Source: a bacterium
GTDB lineage: Bacteria; Auribacterota; Tritonobacteria; UBA1439
Assembly: GCA_028716845.1 (NCBI GenBank)
Contig: JAQUPF010000001.1
Coordinates: forward strand, 119,647 to 183,646
Reading direction: 5' to 3'
DNA: 64,000 bases
Below are positions 1 to 64,000 of the stretch, piece after piece. The notes beneath the pieces were generated by a model. The model ran no database searches. It worked only from the letters and a program-made list of their open reading frames with translations, and was not told where the DNA came from. The translations under genes and the position numbers were made by a program. Every line of letters starts with the position of its first letter. Position 1 is the first letter of the stretch.

Positions 1-263
1 ATGATGTGCCGCGCCTTGTTCCGGAAGAACCCCGTCGGCCTGATCTCCCGCTCGAGCGCCGCCCGCCTCGCCCGCGCGAAGTGCGCGGCGGTCGGGTATT
101 TCCGGAAGAGGGCGGGGGTGATCCTGTTCACCCGCTCGTCGGTGCACTGCGCGGAGAGGATGGTCGCGACGAGGATCTGGAGGGGGCCCTCGTGCCGGAG
201 CGCGGTGCGGCTCCGGGGATAGGCCTTCCGCAGTATCGCGATGATCCGTTCGATGGGGGCCAT
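1..263 (-). CDS. nth: Endonuclease III (Nth), N-terminal part. The gene runs off the left edge.
   Basis: Not in the ORF track because there is no stop in the window. Reverse-strand translation from ATG at 263-261 reads MAPIERIIAILRKAYPRSRTALRHEGPLQILVATILSAQCTDERVNRITPALFRKYPTAAHFARA. This is a typical Nth/HhH-GPD N-terminus (LVAtILSAQcTDerVN). Confidence 0.75.
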   Translation of the reverse strand, partial: MAPIERIIAILRKAYPRSRTALRHEGPLQILVATILSAQCTDERVNRITPALFRKYPTAAHFARARRAALEREIRPTGFFRNKARHI

Positions 264-297
264 TGCTTCTCCGGGGCGCACGGGGGAATTCCGGGAG

Positions 298-334
298 AAA
301 AAAGCCCCGGCCCCCGATGAACGGGGACCGGGGC
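298..334 (-). terminator. Rho-independent terminator candidate downstream of csp
   Basis: Minus strand reads GCCCCGGTCCCCG-TTCA-TCGGGGGCCGGGGC followed by TTTTTTCT. It starts 18 nt after the csp stop. Confidence 0.6.
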
Positions 335-351
335 TCGCATCGTTCGATATG

Positions 352-561
352 TTACCTCGCACCCTGCCTGATCACGTTGACGGCCTGCATGCCCTTCCGG
401 CCGGGGGCCACCTCGAACTCCACAACCTCTCCCTCGGTCAGGGTCTTGAAGCCCTCCCCCTGGATCGAGGAGTGGTGGACGAACAGGTCCTCACCGCTCT
501 CGGGGGTGATGAACCCGTAGCCCTTCCGGTCGTTGAACCATTTCACCGTGCCTCGTGCCAT
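352..561 (-). CDS. cspA: Cold-shock protein (CspA family, 69 aa)
   Basis: C-terminal 69 aa of ORF 352..732: [33 protein letters not shown]. The RNP1/RNP2 motifs KGYGFI and VFVHH-like are present. AAGGAG RBS lies upstream of the ATG at 561. Confidence 0.95.
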
Positions 562-751
562 TCCAACCGACTCCTTCTGCGACGCCGGGCCCGCCCCGTT
601 CGGACAGGCAACCGACCTGCCCCTGGCGGGGCGCCTTCCCCGGCGGAAGGCCCCGGCTGCAAAAACGCCACGAGGTCGAGCGGCATCCTCGTGACGTTCG
701 GCCCGGACGGGCCGTTCCCTAGCCAAGGCCATGCCCCACTCTTACACCGGC

Positions 752-779
752 ATGATAGCAAAGAGCGGCGACACCGCAA
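752..779 (-). promoter_or_regulatory. Candidate sigma70-type promoter (TTGCGG-N16-TATCAT) that would give a roughly 190-nt csp 5' UTR
   Basis: Minus-strand hexamers read by eye. A long leader is typical of cspA-type genes. No experimental support. Confidence 0.3.
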
Positions 780-825
780 CACCCTTTTTTCGCCGCGCAA
801 GCCGTAAAAAGTTCAGGAACAAATC

Positions 826-1012
826 CACCGCGGATTGCCGCGGATCATTGACGGATGTAACTACAGTTCAAAGTGAAAAGTCAAAAGTTCATAGTGTGGG
901 TAATCCGCGTCAATCCGCGGCAAAGACTTCATGTCTTCCGGCTGTGGCTGAATCCGCGAAGATCAGTGCTGATCCGCAAGAATCCGTGCCAATCCGTGGT
1001 GAATTGGTTCTT
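826..1012. repeat. Composite intergenic repeat, copy 1: phased CGCGGAT/ATCCGYG heptamers plus ACTACAGTTCAAAGT core
   Basis: Left-arm heptamers end at 835, 845 and 856. Core AACTACAGTTCAAAGTGAAAAGTCAAAAGTTCATAGT lies at 859-895. ATCCGCG-type heptamers start at 903, 913, 952, 962, 972, 982, 992 and 1003. The core is near-identical to 25494-25530. Confidence 0.9.
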
Positions 1013-1096
1013 TGCATACAGGCGTTGTGGGCATTCCGCCGGCGGCGTTGCGGTCGCGCGCCGCTTTCGGTACCATATGCCCTTCGCACGGAAGGG

Positions 1097-1618
1097 ATGG
1101 GAACCGCCATGCACCGAATGACGACCCTCGCCGCCGCGGCGGCGCTCCTCGCCGGCGCGGCGGCCGCCGACGACGAGATCAAGGGCCGGATCACGGCGAT
1201 CGATCCGCCGGCCGGGCGGATCGAGATCTCGGGTGTCGCCGTCGACGCGTCCGGGGCGAAGGTGCGGACGCTCGCCCGCATCCCCGCGAGGCTCTCCGAC
1301 CTCCGGATCGGCAACCTCGTCGAGGCGGAGGGCGCGTTCACCGGTCCCGGCGCGTTCAGGGCGCGACGGGTCCAGCGGGAGCTCGGCCGCGACGGGGAGA
1401 TCGAGGGGACGATCGAGCGCGTGGACTCGAATCCGACCGCCGTCGTCATCGGCGGCGTCGCCGTCGCGGTCCCCCCGGAGGCCGTCGTCATCGACCCGCG
1501 CCACCTGCTCTCGGCCCGCGAGCGGCTCGCCCCGGGGGCGCGCGTGAGCTGCTCGGGGACCTGGACGGGGCCGCTCGCCTTCACCGCCCGCACGGTGCGC
1601 TTCACCTGGGAGCGGTGA
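1097..1618 (+). CDS. Secreted protein of unknown function (DUF5666-like beta-rich repeats)
   Basis: Part of ORF 731..1618. The upstream part of that ORF runs through the repeat element, so I start at ATG 1097 (or 1109). Signal-like N-terminus MHRMTTLAAAAALLAGAAAADDE. Repeated I..ID...G.I.I.GV.V pattern. Confidence 0.6.
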   Translation: MGTAMHRMTTLAAAAALLAGAAAADDEIKGRITAIDPPAGRIEISGVAVDASGAKVRTLARIPARLSDLRIGNLVEAEGAFTGPGAFRARRVQRELGRDGEIEGTIERVDSNPTAVVIGGVAVAVPPEAVVIDPRHLLSARERLAPGARVSCSGTWTGPLAFTARTVRFTWER

Positions 1619-1628
1619 GGGGCCGCGG

Positions 1629-2828
1629 ATGAAGCCGCTCTACACCCCCCAGTACCTCAAGCTGAACGCCGTCTTCTGCCTCCTGTTCATCTCCCTCACG
1701 ATGTTCTACCTCCTGCCGATCCACATCGAGAACCTCGGCGGGAGCCGGTTCATGATCGGCGTCATCATGGGCTCCTGCGAGGCGACGGCGGTCGTCCTGC
1801 GCCTCTTCTTCAGCGGGGCGATGGATAGGGCGGGGAGAAAGAAGGTCCTGTTCGCCGGGGCCGCCCTGATGGCCGCGGCCTGCTTCCTCTTCCCCACCGT
1901 CGACCGGCCGGGGATGCGCGCCATCCTCCTCCGCGTCCTCCTCGGTGCCGGCTACGGAGCGTTCTTCACCGCCTCGTTCACCATCGCCGCCGCGCTGTCC
2001 CCCCCGGAGCGGCTCGCCGAGGCGCTCGGCACGCTCGGCGTCGGCGCCATGATCGCCCAGGGGGTGGGGCCGTGGCTCGGCGGCAGGGTCGTCGCCGCGC
2101 ACGGCTTCAGCGGGATGTTCGCCGCGGCGGGCGTGTTCGCGGCGGCGGGGGCCCTCATCACCCTCTCCTTGGAGGAGTCGACCTCGCCGGCCTTCTGCCT
2201 CGCCGACCGGCGCGACGCGCGCCGCCTCCTCACGGGCGCCCTGCCGTGGCTCATGGTCCTCACCTTCTGCCACGCGGCCGGCCGCGGTTCCATCATCTCC
2301 TTCTTTTCCGACTTCGCGCGCGGGCGCGGCCTCGGGAATCCGGCCGTCTTCTTCGCCGCCTTCTCCGCGGCGGCCGTGGCGGGCCGCCTCGCCGGCGGGA
2401 GGGCCATCGACAGGATCGGGCGCCGGCGGATGCTCATTCCCTCCATCGCCCTGTTCGCGGCGGGGCCCGTCTCCGTCGCCTTCATCGCGTCGACGGGCGG
2501 GATGGCGGCGAGCGGCGCCCTCTGCGGCCTCGGGCAGGCGCTCCTCTACCCGGTCCTCATGTCGCTCTCCGTCGCGGGGACCCACGTCTGCGACCTGGGG
2601 GTCACCGTGGGGCTGTTCACCGCGTCCTTCGACGCCGGGCTGGGGGCCGGCTCGATCGCGTGGGGGGCCGTGGCGGGCCGCTTCGGCTACACGGCGATGT
2701 ACCTCTCGGCGGGCGCGGTCGTGGCGGCGTCGGCGGCGTTCAGACGGAAGATAGGAGAGCGCGCGGCCCCGATATCGGCTATCGACCCGGCCCGCCGCGC
2801 GGCCGCGCCGCGAGATCGGCGATGGTGA
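1629..2828 (+). CDS. MFS transporter
   Basis: 399 aa with about 12 hydrophobic segments. MFS loop motif MDRAGRKKV lies between TM2 and TM3, with a second copy AIDRIGRRRM. Confidence 0.85.
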   Translation: MKPLYTPQYLKLNAVFCLLFISLTMFYLLPIHIENLGGSRFMIGVIMGSCEATAVVLRLFFSGAMDRAGRKKVLFAGAALMAAACFLFPTVDRPGMRAILLRVLLGAGYGAFFTASFTIAAALSPPERLAEALGTLGVGAMIAQGVGPWLGGRVVAAHGFSGMFAAAGVFAAAGALITLSLEESTSPAFCLADRRDARRLLTGALPWLMVLTFCHAAGRGSIISFFSDFARGRGLGNPAVFFAAFSAAAVAGRLAGGRAIDRIGRRRMLIPSIALFAAGPVSVAFIASTGGMAASGALCGLGQALLYPVLMSLSVAGTHVCDLGVTVGLFTASFDAGLGAGSIAWGAVAGRFGYTAMYLSAGAVVAASAAFRRKIGERAAPISAIDPARRAAAPRDRRW

Positions 2829-3201
2829 CGGAATCGAGGTACCGCTCCATCCGGTCGTTCAGGCGCTTCCAGACGGCGCGCGCCGCGCAGCGGCGCGACC
2901 TCGGGCAGGCGGAGGAATCCTTCGCGCATTCGATGAGGACCACGCCACCCTCCACCGCCTCCCAGACGTCGCGGAGCGTGATTCGGTCGGGGCTCCTCCC
3001 GATCTCGTAGCCGCCCTGCGCCCCGCGGTACGACTTGAGGAGCCGGGCCGCCCGGAGCGGGATCACGATCTGCCCGAGGTACTTGGCGGAGATCCCCTGG
3101 CGCCGGGCGACCTCGCCGAGGAGGACGGGGCCCTCCCCCCGGCGGCGGGCGAGCTCCATCAGGAGCCGGAGGCCGTACCGCACCCGCGTCGTGATCTTCA
3201 T
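2779..3201 (-). CDS. Rrf2-family transcriptional regulator with a Cys triad (Cx6Cx5C)
   Basis: MKITTRVRYGLRLLMELARR...ISAKYLGQIV is a typical Rrf2 wHTH. ECAKDSSACPRSRRC is a cluster-ligand-like triad. Its start overlaps the upstream gene's stop (ATGA at 3198-3201). Confidence 0.85.
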   Translation of the reverse strand: MKITTRVRYGLRLLMELARRRGEGPVLLGEVARRQGISAKYLGQIVIPLRAARLLKSYRGAQGGYEIGRSPDRITLRDVWEAVEGGVVLIECAKDSSACPRSRRCAARAVWKRLNDRMERYLDSVTIADLAARPRGGPGR

Positions 3202-3866
3202 GTCGCCTCGACCCCGCCCGCCGCGGGCTCCATGTCGATCGCCCGTTCGAAATACCGCTCCATCAACGGGATCCTGCTCTCGACGTACGGTCGGATGGAC
3301 CGCTTGTCGAGGACCGGGTTGTTCCCGAAGAGGCAATACGGCTGCACGGGAGTCGTCGGCACCGCGCCGCCGAGGGTGAGGTGGCCGGGGACGAGGTCGG
3401 GGAACTCGTAGAACGGGTGCTCGCAGGAGAAGCCGAACCGCCGCGCGAAGGCGTCCGCCGGAACCATGTAATCCGGCGTCTGCTCGGGGTAGAAGTCCTG
3501 TTCCCGCTTGAAGCCGTCGGCGATGCGGCCGATGCCGTTCCGGCGGCAGTGCAGCATCGCCTCGGTCAGCATGGCGAGCTTGCAGCCGCAGCAGACGAGG
3601 TTGCCGTACCGCCGGACATCCTCCTCGAGCCCCTTGATGGCGAGCTCATGGAAGAGGTGCGTGGAGTCGAGGAGGCGCCACGTGCAGCGGCCGGGGAACT
3701 GCCGCGCGATCCAGCCCGCCTTGTACTCCGACAGCTCGAGCCACTTCTCGGCGCCGTTGTCGAAGGTGAGGAGGTGGGCACGGCACCCCCGCTTCAGGAA
3801 GTAGACGGCGGCGGCGGTGCTGTCGACGCCGCCGGAAAAGAGGATCGCCACCTCGTCGCTCCCCAT
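3198..3866 (-). CDS. PP-loop ATP pyrophosphatase superfamily protein (adenine nucleotide alpha-hydrolase). Specific function unknown.
   Basis: The N-terminal motif ILFSGGVDST is a PP-loop SGGxDS. Cys-rich segment NLVCCGCKLAM. 222 aa. Confidence 0.7.
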   Translation of the reverse strand: MGSDEVAILFSGGVDSTAAAVYFLKRGCRAHLLTFDNGAEKWLELSEYKAGWIARQFPGRCTWRLLDSTHLFHELAIKGLEEDVRRYGNLVCCGCKLAMLTEAMLHCRRNGIGRIADGFKREQDFYPEQTPDYMVPADAFARRFGFSCEHPFYEFPDLVPGHLTLGGAVPTTPVQPYCLFGNNPVLDKRSIRPYVESRIPLMERYFERAIDMEPAAGGVEAT

Positions 3867-3960
3867 CCCGCCCTCCCCGCCCCGCGCAGTCGCGGCGGCC
3901 GGCTCCCTTCATTCATTATCGTATTGCTAGAATAGCAGGATCACGGCCACGAAGCAAGAA

Positions 3961-4295
3961 TGCGATGCGGATTGACACGGATTTCACCATGCCACAGAGA
4001 TCACAGAGAGCGCGGAGGGAACGGTCTTTGCCGCAGATGTTCACCAATCTTCGATGGCGGGATGTCTTTTCTTCCGGCGTTCAACTTCTCACCACGGTGG
4101 ATGCTCTGTGACCTCTGTGTACTCCGTGGCGCACTACAACCGCTTGGATCCGCGTTCATCAGCGGTTCGCCACTCGTATTCGCGGAGATCCGCGGCTGAA
4201 ACGCCGGCTCGTTCGGCTGTTCGCCCCTGACCGCGGACGGATCCGTCTCTCCTGGCGTGATCCGCGGCATGATGATCCGTGCGAATCAGTCAACA
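3961..4295. repeat. Heptamer-array repeat region (GCGGAT/CACGGAT left, ATCCGCG/ATCAGCG/ATCCGTG right)
   Basis: Heptamers end at 3972 and 3982. Right-arm heptamers start at 4148, 4158, 4178 and 4188 (10-bp phase), then 4241, 4260, 4275 and 4285. Shares ATCCGCGGCTGAAAC with the copy at 25548-25563. Confidence 0.75.
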
Positions 4296-4341
4296 AGCCG
4301 CGCGGATCTGTTGCGGGGGATACATGGAATCTGCTGCGGGG

Positions 4342-4824
4342 CTAGGCCGGTCGGCGCTCAGCCAGCTTCCGGCGGGCGAGGCGGGCCCCCTCGAGGATCG
4401 CCTCGTAGCCGGTGCAGCGGCAGAGGTGGCGCGCGAGCGCCTCGACGATCGCCTCGTCGGGGGCGTCCGGCTGCCGGGAGAAGAGCGCGTCGAGTTCCAT
4501 GACGATCCCCGGGATGCAGTAGCCGCACTGGACCGCGCCCGCCTCGATCATCGCCTCCTGGACCGGGTGGAGTGCCCTCCCGTCGGCCATCCCCTCGATG
4601 GTGCGCACCTCCCTGCCGTCGGCCTTCGCGGCGAGGAAGAGGCAGCTCCGCTCCGCCTTCCCGTCCACGACGACGACGCAGGCGCCGCAGGAGCCGTCGT
4701 CGCAGCCGCGCTTCGTGCCGGTGAGGCCGAGCCGCTCCCGCAGGACATCGATGAGCCGCTCGCCGTCCTCGACCTCGACGCTGCGGCGGACGCCGTTGAC
4801 CGTGAGCGTGATCGTCTGTCCCAT
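4342..4824 (-). CDS. (2Fe-2S)-binding small subunit of a xanthine dehydrogenase/aldehyde oxidoreductase-family enzyme
   Basis: Last 160 aa of ORF 4342..6327: MGQTITLTVNG...GCDDGSCGACVVVVDG...CGYCIPG...CRCTGY. Both 2Fe-2S Cys motifs are present. Confidence 0.9.
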   Translation of the reverse strand: MGQTITLTVNGVRRSVEVEDGERLIDVLRERLGLTGTKRGCDDGSCGACVVVVDGKAERSCLFLAAKADGREVRTIEGMADGRALHPVQEAMIEAGAVQCGYCIPGIVMELDALFSRQPDAPDEAIVEALARHLCRCTGYEAILEGARLARRKLAERRPA

Positions 4825-7151
4825 CAGTTCTTCCCCTTCTCCTCGAGCGCCTTCTTGATCTTTTCCGGGGTGACCGGGATCTCGTAGAACTCCACGCCGA
4901 TGGCGTCGTGGATCGCGTTGAGGATCGCCGGGGCGACGCCGATGACCGGGTGCTCCCCGATGCCGCGCGCGCCGTAGGGGCCGATATGCTCCGGCGTCTC
5001 CACGAACTCGACCGTCCACCTGCCCGGCATCTCCCGCACGGTCGGGAAGCCGTACTTCCTGAAGTGGGGGTTGACCGCCGTGCCGTCCGGCCTGAACCTG
5101 AGCTCCTCGTAGAGGGTCGCGCCGATCGCCATCATCGCCCCGCCGGTCACCTGCCCCCTGATCTGCCGCGGGTTGATGACCCTCCCGACGTCGAAGCAGG
5201 AGGCGAGATGGTCGATGATGACCCTGCCGGTGGCCTTCTCGATCCGGAGCTCGCACGCCTGGGCGCCGAAGGTGTAGGTGATCCCCATCGTCCCCTGGCC
5301 GCACGCGTCCGGGTTGGACTGCCGCGGGAGGCGGGTGTCGGAGGTCGCGTGGACGACCTCGCCGACGGTCACGCCGTCGTCGTACATGTAGCCGCGGGCG
5401 AGCTTCGCGACCGCCACCCGCACGCTCGGGTCGTGGTTGAGAAAGATGTGCTCGCCGTCGTAGACGAGCCGGTCCTCGTCCACGCGGAGCACCTGCGCGG
5501 CCGTCCGTTTCATCATCGCGATGGCCTTCTCGGCGGCGCGGATGACCGACCGCCCCCCCTGGATCGTGAACATGGAGCCGATCGTCTGCCACTCCCAGGG
5601 CGAGAACTGCGTGTCGATCTCGGTGTAGACGGCGATCCGCTCGGGGGGGATCCTGAGCGCCTCGGCCGCCACCTGCCGCACCACCGTCCGGAGGCCCTGG
5701 CCGACCTCGGCGCCGCCCATGTTGATGGAGACGCTCCCGTCGGCGTTGAACTTGAGGTAGCAGCTCTTCGACGAGAACGGGGCGCCCTTCGGCGACTTCA
5801 TGAGCGCCGCGAAGCCGCGCCCGTAGTAGTAGCGGTCGTCCTCCGCCGCCGCCTTCGGCCTCGAGAAGACGATCTCCCGGATGACCGCGGCGCACTTCCG
5901 CACGTCGCCGTTCGACTCCCAGAGGCGCTCGCCGAGGGAGGTGGTCCTGCCGGGGCCGAGGTAGTTCTTCTCCCGGAGCGCGAACGGGTCCATGCCGAGC
6001 CTCCGGGCGAGGATGTCCATCATCCGCTCCACCGCGAACTGCGACTCCTGGTGGCCGTAGCCGCGGTAGGCGCCGACCGGCGGGGTGTTCGTGTAGACGG
6101 AGAGCCCCTCGAGGAGGCAGTGCGGGAACTCGTACGCGCCGGTCGAGTTGTGCGTGGCGGCGATGAGGACGTGGATGCCGGTGTCCTTCGAGGCGCCGGT
6201 CGAGTGGATGACGGTGGTCCGGAGCGCGGTGAGGGTCCCGTCGCGGCGCGCGCCGATCCTGATCCTCGTCCGCATGCCGTGGCCGATGAGGGTGCTGAGG
6301 AGGTCCTCCTGCCTCGTGGCGACCCACTTGACCGGCCGCCCGGGGACGAAGCTCGCGACATAGGCGACCGTCTGCTCGATGGTGACGTCCGACTTGTAGC
6401 CGAAGCAGCCGCCCACCTCGGGAATGTGGACGCGGACGGCGGAGGCCGGGAGGCCGTAGACGTGGGCGACGTCCTCGCGCACGATGAACGGGCAGATGGA
6501 GGACGACCAGATCTCGATCGTCCCGTCCTCGTGGAAGAGGGCGACCGCCCCGTGGGGCTCGATGGCGCCCGAGGAGCCGAACGGGTAGTTGAACTCCCCC
6601 TCGACGACGACCTCGGCCCGCCTGAACCCCTCATCGACGTCGCCCTTCCTGAGCGTGTAGCGGCCGGCGATGTTCGTCCCGGGGACGGCCTCCATCCCGG
6701 GCAGGTGCTCGAACGTCCCCGACTCCTCGTGGATGAGGACGGCGTCCTCCTTCATGGCGTCGCGGGCGTCGACGTAGACGGGCAGCGGTTCGTACCGGGC
6801 GACGATCTTCCCCACCGCGGCCCGCGCCTCACGCACCGTCTCGGCGATGACGGCCGCGACCGGCTCGCCGATCCACCGCACCTTGCCGACGGCGAGCGGC
6901 AGGCGGTCCTTGATGTTCTCGCCGTAGCGGAACCGGATGTCCCTCCCCGTGACGACCTTCACCACCCCGGGCATCCGCTCCGCCTCGGCGGTGTCGATCG
7001 AGAGGATCTTCGCGTGCGCGTGCGTCGGCCGCAGGAAGGCGGCGTGGAGCATGCCCGGCAGGCGGAGATCGTCGAGGAAGCGGACCTTCCCCGTGGCCTT
7101 GGCGACCGCGTCCGGCCGCGGGACGTTCTTGCCGATGTAGGTGAATTCCAT
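4824..7151 (-). CDS. Molybdopterin-binding large subunit of a xanthine dehydrogenase/aldehyde oxidoreductase-family enzyme
   Basis: 775 aa starting MEFTYIGKNVPRPDAVAKATGKVRFLDD. GGCFG and GEHP-type motifs are present. Its stop overlaps the small-subunit start by 1 nt (TGATG). Confidence 0.9.
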   Translation of the reverse strand: MEFTYIGKNVPRPDAVAKATGKVRFLDDLRLPGMLHAAFLRPTHAHAKILSIDTAEAERMPGVVKVVTGRDIRFRYGENIKDRLPLAVGKVRWIGEPVAAVIAETVREARAAVGKIVARYEPLPVYVDARDAMKEDAVLIHEESGTFEHLPGMEAVPGTNIAGRYTLRKGDVDEGFRRAEVVVEGEFNYPFGSSGAIEPHGAVALFHEDGTIEIWSSSICPFIVREDVAHVYGLPASAVRVHIPEVGGCFGYKSDVTIEQTVAYVASFVPGRPVKWVATRQEDLLSTLIGHGMRTRIRIGARRDGTLTALRTTVIHSTGASKDTGIHVLIAATHNSTGAYEFPHCLLEGLSVYTNTPPVGAYRGYGHQESQFAVERMMDILARRLGMDPFALREKNYLGPGRTTSLGERLWESNGDVRKCAAVIREIVFSRPKAAAEDDRYYYGRGFAALMKSPKGAPFSSKSCYLKFNADGSVSINMGGAEVGQGLRTVVRQVAAEALRIPPERIAVYTEIDTQFSPWEWQTIGSMFTIQGGRSVIRAAEKAIAMMKRTAAQVLRVDEDRLVYDGEHIFLNHDPSVRVAVAKLARGYMYDDGVTVGEVVHATSDTRLPRQSNPDACGQGTMGITYTFGAQACELRIEKATGRVIIDHLASCFDVGRVINPRQIRGQVTGGAMMAIGATLYEELRFRPDGTAVNPHFRKYGFPTVREMPGRWTVEFVETPEHIGPYGARGIGEHPVIGVAPAILNAIHDAIGVEFYEIPVTPEKIKKALEEKGKN

Positions 7152-7262
7152 GATCCGGCGATCGCTCCTCTGTGCCGCCCCCCGCGGGCGTCGGCCGCCC
7201 GGAGAAGGCGAAGAGAAATACTTATAGCATACCGCGACGCGGTCCGCCAGCCCGAAGGCGCC

Positions 7263-7598
7263 TCACTCCCCGAAGATGAGCCGGAGCCCCAGGGCGACGA
7301 GGAGGAGCGGCAGGACGAGCGGGGCGACGGCCTTCACGGTCGTCGCGATGATGTTGCTCGACGCGAGCGAATCGACGAGGCTCGCGACGCCGATGACGAG
7401 CAGGGCGACGCCCCCGATCGGCGTCCGTCGCCGCTCGGCCGCCGCCAGGTACTGCCGCACGACGAGGGCGAGGCCGACGCCGAGGAGGATGATGGGGGCG
7501 TAGTAGGAATCCGGCGCCGTGAAGGTGTGCACGATGATCGCGACGCCGATGCTGAGGAGCACGATGCCGCCGACGACCCGCGATTCTTTCGTTCCCAT
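7263..7598 (-). CDS. Small integral membrane protein (111 aa, about 4 TM)
   Basis: Internal ATG at 7598 is preceded by GGAGGGAACGT. The sequence is hydrophobic throughout. Confidence 0.6.
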   Translation of the reverse strand: MGTKESRVVGGIVLLSIGVAIIVHTFTAPDSYYAPIILLGVGLALVVRQYLAAAERRRTPIGGVALLVIGVASLVDSLASSNIIATTVKAVAPLVLPLLLVALGLRLIFGE

Positions 7599-7708
7599 AC
7601 GTTCCCTCCGCCCGTGTCCGCTCCGGGGCTCGTCCGGCCGAATGTGTTGACAGCCCCGCGGACAGACCATTATACTACGGGCACGATTGTCCGCAAGGAG
7701 GGGAAGTC

Positions 7709-8548
7709 ATGGCGAAACGGAAACGGCGGAAGACGAAGGGCGGCGCGGCCGCGGCGGGGAAGAAGACGTTGAAGGGGAAAAAGGCCCTGAAGCGGAAGCG
7801 GCGCGTGCGGAAGCGGGCGGCGGCCCCCGCGCCCGTCGCCGAGCGGAAGCCGCCGTACGTCGCCCCGAGGCGCGTCCACATCAAGGAGGAGGTGGCAAAG
7901 CTCCTGCCCCACGTCGACCCGAGGCTCATCAAGAAGCTCGACTACTGGGCGCTCTACACCATCCACCAGGACGTCGTCAAGGACGGCAAGGACGCCGAGG
8001 AGCTCGCCCGGCGGCTCATCAAGGGGTACGACCCCGCGAAGGCCAGGGGGATGGCCGAGGCCGCGGCGGCGAAGAAGACGAAAGAGGAGGAGCGCGAGCG
8101 ACGCATGAAAGAGGCGGCCACGAGGAAGGCGGAGGCACGGCAGAAGGCGGATGCCGCGAAGGCGCGCGCGCGCGCGGCGAGGGATCGCGCCCGGGCGGCG
8201 GCCCGCGCGGCCAAGGATCGGGCGCGGGCGGCGAGGATGCGGGCGAGGGCGCCGAAGGCCGCCGCACCCGCCCCTGCGCCGCCGCCCGCGGCCGCCGGCA
8301 AGGCCAAGGCGAAGGCGGCGGCCCCGAAGGGCGCCGTCACGTACCCGCGCGCGAGCTACGTCGCGCCGGTCCGGACCGCCATCAGGGACGAGCTCGTGAA
8401 GATCATTCCGGGGATCAAGCGCTCCGACCTCACCGGGATCGACTACTGGGCGCTCTACACGATGCACTCGGAGATCGTCAAGTACGGACGCGCCCCCGAG
8501 TCGCTCGCCCGGAAGTTCATCAAGGGGTACCAGAAGCCGAAGAAGTAG
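7709..8548 (+). CDS. Highly basic protein with two copies of an unknown DYWALYT-containing domain joined by a K/R/A-rich linker
   Basis: Strong RBS AAGGAGGGGAAGTC before the ATG. Residues about 45-115 and 205-279 align with each other (YVAP.R..I..E..K..P......L...DYWALYT.H...VK.G...E.LAR..IKGY). Confidence 0.8.
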   Translation: MAKRKRRKTKGGAAAAGKKTLKGKKALKRKRRVRKRAAAPAPVAERKPPYVAPRRVHIKEEVAKLLPHVDPRLIKKLDYWALYTIHQDVVKDGKDAEELARRLIKGYDPAKARGMAEAAAAKKTKEEERERRMKEAATRKAEARQKADAAKARARAARDRARAAARAAKDRARAARMRARAPKAAAPAPAPPPAAAGKAKAKAAAPKGAVTYPRASYVAPVRTAIRDELVKIIPGIKRSDLTGIDYWALYTMHSEIVKYGRAPESLARKFIKGYQKPKK

Positions 8549-9223
8549 ATGCAGCCCGACACGACCGCCACGCCGGCCGAGGGGTTCGACGACTCCCTGC
8601 CCGTCGGCGCCATCGTCCATTACTACCGCGGCGCGATGACCCGGTCGAACGCCAGGCGGAACATCGTGGACAACACGACCGACTGGGCCGTGGCGGCCAC
8701 CGCCGGGATGCTGAGCTTCGGGATATCGGGGGAGGGGAGCCGGCACATCATCCTCTTCGCCGCCCACTTCTTCATCCTCATGTTTCTCATGATCGAGGCA
8801 CGACGCTACAGCTACTACATCGCCATCGACTGGCGCGTGCGGATGATCGAGCGGCACTACTACGCCAACGTGCTCCTCGGCCTGCCGGAGGCGGCGAGCG
8901 GGGCGTGGCGGCGGCGGCTCGCCGAGGAGATCCTGCACCCCCACCTGCCGCTCGACTTCTGGTCGTCGTTCAGCATCCGGCTGCGAAGGACCTACGTCTG
9001 GATCTTCCTCATCCTCAGCTTCGCCTGGGTGGCGCGCGTCGCGACCTACCCGCGGCCGGCCGCCTCCCTCGGCCTGCTCTGGGAGCAGTCGGGGATCACC
9101 GCCCTGCCGGGCTGGTGCCTCTGGGCCGCCCTCGCCCTCCTCTGGATCGTCTTCATCGCCGCCCTGCGGCGCAACCCGGCGGCGCGGCGGAAACTCGAGC
9201 GCGAGGGATTCGCGATCGGCTGA
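8549..9223 (+). CDS. Integral membrane protein, DUF2270-like
   Basis: The ATG immediately follows the upstream TAG. YYRGAMTRSNARRNIVDNTTDWAV followed by TM helices resembles DUF2270 as I recall it. Confidence 0.6.
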   Translation: MQPDTTATPAEGFDDSLPVGAIVHYYRGAMTRSNARRNIVDNTTDWAVAATAGMLSFGISGEGSRHIILFAAHFFILMFLMIEARRYSYYIAIDWRVRMIERHYYANVLLGLPEAASGAWRRRLAEEILHPHLPLDFWSSFSIRLRRTYVWIFLILSFAWVARVATYPRPAASLGLLWEQSGITALPGWCLWAALALLWIVFIAALRRNPAARRKLEREGFAIG

Positions 9224-9258
9224 CGAGCCGCCCGCGCGCCGGCGCAGCACGGAGAGCC

Positions 9259-10359
9259 ATGCACGAACGGACGCATCTCCCCGGTGAGCCCTGGCGGGCG
9301 GTCTTCCTCAACTCGATTTTGCCGGGGCTCGGCGAGTTCTCCGCCGGGATGCCGCTCAGGGGCGCCGCGTTCCTCGCGGGGGCGATCGGCCTCGCGGCCG
9401 CCCTCGCGGCGCGCCTGTACGCATTCATCTTCGTCCCCGCGGCCGCGACCGGCGTGCGGGCGATCGCAACCCTCGCGGCGCTCGCGGGCGCGCTCTTCCT
9501 CCTCGTCGTCGGCTCCTTCGTGGACGCGTACAGCGGCGTGAAACGCCGGAACAGGGAGCGCGGCCTCGCCATCCCGCCCGACCGGAGGAAGGCGCCCTGG
9601 TTGTCGGCGACGCTCTCCAGGTTCGTCCCCGGCCTCGGCCAGCTCTACAACGGCCGGTACGCGGCCGCGGGGCTCCATGCGGGGATCTGGCTCCTTCTCC
9701 TCTTTTTCCTCCACGCCTCCTGGCTCTTCGCGGCGGCGGGCGTCCTCGCGGTCCTGTCCATGGCGTCCGCCTACCGCGACGCCTCGCGGATCAACGGCGG
9801 CGCGGAGACGTTCCGCGGCGCGTTCGGCCCCCTTCCCCGGGCGGCCGTCGCCGCCGTCATCGTCGCCGGCTGCCTCCCCCTCCCCGCCCTCACGGGCCCC
9901 CACCTCTTCCGCGTGCACAGGATCGCCGGCGGGGCGATGCGGCCCGGCCTTCTTCCCAACGACAGGATCATCGTGGACACGGCGCTCTACCGCCTCGGCG
10001 GCATCAGGCGCGGCGACGTCGCGCTCTTCAAGGCGCCAGACCGGCCGGGGCAGTATTACACGAAGCGGATCGTCGGGATGCCGGGAGAGACGATCGAGAT
10101 CAGGGAGGGGAAGATCATCATCGACGGGGAGCCGCTCGTGACCGGGGGGGTCATCGACCGGATCCCCTACCGCAACTACGGCACCTGCTGCCTGCCCGGC
10201 GAGACCGTCCGCATCCCGGAGGGCCGCTACTTCTTCCTCGGCGACCGGATCGAGAACAGCCTGGACAGCCGCTTCTACGGCCCGATCCCCCTCGGCGAAT
10301 TCGGGGGGCGCGCGGTCAAGATCGTCCGCCCGCGCCGCCGCGCGGGGCCCGTCCTCTAG
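9259..10359 (+). CDS. Signal peptidase I (S26) homolog with an N-terminal multi-TM extension. The nucleophile position reads Ala.
   Basis: Box D YTKRIVGMPGE and box E LGDRIENSLDSRFYGPIP are present. Box B reads IAGGAMRPGL instead of SGSMxPTL. The N-terminal region has two PGLG(E/Q) motifs and about 5 TM. Confidence 0.8.
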   Translation: MHERTHLPGEPWRAVFLNSILPGLGEFSAGMPLRGAAFLAGAIGLAAALAARLYAFIFVPAAATGVRAIATLAALAGALFLLVVGSFVDAYSGVKRRNRERGLAIPPDRRKAPWLSATLSRFVPGLGQLYNGRYAAAGLHAGIWLLLLFFLHASWLFAAAGVLAVLSMASAYRDASRINGGAETFRGAFGPLPRAAVAAVIVAGCLPLPALTGPHLFRVHRIAGGAMRPGLLPNDRIIVDTALYRLGGIRRGDVALFKAPDRPGQYYTKRIVGMPGETIEIREGKIIIDGEPLVTGGVIDRIPYRNYGTCCLPGETVRIPEGRYFFLGDRIENSLDSRFYGPIPLGEFGGRAVKIVRPRRRAGPVL

Positions 10360-10368
10360 CGCCGCCCC

Positions 10369-10791
10369 TCACCAGTCCGCCCCGTGCGCGGGCGGCCGCC
10401 GCTGCCGCTTCTTCTCCGCGCGCGCCGCCTTCGCCGCGCGCATCCGCTCCTGCGCGCGGCGCGACCGCCGCCGCTTCTGCCGCCGGATCTTCTCCCGCAG
10501 GCGGCGCGCCTCGCTCAGCCGCCCCCGCCGGAGCTCCTCGATCCGCCCGACGATCCGCCGGCGGGCCCGGTACCGGTTCAGCGCGCGGGACCGCTCCTCC
10601 CCGCACTTCACCGCGACGCCCGTGGGGCGGTGGCGGAGGAAGACGCAGGTGGAGGCCTTGTTCACCTTCTGGCCGCCGGGGCCGGAGGAGCGGATGAACT
10701 TCTCCTCGAGATCCTCCTCGCGGATGCCGAGGAGCCGCATCCGATCGAGGAGCTCCCGCTCCTTCGGCGGCGACACGGGGAAGCGCGCCAT
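10369..10791 (-). CDS. RF-1 domain (GGQ) protein, ArfB-like peptidyl-tRNA hydrolase with a basic C-terminal tail
   Basis: Last 140 aa of ORF 10369..11145: FIRSSGPGGQKVNKASTCVFLRHRPTGVAVKCGEERSRALNR, followed by an R/K-rich tail. Confidence 0.8.
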   Translation of the reverse strand: MARFPVSPPKERELLDRMRLLGIREEDLEEKFIRSSGPGGQKVNKASTCVFLRHRPTGVAVKCGEERSRALNRYRARRRIVGRIEELRRGRLSEARRLREKIRRQKRRRSRRAQERMRAAKAARAEKKRQRRPPAHGADW

Positions 10792-10817
10792 GGGGGGCCG
10801 CGGCCGGCGGGGCCGGC

Positions 10818-11363
10818 TCAGAACAGGAAGACGGCGGCGGCGAGCACCGTCCGGAAATCGCCGGAGGGGCCGACCACCGCGGACTGGGTGACGTTCATGG
10901 CGCGCACCACCTTGTTGGAGATGTGGTAGACCTTCTTGAGCTCGTCCCAGCTCTTGTTCTCGTCGAACTCGAGGCCGAGCGTGCTCGCGAGCATCGCGAC
11001 GGCCATGTCCTCGGCGTTGTCCCCCGCGGTCTTCTCCGTCTCCCCGTAGGCGTGGTACTCGCTCAGGTAGCCGTAGAACCCCTTCGTCGGGACGGCGCAG
11101 CCGACGCTGGCGGAGACGAGCCGGTGCGGCTCGTTGGCGGAGCAACGGGCGAGGACGGTGAAGGTGATCTGGCCGGTGACGAGCTGCGCGAGCCCCTTCG
11201 CCCGGGAGATGATCTTGCAGCCGGGGGGGAGGATGCTCGAGACGGTGACGAGGTTGCAGCGCTCGATGCCCGCGTCCCGCAGGGCGAGCTCGAACGAGCG
11301 CAGCTCCTTCTTGTGCGTGCCGACGCCGTTGGTGAAGAAGACCTGCTTGGGAACGAGCAGCAT
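10818..11363 (-). CDS. pdaD: Pyruvoyl-dependent arginine decarboxylase
   Basis: MLLVPKQVFFTNGVGTHKKELRSFELALRDAGIERCNLVTVSSILPPG is the typical PdaD N-terminus, with the Ser-Ser self-cleavage site. Confidence 0.9.
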   Translation of the reverse strand: MLLVPKQVFFTNGVGTHKKELRSFELALRDAGIERCNLVTVSSILPPGCKIISRAKGLAQLVTGQITFTVLARCSANEPHRLVSASVGCAVPTKGFYGYLSEYHAYGETEKTAGDNAEDMAVAMLASTLGLEFDENKSWDELKKVYHISNKVVRAMNVTQSAVVGPSGDFRTVLAAAVFLF

Positions 11364-11421
11364 CGTGACCCCCCTTCGGCCCGTTCGGCCGCCGCGGAGA
11401 CCGGGCGCCGGGCCCGCGCCC

Positions 11422-12336
11422 CTATCGCCGCCGTGACCGCCGCGCCCCCGGCGGCGTCCGGCGCCCGAAGAAGATGTACCCCAGGAGACGGTAGACGAGC
11501 TTCGCGGCGAGGAAATCGGAGGCCACCCCCGGCGGCATCGGGCAGAGCTCCACGACGTCGAAGCCGACGACCCGGCGCGCGGCGCACGCCTCCCGCAAAA
11601 TGCCGATGACGTCGTACCAGCCGAGCCCGCCGGGCTCCGGCGTGCCGGTCGCCGGCACGACCGAGGGATCGAAGACGTCGAGGTCGACGGTGATGTAGAC
11701 CGGGTCGCCGAGGCAGGCGACGATCTCGCGCGGGTCGGTCCGGCGGGCGACGAGGTCCGCCGCGAAGAAGGTGCGGAGCCCCGCGGCCCCGCGGCGGAAC
11801 CGCGCCTCCTCGGCGCTCAGGCTCCTGATCCCCACCTGGACGAGCGTCCCCGCCTCGAGCGCCCGCCGGCCCGCGCAGGCGTGGCTGAACGGCGTCCCCT
11901 GGTACGAATCTCGGAGATCGGCGTGCGCGTCGAACTGGAGGACGGAGAGCCGGCGGTGACGCTTCTTCAGCGCCCGCAGCGCGCCGGCGGTGACCGAATG
12001 CTCGCCGCCGAGGACGACGGGGAGCTTCCCCGCGGCCGCGACCCCCCCGACGGCGGACTCGACGGCGGCGATCATCCGGGCGGGGGTCGACGCCTCCGTC
12101 TCGAGGGGATCCTGCGTGTGGATGCCGATCCTGAACGTCTCCACGCCCAGCTCCTCGTCATACGTCTCCATGTGCGTCGAGGCGGCGATGATCGCCGCGG
12201 GGCCGTTCCGGGAGCCGGCGACGTAGGTGGAGGTGAGGTCGTACGGCACCGGGATGACGACGGCGCGCGCCGTCCGCCACGAGGAGGAGCGCTCGGGAAG
12301 GCCGCAGAAGTTATGGGGCACTCGATCCGGTTTCAT
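11422..12336 (-). CDS. speB: Agmatinase (ureohydrolase family)
   Basis: Internal ATG at 12336 (MKPDRVPHNF). Mn-ligand motifs GGEHS, FDAHADL and DLDVFDP are present. Confidence 0.9.
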   Translation of the reverse strand: MKPDRVPHNFCGLPERSSSWRTARAVVIPVPYDLTSTYVAGSRNGPAAIIAASTHMETYDEELGVETFRIGIHTQDPLETEASTPARMIAAVESAVGGVAAAGKLPVVLGGEHSVTAGALRALKKRHRRLSVLQFDAHADLRDSYQGTPFSHACAGRRALEAGTLVQVGIRSLSAEEARFRRGAAGLRTFFAADLVARRTDPREIVACLGDPVYITVDLDVFDPSVVPATGTPEPGGLGWYDVIGILREACAARRVVGFDVVELCPMPPGVASDFLAAKLVYRLLGYIFFGRRTPPGARRSRRR

Positions 12337-12412
12337 CCCCGCACCCGGCGCGGCCGCGGAGGGACGCGCGGAGTGAATGGTATGAAAGTCCGGCCGGCGC
12401 GCGCAAGATGAA

Positions 12413-12847
12413 TCACGTACCGCGGGGGACATCGCCGCCCGCGCGCACCGGATCCTTCCCGCGGTCCCTCCTCCGCACCGCGCGGGTGTCGAGCGCACGC
12501 GCGAGGAGCTCGGCGACCTCGTCCATGTCGAACGGCTTCGTGATATAGTCGAAACACCCCTCCGCGAGCGACTCCCTGAGCGACTCGTCGGAGGGATAGG
12601 CGGTGAGGCAGAACACGATGACGTCCTCGTCCGTCTCCCGGATCTTCCTGAGGAGCTCCATGCCGTCCATCTGGGGCATCTTCAGGTCGAGGACGATGAG
12701 ATCGTACCCCCCGCTCCTGATCTTCTCGTAGGCGTCGACGCCGTCCACGGCGCCGTGGACCTCGTATCCCCGCTCCCCGAGCGCCCTGATGAAGATCTCC
12801 CGCACCCACGCCTCGTCGTCCGCGATGAGTATCCGTTCGCCGCCCAT
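12413..12847 (-). CDS. Stand-alone response regulator receiver protein (CheY-like)
   Basis: ILIADDE...DLIVLDLKMPQMDG...KPF are the canonical REC acidic pocket, Asp and Lys. Confidence 0.9.
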   Translation of the reverse strand: MGGERILIADDEAWVREIFIRALGERGYEVHGAVDGVDAYEKIRSGGYDLIVLDLKMPQMDGMELLRKIRETDEDVIVFCLTAYPSDESLRESLAEGCFDYITKPFDMDEVAELLARALDTRAVRRRDRGKDPVRAGGDVPRGT

Positions 12848-12937
12848 ACGTCCCCCCCCGTCGTCAGCGCACCGTCGCCATTCTACACGCGCCTTCGCCC
12901 GCTGTCTCCCCCCTTTCGCGCCGCCCCCCTGCCGCGC

Positions 12938-14395
12938 TCACTCCACCATGAAATCGGCGACGACCGGGAGGTGGTCGCTCGCCGTCGCGGTATCGGCCCT
13001 CCGGAGGCCGGCCGCGTCGAGGTCGGCGTCCGGCATGGAGGCGGTGCACAGCACGAAGCGGTTTCCCGCCGACGCCGCGGAATCGGTGTGGATCACGTAG
13101 TCGAGGCGGCCGGGTCCGAACCCCCTGCGATGGAAATGCACCCAGGTGTACACCTCGGCGGCGGCGATGTGCCGCGGGGAGAGGTCCGCCATCGGCGTCC
13201 CGTCCCAGTCCGGCGGGGCGGAGGGGCCGAAGGCCTCCTCGTCCGCGATTTGGCCCGTGAGCAGCGTCCGGAGCTGCCCGGCGCCGCCGACGAGATTGAG
13301 GTCGCCGGTGACGATCATCGGCGTGCCGACGGGGAGGGCCGCCTCGTGTCCCGGCGACTTGAGGTCCCGCAGGAGCGCGACGATCTCGTCGGCCTCCCGC
13401 TGCCGGCGCTCGTCCTTCGTGCCGCTCCCGAGGTGGGCGTTCACGACGAAGAGGTCGAGGCCGTGCCGGCCGTCGGGGAGGTCGATGAGCGCCCCCACGG
13501 CGCCCCGCAGCGGAACGGTCCGCGCGATCGGGTGCCGGCTCAGGGTGAAGCAGTCGATGTGGCTCGCGAGGTGCCAGGCGCCGCCCAGCATCCGCGTGAC
13601 GAGGGCACGGACCTCGTCGGGGCCGTGGCGCCGGATCTCCTGGAGGCAGAGGATGTCCGGATCGAGCGCCCGCAGGATCCGGGCGAACTCCTCCTCGCGC
13701 CTGAAGATGTTGTCCTCGTACACGTTCCAGGTGACGAGCCGGACGTGCCCCTCCGCCTCCCTCCCGATCCTCCCGGGTTCGACGCGGCGCGGGCGCCCTC
13801 GCCGCAGCCGCGCGCGCGCCGTCCGGCCCGCGTCCGGCGCGACGTCGCCGGCCTCGTCCCCCTCGTCGCGCAGGATCCAGGAAACGGTCCCCGACCGGAA
13901 GAGCGGAGGGATTCCCTCCGCGGGCGGCTCCTTGCGGAACTTGATCTCGAACTCCGACGACGTCACGGTGGGGGCCGTCACGAGGCCGATCTCGTAGGCG
14001 TTCACGGTCCGCGGGGAATCGCCGCGGTGCAGGGTGCCCCGCCGCCGTCCGAAGCGCCAGGAGAGGTCGGCGCCGATTCCGCCGACCGGGAGGCCGGTCG
14101 CGGCCGAGTCGTCGGTGTCCAGGTAGAGGACGATGTCGTTCCCCGACTGGAGGGAGATCTCCTTCCCGGTCTCGAAACGAATGAAGAGGGTGTCCCGGTC
14201 GTCGGCGATCCACACCCGGCCGAAATCGACGCCGGAGGGGCCGCTGTCCCCCGAAGGGTCGGCGTCGGCGGGGGCGATCCCGCGCCAGTCTTCGAAGCGG
14301 CCGTCGATCAGGATGGCCGGCGTCCCGGAGCGGCATCCCCCCGCGGCGCACAGGGCCGCCAGAAACAGCGCCGCCGCACAACGCGCGTGTCTCAT
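12938..14395 (-). CDS. Lipoprotein with a C-terminal endonuclease/exonuclease/phosphatase (EEP) domain
   Basis: Lipobox LAALCAAGGC. EEP motifs LVTWNV, LCLQE, NAHL, GDLN and SDHLPV are present. The N-terminal domain of about 200 aa is unassigned. Confidence 0.8.
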   Translation of the reverse strand: MRHARCAAALFLAALCAAGGCRSGTPAILIDGRFEDWRGIAPADADPSGDSGPSGVDFGRVWIADDRDTLFIRFETGKEISLQSGNDIVLYLDTDDSAATGLPVGGIGADLSWRFGRRRGTLHRGDSPRTVNAYEIGLVTAPTVTSSEFEIKFRKEPPAEGIPPLFRSGTVSWILRDEGDEAGDVAPDAGRTARARLRRGRPRRVEPGRIGREAEGHVRLVTWNVYEDNIFRREEEFARILRALDPDILCLQEIRRHGPDEVRALVTRMLGGAWHLASHIDCFTLSRHPIARTVPLRGAVGALIDLPDGRHGLDLFVVNAHLGSGTKDERRQREADEIVALLRDLKSPGHEAALPVGTPMIVTGDLNLVGGAGQLRTLLTGQIADEEAFGPSAPPDWDGTPMADLSPRHIAAAEVYTWVHFHRRGFGPGRLDYVIHTDSAASAGNRFVLCTASMPDADLDAAGLRRADTATASDHLPVVADFMVE

Positions 14396-14464
14396 CGCTC
14401 GCTCGCCGGGGTCATCATACAGGGAATCGGGCGGCCGCGCAACCGCCGCGTGCGCGCGGCGGCC

Positions 14465-15817
14465 TCAGAGGAGCCACTCGGCGATCGAGAAGTAGACGAG
14501 GACGCCGATGATGTCGCAGAGGGAGGTGACGAGCGGCGCGCTCGCCGCGGCGGGGTCCCGCCGGAGCCGCGTCAGGATGAACGGGAGCGACATCCCGATG
14601 ACGCTCCCGACGACGACCACCACCGCCATGGCGAGCGACGTGACGAGCGCCAGCCGGGGGCCGCCGCGATACAACCCGACGACGGAGACGGCCAGCCCCA
14701 TGGAGATGCCGAGCGCCGCGGCCGTGGCGAGCTCCCGGAGGATCATGCGCGCCCAGTCGCCCGCCCGGACGTCGCCCGTGGCGAGGGCGCGCACCATGAG
14801 CGTCGCCGCCTGGGTGCCCGCGTTCCCGCTGCTGTCGATGAGGAGGGGGAGGAAGAAGACGAGGGCGACGACCCGCGCGATCGTCGCCTCGAAGCACGCC
14901 ATCGCCGCGCCGGAGAAGAGGTTGACGAAGACGAGGAGGAGGAGCCACGAGATGCGCCGCCGGTAGAGGAGCGGGATCGGCGCGTCGCGGATGCTCGCGA
15001 TCATGCCGTCGCCCCGCTCGACGCTGACGGCCGCGATCTTCTGGAAATCCTCGCTCGCCTCGCGCTCCTGCACGTCCATGAGGTCGTCGACCGTCACGAT
15101 CCCGAGCAGGACGTTCTCGGAATCCACGACCGGGAGGGCGACGAGGTCGTAGCGACGGATGGTCCGGACCGCCTTCTCGCGGTCGTCGAAGGCCGACACG
15201 CTCACGAAGCTGCCGTCCATGATCTGCCCGACCTTCTCCTCGGTGTCCGCCAGAATGAACCGCCGGAGCTTGATGTCGTCCAGCAGCCGCCCGGATTCAT
15301 CCGTCACGTAGACCATGTTGACGGTCTCGCTGTCCTTCCCCCACCGCCGGATGTGGTCGAGCGCCTGTCGGATCGTCCACTCCGGCCGGACCGCCACGTA
15401 GTTCGGCGTCATCAGGCGCCCCACGCTCTCCTCCGGGTAGCCGAGGAGGCGGCTCGCCTCCCTGCGGTCTTCGGGGCCCAGGAAGTGGAGGAGGCGCCTC
15501 GTCACGGCGGCGGGCATCTCCTCGAGGAGGGCGGTCCGGTCGTCCGGCCGAAGGTCCGCCATGAGCTGGCCGGTCTCGCCGTCGGTCAGCTCCCTGAGGA
15601 CGACGTCCTGCTGCCGGCGGTCGAGGTAGGCGAAGACGTCGGCGGCGTGACGGCGAGGGAGGGCGCGGAAGAGGAGGACCCGGTCGTTCCGGTCGAGGCT
15701 CATGAGGAGGTCCGCCACCTCCGGCGGCGGCCACGCCGCGAGCCCCTCCTTCAGGGCAGGCCAGTTCCTCTCCCGGATGATGTCCCGGATGTCCGGGCCG
15801 AGCAGTTGCTTCAGCAT
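14465..15817 (-). CDS. mgtE: Magnesium transporter MgtE
   Basis: 450 aa with the N-domain, tandem CBS and a TM domain carrying PLLIDSSGNAGTQ. Confidence 0.95.
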   Translation of the reverse strand: MLKQLLGPDIRDIIRERNWPALKEGLAAWPPPEVADLLMSLDRNDRVLLFRALPRRHAADVFAYLDRRQQDVVLRELTDGETGQLMADLRPDDRTALLEEMPAAVTRRLLHFLGPEDRREASRLLGYPEESVGRLMTPNYVAVRPEWTIRQALDHIRRWGKDSETVNMVYVTDESGRLLDDIKLRRFILADTEEKVGQIMDGSFVSVSAFDDREKAVRTIRRYDLVALPVVDSENVLLGIVTVDDLMDVQEREASEDFQKIAAVSVERGDGMIASIRDAPIPLLYRRRISWLLLLVFVNLFSGAAMACFEATIARVVALVFFLPLLIDSSGNAGTQAATLMVRALATGDVRAGDWARMILRELATAAALGISMGLAVSVVGLYRGGPRLALVTSLAMAVVVVVGSVIGMSLPFILTRLRRDPAAASAPLVTSLCDIIGVLVYFSIAEWLL

Positions 15818-15981
15818 GGGAGAACGGCGTCAGCACATCGTGCGGACGCCCTCCGGGTGGTGCGATGATCGGCCGTCACGCGTCCCCTCCGAAGCAGGCC
15901 GGCGGTCACCCCTTCATGCGGGAGGGAGGACAACGGCGGAACAGGGCGGGGCGGCGGGAAGGGCCGGGGACGGCGAAGGCG

Positions 15982-16137
15982 TCACACGGTCGGGATGAAC
16001 CAGTCGGGATATCCCGGCGTCTTCTCCGTCTCCTGCTTCCGCTTGCCGTGACGGCGCGCCATCTTCTCCTGCGCCTTCTGCTTGCGCTTGAGCTCCTTCT
16101 GCCGTTTCATGTAGCTTTCCGGACCGCGCTTCGCCAT
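15982..16137 (-). CDS. Small basic protein (51 aa), unknown function
   Basis: Internal ATG at 16137 is preceded by AAAGGGGGAGCA. Sequence is MAKRGPESYMKRQKELKRKQKAQEKMARRHGKRKQ. Confidence 0.5.
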   Translation of the reverse strand: MAKRGPESYMKRQKELKRKQKAQEKMARRHGKRKQETEKTPGYPDWFIPTV

Positions 16138-16204
16138 TGCTCCCCCTTTCCCCCTGATTTCGCCGGAGCCCGCTCCCGAATCAACGCGGCCCCGCATCTC
16201 CGTG

Positions 16205-16290
16205 CTGTGTCACTTTGAACATTTTTGCTTTGAACTTTGACCCGTAGTTGCGCACGCCGGATTCCGCGACGCCATCCGAATTATACGCCG
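16205..16290. repeat. Partial copy of the TTCAAAGT-core repeat (ACTTTGAAC...CTTTGAACTTTGAcccGTAGTT), followed by ATTCCGCG/ATCCGAA heptamers
   Basis: Read directly. It has the same orientation as the copy at 19120-19160. Confidence 0.7.
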
Positions 16291-16416
16291 GATGTATCGC
16301 ATTCGCCAGTCAATAAACGCCCTGGTTGGAATAACCTGTTGCGATTAATGAGTCTATATTGCACTATCCGATTCCACGCAGCGAGATTACGCACAAGGAA
16401 TCGTTGGAGCTGAGAG

Positions 16417-16842
16417 ATGAAACCTCTGATTACACTGGCAATGCTTGGACTGCTCGCCGGGTGCGCCACCCGTCATACCGGACCTTCCGCCGCACCCCCC
16501 TCCGGAGCCGACATGACCCTCCACCAATTCAACTCGGACACCGGCCTCGGCGTCTGGCGAGTCGAGGATGACAGCGTCATGGGCGAGCGCTCCCGCGGAC
16601 GCCTCGCCATCAACGAAGCAGGCAATGCGCTGTTCAGCGGCGGAATCTCCCCCGACAACGGCGGCGGTTTCTCGTCGATTCAAACCGAATTCGGCCCCAT
16701 CGACGTCTCCGCCTATCGCTTCCTGTGCATCGGCCTCAAGGGCGACGGCAAGCGCTACCAGGTGCGCGTCGAGTCCACCCCGGTCGTGACGCTCGAGCGG
16801 AATCAATGGAAGGCAATCAGGATATGCCTTTTCTCCGCATAA
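16417..16842 (+). CDS. CIA30-domain lipoprotein, apparently 3'-truncated
   Basis: Lipobox LLAGC. WRVEDDSVMGERS...FSGGISPDNGGGFSSI...LKGDGKRYQV matches the CIA30 pattern. The C-terminal part of the domain seems to be missing. Confidence 0.65.
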   Translation: MKPLITLAMLGLLAGCATRHTGPSAAPPSGADMTLHQFNSDTGLGVWRVEDDSVMGERSRGRLAINEAGNALFSGGISPDNGGGFSSIQTEFGPIDVSAYRFLCIGLKGDGKRYQVRVESTPVVTLERNQWKAIRICLFSA

Positions 16843-17276
16843 GGGGAATCGCTGCATGTGCCGTCATCGTCATGCTTGCGGCAGTATTGCTCCGGCGGTC
16901 GATCGTCACATACACCGAGGTCGATCCTGAAATCGCCCGACATCTTCGGGATATCCTGGCTGTCGAGTATGCATCGCCGCTCTTGTCCGATACCGCGGAA
17001 GGCCTGCACGAACGGGATGCAGGCGCATTCGAAGACGCAGCCGAGAGAATGCTCACATGGCACACGACCTTCGCGGAAAGGATAACGTTCCCCTCCCTGA
17101 CTTCCAAGGTGAACGGGAGTCGGATCCTTGTACGAGCGGAGATTTTCGTGGACGGCCATCCACCGCCTGTCGGTAAATCCACCCGCTATTTCCAGTTCCA
17201 CCATTCCATGCTGTCGGGATACACCTATGACGCGGAGGTGGCGGCATTGAATTACCATCTCCCTTTCCTGGACTAG
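16824..17276 (+). CDS. Hypothetical membrane-anchored protein (150 aa) in the lower-GC segment
   Basis: ATG at 16824. N-terminal TM GIAACAVIVMLAAVLL. No family recognised. Confidence 0.4.
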   Translation: MPFLRIRGIAACAVIVMLAAVLLRRSIVTYTEVDPEIARHLRDILAVEYASPLLSDTAEGLHERDAGAFEDAAERMLTWHTTFAERITFPSLTSKVNGSRILVRAEIFVDGHPPPVGKSTRYFQFHHSMLSGYTYDAEVAALNYHLPFLD

Positions 17277-17540
17277 CCGCGATCAGAATTCGTGGAGACT
17301 GCTCGGGCGGTGGGCGAGGAGCATGGAGTGAAGCCGGGTGATCCGCTCAAGGCGCGCTCGCCATACCGGCCGCGCGGCGTATGCTCATTGAAACAGGGCA
17401 TCGGTTGAATATGCGTCACGAGCAAATATAGCCAATAGTCGAGGTCCGACCCTGATTCTCTTTCCAGCCGGCGGCTGAGCTTCACGTTGGGCAGAAAAGA
17501 AGATGATGCATATTCCCCGGACAATCAGTAAAATAAGTGC

Positions 17541-17726
17541 GTGATTCAGAAGACAGTGACGGTAAAAAGATTGAGCGAATCGTCCAGCCGTGATGACCTG
17601 GCGTTCTGGCGCAGGCGCGCTGCGTCGGATCGAATCGGGGCGGTGGAAACCCTGCGCAGACAGGCTCATGGAAGTCCAACCCGACTTCAGAGAACTGCTC
17701 GCGTTGTTCAACGAGCGCGGGATTGA
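17541..17726 (+). CDS. Small protein usually found upstream of a nucleotidyltransferase (possible antitoxin-like partner)
   Basis: GTG start. 61 aa, TVKRLSESSSRDDLAFWRRRAASDRIGAVETLRRQAHG...RLQRTARVVQR. The pattern resembles small partners I have seen in such pairs. It overlaps the next CDS by 59 nt in another frame. Confidence 0.4.
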   Translation: MIQKTVTVKRLSESSSRDDLAFWRRRAASDRIGAVETLRRQAHGSPTRLQRTARVVQRARD

Positions 17727-18114
17727 GTACGTCATCGTGGGGGCTTACGCCCTTGCCTACCACGGCGCTCCCCGTTTCACCGGCGACATCGATATCTATG
17801 TCCGGCCCACGCCGGAGAATGCCTACCGTATCATCGAAGCGCTCACGTCGTTCGGCTTTGGCTCAGTTGGACTGAAGGCGGACGATTTCCAGGAGCCGGA
17901 CCACGTTGTCCAACTCGGCGTCCCGCCGGTCAGAATAGACCTCGTCACATCGCTCACCGGCGTCTCCTGGGAACAAGCCGATGCCGGCAAAGCAGCCGGC
18001 ACGTATGGCGATGTCGACGTCCATTACCTCGGCCGTGATCAGTACCTCCAGAACAAGCGGGCCATGGGCAGGAAGAAGGATATCGCCGACCTCGAGGCAC
18101 TGGGGGAGGCCTGA
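17668..18114 (+). CDS. Nucleotidyltransferase-fold protein (DUF6036/AbiEii-like small NTase)
   Basis: MEVQPDFRELLALFNERGIEYVIVGAYALAYHGAPRFTGDIDIYV is a typical N-terminus for this family. Confidence 0.65.
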   Translation: MEVQPDFRELLALFNERGIEYVIVGAYALAYHGAPRFTGDIDIYVRPTPENAYRIIEALTSFGFGSVGLKADDFQEPDHVVQLGVPPVRIDLVTSLTGVSWEQADAGKAAGTYGDVDVHYLGRDQYLQNKRAMGRKKDIADLEALGEA

Positions 18115-18199
18115 TTCACCGAACCACCTTTGAGCGGACTCTCGCGACCGGGGCGGTGCGCAGCGCCGCCCTAATAAGCCGCTCGAGCGGAGCGCGCAC

Positions 18200-18224
18200 G
18201 GGCCCCCGCCTGAGGCGGGGCCCC
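18200..18224 (+). other. GC-rich hairpin (GGGCCCCCGCC-TGA-GGCGGGGCCCC) with no T-tract
   Basis: Perfect 11-bp stem read directly. It is not a canonical terminator because there is no U-run. Confidence 0.4.
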
Positions 18225-18269
18225 TCCCGCGGCAGCGCAGCTTCGTCGTTAGCGATTCATAGAGGATTC

Positions 18270-18593
18270 ATGAGTTCTTCTTGTTTTTCAGAAAGTACTG
18301 AATACCCTTTAAGCTCACCCAAACAAGCTGAAGATTTATACTTTGCGCTGTCGGAGAAGATTCATAAATGCGACAAGAGCGCGCAGCTTAAGAAGTTGCG
18401 TGCGTATTGTGAAGAGAGTCTGCCGCTTCTACCTGGCCTTGTAAAAAGCACAATCGATCAATATGGCAAATTCGATATAGGCTCCATACCGGCTTTAGAA
18501 CTCGGTTGCACATATTGGTCGGCATTGGATGATCGGAAATCTCTTGAGATTGCGGGGATTGAAAAAAGTTCAGGGTCAGACCTCTACTATTGA
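18270..18593 (+). CDS. Hypothetical protein (107 aa) in the most AT-rich part of the window
   Basis: ATG at 18270 within ORF 18156..18593. No family recognised. Confidence 0.35.
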   Translation: MSSSCFSESTEYPLSSPKQAEDLYFALSEKIHKCDKSAQLKKLRAYCEESLPLLPGLVKSTIDQYGKFDIGSIPALELGCTYWSALDDRKSLEIAGIEKSSGSDLYY

Positions 18594-18661
18594 CTAAGAA
18601 GCTGCGCTGAGCAATGCGCTCCGGCCGATCCCGGCAAGGCGGGACGGCTGAGCTCTTCGCT

Positions 18662-18970
18662 ATGTCACAGAGAAGAATAGCACCTGGTGTGGTACATGGT
18701 GTCCCGGCGGACTTGCGAAAAGCCCTTACCGCCGACAGAGATGCACTGACCCTGTGGGAAGATATCACGCCGCTCGCGCGCAATGAATGGATTTGCTGGG
18801 TTGAGGACGCCAGGAAACCGGAAACAAGGCTCAGCCGGATAGAGAGAGTGCGCGCGGAGCTTAAAGAGGGAATGCGCCGGCCGTGTTGCTGGCCCGGTTG
18901 CCCCCACCGGGGGAAAAAGGCAAGCGCGCCCGCAAGTCTGAATCGCAATAAAAAGCCGCCTCACACATAA
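18662..18970 (+). CDS. YdeI/OmpD-associated family protein
   Basis: VPADLRKALTADRDALTLWEDITPLARNEWICWVEDARKPETRLSRIERVRAELKEGMRRPCCWPGCPHR is the characteristic family pattern. Confidence 0.7.
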   Translation: MSQRRIAPGVVHGVPADLRKALTADRDALTLWEDITPLARNEWICWVEDARKPETRLSRIERVRAELKEGMRRPCCWPGCPHRGKKASAPASLNRNKKPPHT

Positions 18971-19119
18971 CAATTCGTTGCAGCGGACGGAGATTGATCG
19001 CCCTCCGCTGCTGAATTCTTACGTTGAGGAGGCGCTGCGGGGAAATAAGAAGTGGTGCGCGACGTGCGCAGAGATGGTTCCGCTTGAAACCTGACACCAC
19101 TGACCATTTGCTTGGCACT

Positions 19120-19160
19120 CTGTACTTTGAACTTTCAACCTTGAACCTTGAACTGTAGTT
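19120..19160. repeat. TTCAAAGT-core repeat copy abutting the rnpB 3' end
   Basis: Forward ACTTTGAACTTTCAACCTTGAACCTTGAACTGTAGTT. On the minus strand, AACTACAGTTCAAGG follows the RNase P RNA directly. Confidence 0.8.
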
Positions 19161-19526
19161 GAGGCTCGCCTGTAAGCCGGATTCTGTCTTCCCCGCCGAG
19201 GCGGGGGAGGCGGCCATTCATCTGGGCCTCGGATTGCTCCTCGGCTCAATGCGGCCTACCCGGGGCTTCACCCTTTCGGGACGGGACGGGCAGCCCCGTC
19301 GCCCCCTATTTGGCCTTGCTCCGCGCAGAGTTTACCGCGTTTCACCCCCGCCGCCTCTTGCGAAGCGGCGGGACTCGTCTCTGTGGCACTCGTCCTCGCC
19401 GCTCGGCCTTTCGGCCTCGCGACGGCCCGGATATTCTCCGGGTGCGCCGCCCTGCGGAGTCCGGACTTTCCTCCCCTCGCGCGCCTCAGGCGCGCTCGGG
19501 GCGGCCGCCCGGCGCGCCCCAACCAC
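19157..19526 (-). ncRNA. rnpB: RNase P RNA, bacterial type A
   Basis: Minus strand contains GAGGAAAGTCCGGACTCC (P4), GGTAAACTCTGCGCGGAGCAAGGCCAAATAGGGG, AGATGAATGGCCGCC and GACAGAATCCGGCTTACAGG. A P1 pairing of GGTTGGGGCGCGCCGG with CAGGCGAGCCTCAACT sets the ends, give or take a few nt. Confidence 0.92.
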
Positions 19527-19613
19527 AGCCACAATGTCAAAGAGCAGTTCGAGGGAAACCTGACTACCGGCGCGGATCCGCCGGCCGTTCTCCTCCGCCC
19601 CTCCCCGTTCCCG

Positions 19614-20396
19614 TCAGAGGGGAGGGGCGTGGTGAACGCCCTCCACCGCATCCGGCTGCGCCGCGTCCTCGGCGACGGAGAGCCCGTCCGCCCAGTACAG
19701 TATCCGCGAGCAGTTCTCGCAGATGACGAGCTGGTCCCACTTCCGCACGTTGTTCGCGATCTGGGGCGGCAGCCGCATGTGGCACCCCCCGCAGGTGTAG
19801 CCGGTGAGCGGCACGACGGCGGCGTCCCGCTTGTTCGAGAAGATGCGCCGGTACCTGCCCAGCACCACCGGGCTCACGCCCGGCAGGAGGGCGTCCCGCT
19901 CCGCGCCGAGCGCGCCGATCCGCCCGTCGAGCCGGGCGGCCTCCCGCACGATCCGCTCCTCCTCGGCCGCCACGCATCCCCGTTCCCTCTCGACGGCCTC
20001 CCCGAGCAGCCGCGCAGCCGATTCGGCCTCCTCGATCCGCTCCATGCTCTCCAGTATCCGGTCCTCGATCCTCGCGTTCGCCACCTTCCGCTCGGCGATC
20101 TCCTTCGAGAGGGCCTGGTACTCCGCGTTCGTCTTCACCTGGAACTGCTGCGCCTCGTACTTCGCGATCGCCTGGAGCACGCTCTCCGATTCGAGCTCGA
20201 GTTCCTTCCGCTGCACCTGGAGCGCCTTGATGTCCGCCCGCGCCGCGGCGAGTCCCCGCTCCGCCTCGGAGAGGCGCGCCCTGGCCTCCTCGAGCACCGC
20301 CGGGAGCCCCGCCTTCTCCTCCTCGAGGCCGAGGAGTTCCCGCTCCTTCTCCTGTATCTCAAGGAGGGCGATCATGTCCTGTCGAAGCTGGTTCAA
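19614..20396 (-). CDS. Coiled-coil / C4 zinc-ribbon protein (COG1579, DUF164-like)
   Basis: TTG start with GGAGGA RBS. Long coiled coil followed by CGGCHMRLPPQ...ICENCSRILY. Confidence 0.8.
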   Translation of the reverse strand: MNQLRQDMIALLEIQEKERELLGLEEEKAGLPAVLEEARARLSEAERGLAAARADIKALQVQRKELELESESVLQAIAKYEAQQFQVKTNAEYQALSKEIAERKVANARIEDRILESMERIEEAESAARLLGEAVERERGCVAAEEERIVREAARLDGRIGALGAERDALLPGVSPVVLGRYRRIFSNKRDAAVVPLTGYTCGGCHMRLPPQIANNVRKWDQLVICENCSRILYWADGLSVAEDAAQPDAVEGVHHAPPL

Positions 20397-20416
20397 GTAT
20401 CCTCCACGTCCTCGCT

Positions 20417-20445
20417 ATTATACATAATCGAGGAGGACGGCGCAA
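20417..20445 (-). promoter_or_regulatory. Candidate promoter TTGCGC-N17-TATAAT for the COG1579 gene
   Basis: Hexamers read on the minus strand. The -10 box lies about 20 nt upstream of the start codon. Confidence 0.35.
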
Positions 20446-20580
20446 ATGCGCGAAGACGTATTATGCAACCCTCTGCACGTCAGCGCGATAGAGAATAATC
20501 CACCGGCCAGGCGACGCGGGCAGAATCTCCCGGCACCGCCTTCAGCCGCAATCAGTCCCGCACAAGGTCCACAGTTCCAT

Positions 20581-20609
20581 TTTACATTCGACGCGCGGTG
20601 ATCTATAGT
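20581..20609 (+). promoter_or_regulatory. Candidate promoter TTTACA-N17-TATAGT upstream of tRNA-Val
   Basis: Read directly. It lies about 190 nt upstream of the tRNA. The leader would contain a TTCAAAGT repeat copy. Confidence 0.45.
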
Positions 20610-20640
20610 ACGGCTTGGCCGGCAGGGACCGCCCACGCAC

Positions 20641-20672
20641 AACTTCAGTTCAAAGTTGAAAGTCTGACGGAT
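20641..20672. repeat. Short TTCAAAGT-core copy (AACTTCAGTTCAAAGTTGAAAGT) followed by CGGAT
   Basis: Read directly. Confidence 0.6.
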
Positions 20673-20798
20673 GCTCGAACGCAAGACCGACCGGGATAAC
20701 CGTTGATCGGGGGAATGCGGCAGGGACGGATGCACGGCGCGCGAGGTCGGGTGGATCAGGGAGATCATCGACGATACGGCAACATCAATGGATTGAGC

Positions 20799-20875
20799 GG
20801 GCGATTAGCTCAGCCGGCTAGAGCGCTTGGATCACACCCAAGAGGTCACAGGTTCGAATCCTGTATCGCCCACCA
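20799..20875 (+). tRNA. tRNA-Val (anticodon CAC), CCA encoded
   Basis: GGGCGATTAGCTCAGCCGGCTAGAGCGCTTGGATCACACCCAAGAGGTCACAGGTTCGAATCCTGTATCGCCCACCA folds as a cloverleaf. Confidence 0.93.
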
Positions 20876-20877
20876 GC

Positions 20878-20913
20878 ACTACAGTTCAGCGTTTAAAGTC
20901 GAAAGTCCAAAGC
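20878..20913. repeat. TTCAAAGT-core repeat copy starting 2 nt after the tRNA-Val CCA
   Basis: ACTACAGTTCAGCGTTTAAAGTCGAAAGTCCAAAGC. Confidence 0.7.
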
Positions 20914-20976
20914 AATAGATGGTGTCGCAGCGGCGTCACCGGCTCCGGGCGACGCCGTCTCGCATGAGGGGGTTCC

Positions 20977-21672
20977 ATGGAATCCCGTCTCTCCCCTGAG
21001 GTCGTCTCCGATCTCCTCGCCGGCGGCATGTCGGAGGAGGGGATCTACACCGAACTCATCTCGCGCGGCCATACCGTCGGGGAGATCCAGGCGGCGTTCG
21101 CGGGGATCGACGGCCGCGCCGAGGGGGAGGACACCCAGCGGCGGACGATCCGGATCGTCCTCACGGCGGGGGCCGTCCTCGTGGCCGCCGGCGTCTTCTC
21201 CTTCATCGCCGCCAACTGGGGCGGGATGCCCCGGCCCGTCAAGGTGGCGACCATCATCGCGGCGATGCTGGCGGTGGACGCCGGGGCGTGGCACCTCCGC
21301 GAGCGGACCCGGCTCGCGAGGACGGGGGACGCGCTCCTCCTGCTCGGGTCGCTCATGTACGGGGCGGGGATATTCCTCGTCGCGCAGATGTTCCACGTGC
21401 GGGCCAACTGGCCCGACGGCTTCATCCTCTGGATGATCGGCGTGATCGCCATGGGGTTCGCCGCCGGGGCGCCCCGGCTCTTCCAGCTCGCGTTCTGGAT
21501 CGGCGCCGTCGCCCTCGCGGGATACCCGATGGGGATCTTCGGCGAGCTGGACGGTTACAACCCCTTCCTGCTCACCTCGCCGTTCCTCCTGCTCGTCGCC
21601 ACGCTCGTCCTCCTCGCGTCGGGGGCGGCGATACGGCGGCGGATGCCGGTCGAGCTGCGGCGGCTCCTGTAG
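20977..21672 (+). CDS. DUF2157-like integral membrane protein
   Basis: Soluble N-terminal head followed by about 6 TM. It is the first gene of the trio that ends with a GDYXXLXY protein. Confidence 0.65.
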   Translation: MESRLSPEVVSDLLAGGMSEEGIYTELISRGHTVGEIQAAFAGIDGRAEGEDTQRRTIRIVLTAGAVLVAAGVFSFIAANWGGMPRPVKVATIIAAMLAVDAGAWHLRERTRLARTGDALLLLGSLMYGAGIFLVAQMFHVRANWPDGFILWMIGVIAMGFAAGAPRLFQLAFWIGAVALAGYPMGIFGELDGYNPFLLTSPFLLLVATLVLLASGAAIRRRMPVELRRLL

Positions 21673-21678
21673 GGCAGC

Positions 21679-22761
21679 ATGAACGAGGCCCTCATGTACC
21701 TGGTCGCGGCGGTGATCGTCGCCGCGATCATCGTGCCGGCTCTCCTCATCGGCCTCGCGATCCATTTCATCGGGCGGCGGCGGCGCTCCCGCGGATCGCC
21801 CGGACGGGGCCCGCTCCCCCTCTCCCTCTCGCCGGAGGACGAGGTGAGCCAGCTGCTCCTCGCGCTCGCCACGCTCTTCCTCGCGGTCACCATCTTCGCC
21901 TGGAACAGGAACGCGGGCGCCCCGCTCTCCTGGTGGACGGTCTTCCTCGCGTGCACGGGGATCGGCCTCGCGAGCGCCTACACGTTCAGGACTCCGTACA
22001 CCCTCGCCCTCAGCCTCATCGCCCTCGCCGCCTGGTGGGGCGCGAGGGCCGCCTTCTGGATCGACGAGTTCGACTGCAGGCCGTCGCCCGTCTTCTCCGG
22101 CCTCCTCCTCATCATGCTCGTCTACACCGCCGTCGGCCACGCCCACGGCGCGGCCGGGCGGGCCGCGAGGTTCTCGACCGTCTACCGGCTGCTCGGCGCG
22201 ATTCCCCTCGTCGCTGCCCTGTTCTTCCTCTCCACGAAGCCCGGCCTCGGGGCGCTCGAGGAGATGACCGGAGGGGGCCGGGTGTGCCCCCCGCAGGTCA
22301 CCGCGTCGCTGTTCCTCCTGACGGCGGCGCTCGGCATCATGACGCTCCGCTCGATGATCGCCGGATCCGTCTTCCCCTCGGAGGTCGCGGCCGCGGTCAT
22401 CCCCGCCGCCCTCTTCGTCTGCGTCGCGCTCGTGCCCGGCCAGGAAACCGTTTCGGGGGGCGCGCTCACCGCCGCGGGGATCGCCTGGGCGTGCGTCTTC
22501 AATATCGTCGTCTTCCTCCACCTGCTCGGCCTCATCCTCTCGGGGTACCGCCGGCGCGAGGAATGGCTCATCAACATGGGCACCTTCTTTCTGTTCCTGC
22601 TCATCGCCGTCAAATACATCGACTGGTTCTTCACCTTCCTCGACAAGAGCCTCTTCTTCATCGGCGCCGGCGCGCTCCTCTTCCTCGTCGGCTGGCTCAT
22701 GGAGCGGGGGAGGCGGCAGATGATCGCCGGCCTGCGGGGCGCGGGCGGGGCGGGGGGCTGA
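21679..22761 (+). CDS. Polytopic membrane protein (DUF4401-like)
   Basis: 360 aa with about 11 TM, located between the DUF2157-like and GDYXXLXY genes. Confidence 0.6.
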   Translation: MNEALMYLVAAVIVAAIIVPALLIGLAIHFIGRRRRSRGSPGRGPLPLSLSPEDEVSQLLLALATLFLAVTIFAWNRNAGAPLSWWTVFLACTGIGLASAYTFRTPYTLALSLIALAAWWGARAAFWIDEFDCRPSPVFSGLLLIMLVYTAVGHAHGAAGRAARFSTVYRLLGAIPLVAALFFLSTKPGLGALEEMTGGGRVCPPQVTASLFLLTAALGIMTLRSMIAGSVFPSEVAAAVIPAALFVCVALVPGQETVSGGALTAAGIAWACVFNIVVFLHLLGLILSGYRRREEWLINMGTFFLFLLIAVKYIDWFFTFLDKSLFFIGAGALLFLVGWLMERGRRQMIAGLRGAGGAGG

Positions 22762-22765
22762 CATC

Positions 22766-23341
22766 ATGGCGATCCGGAGGCGGACCTCGTTCATCCTGGC
22801 GGTCGCCCTGCAGGTCGCGGTCATTCTCGGGATGATCGCGTACAAGACCTCCATCCTCATGATGGGGACGGTGGTGGACCTGGCGATCGAGCCGGTCGAC
22901 CCGAGGGACCTGCTGCGCGGGGATTACGTGACCTTCCAGTACGCCATCTCCGAACCGCGCAGGAGCCTGGTGACGGGGGGGGCCGTCCGGAACGGCGAGA
23001 CCGTGTACGTGGTGCTCGAGCGGTCGGGGCAGCTCTGGAACGCCGTGTCGGTCCAAAGGACCGTGCCCGCGGCGGGCGACGTGCTCTTCCTCAGGGGAAA
23101 GGTCGCGGGCGGCGGGCTCGACAGCGGGGTGACGGCCGACGACTGGAACCGGGCCCCCCACGCGCGCATCCGCATCGTCTACGGCATCGAGGAGTATTTC
23201 ATCCCCGAGGGGACGGGGGCCGCCCTCGACCTCGGCGGCCGGACCGTCACGCCGTTCGCCCGCGTCTCCGTGGACCGGAAGGGAAGGGCGGTCCTGAAGG
23301 GGATCTTCATCGACGACCGGAGATGGCCGTCACCGCGGTGA
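22766..23341 (+). CDS. GDYXXLXY-domain protein
   Basis: N-terminal TM followed by EPVDPRDLLRGDYVTFQY, which is the signature motif. Confidence 0.75.
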   Translation: MAIRRRTSFILAVALQVAVILGMIAYKTSILMMGTVVDLAIEPVDPRDLLRGDYVTFQYAISEPRRSLVTGGAVRNGETVYVVLERSGQLWNAVSVQRTVPAAGDVLFLRGKVAGGGLDSGVTADDWNRAPHARIRIVYGIEEYFIPEGTGAALDLGGRTVTPFARVSVDRKGRAVLKGIFIDDRRWPSPR

Positions 23342-23355
23342 AGGGCGTCCCGGCG

Positions 23356-24033
23356 TCAGGCGGAGCGGCCCGCCCCGCGGACGCCGGGCAGGAGGTAGAG
23401 GGGGCCGAGGGAGTCCGGCGGGTCGTCGGGCAGCGCGAACGGGCTCTCGAAGAGGAGCGCGGCAGCCGAGGCCTCGGGGAAGCGGTCACCCGCGTCGAAC
23501 GTCGCCCGCCCCCCGAAGAGGCCGGCGAGGGCGTCCCGCATCCTCGTCAGACGCGGTCCCGTGAAGAACACCCTCCCCTCGATCCTCCCCGGCAACTCCT
23601 CCGGCCGGCAGACGAACGGCTCCCGGACGCGCTCGATCCCCTCCCCCCGCCGCTCGTAGACGGCGGCGTAGAGGCCGTGGCTGTGGGCGTCGGCGAGCGT
23701 GCAGATCGTCCCCTCCCCCGCCGGGCAGCGGGATGCGAGCGCATCGAAGCTGCAGATCCCCCTGATCGGGATCCCGAGGGCGAGGGCGAGGCCGCGCGCG
23801 GTCGCAAGGCCCAGGCGCACGCCCGTGAACGACCCGGGGCCGATGCCGGCGGCGATCCCCCCGATGTCGCGCGGGGCGGCGCCGCGCCCCGCGAGCAGCG
23901 CCTCGACCGCCGGCAGGAGCGCGGCCGACTGCGTGCGGTCCTCCGGGAGCGCCGCCTCGGCGACGATCCCCCCTCCCGCGGCGAGGGCGACGCTCCCCCG
24001 CCGCGTCGATGTCTCGATACCGAGGACCATCAT
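23356..24033 (-). CDS. tsaB: tRNA t6A37 biosynthesis protein TsaB
   Basis: MMVLGIETSTRRGSVALA...IAAGIGPGSFTGVRLGLATARGLA. Confidence 0.9.
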   Translation of the reverse strand: MMVLGIETSTRRGSVALAAGGGIVAEAALPEDRTQSAALLPAVEALLAGRGAAPRDIGGIAAGIGPGSFTGVRLGLATARGLALALGIPIRGICSFDALASRCPAGEGTICTLADAHSHGLYAAVYERRGEGIERVREPFVCRPEELPGRIEGRVFFTGPRLTRMRDALAGLFGGRATFDAGDRFPEASAAALLFESPFALPDDPPDSLGPLYLLPGVRGAGRSA

Positions 24034-24476
24034 GACGGCCCCTCCGCGGATCCGGCCCCCGCGCCGCCGGCCAGCGTGATCCTCCTCGTCTCCTCGCCCG
24101 TTATTTCGATGTCGACGGCCGTGCAACCCGCCGGGAGGAGCGGCCCGAGCCGCTCGGCCCACTCGACGGCGATGACCCCTCCCCGATCGAGGTAATCGTC
24201 CCACCCCACGTCGAACACCTCCCGCCAGTCCCGGATCCGGTAGAGGTCGAAATGGAAGAAGGGGAGCCGGCCGCGGTACTCGGTGATGATGACGAAGCTC
24301 GGGCTCGCCACGGCCACGGACGGGGCGACGCCCACCCCGCGGGCGATCCCCTGAACGAGGCAGGTCTTCCCGGCGCCGAGGCCGCCGCGGATCGCGAAGA
24401 CGGTGCCGGCGGCGGCGCGGCGGCCGAGCGATTCGCCGAGCGCCATCGTCTCGCCGGGCCCCGAGGATTCGATCAC
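24030..24476 (-). CDS. tsaE: tRNA t6A37 biosynthesis ATPase TsaE
   Basis: P-loop IRGGLGAGKTCLVQGIARGVG...SPSFVI..EY..LPFFHFDLYR. I prefer a GTG start at 24476. An alternative ATG lies at 24446. Confidence 0.85.
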   Translation of the reverse strand: MIESSGPGETMALGESLGRRAAAGTVFAIRGGLGAGKTCLVQGIARGVGVAPSVAVASPSFVIITEYRGRLPFFHFDLYRIRDWREVFDVGWDDYLDRGGVIAVEWAERLGPLLPAGCTAVDIEITGEETRRITLAGGAGAGSAEGPS

Positions 24477-24486
24477 GGTGCGCCGC

Positions 24487-25428
24487 TCACTCAAAATGCG
24501 GGAACCCCCCCTCGGCAAGCGGCGCCTCCCGCCCCTCCCGGACGAGCGTGATACCCGATGTCCGCCCCACGACCTCGCCGATGCGCGTGACCGGGCAGTC
24601 GAACCGAGCCGCGAACTCCCGCTCGAGCGCCGCCGGGTCGCCGCCGGCGGGGAGGGTGAAGAGGAGCTCGAAATCCTCGCCGTCGTAGAGCGCGTGCCGG
24701 ACCGCGGTCTCATCGTCCGCCTCGCCCGTCGCCGCGCGGTCCACGGGGACGCTCCCGGCGTCGATCCTGAAGCCGGCCCGGCTCTCGGCCGCCATCCGGT
24801 GGAGATCGCCGCCGAGGCCGTCGCTCAGGTCCATCATCGCCCGGACGCCGAACCGCTCGACGAGGAACCGCGCCTCGCGCACGCGCGGCATGAACGCCAG
24901 GTGCCTGCCCGCGAGCGATCCGCCCAGCCGCCCCGTGACCCACACGGTCTCGCCGGGGCGGGCCGCCGAGCGGCGGGCGACGCGATCGCGCTCGACCTCC
25001 CCGCAGACCGTGACGGCGATGACGAGCCCCGCGCCGCTCCGCACGGTGTCGCCGCCGACGATGGGGCAGTCGAATCGCCGCGCGAGGTCGTCCGCGCCGC
25101 GGTAGAGCTCGCGGCAGAACGCGACCGCCGTCTCCGGCGGCGCCCCGAGCGCGATGAGGGCGGCGCGGGGGAGGCCCCCCATCGCCGCGATGTCGCTCAG
25201 GCCGCAGCCGACCGCCTTCCACCCGATCCCGCGCGCGGCGTCCCGGTCGCGGTCGAAGTGCGTCCCCTCGACGAGCATGTCGGTCGTCAGGAGCGCGAGG
25301 ATCCCCTCGCGCCCGCACTCGATCGCCGCCGCGTCGTCCCCGATGCCGATGACGGTCCCGGGCGCCGCGGAGACCGCCTTCCGGATCTCCTCGATGAACG
25401 GGAACTCGCCCAGGTCCCTCAATCTCAT
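24487..25428 (-). CDS. thiL: Thiamine-monophosphate kinase
   Basis: ATG at 25428. LGEFPFIEEI...IGIGDDAAAI...TTDMLVEGTHF...SDIAAMGG. Confidence 0.9.
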   Translation of the reverse strand: MRLRDLGEFPFIEEIRKAVSAAPGTVIGIGDDAAAIECGREGILALLTTDMLVEGTHFDRDRDAARGIGWKAVGCGLSDIAAMGGLPRAALIALGAPPETAVAFCRELYRGADDLARRFDCPIVGGDTVRSGAGLVIAVTVCGEVERDRVARRSAARPGETVWVTGRLGGSLAGRHLAFMPRVREARFLVERFGVRAMMDLSDGLGGDLHRMAAESRAGFRIDAGSVPVDRAATGEADDETAVRHALYDGEDFELLFTLPAGGDPAALEREFAARFDCPVTRIGEVVGRTSGITLVREGREAPLAEGGFPHFE

Positions 25429-25460
25429 GTGCCGTCGGTTCCGGTACTCAATGAACCCCC

Positions 25461-25662
25461 CACCACGGATCTCCACGGATTATCGGCGGATGTAACTACA
25501 GTTCAAAGTGAAAAGTCAAAAGTTCAAAGTGGCGGTAATCCGCGTCAATCCGCGGCTGAAACTCCGCCGTTTTCCGCTTTGAACTTTCAACTTTGGACTG
25601 TAGTTTGGATCAGTGGCGATCCGTGATGATCCGTGGCCATCAGTGGCAGATTGGTTCTTTTT
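25461..25662. repeat. Composite intergenic repeat, the most complete copy
   Basis: CACGGAT-type heptamers end at 25470, 25480 and 25491. The core lies at 25494-25530. AATCCGCG starts at 25538 and 25548. The inverted core GCTTTGAACTTTCAACTTTGGACTGTAGTT lies at 25576-25605. Heptamers start at 25609, 25619, 25629, 25639 and 25650, followed by GGTTCTTTTTGC. Confidence 0.92.
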
Positions 25663-25683
25663 GCCCGGGGCGGCGGAGTCCCC

Positions 25684-26733
25684 TCAGCGCCGGTCCCGAC
25701 GGAGGGCGGCGGCGATGCTCCGCCGGTACGGCGGGCGGAGGACGCCGACCTCCGTGATGATCCCGCTGATGAGGCGCGCCGGCGTCACGTCGAAGGCGGG
25801 GTTGTAGACCCGCACCCGCCGCGGGGCGATCCGCCGGCCGGCGAACGTCCGCACCTCGTCCGGGTCCCGCTCCTCGATCGGTATGCCCCTCCCCGAGGCG
25901 GTGGCAGGGTCGATGGTCGAGAGCGGCGCGGCGATGTAGAACGGCACCCGGTGGGCGCGGGCGAGGTGGGCGAGGCCGTAGGTGCCGATCTTGTTGGCGG
26001 TGTCGCCGTTCGCGGCGATGCGGTCGGCCCCCGTGATGACGCAGGTGATCCTCCCCTCCCCCATCACCTTCGCGGCCATGTTGTCGCAGATGAGCGTCGT
26101 GTCGATCCCCGCCCGCGCGAGCTCCCACGCGGTCAGCCGGGCCCCCTGGAGGAGCGGCCGCGTCTCGTCCGTGTACACGCGGATCCGCTTCCCCCCCTCG
26201 TGGGCGGCATAGACGACGGCGAGCGCCGTGCCGTACCGAGCGGTCGCGAGCCCCCCGGCGTTGCAGTGGGTCAGGACGGCGTCGCCGTCGCGGAGGAGGG
26301 CGGCGCCGTGCCGGCCGATACCGCGGCAGACGGCGTTGTCCTCCTCGAGGATGGCGAGCGCCTCACGCTCCAGGAGGCGGGTGAGGGCGCGGGGGCCGCC
26401 CGCCCGGTGCCGCTCCGCCGTCTCGAGCATCCGCCGGAGCGCCCAGAAGAGGTTCACCGCCGTCGGCCGCGCCGTGCCGATGTAGCGGGCAGCCTTCCGC
26501 ACGTCCCGCATGAGCCCCGCGGCGTCCGCCGCCTTCGAGCGGCGCGCGCCGAGGACGACGCCCATCGCCGCCGCGATGCCGATGGCGGGGGCGCCGCGGA
26601 CGGCGAGCCGCCGGAGCGCGTCGTGCACGTCCTCCGGCGCCCTGCACTCGATGTAGACGAGCTCCTCCGGCAGCCTCGTCTGGTCGACGATCCGCATCCT
26701 CCCCCTCTTCCAGTCGACGGTCTTGATATTCAT
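25684..26733 (-). CDS. mtnA: S-methyl-5-thioribose-1-phosphate isomerase
   Basis: MNIKTVDWKRGRMRIVDQTRLP...VRGAPAIG...GADRIAANGDTANKIGTY. Confidence 0.9.
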   Translation of the reverse strand: MNIKTVDWKRGRMRIVDQTRLPEELVYIECRAPEDVHDALRRLAVRGAPAIGIAAAMGVVLGARRSKAADAAGLMRDVRKAARYIGTARPTAVNLFWALRRMLETAERHRAGGPRALTRLLEREALAILEEDNAVCRGIGRHGAALLRDGDAVLTHCNAGGLATARYGTALAVVYAAHEGGKRIRVYTDETRPLLQGARLTAWELARAGIDTTLICDNMAAKVMGEGRITCVITGADRIAANGDTANKIGTYGLAHLARAHRVPFYIAAPLSTIDPATASGRGIPIEERDPDEVRTFAGRRIAPRRVRVYNPAFDVTPARLISGIITEVGVLRPPYRRSIAAALRRDRR

Positions 26734-26792
26734 GCGGCCTCCGGAACGGCGGGCGACGGCGCGGCCCGAGCGTTATCTTACCACATGCGCGC

Positions 26793-27803
26793 CTACGCGC
26801 CGGAAAGAAACCTGACGAGGAGCGCCCCGGCGACCGCGACGCCGTTCTGGCAGACGTGGACGGTGATCGAGGGGAGGAGCGAACCCCTCGCCTCGAAGAC
26901 GTAGGCGAGGAAGACGCCGAGCCCCAGGATCGGGAGGAAGACGGCGAGGCTCGCGTGGAGGGCGGAGAAGAGCGCCGCGCTGACGAGGATCCCCGGCCAG
27001 CGGCCGATCGAGTCGCGCAGCGCCTGGTAGGCGAATCCCCTGAAGAAGATCTCCTCGAAGACGGGGCCGACGAAGACGACGAAGCAGACGAGGAGGAACA
27101 GCGCCGGGGCGGAGAGGTCGGCGAAGAAGAGCCCGATCTGCTCCTGGGGCTGGAGGGGGATGCCGAGCCGGTCGGCCGCCCGCTCCGTCAGCCAGGTCAG
27201 GGCGATCAGGACCGGAAGGAAGCCGATGTAGCAGCCGATGCCGGCCGCGACGTGGCCGAGCGCCCCGCCCCCCCGCAGGCCGAGCGTGCGCGCCGCCCGT
27301 GAGAGGGGACGCGGCAGGATGCGGAAGAGGACGATGACGGCGGCGAGCTCCGCGACGAACTGGATGGCGACCGAGACCGACACCTCCGACGCCCCGAACC
27401 GGAGGAGGCGACCGCCGGCGACGGCCGCGTGGGCGGCGAAGAATACCGCGAGGAAGACCGCGATGACGGCTGCGACGTCGACCGCCGTCCACTCGGCGCC
27501 GCCGCGCGGGGGCGGGAGTCCGCCGCGCCCCCGGAGCCGGCGCCAGACGAAGCGGACGTCGATGGCGATGCCGGCGAAGACGGCGAGGAGGAAGGCGTGG
27601 ACGAGGAGCACGAAGAAGCGCGACGATTCGGCCGCCTCTTCCAGCGCATTGAGGACCTCCACCTCGCTCGGGAGGGCGGGGGCGATCGGCGCGGAGCGGC
27701 CGGCCTCCTCTCCGCCGCCCATGAACGCCGCAAGGGCGAAGAGGAGGAAGGCGGCGAGGCAGGCGAGGAACCAGAATCCCTTCTCGCCCGCGGTCACGGG
27801 CAT
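26793..27803 (-). CDS. CPBP-family intramembrane glutamic endopeptidase (CAAX protease-like)
   Basis: ATG at 27803 is preceded by GGAGGAGG. Motifs EEIFFRG and FSALH...HVCQN are present. Confidence 0.8.
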   Translation of the reverse strand: MPVTAGEKGFWFLACLAAFLLFALAAFMGGGEEAGRSAPIAPALPSEVEVLNALEEAAESSRFFVLLVHAFLLAVFAGIAIDVRFVWRRLRGRGGLPPPRGGAEWTAVDVAAVIAVFLAVFFAAHAAVAGGRLLRFGASEVSVSVAIQFVAELAAVIVLFRILPRPLSRAARTLGLRGGGALGHVAAGIGCYIGFLPVLIALTWLTERAADRLGIPLQPQEQIGLFFADLSAPALFLLVCFVVFVGPVFEEIFFRGFAYQALRDSIGRWPGILVSAALFSALHASLAVFLPILGLGVFLAYVFEARGSLLPSITVHVCQNGVAVAGALLVRFLSGA

Positions 27804-27900
27804 GCGGCACCTCCTCCGACGGACGGCGGATGGTAGCATCCCCGGGGGGGTCGTGCAAGGCGGCCCGGCCCGGCGGCGGCGGCCGGATTAATGAACTCCT

Positions 27901-27991
27901 CACCACGGATCTTCGCTGATCATTGACGGATCTGCACGGATTATTCCGAAACGGCATCCGTGATATCCGTGATGATCCGTGCCGGTCCGCG
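27901..27991. repeat. Heptamer-only palindromic array (4 + 4 sites, 10-bp phase)
   Basis: CACGGAT-type sites end at 27910, 27920, 27931 and 27941. ATCCGTG-type sites start at 27956, 27965, 27975 and 27985. Confidence 0.85.
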
Positions 27992-28102
27992 GCTGTTTGT
28001 TCATCATATCCGGTTGGAATGGGCGCGAACGCGCCGGCGGCGGGGTCGTTGACACCCCCCCTCCTCTCGCCTACAATGCGGCGTGGCCCGGAAAGGACCG
28101 CC

Positions 28103-29956
28103 ATGCCCGATTCCGAAGACGCCGCCGGAATAAATGGATCCCCCCGCATCTTCGACGTCCTCGACGCGCTCCGTTACCCGGTGACGGTCCAGGACGCCCG
28201 CTACACGATCCGCTTCATGAACGCGCGGCTCCGCCGGCGGCACGGCGACGGCGACGGCGGACGATGCCACCGCGTCTACATGGGCCGTGCGGAGCCGTGC
28301 CCGGGCTGTCCCGCCCCCGCCATTATCGCCGGCGACATCGAGGAGGCGTCCTACACGATCGAGGACGCGGCGGGCCGGCTGTTCGAGTGCACCGCGGGCG
28401 CCATCCGGTTGCCCGACGGTTCAAAGGGCGTCGTCGAGACGCTCGCCGACGTCACCGCCCGGCGGAAGGCGGCGGGGGTCATCCATGAGTTCGCGCGGTC
28501 GATGCGGGGCGCCGTGGCGGAGAAGGACGCCGCCCTCCGGCGCTCGGAGGAGATGTTCCAGGCCCTCTTCGAGCACGCGGGCGACGCGATCCTCACGGCC
28601 GAGGCGGGCGGCGACATCATCTCCGCCAACCGGTCGGCGGAGCGCCTGACCGGCTACAGCGGGGAGGAGATCGGCGCCCTGCGCGCGACGGCCCTCTTCG
28701 CCCCCGGCGACTTCGAGCGGATCCGCGAGGAGCTCCTCAGGTCGCCGCCGGGCGCGGGCCTCATCCGCCGCGCGGAGATCGTCCGCAGGGACGGGACGCC
28801 CGTCCCCGTGGATGTGAACGCGAACCGCCTCACCCACGGGGGCCGGGAGATCATCATCGCGATCTGCAGGGACATGCGGGAGGCGCTCATGATCAACCGC
28901 CGGGCCCAACTCCTCGCGAGCGCCGTCGAGAACACCTCATCGAGCGTCATCCTGACCGACCTCGACCACCGCATCATCTACGTCAACCCGGCCACGCTGA
29001 GGATGCTCGGCTACCGGGAGGAGGAGATGCTCGGCCGCCCGACGGCGGACTTCTACGAGGGGACGCCCGGGAATCCCCCCTCCCTCGCCGACCAGATCAG
29101 GCGGGAGGCGCGGGACGGAGTATGGGAGGGCGAGATCTTCAACCGCACCAGGACCGGCGAGGTCTTCCCGGCGGCCCTCTGCATGTGTATCGTCAGGAAC
29201 GAGCGGGGCGGGATCATCGGGTACGCCGGCATCGCCGACGACATCTCCCGGCGCAGGCGGATGGAGGAGGAACTCGTCCGGCGGGAGAAGATGTCGCTCC
29301 TCGGCGAGCTCGTCGCCGGGATCGCGCACGAACTCAACAACCCGCTCACCGGCGTCCTCGGCTACGCCGAGATCATTCGGAACTCCCCCTGCCCCGAGGA
29401 GGTGCGGGATGACGCGGGCCGGATCCACGAGGAGGCCTCGCGCTGCCACGCCCTCGTCAGGAATCTTCTCACCTTCGGCCGGCGACCCCCGCCGGTGCTG
29501 GAGCCCGCCGACCTGAACGCGGCCGTCGAGGCCGCGCTCCACAGCGCCGGAAAGGAGCTCGCGGCGGACGGGATCGAGGTCGACGTCCGGCTCGACCGCG
29601 GCCTTCCCCACGCCCCCATCGACATCCAACAGATGCAGCACGTCTTCCTCAACATCATCACGAACGCCCGCCACGCGCTCGCCGGCAGGCGCGGGAGGCG
29701 CCGCATCGCCGTCACGAGCCGCGTCCGGGACGGCCGCATCGAAGCGGCCGTCTCGAACAACGGCCCCCCGATCCGGGCGGAGTCCCTGGAGAAGATCTTC
29801 ACGCCGTTCTTCAGCACGAAGGAGTTCGGCCACGGGACGGGCCTCGGGCTGAGCATCGCCCGCGGCATCGTCGAGGATCACGGCGGGGAGATCAGGGTCG
29901 AGAGCGTGAGGAAGACGGTGTTCACGGTGTCGCTCCCCCTTCCCTCCCCCCCGTGA
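28103..29956 (+). CDS. Soluble multi-PAS sensor histidine kinase
   Basis: H-box AGIAHELNNPLT and G2 box GTGLGLSIARGIVEDHGG are present. At least two PAS modules and no TM. An alternative start lies at 28076. Confidence 0.85.
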   Translation: MPDSEDAAGINGSPRIFDVLDALRYPVTVQDARYTIRFMNARLRRRHGDGDGGRCHRVYMGRAEPCPGCPAPAIIAGDIEEASYTIEDAAGRLFECTAGAIRLPDGSKGVVETLADVTARRKAAGVIHEFARSMRGAVAEKDAALRRSEEMFQALFEHAGDAILTAEAGGDIISANRSAERLTGYSGEEIGALRATALFAPGDFERIREELLRSPPGAGLIRRAEIVRRDGTPVPVDVNANRLTHGGREIIIAICRDMREALMINRRAQLLASAVENTSSSVILTDLDHRIIYVNPATLRMLGYREEEMLGRPTADFYEGTPGNPPSLADQIRREARDGVWEGEIFNRTRTGEVFPAALCMCIVRNERGGIIGYAGIADDISRRRRMEEELVRREKMSLLGELVAGIAHELNNPLTGVLGYAEIIRNSPCPEEVRDDAGRIHEEASRCHALVRNLLTFGRRPPPVLEPADLNAAVEAALHSAGKELAADGIEVDVRLDRGLPHAPIDIQQMQHVFLNIITNARHALAGRRGRRRIAVTSRVRDGRIEAAVSNNGPPIRAESLEKIFTPFFSTKEFGHGTGLGLSIARGIVEDHGGEIRVESVRKTVFTVSLPLPSPP

Positions 29957-30458
29957 GGAGGGAGGTCTCCTCCTCGAAGCGGTCGAGCAGGTGGGCGCCG
30001 CCGTCCCTGCGGAGCACGCACCGCCAGCATCCCCCCTTCCGTCCGACGACCATCTCCCCGATGATGCGGAAGTCGCTCGGGATGATCCCTCCCCGCTCGT
30101 CGGCGATGCGGTCGAGCGGGAACCAGGCGAGCGCCCCCTCCGCGCCGCCGGCGACCCGGGGCGAGCGGGGGGCGAGCTCGCAGATGTGGAGGAGGAAGTG
30201 CCGCTCGAGGCGCCCGTCGCCGACGAGGTGCTCCGAGACGAGGCCGAGATAGGCGACGAAATCAGCCTCGACGCCCGTCTCCTCGGCGATCTCCCGCGCC
30301 GCCGCCGCGGCGACGTGCTCCCCCCCCTCGATCTTGCCGCCCGGCAGCCCCCAGAGGCCGACGTAGTCGCCCCGGCGCCGCCGGATGAGGAGGATCCTCC
30401 CCTCGTGGATGAGCGCGGCGACGACCACCGCGAGCGGCCGCTCCCTCCCGCCCGTCAC
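29922..30458 (-). CDS. NUDIX hydrolase
   Basis: Nudix box GGKIEGGEHVAAAAAREIAEETGV. The GTG start overlaps the upstream stop (GTGA). Confidence 0.85.
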   Translation of the reverse strand: MTGGRERPLAVVVAALIHEGRILLIRRRRGDYVGLWGLPGGKIEGGEHVAAAAAREIAEETGVEADFVAYLGLVSEHLVGDGRLERHFLLHICELAPRSPRVAGGAEGALAWFPLDRIADERGGIIPSDFRIIGEMVVGRKGGCWRCVLRRDGGAHLLDRFEEETSLLTGGREGGATP

Positions 30459-31453
30459 GCCGCCTCCCCGCCGCGCCCGGCGGCCGCCGCGGCGACCGCG
30501 GCGGCGAGGATCGCCCGGACGCCGGCCTCATCGGGATCCATGCCGCGGAAGCGGAGGTACTCCTCGGCGACCGCGCGCGCCCGCCGCTCCTCCTCGGGGC
30601 CGAACGGCGCCTCCCCGGCCGCGGCGCGGGGCCCCTTCTCCGCGCCGCCGGTCGCCGCCACCCCCAGCCCCGCGGCCGTCGTGATGATCTCCCACGCGAG
30701 ATCCTTTCCCCTGAAGGCGGCGAAGAGCTTCTCCCAGAAGAGCCGGAACGACCGCCGGTACCGCATCCCGAGGCCCGGCAGCCGGCAGAGGACGGCGTGG
30801 AGGAGGAGCAGGACCGCCGCGGAGAGGACCGTGGAGAGGAGCGTCCCGAACGCCTTCACCGTCTCGAGGGCGACCTGACGCGCGTAGGCGCGCGCGGCCT
30901 CCCCCCGCGACGGGTCGTCGGGCCGGTCGAGTCCCCTGCCGAGCTCGACGACGCGCGCCGACAGATCCGCCGGCCCGATGAAGAAGAGGCTGCCGCCCCC
31001 GCCGCCGGGATGGACCATGAGGTCCGCCTCCCCGAGCGGCATCCCCGCCCCCGCCGCCGCGGCGAGGATCCTCCGCTTCATCTCCGCCGCCTCGACCGCC
31101 TTCGGCTCGATCCGGACCACCGGCGGCGCGGCCCCGGGGACGCCGGCGGCCTCGTCGAGCGCGGCGAGCACCTTCTTCACGAGGGCCACGTCCGCCTCCC
31201 TTCCGCGCACGCAGACGAGGCGCGGCGTGCGCTCCCCGGGGAGCGGATGGACCGCGACGGTGCAGCGGGGCGAGACCCTCAGCCGGGCGAAGACGCCCCT
31301 GAGATCCTCCTCCGCGCGCGCGGCGTCGCCCCGCTTCATGACGACGCAGTCGACCGTGTCCGGCGGAAACGCCGCCGCGATCTCCCGCGCCTCCTCCCCC
31401 GCGTGCGCCGCGGCGCACGAGAGAAAGGCGATCACGCATGCCGTCCTCATCAT
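30455..31453 (-). CDS. Hypothetical secreted/membrane protein (332 aa)
   Basis: Signal-like MMRTACVIAFLSCAAAHA. There is one later TM (LLSTVLSAAVLLLLHAVL). The start overlaps the upstream stop (ATGATGA). Confidence 0.65.
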   Translation of the reverse strand: MMRTACVIAFLSCAAAHAGEEAREIAAAFPPDTVDCVVMKRGDAARAEEDLRGVFARLRVSPRCTVAVHPLPGERTPRLVCVRGREADVALVKKVLAALDEAAGVPGAAPPVVRIEPKAVEAAEMKRRILAAAAGAGMPLGEADLMVHPGGGGGSLFFIGPADLSARVVELGRGLDRPDDPSRGEAARAYARQVALETVKAFGTLLSTVLSAAVLLLLHAVLCRLPGLGMRYRRSFRLFWEKLFAAFRGKDLAWEIITTAAGLGVAATGGAEKGPRAAAGEAPFGPEEERRARAVAEEYLRFRGMDPDEAGVRAILAAAVAAAAAGRGGEAA

Positions 31454-32922
31454 CGCCTCCCCTCCGCTCCCCCGCCGAGCCCCCGCGCGCGGAGGACGGA
31501 GCCGATCGCGGCGGCGTGCGCCCCGCCGAAGACCGCCCCGTCCGCGCGTTCGATCCCGAAGGCCGCGTCCGCGAAGCGCGCGAACTCCGGCAGGAAATGC
31601 ATGCTCTCGTAGGCGAGGGTGTCCGCCGCCGCCGCGCCGAGCGAGCGCCGGAGGTCCCAGCAGGCAGCGCCCCAGATCTCCCCGTCCGCGTGCGCGTCGC
31701 CGGTCATGTCCGCGGGGTACCGCTTCCCGTTCGTCAGGTCGCGCAGGTGCGGGTCGCCCCGCGGCGCGACGACCCACTCGCCGATCTGCGCGTCGTCGGT
31801 GAGCGAGCAGCCGAAGTAGTCCGCGTACCCCTCATGGAGTGCGTCCGCCTCCCGCCCCTTCAGGTGCGGGTTGATGCGATCGAGGACCGCGTGCGTGTAC
31901 TCGTGGCAGATGACCGCCGCCTCCCGGGAGAGGGGGTTCATGCGGCCGGGGCCGCCGCCGTCCCCGAAATAGATGCCGCCGGTCGAAGGATCGTAGTAGG
32001 CGTTGTCCATGCGGTCGCCCGCGTGCACGTTCGCGGTGATCGCGCCGGCCGCGGCGTGCGGATCGATGCCGGAGAGATGCGCCGCGATCCGGTCGACGTG
32101 GTAGTACGCCATGACCTCGTCGAAATGCGTCTCGGCCGGGTCGTAGATGAAGGCGCCGTCGGGGGAGGTCGCCTCCGCGTAGTCCTCGTTGACGACGACG
32201 ACGTGCGCCCCCTTCAGTTCGGTCACCCCGTCCAGCCGCTCGAGCGCGACCTCCCGCAGCTCGGGGTCCTCGATCGGGCTGAGGAGGTAGACGCGCCCCC
32301 TCCCCACCGCGAACCGCATCGAGTTGTAGACCCGAAGGATGCCGCCCGATCGGGCGTCCACGAGGTAGATCCAGGTGCCGAGCGGGGCAGCGGCGGGGAC
32401 GGTGACCTTGTAGGCGGGGACGAGCCCCGCCGCCGAGGCGAGGACGACCTCCCGCACCCTCGTCCGCCCGCGGAGCCGGAGGCCCGCCCCGAGATCGGCG
32501 AGCGCGGCGGCGACCGCCTGTTTCCTCGTCACCGGCTGTGCGCCCGGGGCGGCCGCCCGCGGCGCCTCGCGGAAGGAACCGGTCACGGCGTAGACGGCGC
32601 CCGCCCCGTCGAGGTGGACGCCGATGATGCCGCCGATGACGGGGGCGCCGCCCCAGTCCTCCTGAAAGCGGACATGGGTCCCGCTCCGGCTCCGCCAGAC
32701 GCGGACGAGGCGGAGGAGCGACGGATCGGCGACGCCGAGGCGCGGCCCCTCGTCCAGGAGGAACCGTCGCGCGGCGCCGGCAAGGGCGCCGTCGCCGGGG
32801 GGGGCCACCTCCGGTTCGGGCGCGGACGGCGGGGCGGCGGGGCGCTCCCACCGGATGAAGGAACCGGCGTCGCGCCCGTCGAACAGCCGCCGGATGCCGG
32901 GGGTGCGTTCCGGCCGGATCAT
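31450..32922 (-). CDS. Thermolysin/fungalysin-like (M4/M36) zinc metalloprotease with an FTP/PepSY-like propeptide
   Basis: HEYTHAV plus ALHEGYADYFG form the HExxH...E zinc site. The N-terminal part has THVRFQEDWGGAPVIGG, which is FTP-like. ATG at 32922. No obvious signal peptide. Confidence 0.75.
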   Translation of the reverse strand: MIRPERTPGIRRLFDGRDAGSFIRWERPAAPPSAPEPEVAPPGDGALAGAARRFLLDEGPRLGVADPSLLRLVRVWRSRSGTHVRFQEDWGGAPVIGGIIGVHLDGAGAVYAVTGSFREAPRAAAPGAQPVTRKQAVAAALADLGAGLRLRGRTRVREVVLASAAGLVPAYKVTVPAAAPLGTWIYLVDARSGGILRVYNSMRFAVGRGRVYLLSPIEDPELREVALERLDGVTELKGAHVVVVNEDYAEATSPDGAFIYDPAETHFDEVMAYYHVDRIAAHLSGIDPHAAAGAITANVHAGDRMDNAYYDPSTGGIYFGDGGGPGRMNPLSREAAVICHEYTHAVLDRINPHLKGREADALHEGYADYFGCSLTDDAQIGEWVVAPRGDPHLRDLTNGKRYPADMTGDAHADGEIWGAACWDLRRSLGAAAADTLAYESMHFLPEFARFADAAFGIERADGAVFGGAHAAAIGSVLRARGLGGGAEGRR

Positions 32923-33190
32923 GGCGTCACCGCGCCCTCGGGCGCCGCGCTCATCCCGATCGCTCCTCCGTCCGCACTGTACACGATCGCCGCGGGCGCC
33001 GTCAAACCAAATCCGCCTCCGATTTCTCCGCTGCGCATCGGAGAAATCGGAGTGTCCGATGTCCACCCGCGATAATCCCCGGCGGAAACCCTGTTTCTTT
33101 CAGCCCCGGCCCCCGGGCGCCGCCGCGGCGCCCGGGCCGGCACCTCCTTGCCGTCCCCTCCCGGCCTGTAGTACAATCCCGCCCTGTCCC

Positions 33191-34207
33191 ATGGAAGACC
33201 GCTTCGACTCGATGATGCGGAGGTTCCTCGTCCCCCTGCGGGAGCTCGGGGGGCGCGTGGACGACAGCACCTATTTCCTCCGGCACGACGGGGGCCTCGC
33301 CTTCGCCCAGGGCTACCACCATCCGCCCGGGACGATCTCCTGCAAGATCCTCTACTATCCGAGCCCGGGGGGCTGGGTGGACATCTTCGGCCGCCGATAC
33401 GAGTGCCTCCACAAGCGGTACAGCGGCGGGAAGATGCACTCCTTCACGAACCCGGAGCAGTTCGAGATGCACTTCGAGCTCTTCCCGGAACTCGCCGGCG
33501 CCGCCCGCCGCGCGCCGGTCATCAAGAACAACCTGCTCCTCCCGCTCGACGGCTTCGCCGGTTACTTCGACCCGCGGCGGTCGCTCGAGATCTGCATGGA
33601 GCTCTACCCGAAGATCCGGCGGGGGATCGAGGCGGCGAGCGACCTGCTCGAGGTGCCCGTCGGGAGGATGGGGCTCACCGGCTCGCTCCAGTACGGCAGG
33701 CTCGAGGAGCACGACGACGACACCGACATCTGCTTCTACGGGAGCGTTGAGGAGAACTACGCCCTCATGCTGAAGATCCTCGGCCTCGTGCGGGAGGACC
33801 CGTCGCGCCACGTGTGGGAGTTCGGCAAGTTCTGGCCGCTCCGGATGCGCCACGGCGGCATCCTCGTCTGCCCGTTCTTCATCTACGCCCGCGAGGAGGA
33901 GATCCCGCTCCGGGACTGCCGGATCGAGGCGGTGCGGGAGCGGGCCGTCGTGACCGGGACGATCACCGACATCCGCCACTCGATCTACATGCCGCTCGTC
34001 TTCCCGCTCGAGGGGGCTGCGGTGGACGGCGAGCCGCGGGAGCGCTTCATCCTGATCTTGGGCGACAGCTACGTCCGCGGCGAGTTCGAGGCGGGGCAGC
34101 GCGTGCGCGCGGAGGGCGAGCTCGTCAAGATCGAGAAGGCGGCGGGGACGTTCGAGGCGGTCATCGCGGCGAACAACTGGGACGTGACGACCGTTTCTCG
34201 TTCCTAG
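33191..34207 (+). CDS. Predicted nucleotidyltransferase (Pol-beta-like GS..DxD motif) with a C-terminal OB-like barrel. Function unknown.
   Basis: ATG at 33191 within ORF 32855..34207. GLTGSLQYGRLEEHDDDTDICFYG fits GS-x11-DxD. The C-terminal 90 aa has a beta-rich OB-like pattern. Confidence 0.55.
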   Translation: MEDRFDSMMRRFLVPLRELGGRVDDSTYFLRHDGGLAFAQGYHHPPGTISCKILYYPSPGGWVDIFGRRYECLHKRYSGGKMHSFTNPEQFEMHFELFPELAGAARRAPVIKNNLLLPLDGFAGYFDPRRSLEICMELYPKIRRGIEAASDLLEVPVGRMGLTGSLQYGRLEEHDDDTDICFYGSVEENYALMLKILGLVREDPSRHVWEFGKFWPLRMRHGGILVCPFFIYAREEEIPLRDCRIEAVRERAVVTGTITDIRHSIYMPLVFPLEGAAVDGEPRERFILILGDSYVRGEFEAGQRVRAEGELVKIEKAAGTFEAVIAANNWDVTTVSRS

Positions 34208-34326
34208 TTTCCCGTTTCTCGGGATGGCGGCGACTCGGGTGCCATGCCGTTGCTCGCTGCCGGTTGATCGTTTCCCGCCCGATGCCGCCGCGGCACGCCC
34301 CTCATGTCCGACGGAACTCCCGGCCG

Positions 34327-34989
34327 CTACCTCTTCCCCAGCGGCATCAGGTAGAGCGGCTCCTCCTCCTTCGGCAGGCGGAGGACCTCCTTCACCTCGG
34401 CGTCGTTGAACGCGCCCACGGCCACCGTGCCGAGGCCGAGCGCCTCCGCCTGGAGGGAGATGTTCTGCCCCGCGTGGCCGACCTCCATGTCGATGTACCG
34501 CCTCGCCCGGCCGCCGTAGCGCGACGCCGTGCGCGCATACACCGCCGCGATCAGGATCGTCGCGGGGGCCACCCGGACCCACGGCTGGCCGAGCGCGGCG
34601 GCCGCGAGCGGCCGGCGGACGTCTCCCGCAAACGCCCTCGAGAGGGCGTGCCGCGCGGGGAGGTAGCGGTAGACGCCGGCCTCGAGGCCGGTCACGTTCC
34701 CCGCGACGAGGAAGACCTCGAGCGGGTAGGTCGCCCCCGCGGAGGGGGCCGCCCGGAGCCCCTGCCGCCGCTCGGTGATCCCCTGCGCGGCCCACAGGAT
34801 CTGGGAGACCTCGGCGAGGGCGAGCGGCTCCTTCCGGTACTCGCGGACCGAGCGCCGCCGCGCGACCGCCTCCTCCACCGAGAGCCGCCCCTTGAGGGCG
34901 GGCGCCGGCAGCGCGATCTCGCCGTCCGTGCCCTTCTCCGCGACGAGCCCGAGACAGGCGAGGGCGATCATCAGCAGGAACAGGTCCAT
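34327..34989 (-). CDS. SagB/ThcOx-type nitroreductase-family protein with an N-terminal anchor
   Basis: RRSVREY...[12 protein letters not shown]...[13 protein letters not shown]...VGAF are the nitroreductase fold motifs. Confidence 0.8.
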
Positions 34990-35060
34990 GGCGGGCCTCC
35001 CTTCGTCGCCGCGCTGGCGGCGTCCTTGCGTCCGCGGGAATGAGCCGGTAGAATTATAGC

Positions 35061-36530
35061 ATGCGCAGGCCCCTCGCCGCCTCCCTCGCCGCCTTCCTGC
35101 TTCTCGCCGCCTCCCGCGGTCTCGCCGGGGAGGCGCCGCGACTCGACGTCCACCGTCACCGCCTCCGGAACGGCCTCACCGTCCTCGTCCTCGAGCACCG
35201 CCTCGCGCCCGTCGTCTCCTGCTCCGTTTTTTACCGGGTCGGCTCGGCGAACGAGCGGCCCGGGAGGACGGGGATCACGCATCTCCTCGAGCACATGATG
35301 TTCAAGGGGACACGACGGATCGGCACGCGCGATTTCGCCGGCGAGGCGCCGCTCATCGAGAGGATCAACGAGCTCCACGAGCGGATCGGGGAGATCGAGC
35401 GGTCGGCGCGGCCCGGTGCCGGGCACGCCGCCGGGATGCTGCGGGAGGAACTCGCGGAGGCGGAGCGCCGCGCGGACTCCCTCATGGTCAAGAACGAGCT
35501 CTGGAAGATCCTCATGCGACGCGGCGCGGTCGACCTGAACGCCTTCACCGGGAAGGACCGCACCCAGTACCTGTGCAGCCTCCCCGCCAACCAGCTCGAG
35601 CTCTGGATGTGGCTCGAGGCCGACCGGATGGGGGACGCGGTCTTCAGGGAGTTCCACCGGGAGCGCGCGGTCGTCCTCGAGGAGCGCCGCCTCTCCATCG
35701 ACGACAGCCCCGCCGGCACCTTCGGCGAGCGCCTCTACGCGGCGGCGTTCATCGCCCACCCGTACCGGTGGCCGATCATCGGGTGGGCCTCGGACATCGA
35801 GCGGATCACCCTGCCGATGGTCGAGGAGCACTACCGCCGGTCCTACGCGCCGAACAACGCCGTCGTCGTCATCGTCGGCCGCGTCGTGCCGGCCGAGGTC
35901 GTCCGGCTCGCCGAACGTTACTTCGGGCGCATCCCGTCGCAGCCGCCCCTCCCTCCCGTCGTGACGAGGGAGCCGCCGCAGCGCGGGAAGCGGGAGGTCC
36001 GCCTCGCCCTCGAGGCCTCCCCCCGCGTCGCCCTCGCCTTCCACCGGCCGCCCTCTGCCGCCGACGACGCCGCCGCGCTCGACGTCCTCGAGACCGTCCT
36101 CTCGGCGGGGCGGACGTCGCGGCTCCACCGTGGCCTCGTGGAGGGGCGGCGGGTCGCCGTCTCGGCGGCCGTCACCTCCCCGACGGCGAAGTACCCGTCG
36201 CTCTTCATCGCCCACGCCGTCCCGCGCAGGCCGCACACCGTCGGTGACGTCGAGCGGGCGATCCGCGAGGAGATCGACCTCCTCGCGCGGGAGCCGGTCG
36301 GCGACTGGGAGCTGCAGAAGGCGAAGAACGTGATCGAGGCCGACTTCGTGCGGAGCCTCGAGTCCGTCGTGGAGCTCTGCGGCCTCGTCGGCACCTTCGA
36401 GGTCATCGACCGGTGGGAATACCTCAACGAGTACGTCCCGCGGATCCGGGCGGTCACCGCCGGCGACGTCGCGCGGGCGGCCCGGGACTACCTGCAGGAG
36501 GAGACGTGCACGACCGTCGTCATCCCCTGA
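35061..36530 (+). CDS. M16-family zinc peptidase (active subunit)
   Basis: Signal peptide. Inverted zinc motif [14 protein letters not shown]. Confidence 0.88.
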
Positions 36531-37948
36531 TCGGCGCGTTCGCCGTCCTGCTCCTCGCCGGCGCCTGCGCCGCCCCCCCCGCGGCGCGCCACCCGCTCGA
36601 CCTCGCCCTCCCGCCGCTCCGCCTCGAGCCGCCGCGGGTCGAGCGGCTGCTCCTCGACTGCGGCGCCCCCCTCTACATCCTCGAGGACCGGTCGCTCCCC
36701 CTCTTCGGCTTCTTCGGCCTCGCCCGTGCGGGGTCCGCCTGGGACCCGCAGGGGAAGGAGGGGCTCGCGGCGCTCGTCGCCGAGACGATCCGGACGGGCG
36801 GCGCGGGGCGGCTGGGGCCCGAGGAACTCGACCGCGAGCTGGAGTTCATCGCGGCGGCGGTCTCCACGACCGCCGACCAGGACGCCGTGAGCATCAGCCT
36901 CTCCTGCCTGTCGAGGGACGCGGAGCGGGCGCTCCCCCTCGTCTGCGACATGCTCGCGCGGCCCGCCTTCGACCCGGGGCGGGTGGAGCTCCGCAAGGAG
37001 CAGGTGCGGGAGATCATCCGGCGCCGGAACGACGAGCCCCGACAGATCGTCGGCCGCGAATTCAGGCGGCTCGTCTACGGCGGCGACCCGTACGCCCACC
37101 CGGTCGTCGGCGAGCCGGGCGCCATGGACCGGATCGGGCGCGGCGACATCGAGGCATTCCACGGCGACCGCCTCGCGCCCGCGGGGATGATCTTCGGCGC
37201 GGCGGGGGACTTCGACCGCGCGACGGTCGTCCGCATCCTGAACGGGGCGTTCGGGCCCGCCCCGCGGGCCGGGGAGGGGCTCCCGCCGCCGCCGGCGGCC
37301 GGGACGCGGAGGGTGACGCTCATCGAGCGGGAGACCGAGCAGGCCCACATCATCGTCGGCCACCTCGGCATCCGGCGCGACGACCCCGACTACTTCCGGG
37401 TCATGATCATGAACGAGATCCTCGGCGGGGGGAGCTTCTCCTCGCGCATCCTCGAGCGGGTCCGCGTGCGCGAGGGGCTCGCCTACCACGCCGCCACCGC
37501 CTTCACGACGAACCTCCGCGACGGCCTCTTCTACGCCGTCTGCCAGACGAAGCAGGAGACCGCCGCGCAGGCGCTCCGGATCATCCTGGAGGAGATCGAG
37601 CGGATCCGCTCGGAGCCGGTCACGCCCGACGAGCTCGCCGCCGCGAAGGAATCGTTCTCCAACAGCTTCGTCTTCCGGTTCGCGACGCCGCTCTCGTCGG
37701 TGGAGCAGGCGGCCTCGCTCGAGTTCTACGGACTGCCGGCCGACTATCTCGAGACGTACCTCGACCGCGTCGCCGGCGTGACCGCGGGGGACGTCCTCGC
37801 CGCCGCCCGCGCGCGCCTCCACCCGGACAGGGCTGCCATCCTCGTCCTCGGCGACCGGTCCCGGATCAGCCCCCCGCTGGAGGAGTTCGGCCCGGTCCGG
37901 CCGCTGTTCGTGCCGGGGCCGTCCGCGCCCGAGGAGGCGGATCGGTAA
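36506..37948 (+). CDS. M16-family peptidase-like protein (no HxxEH; probable non-catalytic partner)
   Basis: GTG at 36506 follows GGAGGAG. M16 C-domain-like sequence. It overlaps the upstream gene by 25 nt. Confidence 0.8.
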   Translation: MHDRRHPLIGAFAVLLLAGACAAPPAARHPLDLALPPLRLEPPRVERLLLDCGAPLYILEDRSLPLFGFFGLARAGSAWDPQGKEGLAALVAETIRTGGAGRLGPEELDRELEFIAAAVSTTADQDAVSISLSCLSRDAERALPLVCDMLARPAFDPGRVELRKEQVREIIRRRNDEPRQIVGREFRRLVYGGDPYAHPVVGEPGAMDRIGRGDIEAFHGDRLAPAGMIFGAAGDFDRATVVRILNGAFGPAPRAGEGLPPPPAAGTRRVTLIERETEQAHIIVGHLGIRRDDPDYFRVMIMNEILGGGSFSSRILERVRVREGLAYHAATAFTTNLRDGLFYAVCQTKQETAAQALRIILEEIERIRSEPVTPDELAAAKESFSNSFVFRFATPLSSVEQAASLEFYGLPADYLETYLDRVAGVTAGDVLAAARARLHPDRAAILVLGDRSRISPPLEEFGPVRPLFVPGPSAPEEADR

Positions 37949-39647
37949 GCGCCGCGCCGCACCGGACGCGGCCCTCCCCGCCTGCGGCGTCGACCGCCGC
38001 CCATCCCTCCCGGAGCGGCTCGAGCCACTCGAGGGCCGCGAGGAACCGGCGGGCGCCGAGCAGCGCGTCGCGGTCCCGCCCCTCCTCCATGAACGGGATG
38101 ACGAACGTGAGGATCCCGCCGAGCGCCGCGGCCGCGCCCGCGGCGTCGCTCCCCCGCAGGATCGCCTGCCCCGACGCCGGGGCGGCCCACGCCGCCCCCG
38201 GCGGCGGTCCTCGGCGCTCCCCGGCGAAGGGCGAGCCGTCCGTGGCGGCGATGAGCCGGTCGCCGCGGAGGCCGACGGTCACCGTGTAAATCTGGTCGAA
38301 GGGCCAGCCGAAGCCGACGCGGTACGACGCGTCGGCGCCCGCGCCCGAGGTCCTGATCCGCAGCGGCTCCCGCGTCCCGGCGAGGCGGTCGCCGCCGGCG
38401 TCTCGGACGACGACCCGCGCCCGGTCCGCGAGGGCCATGAACTTCGCGATCCTCGCGGCGGCGAGCCGCCGGTCCCGCACCGCCGCGGAGAGGGCGGCGC
38501 CGACCATGCCGCGCGCGTCGCGATAGACGACGAGCGAGAGGTCGTCTCCCAGCCACGGCAGGACGAAATGGTCCGCCCCGTAGGCGGCCGTCTCCGACCC
38601 GCCGATGAACTCCACGCGCGCGGCCCCTCCCCGCTCCCGGAGGCCGGCGACGGCGGCGCGCAGGTCGGCCGCGCCCCCCGCGTAGAGGACGCCGCCCGAC
38701 GCCATCAGGCCCGCGAGCGGGTCCCTCCCGGGATCGCGCGGCGGCCCCTCCGGCAGGCGCGCCCCCTCCGCGGGCCGCACGCGGAGCTCGGCGCCCGCGT
38801 GGCCGGCGAGCGTGAAGGTCCCGTCGACGGTCCCCGCGGCGGCGGCGGCGCGGCGCGCCCGCCGCCATATCCCCGCCGCCGCCTCGAACCGCTCCGGGTC
38901 CCCGGCCGCGAGCCGTTCGAGCAACAGGTCCCCGCCGCGAAGGACCTCCCCGACGCGGACGTGGAGCGACCCGGCCGCGCCCTCCGCGCCGGCTCCCGCG
39001 ACGGGGGGGAGGAGCGCCGCCGCCGTCTCCCCGCCCCCCGCGACGGCGCGGGCCGTCGCGAGCCAGAACGCCTCGTCGAAGCCGGCCGCGGCGATCCCGA
39101 GGTCGCCGACGAGGGCGTAGCTGTACCGGGGCTCGCCGGTCTTCCGGTCGAGGACCGCCGTGACGGCGAGGCCGCCGGCCCGCGACCGCCTGCTCCGCCG
39201 CCGGAAGGAGAGCGCGTCCCGCGCCCGGGCGGCGGCGTGCGCGAGGCGCACCCTGAAGCCGATCCTCCCCCACGCGGCCGGGAGCGCCGCCCGGTCGCCG
39301 CCGGCCGCGTAGATGGCGAGGACGCAGTCCTCGCCGAGGAGGTGCGGCGCGAGCGACAGGTCGAGGTTCTCCATTCTCCTTCGGAACTTCGGGTCCGACG
39401 CCGCCATCTCGTCGAGGGGGAAGATGCCGCAGGCGAGGACGCGCCGGGCGAATTCCGAGGAGACGCACCGGCGCCAGACGGGGCCGAGGCCCCGCACGCG
39501 GACGCAGGCGGCGAGGCCGTCCGAGGGGACGGCGGCGGGCAGGGAGGGGACGAGGCGTCTCGGCAGGGCGTAGAGGCAGAGGCCGGCGGCGGCGACGACC
39601 GCGAGCGCCGCGCCGGCCGCGAGCGCCCGCTTCGCGTTTGACTTCAT
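37866..39647 (-). CDS. Hypothetical membrane-anchored protein (593 aa)
   Basis: N-terminal TM ALAAGAALAVVAAAGLCLYAL. No family recognised. The 3' end overlaps the convergent M16 gene by 83 nt. Confidence 0.6.
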   Translation of the reverse strand: MKSNAKRALAAGAALAVVAAAGLCLYALPRRLVPSLPAAVPSDGLAACVRVRGLGPVWRRCVSSEFARRVLACGIFPLDEMAASDPKFRRRMENLDLSLAPHLLGEDCVLAIYAAGGDRAALPAAWGRIGFRVRLAHAAARARDALSFRRRSRRSRAGGLAVTAVLDRKTGEPRYSYALVGDLGIAAAGFDEAFWLATARAVAGGGETAAALLPPVAGAGAEGAAGSLHVRVGEVLRGGDLLLERLAAGDPERFEAAAGIWRRARRAAAAAGTVDGTFTLAGHAGAELRVRPAEGARLPEGPPRDPGRDPLAGLMASGGVLYAGGAADLRAAVAGLRERGGAARVEFIGGSETAAYGADHFVLPWLGDDLSLVVYRDARGMVGAALSAAVRDRRLAAARIAKFMALADRARVVVRDAGGDRLAGTREPLRIRTSGAGADASYRVGFGWPFDQIYTVTVGLRGDRLIAATDGSPFAGERRGPPPGAAWAAPASGQAILRGSDAAGAAAALGGILTFVIPFMEEGRDRDALLGARRFLAALEWLEPLREGWAAVDAAGGEGRVRCGAALTDPPPRARTAPARTAAGPGRTPPAGG

Positions 39648-39733
39648 GGCGGGCCCATGATACAGTGGGCCGCCGCAGGATGCAACCGCCGCGGGGCGCG
39701 GCCGGGCGGCGAGGCCGTCCCGAGGAGAATGCC

Positions 39734-40411
39734 ATGAAAAGGATTGTCGCGTCCCTCCAACTCGCCCTGTACGCCACCGTCTTCGGCTGCGGCGGCATGC
39801 TGCACCCCCCGCCGCCGCTCACCTTCCGCGAGCCGCTGGAGCGGCCGTTCGGCCACGTCCTCGCCGTGGGCAGGTTCGAGGACAAGAGCTTCGCCCGCTA
39901 CCCGCTCTTCATCAGCGGGAGGAACCTCCAGGACCTGTTCGTGGACGAGCTCGAGCGGAACCGGGCCTTCCGGGACGTCTTCGCGGTGACGATCGAGAAG
40001 AAGGACACGCCGGACGGGATCGACGAGAAGGCGCTCGCCGGGAAGGCAGACGTCATCCTCGAGGGCGAGCTCACCGAGTCGCTCTGCCGCTTCGTCGGCA
40101 GCAACGCCCTCGGCGTCCCGATGTACATCCTCATCGGGACGGTCCTCGGCTTCCCCCTCGGCTTCAACATCCGCGCCCAGACCTGGCAGGGGGCGGCGGA
40201 GATCGTCTACCGCATCCGGGAGATCAAGACGGGGAGGGTCCTCCTCGCCCGGCGGGTGCAGGCGGTCGCCTACAGGAACTTCAGCATCTGGGAGGAGCGC
40301 ACCGAGCGCCAGCTCAACAAGAACTTCGTCCGGCGGACGCTCACGCCGCTCGTCCTCCAGAACCTCAAGTCGGCGGTCGCCAGGGACATCTGCGACCACT
40401 TCCCGCGCTGA
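39734..40411 (+). CDS. Hypothetical lipoprotein (225 aa)
   Basis: Lipobox ATVFGCGG. ATG at 39734. Confidence 0.7.
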   Translation: MKRIVASLQLALYATVFGCGGMLHPPPPLTFREPLERPFGHVLAVGRFEDKSFARYPLFISGRNLQDLFVDELERNRAFRDVFAVTIEKKDTPDGIDEKALAGKADVILEGELTESLCRFVGSNALGVPMYILIGTVLGFPLGFNIRAQTWQGAAEIVYRIREIKTGRVLLARRVQAVAYRNFSIWEERTERQLNKNFVRRTLTPLVLQNLKSAVARDICDHFPR

Positions 40412-40420
40412 GCGCCGCCG

Positions 40421-40594
40421 TCAGGGCGCCGGCGGCGCCTGCGTGCCCGCGGCCGCGGGGTCGGCGGATGTATAGGCGTCGGCCCAGCTCTTCCCCACCT
40501 CCGACCAGTCCTTGCTCGCCTGGCCCAGGTCCACCGAAACGCATCCCGCGGCGAGCCCCGCCGCCGCGAGCATCGCCCACGCAACATATCTCAT
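40421..40594 (-). CDS. Small lipoprotein (57 aa)
   Basis: ATG at 40594 follows GGAGGAGGGACGAA. MRYVAWAMLAAAGLAAGC is a lipobox. Confidence 0.65.
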   Translation of the reverse strand: MRYVAWAMLAAAGLAAGCVSVDLGQASKDWSEVGKSWADAYTSADPAAAGTQAPPAP

Positions 40595-40839
40595 TTCGTC
40601 CCTCCTCCGCGCGACGGCCGGCGGCGCAGGTCGCGCACGAACCGGCCCGCCTCCCCGAACGCGTCCCTGATGTCCTCCACCCACTCCCCGAACAGATCGG
40701 CCCTGCCCGACCGCGACGCGACCAGGCGCATCGCCCCGAGCGTCGCGGCCGCACAGAGGGCGATGAAGACGGCGCAGAACGCCGCCCCCTTCAGGAGGCG
40801 CGCCGCCGTTCGCCCCGGGCGCCCTGCCGTCGCCCTCAC
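40591..40839 (-). CDS. Small membrane protein (82 aa)
   Basis: One TM, GAAFCAVFIALCAAATLGA. Stop/start overlaps occur on both sides. Confidence 0.55.
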   Translation of the reverse strand: MRATAGRPGRTAARLLKGAAFCAVFIALCAAATLGAMRLVASRSGRADLFGEWVEDIRDAFGEAGRFVRDLRRRPSRGGGTK

Positions 40840-40949
40840 TCCCGGTCCCTGAAGATGTACGACCAGACCGCCGCGGCGATGATCGAGACGGCGATCACGG
40901 CGAACACGGCGATGGCGAAGACCGTCCAGAAATCGGCGTCGAGCGTCAT
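40836..40949 (-). CDS. Micro membrane protein (37 aa)
   Basis: MTLDADFWTVFAIAVFAVIAVSIIAAAVWSYIFRDRE. ATGA overlap with the zinc-ribbon gene. Confidence 0.5.
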   Translation of the reverse strand: MTLDADFWTVFAIAVFAVIAVSIIAAAVWSYIFRDRE

Positions 40950-41254
40950 CGCGCCCCTCCCGCGCCGCCCTCCTTCGGTCCCCCGGCCCCGGCGAACGGG
41001 CACCCGCCCGGCGGCGGCCCCTGCGCGCCCGGCGGGGGGCCCGGCACGAAATGGACCGGGCCGAGCCGGCGCATCTCGCCGATGAGGTCGCCCATCGACT
41101 GCCGCCGCGCCGTCGAGAAGGTCGAGTAGGTCCTCTTCAGCCGCCGGCTGCGGCAGTGGGCGCACCGCCGCCGCCAGAACGCCCAGGAGTCCATCTTCTC
41201 CATGAGCGCGGTCACCCTCCCGCACCGCCGGCACTCGTATTCGTATATCGGCAT
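40946..41254 (-). CDS. FmdB-family zinc-ribbon protein
   Basis: MPIYEYECRRCG...CAHCRS is the FmdB-type CxxC...CxxC signature. Confidence 0.8.
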   Translation of the reverse strand: MPIYEYECRRCGRVTALMEKMDSWAFWRRRCAHCRSRRLKRTYSTFSTARRQSMGDLIGEMRRLGPVHFVPGPPPGAQGPPPGGCPFAGAGGPKEGGAGGAR

Positions 41255-41287
41255 CGTCCGGAACCCCGCGCGGGGACGCCCCCCCGC

Positions 41288-41491
41288 CTAGAAGCAGCCG
41301 AGCTGGCAGTCGGCGATCCTGATCCCCAGGCCGTTCGCGATCTCCCCGATCTTCGCGGGCGGCACGCCGAGCTCGCGCGCGATCCGGAGCGCCGCCGCGC
41401 AGGGGATGCGCCCCTCCCTGCTCTCCTCGCGCAATCTCTCACCGACGCTGTCCGCGGGCATGTGCTCTTCCATTGATTTCGCATTCATCAT
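41288..41491 (-). CDS. Small conserved-looking protein (67 aa) ending in CQLGCF
   Basis: RIPCAAALRIARELGVPPAKIGEIANGLGIRIADCQLGCF. The family name is not recalled. Confidence 0.5.
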   Translation of the reverse strand: MMNAKSMEEHMPADSVGERLREESREGRIPCAAALRIARELGVPPAKIGEIANGLGIRIADCQLGCF

Positions 41492-41551
41492 ACCACCCCG
41501 CCGGCGGGCCCGCAATCGCCCCCGCGGCATGGACGGCGCGCGAAGCGCCCT

Positions 41552-41696
41552 TCACCACGGATAGACACGGAGCACGACGGATAATCACGGATCCGGCTGA
41601 AGCCCGCGGCACATGCGCGCGGATGAACACAGAAACGCGAGAAACCCGCGAGAGGACAATCCGTGGATATCCGTCAGGAATCAGCGGATTTCCGTG
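41552..41696. repeat. Heptamer-array repeat (4 + 4 sites, 10-bp phase)
   Basis: CACGGAT-type sites end at 41562, 41572, 41582 and 41592. ATCCGTG-type sites start at 41659, 41669, 41680 and 41689. GGATCCGGCTGAAGCC resembles the other copies. Confidence 0.85.
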
Positions 41697-41705
41697 GCGG
41701 GGAGT

Positions 41706-42650
41706 TCATTGCCCCGCCGCGCCGCACGGCCGCCGTGATCGGCGCACGGACGGGCGGGCGAGGAGCGACCGGAGGACCCTGAGGTTCCGCGCGTCCTCCC
41801 GCATCTCCTTCCCCTTCGGCGTCTCGAGGACCATCGGCAGCCCCGCGAAGCGCGCGTCGTTCAGGAGCAGCCTGAACGCCCCAAGGCCGAGGTGCCCCTT
41901 CCCGATGTGCGCGTGCCGGTCGAGGCGCGAGCCGAGGCCCCCCCTGCAGTCGTTCAGGTGGAAGGCGAGGATGCGCCGCAGGCCGACGGTCCGGTCGAAC
42001 TCGTCCGTCACCCGCGCGTACCCCCGCTCGTCGCGGATGTCGTAGCCGGCGGCGAAGACGTGGCAGGTGTCGAGGCAGACGCCGAGGCGGTGCGGCAGCG
42101 ACGCCCCCGCCGCGATCTCCGCGAGATGCTCGAAGCGCCCGCCGACGCTGTTCCCCTGGCCGGCGGTCGTCTCGAGGAGCACCTTCGCCGTCCCGGGAAC
42201 GCCCTCCAGCGCCTCGTCCAGTCCCGCGACGATCCTCCCGATGCCCGCCCGGATGCCCGCGCCGCCGTGGGAGCCGGGGTGGAGGACGATGAACGGCAGG
42301 TTCAGCTCGGTGACGCGCCGCAGCTCCTCCGCGAGGGACCGCACGGACCTCCGCCGCACCGCCCTGTCCGACGAGGCGAGGTTGATAAGGTAGGAGGAGT
42401 GGGCGAACAGCGCGCGGATGCCGGATGCCGCACGGGCGGTCTCGAACCGGGCGCCCTCGCCGGGCGCGAGCGGGCGCATCTTCCAGCGGACGTTGCTCTT
42501 GACGAAGATCTGGACGGCGTCGCAGCCGACGCGAAGGCCGCGGACGATCGCCTGTTCCACGCCGCCGGCGATGGACATGTGCGCCCCGAGGAGGGGCGGC
42601 GCGGCGCGGCCCGGGACGTGCGCCCTACGGCGCCGGCTCGGGAGGGGCAT
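41706..42650 (-). CDS. nfo: Endonuclease IV
   Basis: LLGAHMSIAGG...FAHSSYLINLAS...VLHPGSH...LETTAGQG...CLDTCHVFAAGYD...HLND. First ATG at 42650. The track start is a TTG at 42656. Confidence 0.9.
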   Translation of the reverse strand: MPLPSRRRRAHVPGRAAPPLLGAHMSIAGGVEQAIVRGLRVGCDAVQIFVKSNVRWKMRPLAPGEGARFETARAASGIRALFAHSSYLINLASSDRAVRRRSVRSLAEELRRVTELNLPFIVLHPGSHGGAGIRAGIGRIVAGLDEALEGVPGTAKVLLETTAGQGNSVGGRFEHLAEIAAGASLPHRLGVCLDTCHVFAAGYDIRDERGYARVTDEFDRTVGLRRILAFHLNDCRGGLGSRLDRHAHIGKGHLGLGAFRLLLNDARFAGLPMVLETPKGKEMREDARNLRVLRSLLARPSVRRSRRPCGAAGQ

Positions 42651-43047
42651 TCCCAAGAAAGACGTCCCCCGGCCAGACGAACTCCGGCCGGAGGAGCGGG
42701 TCGTAGTTGCCGGGGAGCGGGTAGAAGAAGAGGACCGTCTCGATGGCGCCGCAGCCGGTCCTGAGGATCGTCATGGCGATTCCCTTGAGAGGGCCCCAGG
42801 TGGCGCCGAGCAGCCTGCCCCGCTCACGGGCGATCTCCGCCGGGCAGCGCAGCAGCTCGCCCCAGCCGGTCGCCAGGTTCACGATGCCGCGTCCGAACTT
42901 CCCGCTCGCGTCCCGGGCGAAGAGGTCGGCGGTCTGGACCTGGGGTTGCTGGACGACGGGCTGCTGGGCGCCGAGGATGCCGGGCGCGAGCGCCGCGCAG
43001 AGCGCCGCCGCGGCGAGGATTCGGACACGACTGCGACGATGGATCAT
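42625..43047 (-). CDS. Exosortase-system-associated small secreted protein (TIGR04073-like)
   Basis: Signal peptide, then KFGRGIVNLATGWGEL...GPLKGIAMTILRTGCGAIETVLFFYPLPGNYDPLLRPEF. Confidence 0.65.
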   Translation of the reverse strand: MIHRRSRVRILAAAALCAALAPGILGAQQPVVQQPQVQTADLFARDASGKFGRGIVNLATGWGELLRCPAEIARERGRLLGATWGPLKGIAMTILRTGCGAIETVLFFYPLPGNYDPLLRPEFVWPGDVFLGNAPPEPAP

Positions 43048-43139
43048 GGTTTCACCCCGCTGTCTGATCGACGTTCCCCCCGCGGGAACGGCCGGACCTG
43101 CCGCATGATAGCACGGACCGCGCCTTCCGCCAACCGCCC

Positions 43140-43934
43140 CTATATCGCCTCCATATCGACAACGAGCCGCCCGATCTCCTCCAGGCAGCGGTAGCTGGTC
43201 ATATCGTAGTGGAGGGGGGTGATGGAGATCGCCCCCTCCCGGAGCGCCGCGCTGTCGGTCCCGTCCCCCTCCTCGGTCTCCATGAGCTCGCCGCCGAGCC
43301 ACCAGTACGCCCTCCCCCGCGGGTCCACGCGCTTGTGGAATTCCTCCCTGAAGCGGGCCGCGCCCTGGCACGTCACGCGCACCCCCGTGATGTCGCCGGC
43401 GGGGACCGCGGGGACGTTGACGTTGAGGAGAATGCCCTCCGGGATGCCGCGTTCGAGGACCAGCCGGGCGAGCCGCGCGGCGAACGCCGCCGCGGGGCCG
43501 AACTCCCGCGACGTGAAGCTGTCGAGCGACACGGCAAGGGCGGGGACGCCGAGCATCGTCGCCTCGGTGGCGGCCGAGACGGTGCCGGAATAGATGACGT
43601 TCATTCCCGTGTTCGGTCCCTGGTTGATGCCGGAGATCACGAGGTCGGGCCGCTCGGGGAGGAGGGCGCTGATGGCGATCTTGACGCAGTCGGCCGGCGT
43701 CCCCGAGACCGCGAGGCCGAACAGCTCGCCGTCCGTCCGCACCTCGGTCGCCCGCAGCGGGTCGGCGGTCGTGATCGCGTGCCCCACCGCGCTCCGCTCC
43801 GTGTCCGGGGCGATGATGACGATCTCCCCGACCTCCCGGACCGCCGCGGCGAGCGCCCGCAGCCCCGGCGCGTGGATCCCGTCGTCGTTCGTGAGCAGTA
43901 TCTTCACGTTCCCGTCCATCCCATCCCCCGCCAT
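43140..43934 (-). CDS. surE: 5'/3'-nucleotidase SurE
   Basis: ILLTNDDGIHAPGL...SGINQGPNTG...YSGTVSAA. Confidence 0.92.
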   Translation of the reverse strand: MAGDGMDGNVKILLTNDDGIHAPGLRALAAAVREVGEIVIIAPDTERSAVGHAITTADPLRATEVRTDGELFGLAVSGTPADCVKIAISALLPERPDLVISGINQGPNTGMNVIYSGTVSAATEATMLGVPALAVSLDSFTSREFGPAAAFAARLARLVLERGIPEGILLNVNVPAVPAGDITGVRVTCQGAARFREEFHKRVDPRGRAYWWLGGELMETEEGDGTDSAALREGAISITPLHYDMTSYRCLEEIGRLVVDMEAI

Positions 43935-43935
43935 T

Positions 43936-44388
43936 CTACACGCGCCGGCCGGAACTATCCAGTATGAGCGTCACCGGCCCGTCGTTCTCCAGGCGGACGA
44001 GCATCCGCGCGCCGAACCGGCCCGTCCGCACGGCGACGCCGTGCGCCCGGAGCGCCGAGACGAACCGATCGTAGAGCGCCTCCCCCTTCCCGGGGGGGGC
44101 GGCCTCCGTGAAGCTCGGCCGGCGCCCCTTCCGGCAGTCGCCGTAGAGCGTGAACTGCGAGACGACGAGCGCCCCCCCGCCGGTCTCGCCGAGCGAGCGG
44201 TTCATCCTGCCCGCCTCGTCCTCGAAGACGCGGAGGCGGGCGATCTTCCCGGCAAGCCGGGCGGCGTCCTCCTCAGCGTCGTTCACCGACACGCCGAGGA
44301 GGACGAGGAATCCCCGGCCGATCTCGCCGACGATCTCCCCGTCGATCTCGACCGACGCCCTCGCCGCCCGCTGCACCACCGCCCGCAT
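43936..44388 (-). CDS. dtd: D-aminoacyl-tRNA deacylase
   Basis: MRAVVQRA...[16 protein letters not shown]...NDGPVT. Confidence 0.92.
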
Positions 44389-44400
44389 CGCGCCCTCCCC

Positions 44401-47400
44401 TCAGGCCAGTTCCGCCTCGATCTCCGCCACCCGCCCCTCCCGGATGGCGCGGGCGAGACGACCGTCCAGGACGGGGGCGTCGATCTCGCGCCGCCGCCCG
44501 TCGCGGAATCGGAGGCGGTATCTCGATACGCGCGCCCCGCCCGGGCCGTAGGTGTCCCTCCGGCCGGCGTTCCGGTAGACGACGCGCGCCCCACCGAGGA
44601 GGCGGAAGGCGAATGCGTTCCGCGGGAGGACGAACCGCCGCGGGGCGCCGCCCGCGCCGGCGTCGGTCGCCTCCCGGGGGCGCCGGCTGAAGAGCCAGGC
44701 GGGGAGGGCGGGCCGGAGACGGAAGCGGAGGAGACCGTCCTCCATGAAGAACGGATCGGGTCCGGCGGTCATCAGCGTCCAGATATGGAGCATCTCGCCG
44801 GTCACCCCGCTCAGCCGGGGCTGCAGGCCGCGGCCGTGCATCTTCTCGTCGGGGAAGGCGGAGCTGACGATGAACGAGACGTTCTCGAGGATGCTCCGGC
44901 CGTACACCCGGGGGGAGAGGAACGGGGGGAGCATGCTCCTGATGTCGGAGAAGAACGATTCGTGGAGGCCGGACCGGAGGAGCTCCAGGAGAAACTTGAA
45001 CTCCATGTGCGTGTAGACCGACTCGTTCTCGATCCAGCCCGGCCCCCACGCGAGGACCCGCCCGATTTCGAAGGGGGCCCCCGAAAGGGGCGCGCACACC
45101 TTGTACATCTTCAGGCGCCGGTCGAAGAGGCCGGAGTTCCGCACCGCCCGGTAGATCTCCCCCGCCCGTTCCGGGTGGACCCTGAGGAAGTGGACCGGCC
45201 CCTCCAGGAAGAGGGGGAGGGGCTCCTGCCGGAAGGCGAGCGGCTCGACGAGGGGCAGGCCGTCCGCGTTCCGGAGCGGCCGGCCGTCCCTCCCCCGCCG
45301 CCTCCGGAAGCGGGTCACCCGGTTCACCAGGTAGGTGTAGGGAATGCCGGCGGGATCGAACACCGCGCGGCGGTTCTCCGGCCGGTAGATGCGGAGGACC
45401 ACCCGCAGCCCCGACTCGAGGAAGCGCCCGATCCGGTCCCGGTCGAGCGGGGTCTCGCCTCCCTCGAGGCCGGCGGCGGTCCGGGCGCGGTACCGCTCCT
45501 TCAGGGCGTTGCTGCGGTCCCAGTAGCGGAACGCGCCGATCTTTCCGGCGGCCCGCCGCTCGCAGAGGTCGGCGAGGCCGTCCATGAACGCCGCCAGTTC
45601 CGAACAGACCCTGACCGGCCGCCGGATCACGTCGAGCCGCGAGAGGAGGAACCGCAGGACCCGCTCCAGCTCGAACGTCTGGCAGAGGGACGAACCGATG
45701 AGGCCGGGGAGGCCGTTCATGGAATCGTTCCAGCCGGGCTTGTCGGCCTCCATCTCGACGCCGATCCCGGCCGGATCGAGCGTGGCGAGGCGGTTTGCCG
45801 CGCAGCAGAGCAGCTTCACGAGGAGGCAGGTGGAATAGATCTTCCCCGCCCCCCCGTCGATCCGCACCCGGCGCTGGTCGGCGGCGCGGGCGGCGACGCG
45901 CCGCTCCTTCCCGGCGTCGCGCCTGACGGCGCCGTACCGCCGGACGCCGCCGCCGGTCAGGACGTATTTCTCGGCCCGGGGGACGACGAGGTCGGGATTG
46001 TCGTAGAAATAGTACCGGCGGTTCCCCACGAGGAGCTCCTCCGCCCGCTCCGGATACACGGAGAGGAACGAATCGATCAGGTCGAGATTGTAGAGCCAGT
46101 GATCCACCCAGTACCCCTCGTGGATGCCGGCAAAATCGCTCTCCGCGCAGAAACGAAGCAGCCGGGAGAGGAGGCGGTCGGCGTCGTCCGCGCCCCGGAC
46201 CCGCGCCTTCCGCGCCTTCATCACGAATTCACCGGGAGCGAACGGGCGGGAGAGCAGCCGCTGCAGTTCCTCGATCCCTTTTCCCCGGGCGTGCAGGCGC
46301 AGCCAGCGGCGGCAGGCGGTCTTCCGGACGACGCGGTAGGTGACCTGGTTGATCTCGAGAGGGTTGTAGCCGTCGGTCTGGATGAGGCTCATGAAGAGAC
46401 GGATGTTCTCGTCGCCGGTTTGGGGGAAGAACCACGCGTCGAGGCGGCGGTTCTGGTTGACGCTCCGGTAGTGGCCGGTCCCCTGCGAGTAGAAGGTGGG
46501 CTCCAGGATGAAGAAATGGTAGTCGCGCTCGAGGTCGCCGTTCTGGCGGGAGTAGATGTAGAAGGCGGATTTCCCCTCGGCGGTGTTCCATACGACGGGC
46601 ATCCCGCCGCGGATCACGTTGTCGAGGAAGGTCTGCTCGCAGTAATGGTCGAAGGCGGGCTCGGCGCTCGCGGTAAGGCACCGCTTCCCGATCGACCGGA
46701 GGACCGCGGCGTTCTCGGCCCGCTTCCGCTCGAAGGAGCGCGCGCTCAGCCGGCGGAGGAGGCGGGGGACCGCCGCCTCCTCCGCCTGCCCGATGAGGGA
46801 ATGGACGCGGAACGAGCGGCCGGACGGGAGGCGGAAGGGGGCGGCGGTGAAGGCGCACGGAGTCCTGTTCTGCCTGACCTGCGGCAGGCGGCCGATCGCC
46901 CCGGGCCCGATCGCCTCCAGGCCCCACGGCCGGTCGTAGATCTCGGCATCGCCGAATATCGCGGCCGGGTCCACGACGTAGACGGCGCGCCGGGGATCGG
47001 GGTTGCCGGAGGTCAGGGAGGCGTAGTAGGTGCCCCGCCGGATTTGCTCCACCCGCTCGACGTCCGCCGGGCTCTGCTTGAGGCGGAAGACGGGGACGCC
47101 GGCCCGCGGAAAGACCCCCATCATCCCCTCGATGTGGCGGGCGGTGGTGTGGAGGATCGCGCAGTCGCATCCGAACGGCAGGATCCGCGCCGCGCCGTCG
47201 ACGATCTCACCCTCCAGGCGGCGGGAGGAGATGTTGCGGATGGTGACCGTCCTGAGGAGGGCGGGGTACTCCTCCCCGGGGAGGGTGAAGTAGGTCGCCG
47301 TCGTCTCGAGCCCCAGGCGGGGATCCGATTCCACGAGCGTCAGTTCGCCGGGGCCGACGATCATGCGCTGGACGACCGTCCCGCGGCGGCGCTTCCTGAA

Positions 47401-47673
47401 CGGCTCGTGGATCCGGCCCCGCCCGATCCGGATGAAGGTGCGGAAGCCCTGCTGCCCCACGACCTGGAGCGCGCGGTTGAACGAGAGGAACTCCAGGATC
47501 TGGTTGTCCTTGTCCCGCACGCCCGCGGAGCAGAGGCACTGGGCGCGGCTCACGTAGTAGGCCCACATCGGGATCCCGGTCTTCCCGGCGATCCCGGGGA
47601 GAAAATTGGAGAACGCCGGTTTCCAGTTGTAGTCCTCGACGACGAAGGACCCGTCGGGGGTGATCGTCCGCAT
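44401..47673 (-). CDS. Large (1090 aa) protein resembling (alpha/alpha)6-barrel glycoside phosphorylases/hydrolases (GH94-like). Function unknown.
   Basis: ATG at 47673 follows GGAGGGAATTCG. Motifs KPGWNDSMNGL (compare DWNDxLN of cellobiose phosphorylases), YSRQNGDLERDYHFF and NESVYTHMEFKF. The assignment is by resemblance only. Confidence 0.5.
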   Translation of the reverse strand: MRTITPDGSFVVEDYNWKPAFSNFLPGIAGKTGIPMWAYYVSRAQCLCSAGVRDKDNQILEFLSFNRALQVVGQQGFRTFIRIGRGRIHEPFRKRRRGTVVQRMIVGPGELTLVESDPRLGLETTATYFTLPGEEYPALLRTVTIRNISSRRLEGEIVDGAARILPFGCDCAILHTTARHIEGMMGVFPRAGVPVFRLKQSPADVERVEQIRRGTYYASLTSGNPDPRRAVYVVDPAAIFGDAEIYDRPWGLEAIGPGAIGRLPQVRQNRTPCAFTAAPFRLPSGRSFRVHSLIGQAEEAAVPRLLRRLSARSFERKRAENAAVLRSIGKRCLTASAEPAFDHYCEQTFLDNVIRGGMPVVWNTAEGKSAFYIYSRQNGDLERDYHFFILEPTFYSQGTGHYRSVNQNRRLDAWFFPQTGDENIRLFMSLIQTDGYNPLEINQVTYRVVRKTACRRWLRLHARGKGIEELQRLLSRPFAPGEFVMKARKARVRGADDADRLLSRLLRFCAESDFAGIHEGYWVDHWLYNLDLIDSFLSVYPERAEELLVGNRRYYFYDNPDLVVPRAEKYVLTGGGVRRYGAVRRDAGKERRVAARAADQRRVRIDGGAGKIYSTCLLVKLLCCAANRLATLDPAGIGVEMEADKPGWNDSMNGLPGLIGSSLCQTFELERVLRFLLSRLDVIRRPVRVCSELAAFMDGLADLCERRAAGKIGAFRYWDRSNALKERYRARTAAGLEGGETPLDRDRIGRFLESGLRVVLRIYRPENRRAVFDPAGIPYTYLVNRVTRFRRRRGRDGRPLRNADGLPLVEPLAFRQEPLPLFLEGPVHFLRVHPERAGEIYRAVRNSGLFDRRLKMYKVCAPLSGAPFEIGRVLAWGPGWIENESVYTHMEFKFLLELLRSGLHESFFSDIRSMLPPFLSPRVYGRSILENVSFIVSSAFPDEKMHGRGLQPRLSGVTGEMLHIWTLMTAGPDPFFMEDGLLRFRLRPALPAWLFSRRPREATDAGAGGAPRRFVLPRNAFAFRLLGGARVVYRNAGRRDTYGPGGARVSRYRLRFRDGRRREIDAPVLDGRLARAIREGRVAEIEAELA

Positions 47674-47717
47674 CGAATTCCCTCCGCCCGCGCGGCGGGG
47701 CCGCGCCTTCATGCCGT

Positions 47718-49427
47718 TCATGCGCACCGGAGCGTCCGGAGCCGGTTGATCGCCGCCGCTACTTCCAGCATCCGCGGCATCGCGTAGTCGCCCCTGCGGT
47801 ACGGCGACAGGATGTCCATCCCCTTCTCCCGGAGGTCGCGCTCGACGAGGGCGAGCGCCTCGGCGAGCGTCCGGCTCCCGTCGAGGCACCGGCGGGCGGC
47901 GTGGAGGATGATGTCGCCGACGGCGCGGGTCTGGCTGATGTCGACGAGCTGCTCGACGAAGGAGAGATCGATCGTGCTCCGGCCGAACGCGATCGCGTGG
48001 AGCCCCTTCGCGGCGACGCTCGCCTCCCGCCTGCCGCGGCTCGCGTCGAGGCTCTCCGGCAGGGGACGCCGCGGCCGCACCGCGCCGAAGCGCTCGCCGC
48101 CCTCGAACGCCCTCCCCGTGCCCCCCTCGGCGGCGATCCGCCTCGCCTCCGCGGTGACGTCCTTCGGGAGGTACTCGTCCATCATGATGACCGTGTCGGC
48201 GACCTCGAAGTAGTCGCCCGCCCCGCCCATGACGAGGATCGTGGAGACGCCGAGGTCCCGGTGGAGCTGGCGCACCTTGTCGATGAAGGGCGTGATCGGC
48301 TCCCGATCCTTCGAGACGAGGCGCTGCATCCGTGCGTCGCGGATCATGAAGTTCGTCGCCGATGTGTCCTCGTCGATAAGGAGGAGGCGGGCGCCCGCCT
48401 CGAGCGCCTCCATGATGTTCGCCGCCTGCGACGTCGAGCCGCTCGCGTCCGCGGTCGAGAAGGAGCGCGTGTCCCGGCCGAAGGGGAGGTTCGTGATGAA
48501 GGGGCTTATGTCCACCTTCTCGACGAACCTGCCGTCCTCGGCGCGGATCTTGACCGCGAGCGGATCGGTGACGACGAGCTCGCGCCCGTCGCCGGGGAGG
48601 TGATCGTAGACCCCCTTCTCGACGGCGTTGAGGAGCGTGGACTTTCCGTGGTAGCCGCCGCCGACCACGAGCGTCACCCCCTCCGGGACGCCCATGCCGG
48701 TCACCGCGCCCCGGTGCGGCGTGCGGAACTCGACCCGCAGGGCGTCGGGCGACCGGAAGGCCACGACGTCCCTGCCGGCGAGCGGCCGATCGTCGACGCC
48801 GCTCGCGCGGGGGAGGATCGCCCCGTCGGCGACGAAGGCGACGAGGCGCCGCTCCCGCAGGCCGTCCCGTATGAAGGCGGCGTCCTCGACCGCGTCCACA
48901 TGCCGCGCGGCGGCCGCCGCGTCCAGATGCCGCCAGACGAGCGCCTTCTCGACCAGGTACGGGATCTCATCGAAGAAGATCGCCGCGGCCTGCCGGCCGA
49001 GGACGGTCCTCCCCCTCGCCGGCAGCCCCACGACGAACCGCGCCTCGACCGCCGCCTCGCCGACGAGGACGGCGGTGCGCCTGATCACCTCCTGCGGGGG
49101 GCCGTCGATGGAGATGAGGCCGCTCCTCCCCGTGCCGCGGCTCCCGGGTCGGGAGCGCCCCGAGAGCTCGTGGAACCGTCGCGCGAGGAAATCCTCGAGC
49201 GCCGTCCGGCGGACCGCGTTCGAGAAGAGGCCGGGCGGGAAACCCGCCTCCGCCTGTGACAGGCGGGCGATGATCTGGGACGGCGGGGCGAACGGATCCG
49301 GCTGGACGTAATCCACGGTGAGCCGGTACGAGCCGAAATCATACTCGCCGCGGATGTCCTCGTAGGCCTTGTAGCCTCGGCCGTCGATCCGCGCGAGCAC
49401 GGCCCTGAGCGTGTCGGGAGTTTTCAT
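47718..49427 (-). CDS. ABC-class ATPase (ABC_ATPase family, COG3044-like)
   Basis: RIDGRGYKAYEDIRGEYDFGSYRLTVDYVQPDPFAPPSQ is the family N-terminus. Walker A GGGYHGKSTLL and Walker B LLLIDEDTSATNF are present. Confidence 0.8.
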   Translation of the reverse strand: MKTPDTLRAVLARIDGRGYKAYEDIRGEYDFGSYRLTVDYVQPDPFAPPSQIIARLSQAEAGFPPGLFSNAVRRTALEDFLARRFHELSGRSRPGSRGTGRSGLISIDGPPQEVIRRTAVLVGEAAVEARFVVGLPARGRTVLGRQAAAIFFDEIPYLVEKALVWRHLDAAAAARHVDAVEDAAFIRDGLRERRLVAFVADGAILPRASGVDDRPLAGRDVVAFRSPDALRVEFRTPHRGAVTGMGVPEGVTLVVGGGYHGKSTLLNAVEKGVYDHLPGDGRELVVTDPLAVKIRAEDGRFVEKVDISPFITNLPFGRDTRSFSTADASGSTSQAANIMEALEAGARLLLIDEDTSATNFMIRDARMQRLVSKDREPITPFIDKVRQLHRDLGVSTILVMGGAGDYFEVADTVIMMDEYLPKDVTAEARRIAAEGGTGRAFEGGERFGAVRPRRPLPESLDASRGRREASVAAKGLHAIAFGRSTIDLSFVEQLVDISQTRAVGDIILHAARRCLDGSRTLAEALALVERDLREKGMDILSPYRRGDYAMPRMLEVAAAINRLRTLRCA

Positions 49428-49711
49428 CCGTCTTTCCCGGGAAACCGGGGGGAAGGGAATCCTGCGCCTCCGGAGTGGGTCCATTATATCCTCAGCGCCC
49501 CTTCCCCTCAAGCCCCGCGGGCCTTTTTTCCATACGCACCGGATTTAAAATTTCCGCGGCTGGAATAAAACCGTTCCCCGCTTCGTCTTATAGGATGGAG
49601 GAACAAACAGCCGCAAGAGAGGAGGAGGTCGCCATGCATCCACCTTGAGCAGCGGACGGGGGAGGCCGGCCCCACGCTGAAATCCAGATTGCGACAGACA
49701 GGGTCCGCGGG

Positions 49712-49850
49712 GTGATATATTATGAGAGCGGCATCCGCGGCTCAGCATGGGTGCGCTTCGAGGAGTGCGCCCACGTGCCGCATCTCGAAGAGACCGGGCG
49801 CTCCCTCCGGGCGCTCGGCTCGTTCCTCGACCGTGTCGAGGGGCGTGGCG
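49712..49850 (+). pseudogene. Possible C-terminal remnant of an alpha/beta-hydrolase gene
   Basis: [26 protein letters not shown] resembles the catalytic-His end (GHxPxxExP...FL) of alpha/beta hydrolases. No upstream body is present. Confidence 0.25.
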
Positions 49851-49881
49851 GAAACGGGGGGAGGAGAGAGGAGGGGGTGTC

Positions 49882-50304
49882 ATGGGCATGCTGAAGGAGT
49901 TCAAGGAGTTCGCCATGCGCGGCAACGTCATGGACATGGCGATCGGCATCATCATCGGCGGGGCGTTCGGGAAAATCGTCACCTCGCTCGTGAACGACGT
50001 CATCATGCCGCCGATCGGCAAGATCATGGGGAACGTGGACTTCTCCAGCCTCTTCGTCGTCATCGGCCAGGGGGAGTACCCGTCCCTCGCCGCGGCGAAG
50101 GCCGCCGGGGCGGCGACGATCAACTACGGCGAGTTCATCAACACGATCGTCAATTTCCTGATCATCGCCTTCTCGATCTTCATGGTGGTGAAGGTGATGA
50201 ACGCCGCCAAGAAGAAGGAAGAGGCCGCGCCCGCCGCCCCGCCCCCGCCGTCGGGCGAGGAGAGGCTGCTGACGGAGATCCGCGACCTCCTGAAGCGGGG
50301 CTGA
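49882..50304 (+). CDS. mscL: Large-conductance mechanosensitive channel
   Basis: [44 protein letters not shown]. Confidence 0.95.
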
Positions 50305-50345
50305 ACCGGGTCCCTGGTGCGGCGCCGCGGGGCGGCCGTCACGAG

Positions 50346-50981
50346 ATGGAAGGCGTTACGGTGCGAAAGGCCGTGGAGGCCGACATCCCCGTCCTCGTCC
50401 GCCGTCTCGCGCCCTCCTTCGCCGCCCAGCCGCTCACCGAGTGGATTCTCGGCCGGGGCGAGCGGGCGGTACGGAAGGGGGAGCGCGTTCTCGAACTGGA
50501 TTTCAGGAACGCGCTCCCCTACGGCCTCATGTACACGACGGGCGGCCTGGACGGGGCCGCCCTCTGGCATCCCCCCGACAGGCGGGAGACGCTCCGGGGA
50601 AACCTCAGCCGGGCGGCACGGCTCATTCTCATCATCGGGCCAACCGCGCGCCTCCCGCGGCAGCTCGCCGCGTTCCTCCGGTTCGGGCGGCTGTTCCCGA
50701 AGACCCCTCACTACTACCTCTCGCTCCTCGCGGTCGCGCCGGCCGCGCAGGGGCGGGGGATCGGCTCGGCGCTGCTGGCGCCCGTCCTCGGCGTCTGCGA
50801 CGCCCGCGGTGTCCCGGCCTACACCGTCACGGATTACGAGCCCAACATCGCGTTCTATTCCCGGCTCGACTTCCGCGTGCGGGACGTCTTTCCGGCCGGC
50901 GGGGGGGGCGTGCGGGCCTGGACGCTCTGGCGCGAGCCGCGGGGGGGCGGCGGCCCGAGACGGGGGGAAGGAGAACAATGA
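50346..50981 (+). CDS. GNAT-family N-acetyltransferase
   Basis: LLAVAPAAQGRGIGSALL is the acetyl-CoA motif A. Confidence 0.7.
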   Translation: MEGVTVRKAVEADIPVLVRRLAPSFAAQPLTEWILGRGERAVRKGERVLELDFRNALPYGLMYTTGGLDGAALWHPPDRRETLRGNLSRAARLILIIGPTARLPRQLAAFLRFGRLFPKTPHYYLSLLAVAPAAQGRGIGSALLAPVLGVCDARGVPAYTVTDYEPNIAFYSRLDFRVRDVFPAGGGGVRAWTLWREPRGGGGPRRGEGEQ

Positions 50982-51667
50982 GGGGGCGACACCCGGCGAT
51001 CATCCCGGCGGCGCTCGCCGCGGCGATCTGCCTCGTCACGGGCTGCCGCGAATCGCCCGATGAACCACGGAACGGGGGGAGGAGCCCCGCGGCGGAGAGG
51101 ATCCGCGTCGCCTGCGTCGGCGACAGCATCACGTACGGGATGGGGATCCGGGACAGGGCGCGCAACTGTTACCCGGCGGTCCTCGGACGGCTGCTCGGGG
51201 GACGGTACGAGGTGCGCAATTTCGGTGTGAGCGGGGCGACGATGCTCGCGAAGGGGGTGTTCCCCTACCGGCGGCAGCGGGCGTTCGCCCGGGCGACCGA
51301 CTTCGCCCCCCATATCGTCGTCATCATGCTCGGGACGAACGACGCCGCCCCCTGGAACCGGCGGCACATGGGGGAGTTCGCCGCCGACTGCGCGGCGATG
51401 GTCGAACACTTCAGGCGGCTCCCGTCGGGGCCGCGCGTCTTCCTCTGCCTCCCGCCGCCGGTCTACATGGACGGGGAGGAGCGCCCGAACGAGGCGATCC
51501 CGATCATTCGGCAGGTCGCCGGGGAGAACGGCGTCCCCCTCATCGACGTCGACGCCTCGCTCCGCGGGAGGCCGGAGCTGTTCCCCGACGGCGTCCATCC
51601 GGGCGCGGCCGGCGCGGAGGTCATGGCGAAGGCGGTTTACCGGGCGATCACGGCACGGGGGGGATGA
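50978..51667 (+). CDS. SGNH/GDSL-family hydrolase lipoprotein
   Basis: Lipobox LVTGC. Block I VACVGDSITYG, block III MLGTND and block V DGVHP. ATGA overlap with the GNAT gene. Confidence 0.8.
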   Translation: MRGRHPAIIPAALAAAICLVTGCRESPDEPRNGGRSPAAERIRVACVGDSITYGMGIRDRARNCYPAVLGRLLGGRYEVRNFGVSGATMLAKGVFPYRRQRAFARATDFAPHIVVIMLGTNDAAPWNRRHMGEFAADCAAMVEHFRRLPSGPRVFLCLPPPVYMDGEERPNEAIPIIRQVAGENGVPLIDVDASLRGRPELFPDGVHPGAAGAEVMAKAVYRAITARGG

Positions 51668-51687
51668 CGAGGCCGCGGCCCGGGGCG

Positions 51688-52761
51688 TCATCCCGGGAGG
51701 CGCCGGATCTCCTCGAGGAGCGCCTTCAGGAAATCCCGCTCCCTCACCTTCCGGACGATCCTCCCCCGCCGGAAGATGAGCCCCTCGCCCCTCCCGGCGG
51801 CGAGGCCGACGTCCGCCTCGCGCGCCTCGCCGGGGCCGTTCACGGCGCAGCCCATGACGGCGACCGTGATCGGCCTCGTCTCCCTCCCGAGCGCGCGCTG
51901 GACCTCGCGGACGAGCCGCCGCAGGTCGATCCGGCACCGGCCGCAGGTCGGGCAGGAAACGAGGGAGGGGCCGAACGACCTGAAACCGAGCGACTGGAGG
52001 AGCTCCTTCGCGATCTCGACCTCCGTCGCCGGGTCGCCGGTCACCGAGACGCGGATCGTGTCGCCGATCCCCCGGAGGAGGAGGTGGCCGATCCCGGCGG
52101 CGGAGCGCACCGCCGCGATCAGCGGCGGCCCCGCCTCGGTGACGCCGACGTGGAGCGGCCAGTCCGTCCGGGCCGAGACGCGCTCGTAGGCGGCGATCGT
52201 GCCGGTGACGGAGGAGGCCTTCACCGATATCTTGATGCGGTCGTGCCCCGCGTCCTCGATCGCCCGCACGCAGGCGAGGGCGCTCTCGGCGAGCGCCTCG
52301 GATGTCGGGCCGCCGTGCTTCTCGAGGAGGCGCCGCTCCACCGAGCCGGCGTTCACGCCGACGCGGATCGCCACCCCCGCGGCGGCGGCGGCCCTCGCCA
52401 CCGCCGCGACCCGCCTCGCCCCGCCGATGTTCCCCGGGTTGATGCGGACGCCGTCGGCGCCCGCCTCGATGGCGAGGAGGGCGAGCCGGTGGTCGAAGTG
52501 GATGTCGGCCACGAGCGGGACCGGTATCCCCCGGCGGATCCGCCCGACCGCGTGCGCGGCGGCCGCGTCGGGGACGGCGACGCGGACGATCTCGCACCCG
52601 GCGCGGGCGAGCCGGCGGCACTGCCGCACGGTGGCCGGGACGTCGTCCGCCCGCGTCGTCGTCATCGACTGGACCGACACGGGGGCGCCGCCGCCGATCG
52701 GCACGCCGCCGAGGACGATCCGCCTCGTCTTCTTCCGCCCGACGGGCTCGCGGGATTCCAT
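51688..52761 (-). CDS. ispG: 4-hydroxy-3-methylbut-2-en-1-yl diphosphate synthase
   Basis: PVSVQSMT...RINPGNIG...CPTCGR. Confidence 0.93.
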   Translation of the reverse strand: MESREPVGRKKTRRIVLGGVPIGGGAPVSVQSMTTTRADDVPATVRQCRRLARAGCEIVRVAVPDAAAAHAVGRIRRGIPVPLVADIHFDHRLALLAIEAGADGVRINPGNIGGARRVAAVARAAAAAGVAIRVGVNAGSVERRLLEKHGGPTSEALAESALACVRAIEDAGHDRIKISVKASSVTGTIAAYERVSARTDWPLHVGVTEAGPPLIAAVRSAAGIGHLLLRGIGDTIRVSVTGDPATEVEIAKELLQSLGFRSFGPSLVSCPTCGRCRIDLRRLVREVQRALGRETRPITVAVMGCAVNGPGEAREADVGLAAGRGEGLIFRRGRIVRKVRERDFLKALLEEIRRLPG

Positions 52762-52774
52762 CGCCCCTCCTCCG

Positions 52775-54214
52775 TCACGGCCCCGGGAGAGGGGCCGGCG
52801 TCGCGGTCTCCCCCGCGGGGGTCTTCGCCCCGCCGCCGATGAGCCGGAGGATGGCCCCCCCCCACGTGCGCATGATGTCGTTCGCGAAGATGAGGAGCAT
52901 GAGGGCGACGAGGACGGTCATGAAGATGTTCTGGACGGTCGTCATGAATCGGGCCCCGAGCGGCCGCCGCCGGACCCCCTCCACGACCGTCAGCAGGATG
53001 TGCCCGCCGTCGAGGACGGGGACGGGGAGCAGGTTGATGACGGCGAGGTTCACGCTGATGAAGGCGATGACGAAGAGGAACTGCCGCGGCCCCGCGCGGA
53101 CGGAGTAGCTCATGATCTGGACGATGCCGATCGGGCCGGCGAGGCCGCGCGGCGAGATGGCGCGCGCGACGAGCCCCCTGAGCGTCAGGTACATCTCCCG
53201 GACGTTCCCCGCGATCCAGGAGAACGGGTCGCGGTGGACGTAGGCGATGAAGCCGTTCGCCTTCAGGTCGTCCATCGAGACGTCCTGCCGCAGCCGCACG
53301 CCGATGGCGGGATGGCCGAGCTCCGGGTTCTCCGTGGGGACGACCGTCGCATCGAGGGGCGCGCCGGCCCGCAGGAGGCCGAGCATGACGGGGACGCCCG
53401 CCCGCGCCCTGATCCGCTCCACGAGCTGATCCCACGCGTGCGCCGGCTCGCCGTCAACGGAGACGATGAAGTCGCCGTCCCGCACGCCGGCGGCCGCCGC
53501 CGGCGACCCCTCGAGGACATCCACCGAGATGAGATCGGTCGGCAGGATGCCGATCCGCCGCACCATGAGACGCTCGTCGCGCTCGGGCTCGATCGGCGCC
53601 GCGAACCGCTCGCCGCCGCGCTCCCACTCGACCTCGATCGGCGACCGCGCCGCCAGGACGATCGACCTGGTGACGTCCTCCCAGCGGCGGACCGCCCTGC
53701 CGTCGATGCGGACGACCCGGTCGCCGGGACGGAGTCCCGCCTCCCCGGCGGGGGACCCCTCCAGGACGCTCCCGATGACCGTGCTCTCCATGTTCGACGG
53801 GACGGGGAAGCCCGCGGCATAGAGGAACGAGTAGATCAGGAACGCGCTCAGGATGTTCATGAGCGGCCCGCAGGCGCAGACGAGGATGCGCGTCCCGATG
53901 GAGCTCGCGTAGTAGCCGTCCCGCACGCTCCGGGGGTCCGCCCCCTCCTCGTACTCCATCCCGGCGAGCTTCACGTAGCCGCCGAAGAAGATCCACGAGA
54001 TCCGGTACTCGGTCTCTCCACGCTTGAATCCCCACAGCCGCGGCGGGAATCCGATGGAGAAGACCTCGACGCGGATCCCCGAGAGCTTCGCGACGATGAA
54101 ATGGCCCAGCTCGTGGATGAAGACGACGACGCCGAGGGCGATGACGCCCATGGCGACGGGGAGGATCGACTCCGCCCGCAGGCCGAGGAAGGCGGCCGCC
54201 GCGCTCACGCCCAT
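52775..54214 (-). CDS. rseP: Site-2 protease RseP (M50) with PDZ domains
   Basis: ATG at 54214. HELGHFIVAK and NLLPVPVLDGGH are present. Confidence 0.9.
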   Translation of the reverse strand: MGVSAAAAFLGLRAESILPVAMGVIALGVVVFIHELGHFIVAKLSGIRVEVFSIGFPPRLWGFKRGETEYRISWIFFGGYVKLAGMEYEEGADPRSVRDGYYASSIGTRILVCACGPLMNILSAFLIYSFLYAAGFPVPSNMESTVIGSVLEGSPAGEAGLRPGDRVVRIDGRAVRRWEDVTRSIVLAARSPIEVEWERGGERFAAPIEPERDERLMVRRIGILPTDLISVDVLEGSPAAAAGVRDGDFIVSVDGEPAHAWDQLVERIRARAGVPVMLGLLRAGAPLDATVVPTENPELGHPAIGVRLRQDVSMDDLKANGFIAYVHRDPFSWIAGNVREMYLTLRGLVARAISPRGLAGPIGIVQIMSYSVRAGPRQFLFVIAFISVNLAVINLLPVPVLDGGHILLTVVEGVRRRPLGARFMTTVQNIFMTVLVALMLLIFANDIMRTWGGAILRLIGGGAKTPAGETATPAPLPGP

Positions 54215-55347
54215 CGCCGCGCCTCCTCCCGCGCCCACCGGTCGGCGGCGAGGATCTCCTCGAGCGAGGGGCGCGCCGTCGCCCGGTGGCGGCCCATGAC
54301 GTCGCCGACGAGCGCCGCGATCGCCGTGAAGCGGATCTCCCGCGCGAGGAACCGCTCGACGGCGATCTCGTTGGCGGCGTTGAGGACGGCGGGGAGGGTG
54401 CCGCCGGCGGCCATGGCGCGCCGGGCGAGGTCGAGCGAGGGGAAGCGGTCCGGGTCGGGCCGCTCGAAGCGGAGCGCCGGGATCCCGTCGAGCCGGAGGC
54501 CGTCCCAGGGGAGGGGGAGGCGCCGCGGTAGGAGGAGGGCGTACTGGATCGGGATGCGCATGTCGGGACGGCTCATCTGCGCGACGACCGAGCCGTCCAC
54601 GAACTCGACGAGCGAGTGGACGATGCACTCCGGGTGGACGAGCACCTCGATCGCCTCCGGCTCGACGCCGAAGAGCCAGCGCGCCTCCACCATCTCGAGC
54701 CCCTTGTTCATCATCGTGGCGGAGTCCACGGTGACCTTCCTTCCCATCCGCCAGCGGGGGTGCCGGAGCGCCTCCTCGGGCGTCGCCCGCTCCATCTCCG
54801 CCGCCGTCCGGCGCAGGAACGGTCCGCCGGAGGCGGTGAGGATGAGCCGCCGCACCTCCCCGCGCCCCCCCGCGCGCAGGCACTGGTGGAGGGCGCTGTG
54901 CTCGCTGTCCACCGGGACGATCTCGGCGCCGCGCGCCGCCGCCTCGCCCATGACGATCTCGCCCGCGCAGACGAGGACCTCCTTGTTCGCGAGCGCGACC
55001 CGCTTCCCCGCCCGGATCGCCTCGAGCGTCGGCGCGAGGCCGGCGGCGCCCACCATCGCGGAGAGGACCGTGTCGGCCCCCTCCATCCGCGCGAGGGACG
55101 CGACCCCCTCGTCGCCCGCGCGCACCTCGACGCCGGGGGGAAGGAGCGGCGCGAGCTCGGCGGCGCACGCCCGGTCGGCGACCGCCACCGCGCGCGGGCG
55201 GAACCGGCCGGCCTGCTCGCGCAGGAGCTGCACGCTCGCGCGCGCGGCGAGGCCCGCGACGGCGATCTCGCCGGGGAAGGCGGCCGCGACCTCGAGGGCG
55301 CCGCGGCCGATCGAGCCGGTCGATCCGAGGACGACGATCCTGTTCAT
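54205..55347 (-). CDS. dxr: 1-deoxy-D-xylulose 5-phosphate reductoisomerase
   Basis: MNRIVVLGSTGSIG...LANKE...DSEHSA...NAANE. ATGA overlap with cdsA. Confidence 0.93.
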   Translation of the reverse strand: MNRIVVLGSTGSIGRGALEVAAAFPGEIAVAGLAARASVQLLREQAGRFRPRAVAVADRACAAELAPLLPPGVEVRAGDEGVASLARMEGADTVLSAMVGAAGLAPTLEAIRAGKRVALANKEVLVCAGEIVMGEAAARGAEIVPVDSEHSALHQCLRAGGRGEVRRLILTASGGPFLRRTAAEMERATPEEALRHPRWRMGRKVTVDSATMMNKGLEMVEARWLFGVEPEAIEVLVHPECIVHSLVEFVDGSVVAQMSRPDMRIPIQYALLLPRRLPLPWDGLRLDGIPALRFERPDPDRFPSLDLARRAMAAGGTLPAVLNAANEIAVERFLAREIRFTAIAALVGDVMGRHRATARPSLEEILAADRWAREEARRWA

Positions 55348-56216
55348 CCGGCCATCACGAGGTAGAGGTACAGCACCGGGAGGGTGAGGAGGAGGCTGTC
55401 CATCACGTCGAGCGCCCCGCCGATGCCGGGGATGAGACCGCTCGCGTCCTTCAGCCCCGCGTCGCGCTTGAGCATGGACTCGGCGAGGTCGCCGACCTGG
55501 CCGAGGAGGTTGAGGCCGGCGCCCATGGCGAGCGCGTGCGGGAGCGGCATCCCGCACGGGAACCAGCGCCAGATGACGAGGCCGGCGATGAGGCCGCCGG
55601 CGAGGTTCCCGGCGGCCCCCTCCCACGTCTTCTTCGGGCTGATCCGCGGGATGAGCTTGTGCCTGCCGATCGTGCTCCCGACCGCGTAGGCGAGCATGTC
55701 GCCCCCCTTCACGATGAGGAAGAGGGCGAAGAGGAACCACCGGCCGTCGAGGCCGGGGTAGTACATCACCTTGAAGATGAACGACCAGAGGAGCGGCACG
55801 TACACGAAGCCCGAGAGGACGCCGGCGATGTTCCCGATGGCGCGCCCCGCGTCGCGCTCGAACGCCTGGAGGATGAAGAGCCCCGTGACGAGGGAGACGA
55901 GGGCGAGGTGCTCGAAGCCGCCGTCGGGCAGCCGCAGGTAGCTCGCGAAGAAGACCGCCGACACGTAGATGACGGCCGCCGATCCGCCGTAGAATTTGAA
56001 GACCCTCGCCCCCTTCGCCTCGAGCATGCGGAAATACTCGAGGATGCCGACGAGGGCGAGGAGGTTGGCGACCGCGAAGGCGAAGACCGCCGCGCCTCCC
56101 CGGGAGAAGGTCACGGCGACGATGATGACGCCGATGAGGAGCAGCGAGCTGCCCGCCCTGTGGATGAACACGATCGCACCCTCCCGCGCGGCGGCGCCCG
56201 CCGCGGCGCCGCTCAC
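55344..56216 (-). CDS. cdsA: Phosphatidate cytidylyltransferase (CdsA family) with an atypical signature
   Basis: Polytopic membrane protein in the uppS-cdsA-dxr context. SMLKRDAGLKDASGLIPGIGGALDVMDS aligns to the CdsA signature, but the usual HGG...D(R/K) reads IGG...DV. Confidence 0.8.
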   Translation of the reverse strand: MSGAAAGAAAREGAIVFIHRAGSSLLLIGVIIVAVTFSRGGAAVFAFAVANLLALVGILEYFRMLEAKGARVFKFYGGSAAVIYVSAVFFASYLRLPDGGFEHLALVSLVTGLFILQAFERDAGRAIGNIAGVLSGFVYVPLLWSFIFKVMYYPGLDGRWFLFALFLIVKGGDMLAYAVGSTIGRHKLIPRISPKKTWEGAAGNLAGGLIAGLVIWRWFPCGMPLPHALAMGAGLNLLGQVGDLAESMLKRDAGLKDASGLIPGIGGALDVMDSLLLTLPVLYLYLVMAG

Positions 56217-56995
56217 TCCCCCGGGGAACGGGATCCGGGACGGGGGTCGGCCGCCTCCCCCACGCCACCGAAACGCCGCTCGCGCCCCTGGTAGTCGAGG
56301 AGCGCCCGGATGAACTCGCCCCGGCGGAAATCGGGCCAGTAGACGGGGGTGACGTGGATCTCCGCGTACGATATCTGCCAGAGGAGGAAGTTCGACACCC
56401 GCATCTCCCCGCTCGTGCGGATGAGGAGATCCGGGTCAGGCATCCCCGCCGTGTCGAGGGACGAGGAGATCGTCGCCTCGTCCACCGCCTCGGGGGAGAT
56501 CTCGCCCCGCGCGCACCGGCGGCAGAGCGCGCGCACGGCGTCCGTGATCTCGCCCCGGCCGCCGTAGTTGAGGGCGAGGACGAGGGTCAGGCCGGTGTTG
56601 CGATCGAGGTGACGGACCGCGTCGCGGATCGCCCCCCGCACGTCCTCCGGCAGCCCCGCGATCCGCCCGATCACCCTGAGCCGGACGTTGTTCCGGTCGA
56701 GCTCGGCACGCTCCCTCCGCAGGTACCGCTTCAGGAGCGCCATGAGCGAGGCGACCTCCCGCTTCGGCCGCTTCCAGTTCTCGATGGAGAAGGCGTAGAG
56801 CGTCAGGTACCCGATGCCGAGCTCCCCCGCCGTCCGCACGATCTCCCGTATGGATTCGGCTCCGGCGCGGTGGCCCCGGATCCGCGAGAGCCCCCGCTCC
56901 CGGGCCCACCTGCCGTTGCCGTCCATAATGACGGCGACGTGCCGCGGGAGGCGCTCCCGGGCGAGCCGCTCTTCCGCCGCCGATTCCCCCTTCAT
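56213..56995 (-). CDS. uppS: Isoprenyl transferase (undecaprenyl diphosphate synthase)
   Basis: HVAVIMDGNGRWA...RTSGEMRVSNFLLWQ. Confidence 0.93.
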   Translation of the reverse strand: MKGESAAEERLARERLPRHVAVIMDGNGRWARERGLSRIRGHRAGAESIREIVRTAGELGIGYLTLYAFSIENWKRPKREVASLMALLKRYLRRERAELDRNNVRLRVIGRIAGLPEDVRGAIRDAVRHLDRNTGLTLVLALNYGGRGEITDAVRALCRRCARGEISPEAVDEATISSSLDTAGMPDPDLLIRTSGEMRVSNFLLWQISYAEIHVTPVYWPDFRRGEFIRALLDYQGRERRFGGVGEAADPRPGSRSPGE

Positions 56996-57014
56996 GGCGA
57001 TCGCCCCCGCGCGG

Positions 57015-58248
<1,234 letters not shown>

Positions 58249-58259
<11 letters not shown>

Positions 58260-58857
58260 CCTTGACCTCCTTCATCCCCGCGACCACCCGGTCGACGAGG
58301 CCGTACGCCCTCGCCTCCTCCGCCGTCATGTAGAAATCCCGGTCGGTGTCGCGGGCGATCGTCTCGAGGGCCTTGCCGGTGTGCTGGGCGAGGAGCTCGT
58401 TGATCTTCTCGCGGAGCCGGAGGATCTCCTTCGCCTGGATGCTGATGTCGGCGGCCGCCCCCTGGACGCCCCCCCACGGCTGGTGGATCATGAGCCGCGC
58501 GTGGGGGAGGGCGTAACGCTTCCCCTTCGTCCCCGCGGTGAGGAGGAGGGCGGCCATGCTCGCCGCCTGGCCGACGCAGTAGGTGACGACGTCGCACTTG
58601 ACGAACTGGATCGTGTCGTAGATGGCGAGCCCCGCGGTCACCGAGCCGCCGGGCGAGTTGATGTACAGGTTGATTTCCTTGTCCGGGTCCTCCATCTGGA
58701 GGAAGAGCATCTGGGCGACGACGAGGTTCGACACGTTGTCGTCGATGACCGTGCCGATGAAGACGATCCGGTCCTTGAGGAGCCGCGAGTAGATGTCGTA
58801 GGCCCGCTCGTAGCGGCCGGTCGTCTCGACGACGATCGGGATGAGCTGGTTCTTCAT
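58249..58857 (-). CDS. clpP: ATP-dependent Clp protease proteolytic subunit
   Basis: YINSPGGSV...GQAASMAA...MIHQP. Confidence 0.95.
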
Positions 58858-58879
58858 GCGTCCCCTCCCCTGGCCGGCC

Positions 58880-60166
58880 TCAGTCCTTCGCCTCCCTGAC
58901 CTTCGCGTGCGAGGCGAGGAACCCGGCCACCTTCCGCTTGAGGATCTCCTCCCGGAGATCGTCGAGGCCGCCGTCCTTCTCCAGGGCGCCCCGAACCTCG
59001 GCCGGCTCCCGCTTCAGCTGCCCCGCGATCCTCCCGATGCGCTCCTCCACCTCCCCGGCCGTGACCTCGATCTTCTCCCGCCGGACGATCTCGGCGTAGA
59101 TGCGCCCGAGGCGGAGGCTCCGCTCCGCCTGCCGCCGGGCGCCGGCGAGGAGCTCCTCCTTCTTCTCGATGATCTGCTCCTTCGGCATCCCCCCCTCGAT
59201 GAGCCGCGCGGCCGTCCGCTCGGCGAGCGCCGCCGTCTCCACGTCGAGGCGGCGGGGAGGGAGCGGCACCTTCGTGTGCTCGAGGAGGTAGTCGTTGATC
59301 TGCTCGAGGACGCGGTCGTCCTCCCGCGCCCGGGCGTACTGCTCGAGATCGGCCCGCACCGCGCGCTTCAGGTCATCGACGGCCGCGTAGTCGCCGAGCT
59401 CCCTGCAGAACTCGTCCGTGAGGGCGGGGGCCTTCTTCCGCTTGATCTCGCGGAGGGTGACGGTGTAGGAGGCCTCCTTGCCGCCGAGCTGCGCCGGCCG
59501 CACCTCCGCCGGCAGCGTGAGGGCGAATGTCCGCGTCTCCTCCGGCCGCATCCCGATCAGCCGGTCGCCGAAGCCGGGGAGGTAGGCATCGGCGGCGACC
59601 TCCATCCAGGCGCCCGTCCGCTCCTCGAAGACGGCGCTGTCCGCCTCGCCCCTGATGTCGAGGAGAGCGAAATCGCCCGCCTCGGCCGGCCGGTCCGCCA
59701 CGGGGATGAACTCGGCGTGCCGGTCGAGGAGCGCGCCGACGGCCCGGTCGACGTCCTCGTCGGTCACGGCCTCCTTCCGCCGGCGGACCTTGATCCCGGT
59801 GTAGCCGCCCAGGCGGAGCGCCGGCCACGTCTCGACCTCCACCTGGTAGGAGAACGGCTCCGCCGGCGAAATGGCGATCGACTTCACGTCCATCCGGGGG
59901 GAGACGGCGGGCTCGATCCCCTCCCGCCGGAGTGCCTCCCCGAACGACTCGTCGACGAGCCGTTCCTTGACCTCCTCGTGCACCCTCGGGGCGAAGTGGA
60001 GTTCGAGCACCCGCCGGGGGGCCTTCCCCGGCCTGAAGCCGTCGAGGCGGGCGGTCCTCCCGAGGCGTTCGTAGGCCCGGTCGATCTCGAGGCGAACGCG
60101 CTCGACGGGGAGCGTCACCCTGAGATTCCTGCGGCACGCGTCGATCGTCTCGACCTTGATGTCCAT
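58880..60166 (-). CDS. tig: Trigger factor
   Basis: ATG at 60166 ([20 protein letters not shown]). The longer track ORF reads through tRNA-Gly, so I rejected it. Confidence 0.9.
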
Positions 60167-60239
60167 TGAACTCCGTTCCGGTCCGTTCGGAACGCGCGCG
60201 GCCGCGCGCCGACCGGACGAGGGGATCAGGAGAAAAGAG

Positions 60240-60315
60240 TGGAGCGAGCGAAGGGATTCGAACCCTCGACGGCCACCTTGGCAAGGTGGTGCTCTACCAG
60301 CTGAGCTACGCTCGC
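60240..60315 (-). tRNA. tRNA-Gly (anticodon GCC), CCA encoded
   Basis: Minus strand reads GCGAGCGTAGCTCAGCTGGTAGAGCACCACCTTGCCAAGGTGGCCGTCGAGGGTTCGAATCCCTTCGCTCGCTCCA. Confidence 0.93.
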
Positions 60316-60358
60316 CCGTGCGTCTGCGCGGATCCGCCCCGCTCCCCCAACCGCCGGT

Positions 60359-60388
60359 AGTATAGTCCACCGCCGACCGCGGTTGAAA
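60359..60388 (-). promoter_or_regulatory. Candidate promoter TTTCAA-N18-TATACT upstream of tRNA-Gly
   Basis: Hexamers read by eye on the minus strand, about 44 nt upstream of the tRNA 5' end. Confidence 0.3.
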
Positions 60389-60551
60389 GCGCAAAATGCG
60401 GGGCCGGACGCGATCAATCGGCCGTATGCACCCTCAACGTTGACCGTGGCGCCCTGAATCGGCCATGCCTCCCGCCCGTCATTTCCCGCCCGACGGGCAA
60501 CAATCATACCTGTATGGCCGCCATTCCCCGAGAAACGATCAACGGTAGTGA

Positions 60552-60636
60552 TGGTGCGAGAGGAGGGACTCGAACCCCCACGCCTTTCGGCATAAGATCC
60601 TAAATCTTACGTGTCTGCCCGTTCCACCACTCTCGC
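60552..60636 (-). tRNA. tRNA-Leu (anticodon TAG), long variable arm, CCA encoded
   Basis: Minus strand reads GCGAGAGTGGTGGAACGGGCAGACACGTAAGATTTAGGATCTTATGCCGAAAGGCGTGGGGGTTCGAGTCCCTCCTCTCGCACCA. Confidence 0.92.
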
Positions 60637-60737
60637 CTCAACTACAGTTCAAAGTTGAAAGTTCAAAGTTCAAAGTGTTCTGCGGCGCTGTCATCTCTTG
60701 CTTTCAACTCGGAACCTTGAACTTTAAACGGCAGTAG
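60637..60737. repeat. Complete inverted TTCAAAGT-core module filling the tRNA-Lys/tRNA-Leu spacer
   Basis: Forward strand has AACTACAGTTCAAAGTTGAAAGTTCAAAGTTCAAAGT, a central 23 nt, then CTTTCAACTCGGAACCTTGAACTTTAAACGGCAGTAG. Confidence 0.85.
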
Positions 60738-60812
60738 TGGTGCGCCACCAGGGACTCGAACCCCGAACCTCCTGATTAAGAGTCAGCTGCTCTACCATTG
60801 AGCTAGTGGCGC
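60738..60812 (-). tRNA. tRNA-Lys (anticodon CTT), CCA encoded
   Basis: Minus strand reads GCGCCACTAGCTCAATGGTAGAGCAGCTGACTCTTAATCAGGAGGTTCGGGGTTCGAGTCCCTGGTGGCGCACCA. Confidence 0.9.
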
Positions 60813-60820
60813 ACGAAAAA

Positions 60821-60850
60821 ATAATACCACTCCCCGCCGGCGCCGGTCAA
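60821..60850 (-). promoter_or_regulatory. Candidate promoter TTGACC-N18-TATTAT immediately upstream of tRNA-Lys
   Basis: The -10 box ends 8 nt before the tRNA 5' end, which implies an almost leaderless tRNA transcript. Confidence 0.45.
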
Positions 60851-60884
60851 GGCCGCTTTGGCCGGGGCGGGGTGGTGTGCTATC

Positions 60885-61703
60885 ATGGCGGAGGAGAACG
60901 ACATGCGCATGCCGCTCATCGCCCTCCTCGCGGCCCTCGCCGCCGCCGGCCATCCCGCCCCGCTCTTCTCGCCCGGCGAGCGCCTGCACTACCGCGGCTA
61001 CGTCCTCGGCTGGATTCCCGTGGGGGACGTCTGGTTCGACACGAGCAGGTCCGTGCACGAGGGGCGGGAGGCGTACCGCTTCGACGCCCGCGCCCTGGGC
61101 CGCTACGTCGTCTACACGCTCGACATCCGCCTCACCTCGATCGTGGACGCGGCCACCCTCCGGAGCAGCCGTTTCTGGCGGCGGGAGGTCGGCAGCGAGA
61201 AGCGGGAGTACGAGGTCATCTTCGACCGGGAGCGGATGGAGGGGCTCTACCGGCGCAAGCGGGGGCGCTTTTCAACCGTCGAGGAGATGGACGCCGCCCC
61301 GATGGACGCGGGGGAATCGTTCCCGATCGGCCCCGACGTGAACGACATCCTCTTCACGCTCTACTTCGCTCGGGACATCGGCGACCGGGTGGGGAACGCG
61401 CGCCACTATCGCTTCGTCGAGAAGGACTACGTCTGGAAGGCGCTCGTCACCGTCACGGAGGAGCGGCGGCTCGACCTCGGCAGGGCCGGCGCCTTCGACG
61501 CGCTTCGGATCTCGATCGAGCCGGACTACGCCGACCATCCCGACAAGCGCGAGGAGTTCAGGGGGCTCTTCGGCGTCGAGGGATCGCTCGAGGTCTGGGT
61601 GGACAAGAAGACGCGGATCCCGCTCATCGTCCGGGGGCGCGTGCCGTTCGTCTATGTCCTGCGTCCCACGGTCACCGTCGTCCTCCAGGATTACCATATC
61701 TAA
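60885..61703 (+). CDS. DUF3108-like secreted protein
   Basis: Signal MRMPLIALLAALAAAG. GERLHYRGYVLGWIPVGDVWFDT fits the DUF3108 pattern as I recall it. The start could be 60885 or 60903. Confidence 0.6.
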   Translation: MAEENDMRMPLIALLAALAAAGHPAPLFSPGERLHYRGYVLGWIPVGDVWFDTSRSVHEGREAYRFDARALGRYVVYTLDIRLTSIVDAATLRSSRFWRREVGSEKREYEVIFDRERMEGLYRRKRGRFSTVEEMDAAPMDAGESFPIGPDVNDILFTLYFARDIGDRVGNARHYRFVEKDYVWKALVTVTEERRLDLGRAGAFDALRISIEPDYADHPDKREEFRGLFGVEGSLEVWVDKKTRIPLIVRGRVPFVYVLRPTVTVVLQDYHI

Positions 61704-61713
61704 GGGGGTGTGC

Positions 61714-63324
61714 ATGGAAACTCGCGGCCCGCGCCCGGCAACGGGGGCATTGCGGAAGGCGCTCGCCCTCTACTGCGCGCTCCTGGCCGTCGGCCTCGCG
61801 CCGCTCCTCCTGCGCCGCAGTTCCCATGCCGCCGTCCTCTCGCGCTACTCGATCCCCTACGCAATCCTGCTCGCGCTCTACATCGCTCTCATCGGCACGA
61901 CCGTCATGCTCGCGATCCGCGCCGCGGGAGGCGGTCTCCGCCGGGACATCCCCCGTTGCACCGGCCGCTGCCGCATCGGGATCGCCGGCGCGTCCGTCAT
62001 CGCGCTCTTCCTCCTCCTCCAGGTGCGCTCCCCCCGCGTCTGGTCCCTCCTCCCGCACCTCGCGCTCGCCGCGGCCATCGCGCTCACGGGCGCGCTCGCG
62101 GCCGCCGGCCCGCGAAGCCGTGCCGCGCTCGTGCGCCTGCAGCGGTTCTTCTCGTCGCGATGCCTCGCCCGCTGCGTCGCGGTCTTCCTCAGTTCCCTCA
62201 TCCTCATCTCGCTCATCGAGTTCGCGCTCCGTCTCCGGCAGCCGTTCCTCTTCGGGCACACCATTTTCGTCAAGGACCCCGAGATCGGTTTCCGGCTCCG
62301 CCCCGGGCTTCCCGGAACCAATTCGGAGGGCTTCCGCGACATCGAGCGGACGGCGGCCAGGCCGCCGGGCGGCTACCGGATCGTGGCCCTCGGCGATTCG
62401 TTCGCCTTCGGCCTCGTCCCGTACGAGCACAACTTCCTCGCCATCCTCGAGCGCCGTCTCGGGGACCGCCTCCGGCGGGATGTCGAGGTGATCAACATGG
62501 GTATACCCGCGTATGGACCGAAAGAGGAACTGGTCCTGCTCGAGAAACGGGGCCTCCGCTACGGGCCGGACCATGTCCTCGTGAACTTCTTCGCCGGCAA
62601 CGACTTCACGGATTCCTACTTCGCGAGAGACACGTACAGGGACCGCATCCTGCTCAACGGCGTTCACTTCAACGTCCGCAGACTGCCCCACGGGGCGCTG
62701 ATGCTCCGCCACTGGTACCTCTGCCACTACATCAAGGTGGGCTGGGTCACCCTCTCCAGGCGCGGGGAGGGCGTCGAGGGCGGCGGGGACGGAACGGGCG
62801 CCGGGGGGGGCGGAGGAGAGAGGGACGGCCCCGCGGCGAACCGGCGCCCGCCGGCCCCCGATGACGGCGGAGTGGATCCGGAAACGTTCCTCTCCGAGAG
62901 CGAGTTCGACGAAATCCTCCGGATCACGTCGGAGCTGTTCATGCGCGCCAACGAATCGCGCCAGTCCGACATGTTCGAGCAGGCGTCCTCGTTCCTGCTC
63001 GGGATGAAGGCCCTCGCCGAGGAGGGCGGGGCGGGGTTCTCGGTCGTGCTCATCCCGGATCAGATCTGCGTCGACCCGGCGGTCCAGAGGAAGGTGTTCA
63101 GGCTCACGGGGCTGCAGGATTCGGACTTCGACTTCGAATGGCCGTCGAGGCGCTTCCGGGAATTCAGCGCGCGGCACGGCGTTCCCGTCATCGACCTCCA
63201 TCCCCTCTTCAGGGAGATGTGCCGGCGGGAGCGGCTCTACATCAGGCGGGACACCCACTGGAACGAGGCGGGCAACAGGCTCGCCGGCGAGGCGATCGCC
63301 GGCCTGTGGGAACCTTCATTATAG
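61714..63324 (+). CDS. Membrane-bound SGNH-hydrolase-type protein (AlgX/AlgJ-like O-acyl-transfer or esterase fold)
   Basis: About 5 N-terminal TM. VALGDSFAFG (block I) and RDTHWNEAG (block V). RBS TAAGGGGG. Confidence 0.65.
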   Translation: METRGPRPATGALRKALALYCALLAVGLAPLLLRRSSHAAVLSRYSIPYAILLALYIALIGTTVMLAIRAAGGGLRRDIPRCTGRCRIGIAGASVIALFLLLQVRSPRVWSLLPHLALAAAIALTGALAAAGPRSRAALVRLQRFFSSRCLARCVAVFLSSLILISLIEFALRLRQPFLFGHTIFVKDPEIGFRLRPGLPGTNSEGFRDIERTAARPPGGYRIVALGDSFAFGLVPYEHNFLAILERRLGDRLRRDVEVINMGIPAYGPKEELVLLEKRGLRYGPDHVLVNFFAGNDFTDSYFARDTYRDRILLNGVHFNVRRLPHGALMLRHWYLCHYIKVGWVTLSRRGEGVEGGGDGTGAGGGGGERDGPAANRRPPAPDDGGVDPETFLSESEFDEILRITSELFMRANESRQSDMFEQASSFLLGMKALAEEGGAGFSVVLIPDQICVDPAVQRKVFRLTGLQDSDFDFEWPSRRFREFSARHGVPVIDLHPLFREMCRRERLYIRRDTHWNEAGNRLAGEAIAGLWEPSL

Positions 63325-63450
63325 ACGTTTTGCGCTTCTTATTGCGGTCCATATTGTTGTGACATTATTCGCCCCGATGGACCCGCGCGGCGAATACGAT
63401 CTCATCTTGCTGATGGATCGCATGTCCCATGCAGGTCCGCGCCGGTTTCC

Positions 63451-63996
63451 TCACCAGCCGAACCAGGTCCCCAGCGCCCGCTCTGCGTACGGCGCGGCCG
63501 AATCCCTGCTCCAGCCGTCCGGCGTCGGCACGGCGGCGGGCTGGTAGTTGATCCTCGCGCGGAACCCGCCGGAGGATACGCCCGGCGTGGGCGTATGCGT
63601 CGGCACGGCCGGGTCCCACGTCGGCGTCGCCGTCGGCGTGTGCGTGGGGACACTCGGGTCCCATGTCGGCGTCGCCGTCGGGGGGGGCGTGGGGACGCTC
63701 GGGTCCCACGTCGGCGTCGCCGTCGGCGCGGGCGTGGGGGTGTCGGAGCGCGGGTACAGGAATCCCGCGTGGTCGCGGAGGCTGCCGCCGTCGCGGGGGC
63801 CCGCAAAGAATGCCTGCCCGATCACCGCCGCCTCGGAGAAATGCGGGGTGTCGACCCTCCCCCCGCCCGAGGCGTCGACGTCGCGCGCGACCCGGATGTT
63901 CGACCCGGCCGCGGCTCCGACGAGCGTCACGACGAGGGCGGCGGCGAACAGCCCCGCCACGGCGCCGGCATGTCGCTGCGTCGCGTTCATCTTCAT
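63451..63996 (-). CDS. Secreted protein with three 15-aa PT-rich tandem repeats, possibly truncated
   Basis: Signal/TM GLFAAALVVTLVGAAA. Repeats are PTATPTWDPSVPT(H/P)(T/P), three copies. It ends just after INYQP...GW, at a low-GC junction. Confidence 0.6.
   Translation of the reverse strand: MKMNATQRHAGAVAGLFAAALVVTLVGAAAGSNIRVARDVDASGGGRVDTPHFSEAAVIGQAFFAGPRDGGSLRDHAGFLYPRSDTPTPAPTATPTWDPSVPTPPPTATPTWDPSVPTHTPTATPTWDPAVPTHTPTPGVSSGGFRARINYQPAAVPTPDGWSRDSAAPYAERALGTWFGW
63597..63737. repeat. 45-bp tandem repeat, three copies, inside the CDS
   Basis: GGGTCCCA(C/T)GTCGGCGTCGCCGTCGG recurs at 63611, 63656 and 63701. Confidence 0.85.
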
Positions 63997-64000
63997 CCCC

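Follow-up and report, generated by a model that had tools for sequence, protein, structure and literature searches.

The gap between mtnA and thiL in the 64-kb stretch of DNA analysed here (the window) contains phased heptamers in inverted orientation around an AT-rich core, which raises the question of whether they form one repeat unit and whether that unit acts as DNA or as RNA. Analysis of this 255-nt gap revealed that it is taken up by element B, in which a hairpin (module K) is nested within a palindrome of heptamer arrays (module H) at a junction of a conserved operon (Table 1). The left array consists of CACGGAT at 25464-25470 and 25474-25480 and GGCGGAT at 25485-25491. In the right array, ATC(C/A)GTG heptamers start at 25609, 25619, 25629 and 25639, followed by ATTGGTTC at 25650. 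ATCCGCG starts at 25538 and 25548 in the central loop, and AATCCGCG would begin 1 nt earlier. These coordinates agree to within 1 nt with those of the earlier note, as do those of the four other loci described below. The K arms F and R are 76% complementary over 42 nt, and the whole element folds end to end with -90.8 kcal/mol (z = -8.4). Zero terminator-like sites were found in 25300-25800, and the only promoter-like site in B is specific to this copy.

Table 1. Positions within the 64-kb window of the repeat elements, their modules and associated genes
Feature	Position	Strand	Description
Element A	815..1012	.	Plan of B minus K arm R; H units, 3 left and 5-6 right
Locus E	3950..4310	.	Long degenerate H-type mosaic, also with CACAGAG/CTCTGTG arrays at 9-nt spacing
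Solitary K arm R	16214..16249	+	Then CCGGAT/ATCCG motifs; ~170 nt upstream of a CIA30-domain gene
K arm F at RNase P RNA	19124..19165	-	Abuts the RNase P RNA 3' end
RNase P RNA gene	19157-19520	-	
R-like leader	19521..19545	-	CTTTGACATTGTGGCTGTGGTT; immediately 5' of RNase P RNA; base-pairs with the trailer arm
Solitary K arm F	20641..20665	+	Then GACGGAT; between a sigma-70-like promoter (~20575-20608, by eye) and tRNA-Val
K arm F at tRNA-Val	20877..20915	+	Begins 2 nt past CCA; same position in L097, L101 and L106
thiL	24487-25428	-	Flank of element B
Element B	25450..25662	.	Nested palindrome: H arm, K arm F, loop, K arm R, H arm; fills the mtnA-thiL gap
Left H array of B	25461..25491	+	CCACGGAT ctc CACGGAT tatc GGCGGAT; 3 units
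K arm F of B	25494..25532	+	AACTACAG, then 7-nt units TTCAAAG / TGAAAAG / TCAAAAG / TTCAAAG
AATCCGCG units of B, n = 2	25537..25556	+	Central loop; motif ATCCGCGGCTGAAAC common to B and locus E
K arm R of B	25574..25605	+	CCGCTTTGAACTTTCAACTTTGGACTGTAGTT; inverted partner of arm F, one 7-nt unit shorter
Right H array of B	25609..25657	+	ATCAGTG, ATCCGTG, ATCCGTG, ATCAGTG, terminal ATTGGTTC
mtnA	25684-26733	-	Flank of element B
Element C	27880..28015	.	H-only palindrome; 4 left and 3-4 right units; ends AATGAAC...GTTCAT
Element D	41540..41712	.	H-only palindrome; one minus-strand gene on each side
K hairpin of tRNA-Lys/tRNA-Leu	60637..60737	-	Whole spacer; -37.4 kcal/mol, z = -3.5

The window contains five such loci, each upstream of at least one gene start, and the copy number of the family is extrapolated from these 64 kb. 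The description in the earlier note holds for the copy at 826-1012 and for the three loci with heptamers only, at 3961-4295, 27901-27991 and 41552-41696. CACGGAT-type units always stand on the left and ATCCGTG-type units on the right, which makes every locus a long, imperfect palindrome. Each also folds as an end-to-end hairpin; the z-scores of the whole elements as RNA are -5.5 for C, -5.2 for A and -2.6 for D. All five loci are intergenic, as had been claimed, and they are AT-richer than their surroundings (52-62% GC versus 70-77% in the flanks). Element A has a cold-shock gene (minus) on one side and a DUF5666 gene (plus) on the other, and element C occupies the divergent gap between an Rce1-like gene and a PAS histidine kinase gene. 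Elements A and B align with 88% identity over 104 nt, spacers included, which bears out a dispersed family with a common architecture; the left ends of B and C share 81% identity over 42 nt. A, B, C and D have common ends, GAAC-N5-6-CACCACGGAT ... ATCCGTGG-N-GTTC, in the form of terminal inverted repeats. Inspection of all five loci by eye revealed no flanking direct repeat that would indicate a target-site duplication.

The statistics of module H were determined from runs of the unit ATC[CA]G[TC][GCA] at a spacing of 9-11 nt, with 200 dinucleotide-preserving shuffles as the control. The window contains 13 runs of at least two units compared to a shuffle mean of 0.5 (maximum, 3). Runs of at least three units number seven, and none was present in the 200 shuffles. 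The bare ATCCGYG heptamer is not itself enriched (71 matches versus 57 +/- 7 expected) and the phased runs are, which indicates that the signal lies in clustering and phasing. Alignment of 49 units revealed ATC(C/A)G, then Y and G (0.7 bits each), with R before, and about 0 bits at the spacer positions. The description of conserved heptamers and free spacers thus held in the window, and it also held between genomes. The 10-bp phasing was confirmed for the window copies but is not universal: in phage contigs, periods of 9 and 10 are about equally frequent, and one related genome (L115) has a period of 9. The unit can be generalised as (A/C)AC-CACGGAT, in about three copies, one every 9-11 bp.

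Module K is what had been called the AT-rich TTCAAAGT core. It consists of an ACTACAG...CTGTAGT stem with arms of 7-nt units. The 16-mer core with up to three mismatches has eight matches in the window (0.02 expected), and ACTACAG has seven (0.4 expected). The core also occurs alone, adjoining RNase P RNA and tRNA genes. In the tRNA-Lys/tRNA-Leu spacer, CTACTGCCG directly follows the CCA of tRNA-Lys, and CTGTAGTT ends 3 nt (GAG) before tRNA-Leu. The leader and trailer of RNase P RNA form a duplex of -24.9 kcal/mol. Among Auribacterota-like loci, ACTACNG stands exactly 2 nt after CCA in 10 of the 12 tRNAs without a T run or T-rich trailer; the remaining two are the window tRNA-Lys, with the related CTACTGCCG, and the tRNA-Val of L107, without the motif. 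Before the next tRNA, CTGTAGT (or CTGCAGT) ends 3-5 nt short of the called tRNA start. The arm units vary by spacer and genome (TTCAAAG, GGATAAG, TTACTCG, CTAATCA, AGTGTAA), and the base helix is retained.

In 9 of 11 K hairpins the sense strand gives a better fold than its antisense counterpart, and K is therefore probably an RNA processing stem. Two claims of the earlier note are not supported on this evidence. The composite is not one unit; K is a separate, older module linked to stable-RNA genes. The preference for protein sites over an RNA stem probably does not extend to the AT-rich core, given the fold advantage of its sense strand and its fixed distance from tRNA ends. The possibility that the R core is a sigma-70 promoter was rejected generally because 3-5 nt separate the end of the motif from mature tRNA 5' ends; by eye, the ordinary TTGACx/TATAxT promoters of tRNA-Lys, tRNA-Gly and tRNA-Val lie elsewhere. 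Among the matches listed in a scan of a genome collection with the 16-mer core, almost all were chance single matches, and those in L093 and L007 were K-type tRNA spacers. In phage loci, ACTACAG occurs 29 times versus about 131 expected at equal base frequencies, and K is thus not enriched there.

Module H was found in two Auribacterota-like relatives, at different junctions of one conserved operon. Five relatives share the gene order of the mtnA-thiL-tsaE-tsaB operon. At its mtnA-thiL junction the two genes overlap by 4 nt in L097 and L106 and are 16 nt apart in L107, so that the site is empty in all three. The tsaE-tsaB gap of L107 measures 134 nt and carries an H palindrome with 3+3 CACGGAT units, compared to gaps of 0-34 nt in L097, L101 and L106. 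The palindrome of L115 has 3+2 YGCGGAT units with a period of 9; nearly every operon-internal gap of L115 is a hairpin of tandem short units, the unit differing from gap to gap. The suggestion of a MITE-like element thus stands in part: empty orthologous sites speak for it, but neither a transposase nor a target-site duplication was found in the window. A metagenome scan for the H-K junction gave three chance matches only, and the composite is therefore so far unique to this genome.

A scan of uncultivated phage contigs for H arrays revealed at least 120 stretches, with an estimated 0.04 or so chance matches expected. The 80 matches listed represent 72 distinct contigs, and two array-bearing contigs that were checked are real phages. 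Among the matches listed, after removal of duplicates, 155 of 171 arrays have exactly three units. The periods among the matches listed are 9 nt (159 cases), 10 nt (175) and 11 nt (27), counts that are inflated by coding tandem repeats among the period-9 matches (L124, L126, L136, L146, L192). Arrays not chosen by the search pattern comprise two units in 89 cases, three in 50 and four in 2. AAC precedes the first unit, and the downstream side is without conservation. An inverted partner lies within 160 nt of 33 of 151 phage arrays (22%), the other 78% being single-armed. In the phage palindromes the spacers are 66% complementary, and phage copies show TTTAAC...GTTAAA-like ends. Single phage genomes carry arrays at many intergenic junctions. 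The genes adjoining phage arrays are unrelated, and no protein family common to them was found. The same heptamer extends across genomes of 46% to 70% GC and unrelated phages.

The orientation of the phage arrays relative to flanking coding strands was balanced, with both flanks sense in 7 cases and antisense in 7, and 12 versus 11 where one flank was callable; these are small numbers from crude ORF and GC3 calls. A sense-strand (RNA) bias, with arrays just after stop codons and before ribosome-binding sites, was rejected on these counts. Hydrogenedentota or Abyssubacteria, considered as hosts from terminase homologues, were rejected as no arrays were present in 33 kb of those genomes. BLAST of the consensus hairpin against phage and plasmid collections gave no match, possibly owing to the low-complexity filter.

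No binding protein, transposase or RAYT was detected in the window, either by tblastn with a protein of the relative L111 or among 20 Pfam-screened ORFs. The L111 protein, a Y1-transposase/DnaA-C fusion, was rejected as a partner because it has no window homologue in tblastn and has its own, different GGGGTCAG-type TIRs; TIRs of this kind have been described for TIRYTs (PMC6006769). Searching Rfam 15 with the window elements revealed no match, either at the gathering threshold or with a limit of E <= 1. The only matches in four phage loci were to microRNA and snoRNA models and scored far below threshold; one covered an array hairpin (L135, 3917-3989). A full-text paper search revealed no published description of the repeat or of the heptamer strings; together with the Rfam result, this agrees with the statement that the family is not a described one.

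Several known signals were compared with the arrays and rejected. An intrinsic terminator is contradicted by the zero sites around B and by the lack of a T run after the right arm in A, B, C and D. The DnaA-box consensus is TT(A/T)TNCACA (PMC6006769), and the last three positions of the unit RATCCGYG differ from CACA. An integron attC site (RYYYAAC ... GTTRRRY ends, in tandem cassettes beside intI) was rejected because no cassette array is present and the majority of phage copies have a single arm, despite their TTTAAC...GTTAAA-like ends.

Among known repeat families, REP/BIME elements and REPINs with RAYT transposases have been described in Enterobacteria and Pseudomonas (PMC3116915, PMC6006769). 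Like the family described here, they are dense, short, intergenic imperfect palindromes with mosaic modules that are tolerated in operons and persist vertically in a lineage. In contrast to the single conserved palindromic unit of 20-40 nt in REP, the arms here consist of about three 7-nt units with free spacers, most phage copies are single-armed, and no RAYT was found in the window. REP sequences are species-specific, whereas the heptamer is common to very different genomes and phages. The GTAG of REP-type heads is present in the base helix of K (CTGTAGT) and absent from the H units. MITEs resemble the elements in size (110-360 bp), in being AT-richer than the host genome, in their terminal inverted repeats, in presence or absence at orthologous sites and in nested insertions. 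Unlike MITEs with subterminal transposase-binding repeats, the elements show no target-site duplication by eye and lack a recognisable end sequence of an IS family, and the window revealed no autonomous partner.

Neisseria DUS and Haemophilus USS are single 9-12-mer uptake sequences. They share with H a short, exact, orientation-independent motif that often forms inverted intergenic pairs and occurs in hosts and their phages; H, however, forms triple phased arrays and comes with no competence evidence. K resembles the RNase III-processed leader-trailer stems of rRNA precursors in its complementary flanks of a stable-RNA gene, conserved stem base and better sense fold. It differs in flanking tRNAs and RNase P RNA, in reusing one 7-nt helix everywhere and in arm units that vary by locus.

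For the H arrays, the view that they are protein sites on duplex DNA rather than an RNA stem is favoured by the invariant heptamers, the free spacers and the sharp stop at three units. The single-armed state of 78% of the phage arrays, the lack of orientation bias and the lack of sense/antisense asymmetry point the same way; the sense and antisense folds of the H elements differed by +2.5, -2.8, +0.1, -4.5 and +2.9 kcal/mol, with no consistent direction. We consider, tentatively and at somewhat less than an even chance, that the locus is a copy of a lineage-specific mosaic palindromic intergenic repeat family, akin to REP/BIME elements and MITEs, in which H is a DNA docking array and K an RNA-processing stem. 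H would dock a putative sequence-specific protein on duplex DNA, its protomers lined up along one face, one to each helical turn, and palindromic copies would present two such arrays facing each other. This protein may be a conserved factor of the host, or else the recombinase or transposase by which the element is copied. K, which brackets tRNA and RNase P RNA genes in this bacterial group, would work at the RNA level as a stem for precursor processing. The analysis shows the anatomy and statistics of the elements, their modularity, their occurrence in relatives and phage contigs, the empty orthologous sites and where K lies relative to mature RNA ends; protein binding, mobility and the processing role are what we infer.

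The stable folds of the palindromic copies and the 66% spacer complementarity in phage palindromes make an RNA or single-stranded-DNA hairpin possible. A palindrome transcribed in operons as an intercistronic stem-loop could block 3' exonucleases, be processed by a double-strand RNase of the RNase III type, or terminate or attenuate transcription, roles that are documented for E. coli REP/BIME. The folds of A to D beyond shuffled controls, the position of B, D, E and the L107 and L115 copies between co-directional genes, and the inner K with its fixed distance from mature tRNA ends and its sense-strand advantage are consistent with such a role for the whole element. We nevertheless regard it as fairly unlikely, since most phage arrays are single-armed, arrays lie in both orientations relative to genes, and H elements are not consistently more stable on either strand. 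Moreover, the window spacers read as unpaired 3x3 loops, the heptamer sequence rather than mere pairing is conserved, and B has no terminator-like site with a T run. A CsrA-type control, in which a CsrA/RsmA-like RNA-binding protein would be titrated or recruited by the GGA motifs of CACGGAU, is scarcely credible. The CsrA SELEX consensus is RUACARGGAUGU; CACGGAUG resembles it, and a ribosome-binding site abuts some phage arrays, but the GGA motifs of palindromic copies lie in stems, not loops, and arrays are antisense as often as sense.

At the DNA level, MraZ boxes and OmpR/PhoB-type sites consist of at least three direct repeats of 5-7 bp at a spacing of 10-11 bp. The H arrays share with them a unit of about 7 bp with a free 3-nt spacer and about three units one helical turn apart. 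This likeness, the conservation of the heptamers across genomes and the location of all five window loci upstream of a gene start would fit non-mobile operators of one host transcription factor, for example a winged-helix response regulator or an MraZ-like ring protein. Known sites of this kind occur at one or a few promoters per genome; the H arrays are dispersed, in many cases as palindromes, and phages carry them as well. Such an operator family is improbable, as the phage arrays adjoin unrelated genes. In the window, the neighbours are likewise unrelated (cold-shock protein, thiL, histidine kinase, sugar-phosphate isomerase-like and xanthine-dehydrogenase-like genes), orthologous promoters in relatives have no arrays, element C does not include the conserved Rce1 promoter, and the copies have non-motif sequence in common. 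A partition or nucleoid-organising loading array is highly improbable. Iteron-like direct repeats about one helical turn apart around a central region recall ParR-parC centromeres, but five copies are dispersed over 64 kb, the two arrays are inverted rather than direct, many intergenic junctions are occupied within single phage genomes, and no par gene was present among the screened neighbours. The partition-array and operator-family ideas of the earlier note have gained no positive evidence, and no partition or regulator gene was found. Palindrome arms could also have grown as a neutral by-product of short-unit slippage and template-switch repair, with no trans-acting partner and no function; the tandem-unit hairpins in nearly all L115 operon gaps and the K arm units that differ among spacers are compatible with this. 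It is distinctly improbable, as slippage alone would keep spacers too and would not stop arrays at three units, and as one heptamer recurs in genomes of widely different GC content and in unrelated phages.

Beyond the reading of the locus as a docking array around an RNA-processing stem, the triple AAC-CACGGAT may be the cis-element of a conserved DNA-binding protein or recombinase common to a group of uncultivated bacteria, Auribacterota-like and others, and to their phages and, separately, ACTACAG/CTGTAGT around tRNA and RNase P RNA genes a hitherto unrecognised stable-RNA processing signal of the phylum; we hold this wider proposal to be possible rather than probable. If true, H arrays would be a new genome-wide class of cis-element, present in hosts as well as phages and on a par with REP or uptake sequences. 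As a docking site for one factor, they would give a direct handle on that factor in candidate phyla without cultured members, and they could mark the host linkage of uncultivated phage contigs, given their presence in at least 120 stretches on at least 72 contigs. Even if the element is only a selfish repeat, it records insertions at tight operon junctions and modules common to bacteria and phages. The motif flanking tRNA and RNase P RNA genes would open stable-RNA maturation in Auribacterota to experiment.

Re-reading of the sequence bore out the composite heptamer repeat that an earlier note had described at 25461-25662, its second copy at 826-1012, and three heptamer-only versions (3961-4295, 27901-27991, and 41552-41696). 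Arrays were defined by the unit ATC[CA]G[TC][GCA] at a spacing of 9 to 11 nt, with 200 dinucleotide-preserving shuffles as the control. The window contained 13 runs of at least two units (shuffle mean, 0.5) and 7 runs of at least three units, for which the shuffle mean was 0; the excess over shuffled sequence was thereby confirmed. The repeat is real and statistically strong. The bare heptamer was not enriched in the window, and the signal is the clustering and phasing of heptamers, not their frequency.

All runs were confined to five loci, A to E. These lie between genes and are AT-richer than their surroundings, as had been claimed, with a GC content of 52 to 62% compared to 70% for the window. 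Every one of them has its CACGGAT-type units to the left of its ATCCGTG-type units, and therefore each locus is a long imperfect palindrome; end-to-end folding went far beyond shuffled controls. Among 49 window units, only R-ATC(C/A)G-Y-G was informative, and spacer positions carried approximately 0 bits, in agreement with the proposed conservation of heptamers but not spacers. Loci A, B, C, and D share the ends GAAC-N5-6-CACCACGGAT ... ATCCGTGG-N-GTTC, and over 104 nt, spacers included, locus A matches locus B with 88% identity; the copies thus have a common architecture and are alike in a copy-like fashion.

Positions of the repeat loci and of neighboring features in the window and in related or phage loci
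Sequence	Position	Feature
Window	815-1012	Locus A, heptamer runs
Window	3950-4310	Locus E, heptamer runs
Window	3995-4013, 4104-4128	Second unit type in locus E, CACAGAG / CTCTGTG, inverted, 9-nt spacing
Window	25450-25662	Locus B, heptamer runs
Window	27880-28015	Locus C, heptamer runs
Window	41540-41712	Locus D, heptamer runs
Window	16214, 20641	Solitary K cores
Window	16200-19120	Lower GC (55-58%); genes for CIA30-domain lipoprotein, AbiEii-like nucleotidyltransferase, OmdA-family protein
Window	33148-33177	Promoter-like TTGCCG-18-TACAAT, ~15 nt 5' of an ATG
Window	63583-63739	45-nt unit, three in tandem with 82% identity, probably within a coding sequence
L097	15800-15960 (minus)	Final 21 nt of tRNA-Val + ACTACAGC (ATCGCCCACCAGCACTACAGC), recurring ~140 nt downstream
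L101	11110-11325	Unrelated TIR element, AATTGGTGTCAGAACTCCCTAA...
L107	5610-5650	13-nt tandem repeat ATGAATAGCGGAG x3
L111	3620-4766	Y1-transposase/DnaA-C fusion (TIRYT type), bordered by GGGGTCAGGTCTACGC inverted repeats
L115	5176-5243	Gap hairpin, unit CACTGAG
L115	6714-6774	Gap hairpin, unit GATTAAG
L115	9467-9602	Gap hairpin, unit TTAGGGA
L115	12993-13130	Gap hairpin, unit GTATGGGGG
L115	14953-15009	Gap hairpin, unit CGCGGAT
L127	4064-4460	Two ~180-nt palindromic elements, nearly identical, 204 bp apart
L162	around 170-200 and 2988-3014	Arrays nested in other 7-nt unit arrays (GGATACG, GGTTTCA), palindromic

The "AT-rich core" (module K, an ACTACAG...CTGTAGT hairpin) behaved differently from the heptamer array (module H). 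The K core 16-mer matched the window 8 times with up to 3 mismatches (0.02 expected). Outside loci A and B, it adjoins the RNase P RNA 3' end, follows tRNA-Val, and forms a hairpin occupying the whole tRNA-Lys/tRNA-Leu spacer. In Auribacterota-like loci, ACTACNG is positioned exactly 2 nt after CCA in 10 of 12 tRNAs without a T run or T-rich trailer; the window tRNA-Lys has the related CTACTGCCG immediately 3' of CCA, and no ACTACNG follows CCA in the tRNA-Val of relative L107. CTGTAGT or CTGCAGT lies 5' of the next tRNA, ending 3 to 5 nt before its called start. The arms between the two motifs are tandem 7-nt units that vary by spacer and genome (TTCAAAG in the window, GGATAAG and TTACTCG in L111, CTAATCA and AGTGTAA in L115), and two 'Nitrospirae'-labelled MAGs (L093 and L007) have the same plan. 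The transcribed strand folded more strongly in 9 of 11 K hairpins (mean difference, approximately -5.5 kcal/mol), leader-trailer pairing of RNase P RNA reached -24.9 kcal/mol, and ACTACAG was not enriched in phage loci. Because of these positions, folding, pairing, and phage data, K is taken here for a stem in stable-RNA precursors that acts at the RNA level; in A and B, it would have been captured by an H palindrome or have inserted into one. JGI metagenomes yielded no exact H-K junction. The repeat proposed in the earlier note is therefore sound, but not as a single unit: it consists of two modules that probably act at different levels. Apart from the K arms, the window has a single ACTACAG/CTGTAGT match, contained in the promoter-like site at 33148-33177. 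The low-GC segment may be an acquired island, with one K arm at either border (16214 and 19124).

By its MtnA and trigger factor, the window belongs with 'Candidatus Aureabacteria' (Auribacterota)-like genomes (nearest named matches, 69 to 73% and 54 to 55% identity). The block histidine kinase / Rce1-like / mtnA / thiL / tsaE / tsaB ... tRNA-Val / CT398-like has the same order in L097, L101, L106, L107, and L110. At the mtnA-thiL junction, the genes overlap by 4 nt in L097 and L106, the gap is 16 nt in L107 and 255 nt in the window, where B occupies it, and L101 carries the TIR element. The tsaE-tsaB gap of L107 (70% GC) holds a compact palindrome, CCACGGATtgaCACGGATacaCACGGAT, a loop, and then GATCCGTGaaGATCCGTGtcaATCCGTGG; this gap is 0 to 34 nt in L097, L101, and L106. 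Elements are both gained and lost at orthologous operon junctions. L115, an Auribacterota genome (56% GC), has CGCGGAT/TGCGGAT x3 opposite AATCCGCG x2 with a period of 9, and approximately 708 kb of random genome loci contained 3 relaxed arrays of at least three units, compared to 7 in the 64-kb window. Module H can be separated from K, is gained and lost, and is widespread. Nearly all operon-internal gaps of L115 contain a hairpin with arms of tandem short units, the unit differing per gap; such hairpins are a phylum-wide habit. The L107 tandem repeat occupies the site orthologous to element C, immediately 5' of the PAS histidine kinase promoter TTGACC-16-TATATA. The recurring tRNA-Val end in L097 resembles the att-type scar that an integrative element would leave.

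When IMG/VR contigs were searched for CACGGAT in three units separated by gaps of 2 to 4 nt, at least 120 stretches matched; the 80 matches listed came from 72 distinct contigs. Both matched contigs that were checked are phages, one with genes for a head protease and a portal protein, the other with a large terminase and proteins of Mu-like transposition; coding tandem repeats account for a few matches. Among the matches listed, after removal of duplicates, 155 of 171 arrays had exactly three units, the periods were 9 nt (n = 159), 10 nt (n = 175), and 11 nt (n = 27), AAC preceded the first unit, and no conservation was found 3' of the arrays. Outside the selection of the search pattern, arrays of two (n = 89), three (n = 50), and four (n = 2) units were counted. 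Array size is capped at three units, with a spacing of about one helical turn. The nesting of arrays in phage contig L162 mirrors that of the window composite, and the element pair in the 7.7-kb phage contig L127 suggests a recent local duplication.

The H array would offer three docking sites on duplex DNA to one putative sequence-specific protein, which may be an element-copying enzyme or else a host factor, conserved and exploited by phages as well. The strongest rival is a purely RNA-level role, plausible for the palindromic copies, which would act as hairpins. Between mtnA and thiL, the minus-strand transcript of locus B is predicted to form a nested stem-loop of approximately 200 nt (-91 kcal/mol); no sense/antisense folding asymmetry was found in H elements, and among the phage matches listed an inverted partner lay within 160 nt of only 33 of 151 arrays. 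In the palindromic phage subset of the matches listed, complementarity was 91% at heptamer positions and 66% at spacer positions. Array orientation was balanced relative to flanking coding strands in the same matches; arrays are independent of both orientation and inverted partner. With docking on duplex DNA as the preferred reading, the B stem-loop would form additionally in the mtnA-thiL transcript and may process or stabilize the mRNA. A promoter-like TTGAAC-16-GATAAT site facing thiL also lies in B and is specific to this copy.

The arrays might also be operators of one regulon. No gene family common to array neighbors was found among the phage matches listed. Neutral slippage would produce tandem units as well; the heptamer is invariant and the spacers are free. 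The remaining rivals are CsrA titration and a partition array; the family does not match parC centromeres, nor does it match DnaA boxes, attC sites, or intrinsic terminators.

The elements are modular mosaic palindromes that act most like REP/BIME/REPIN or MITE repeats. They differ from REP/BIME/REPIN in that their arms are unit arrays, not a single palindromic unit; target duplication, a MITE trait, was not visible by eye at the five window loci, and no RAYT or autonomous partner element was found in the window. The Y1-transposase/DnaA-C fusion of L111 was rejected as a partner, having its own TIRs and no window homologue. The check for a known identity gave no Rfam family, and the repeat strings were not found in the literature searched. 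The repeat is apparently undescribed so far, and the family is rated as belonging to a known kind, the interspersed mosaic palindromic repeats. Two leads arise from it. One is a putative partner for the array of three CACGGAT units, an array that many phage contigs also carry; the other is the bracketing of stable-RNA genes by ACTACAG/CTGTAGT.
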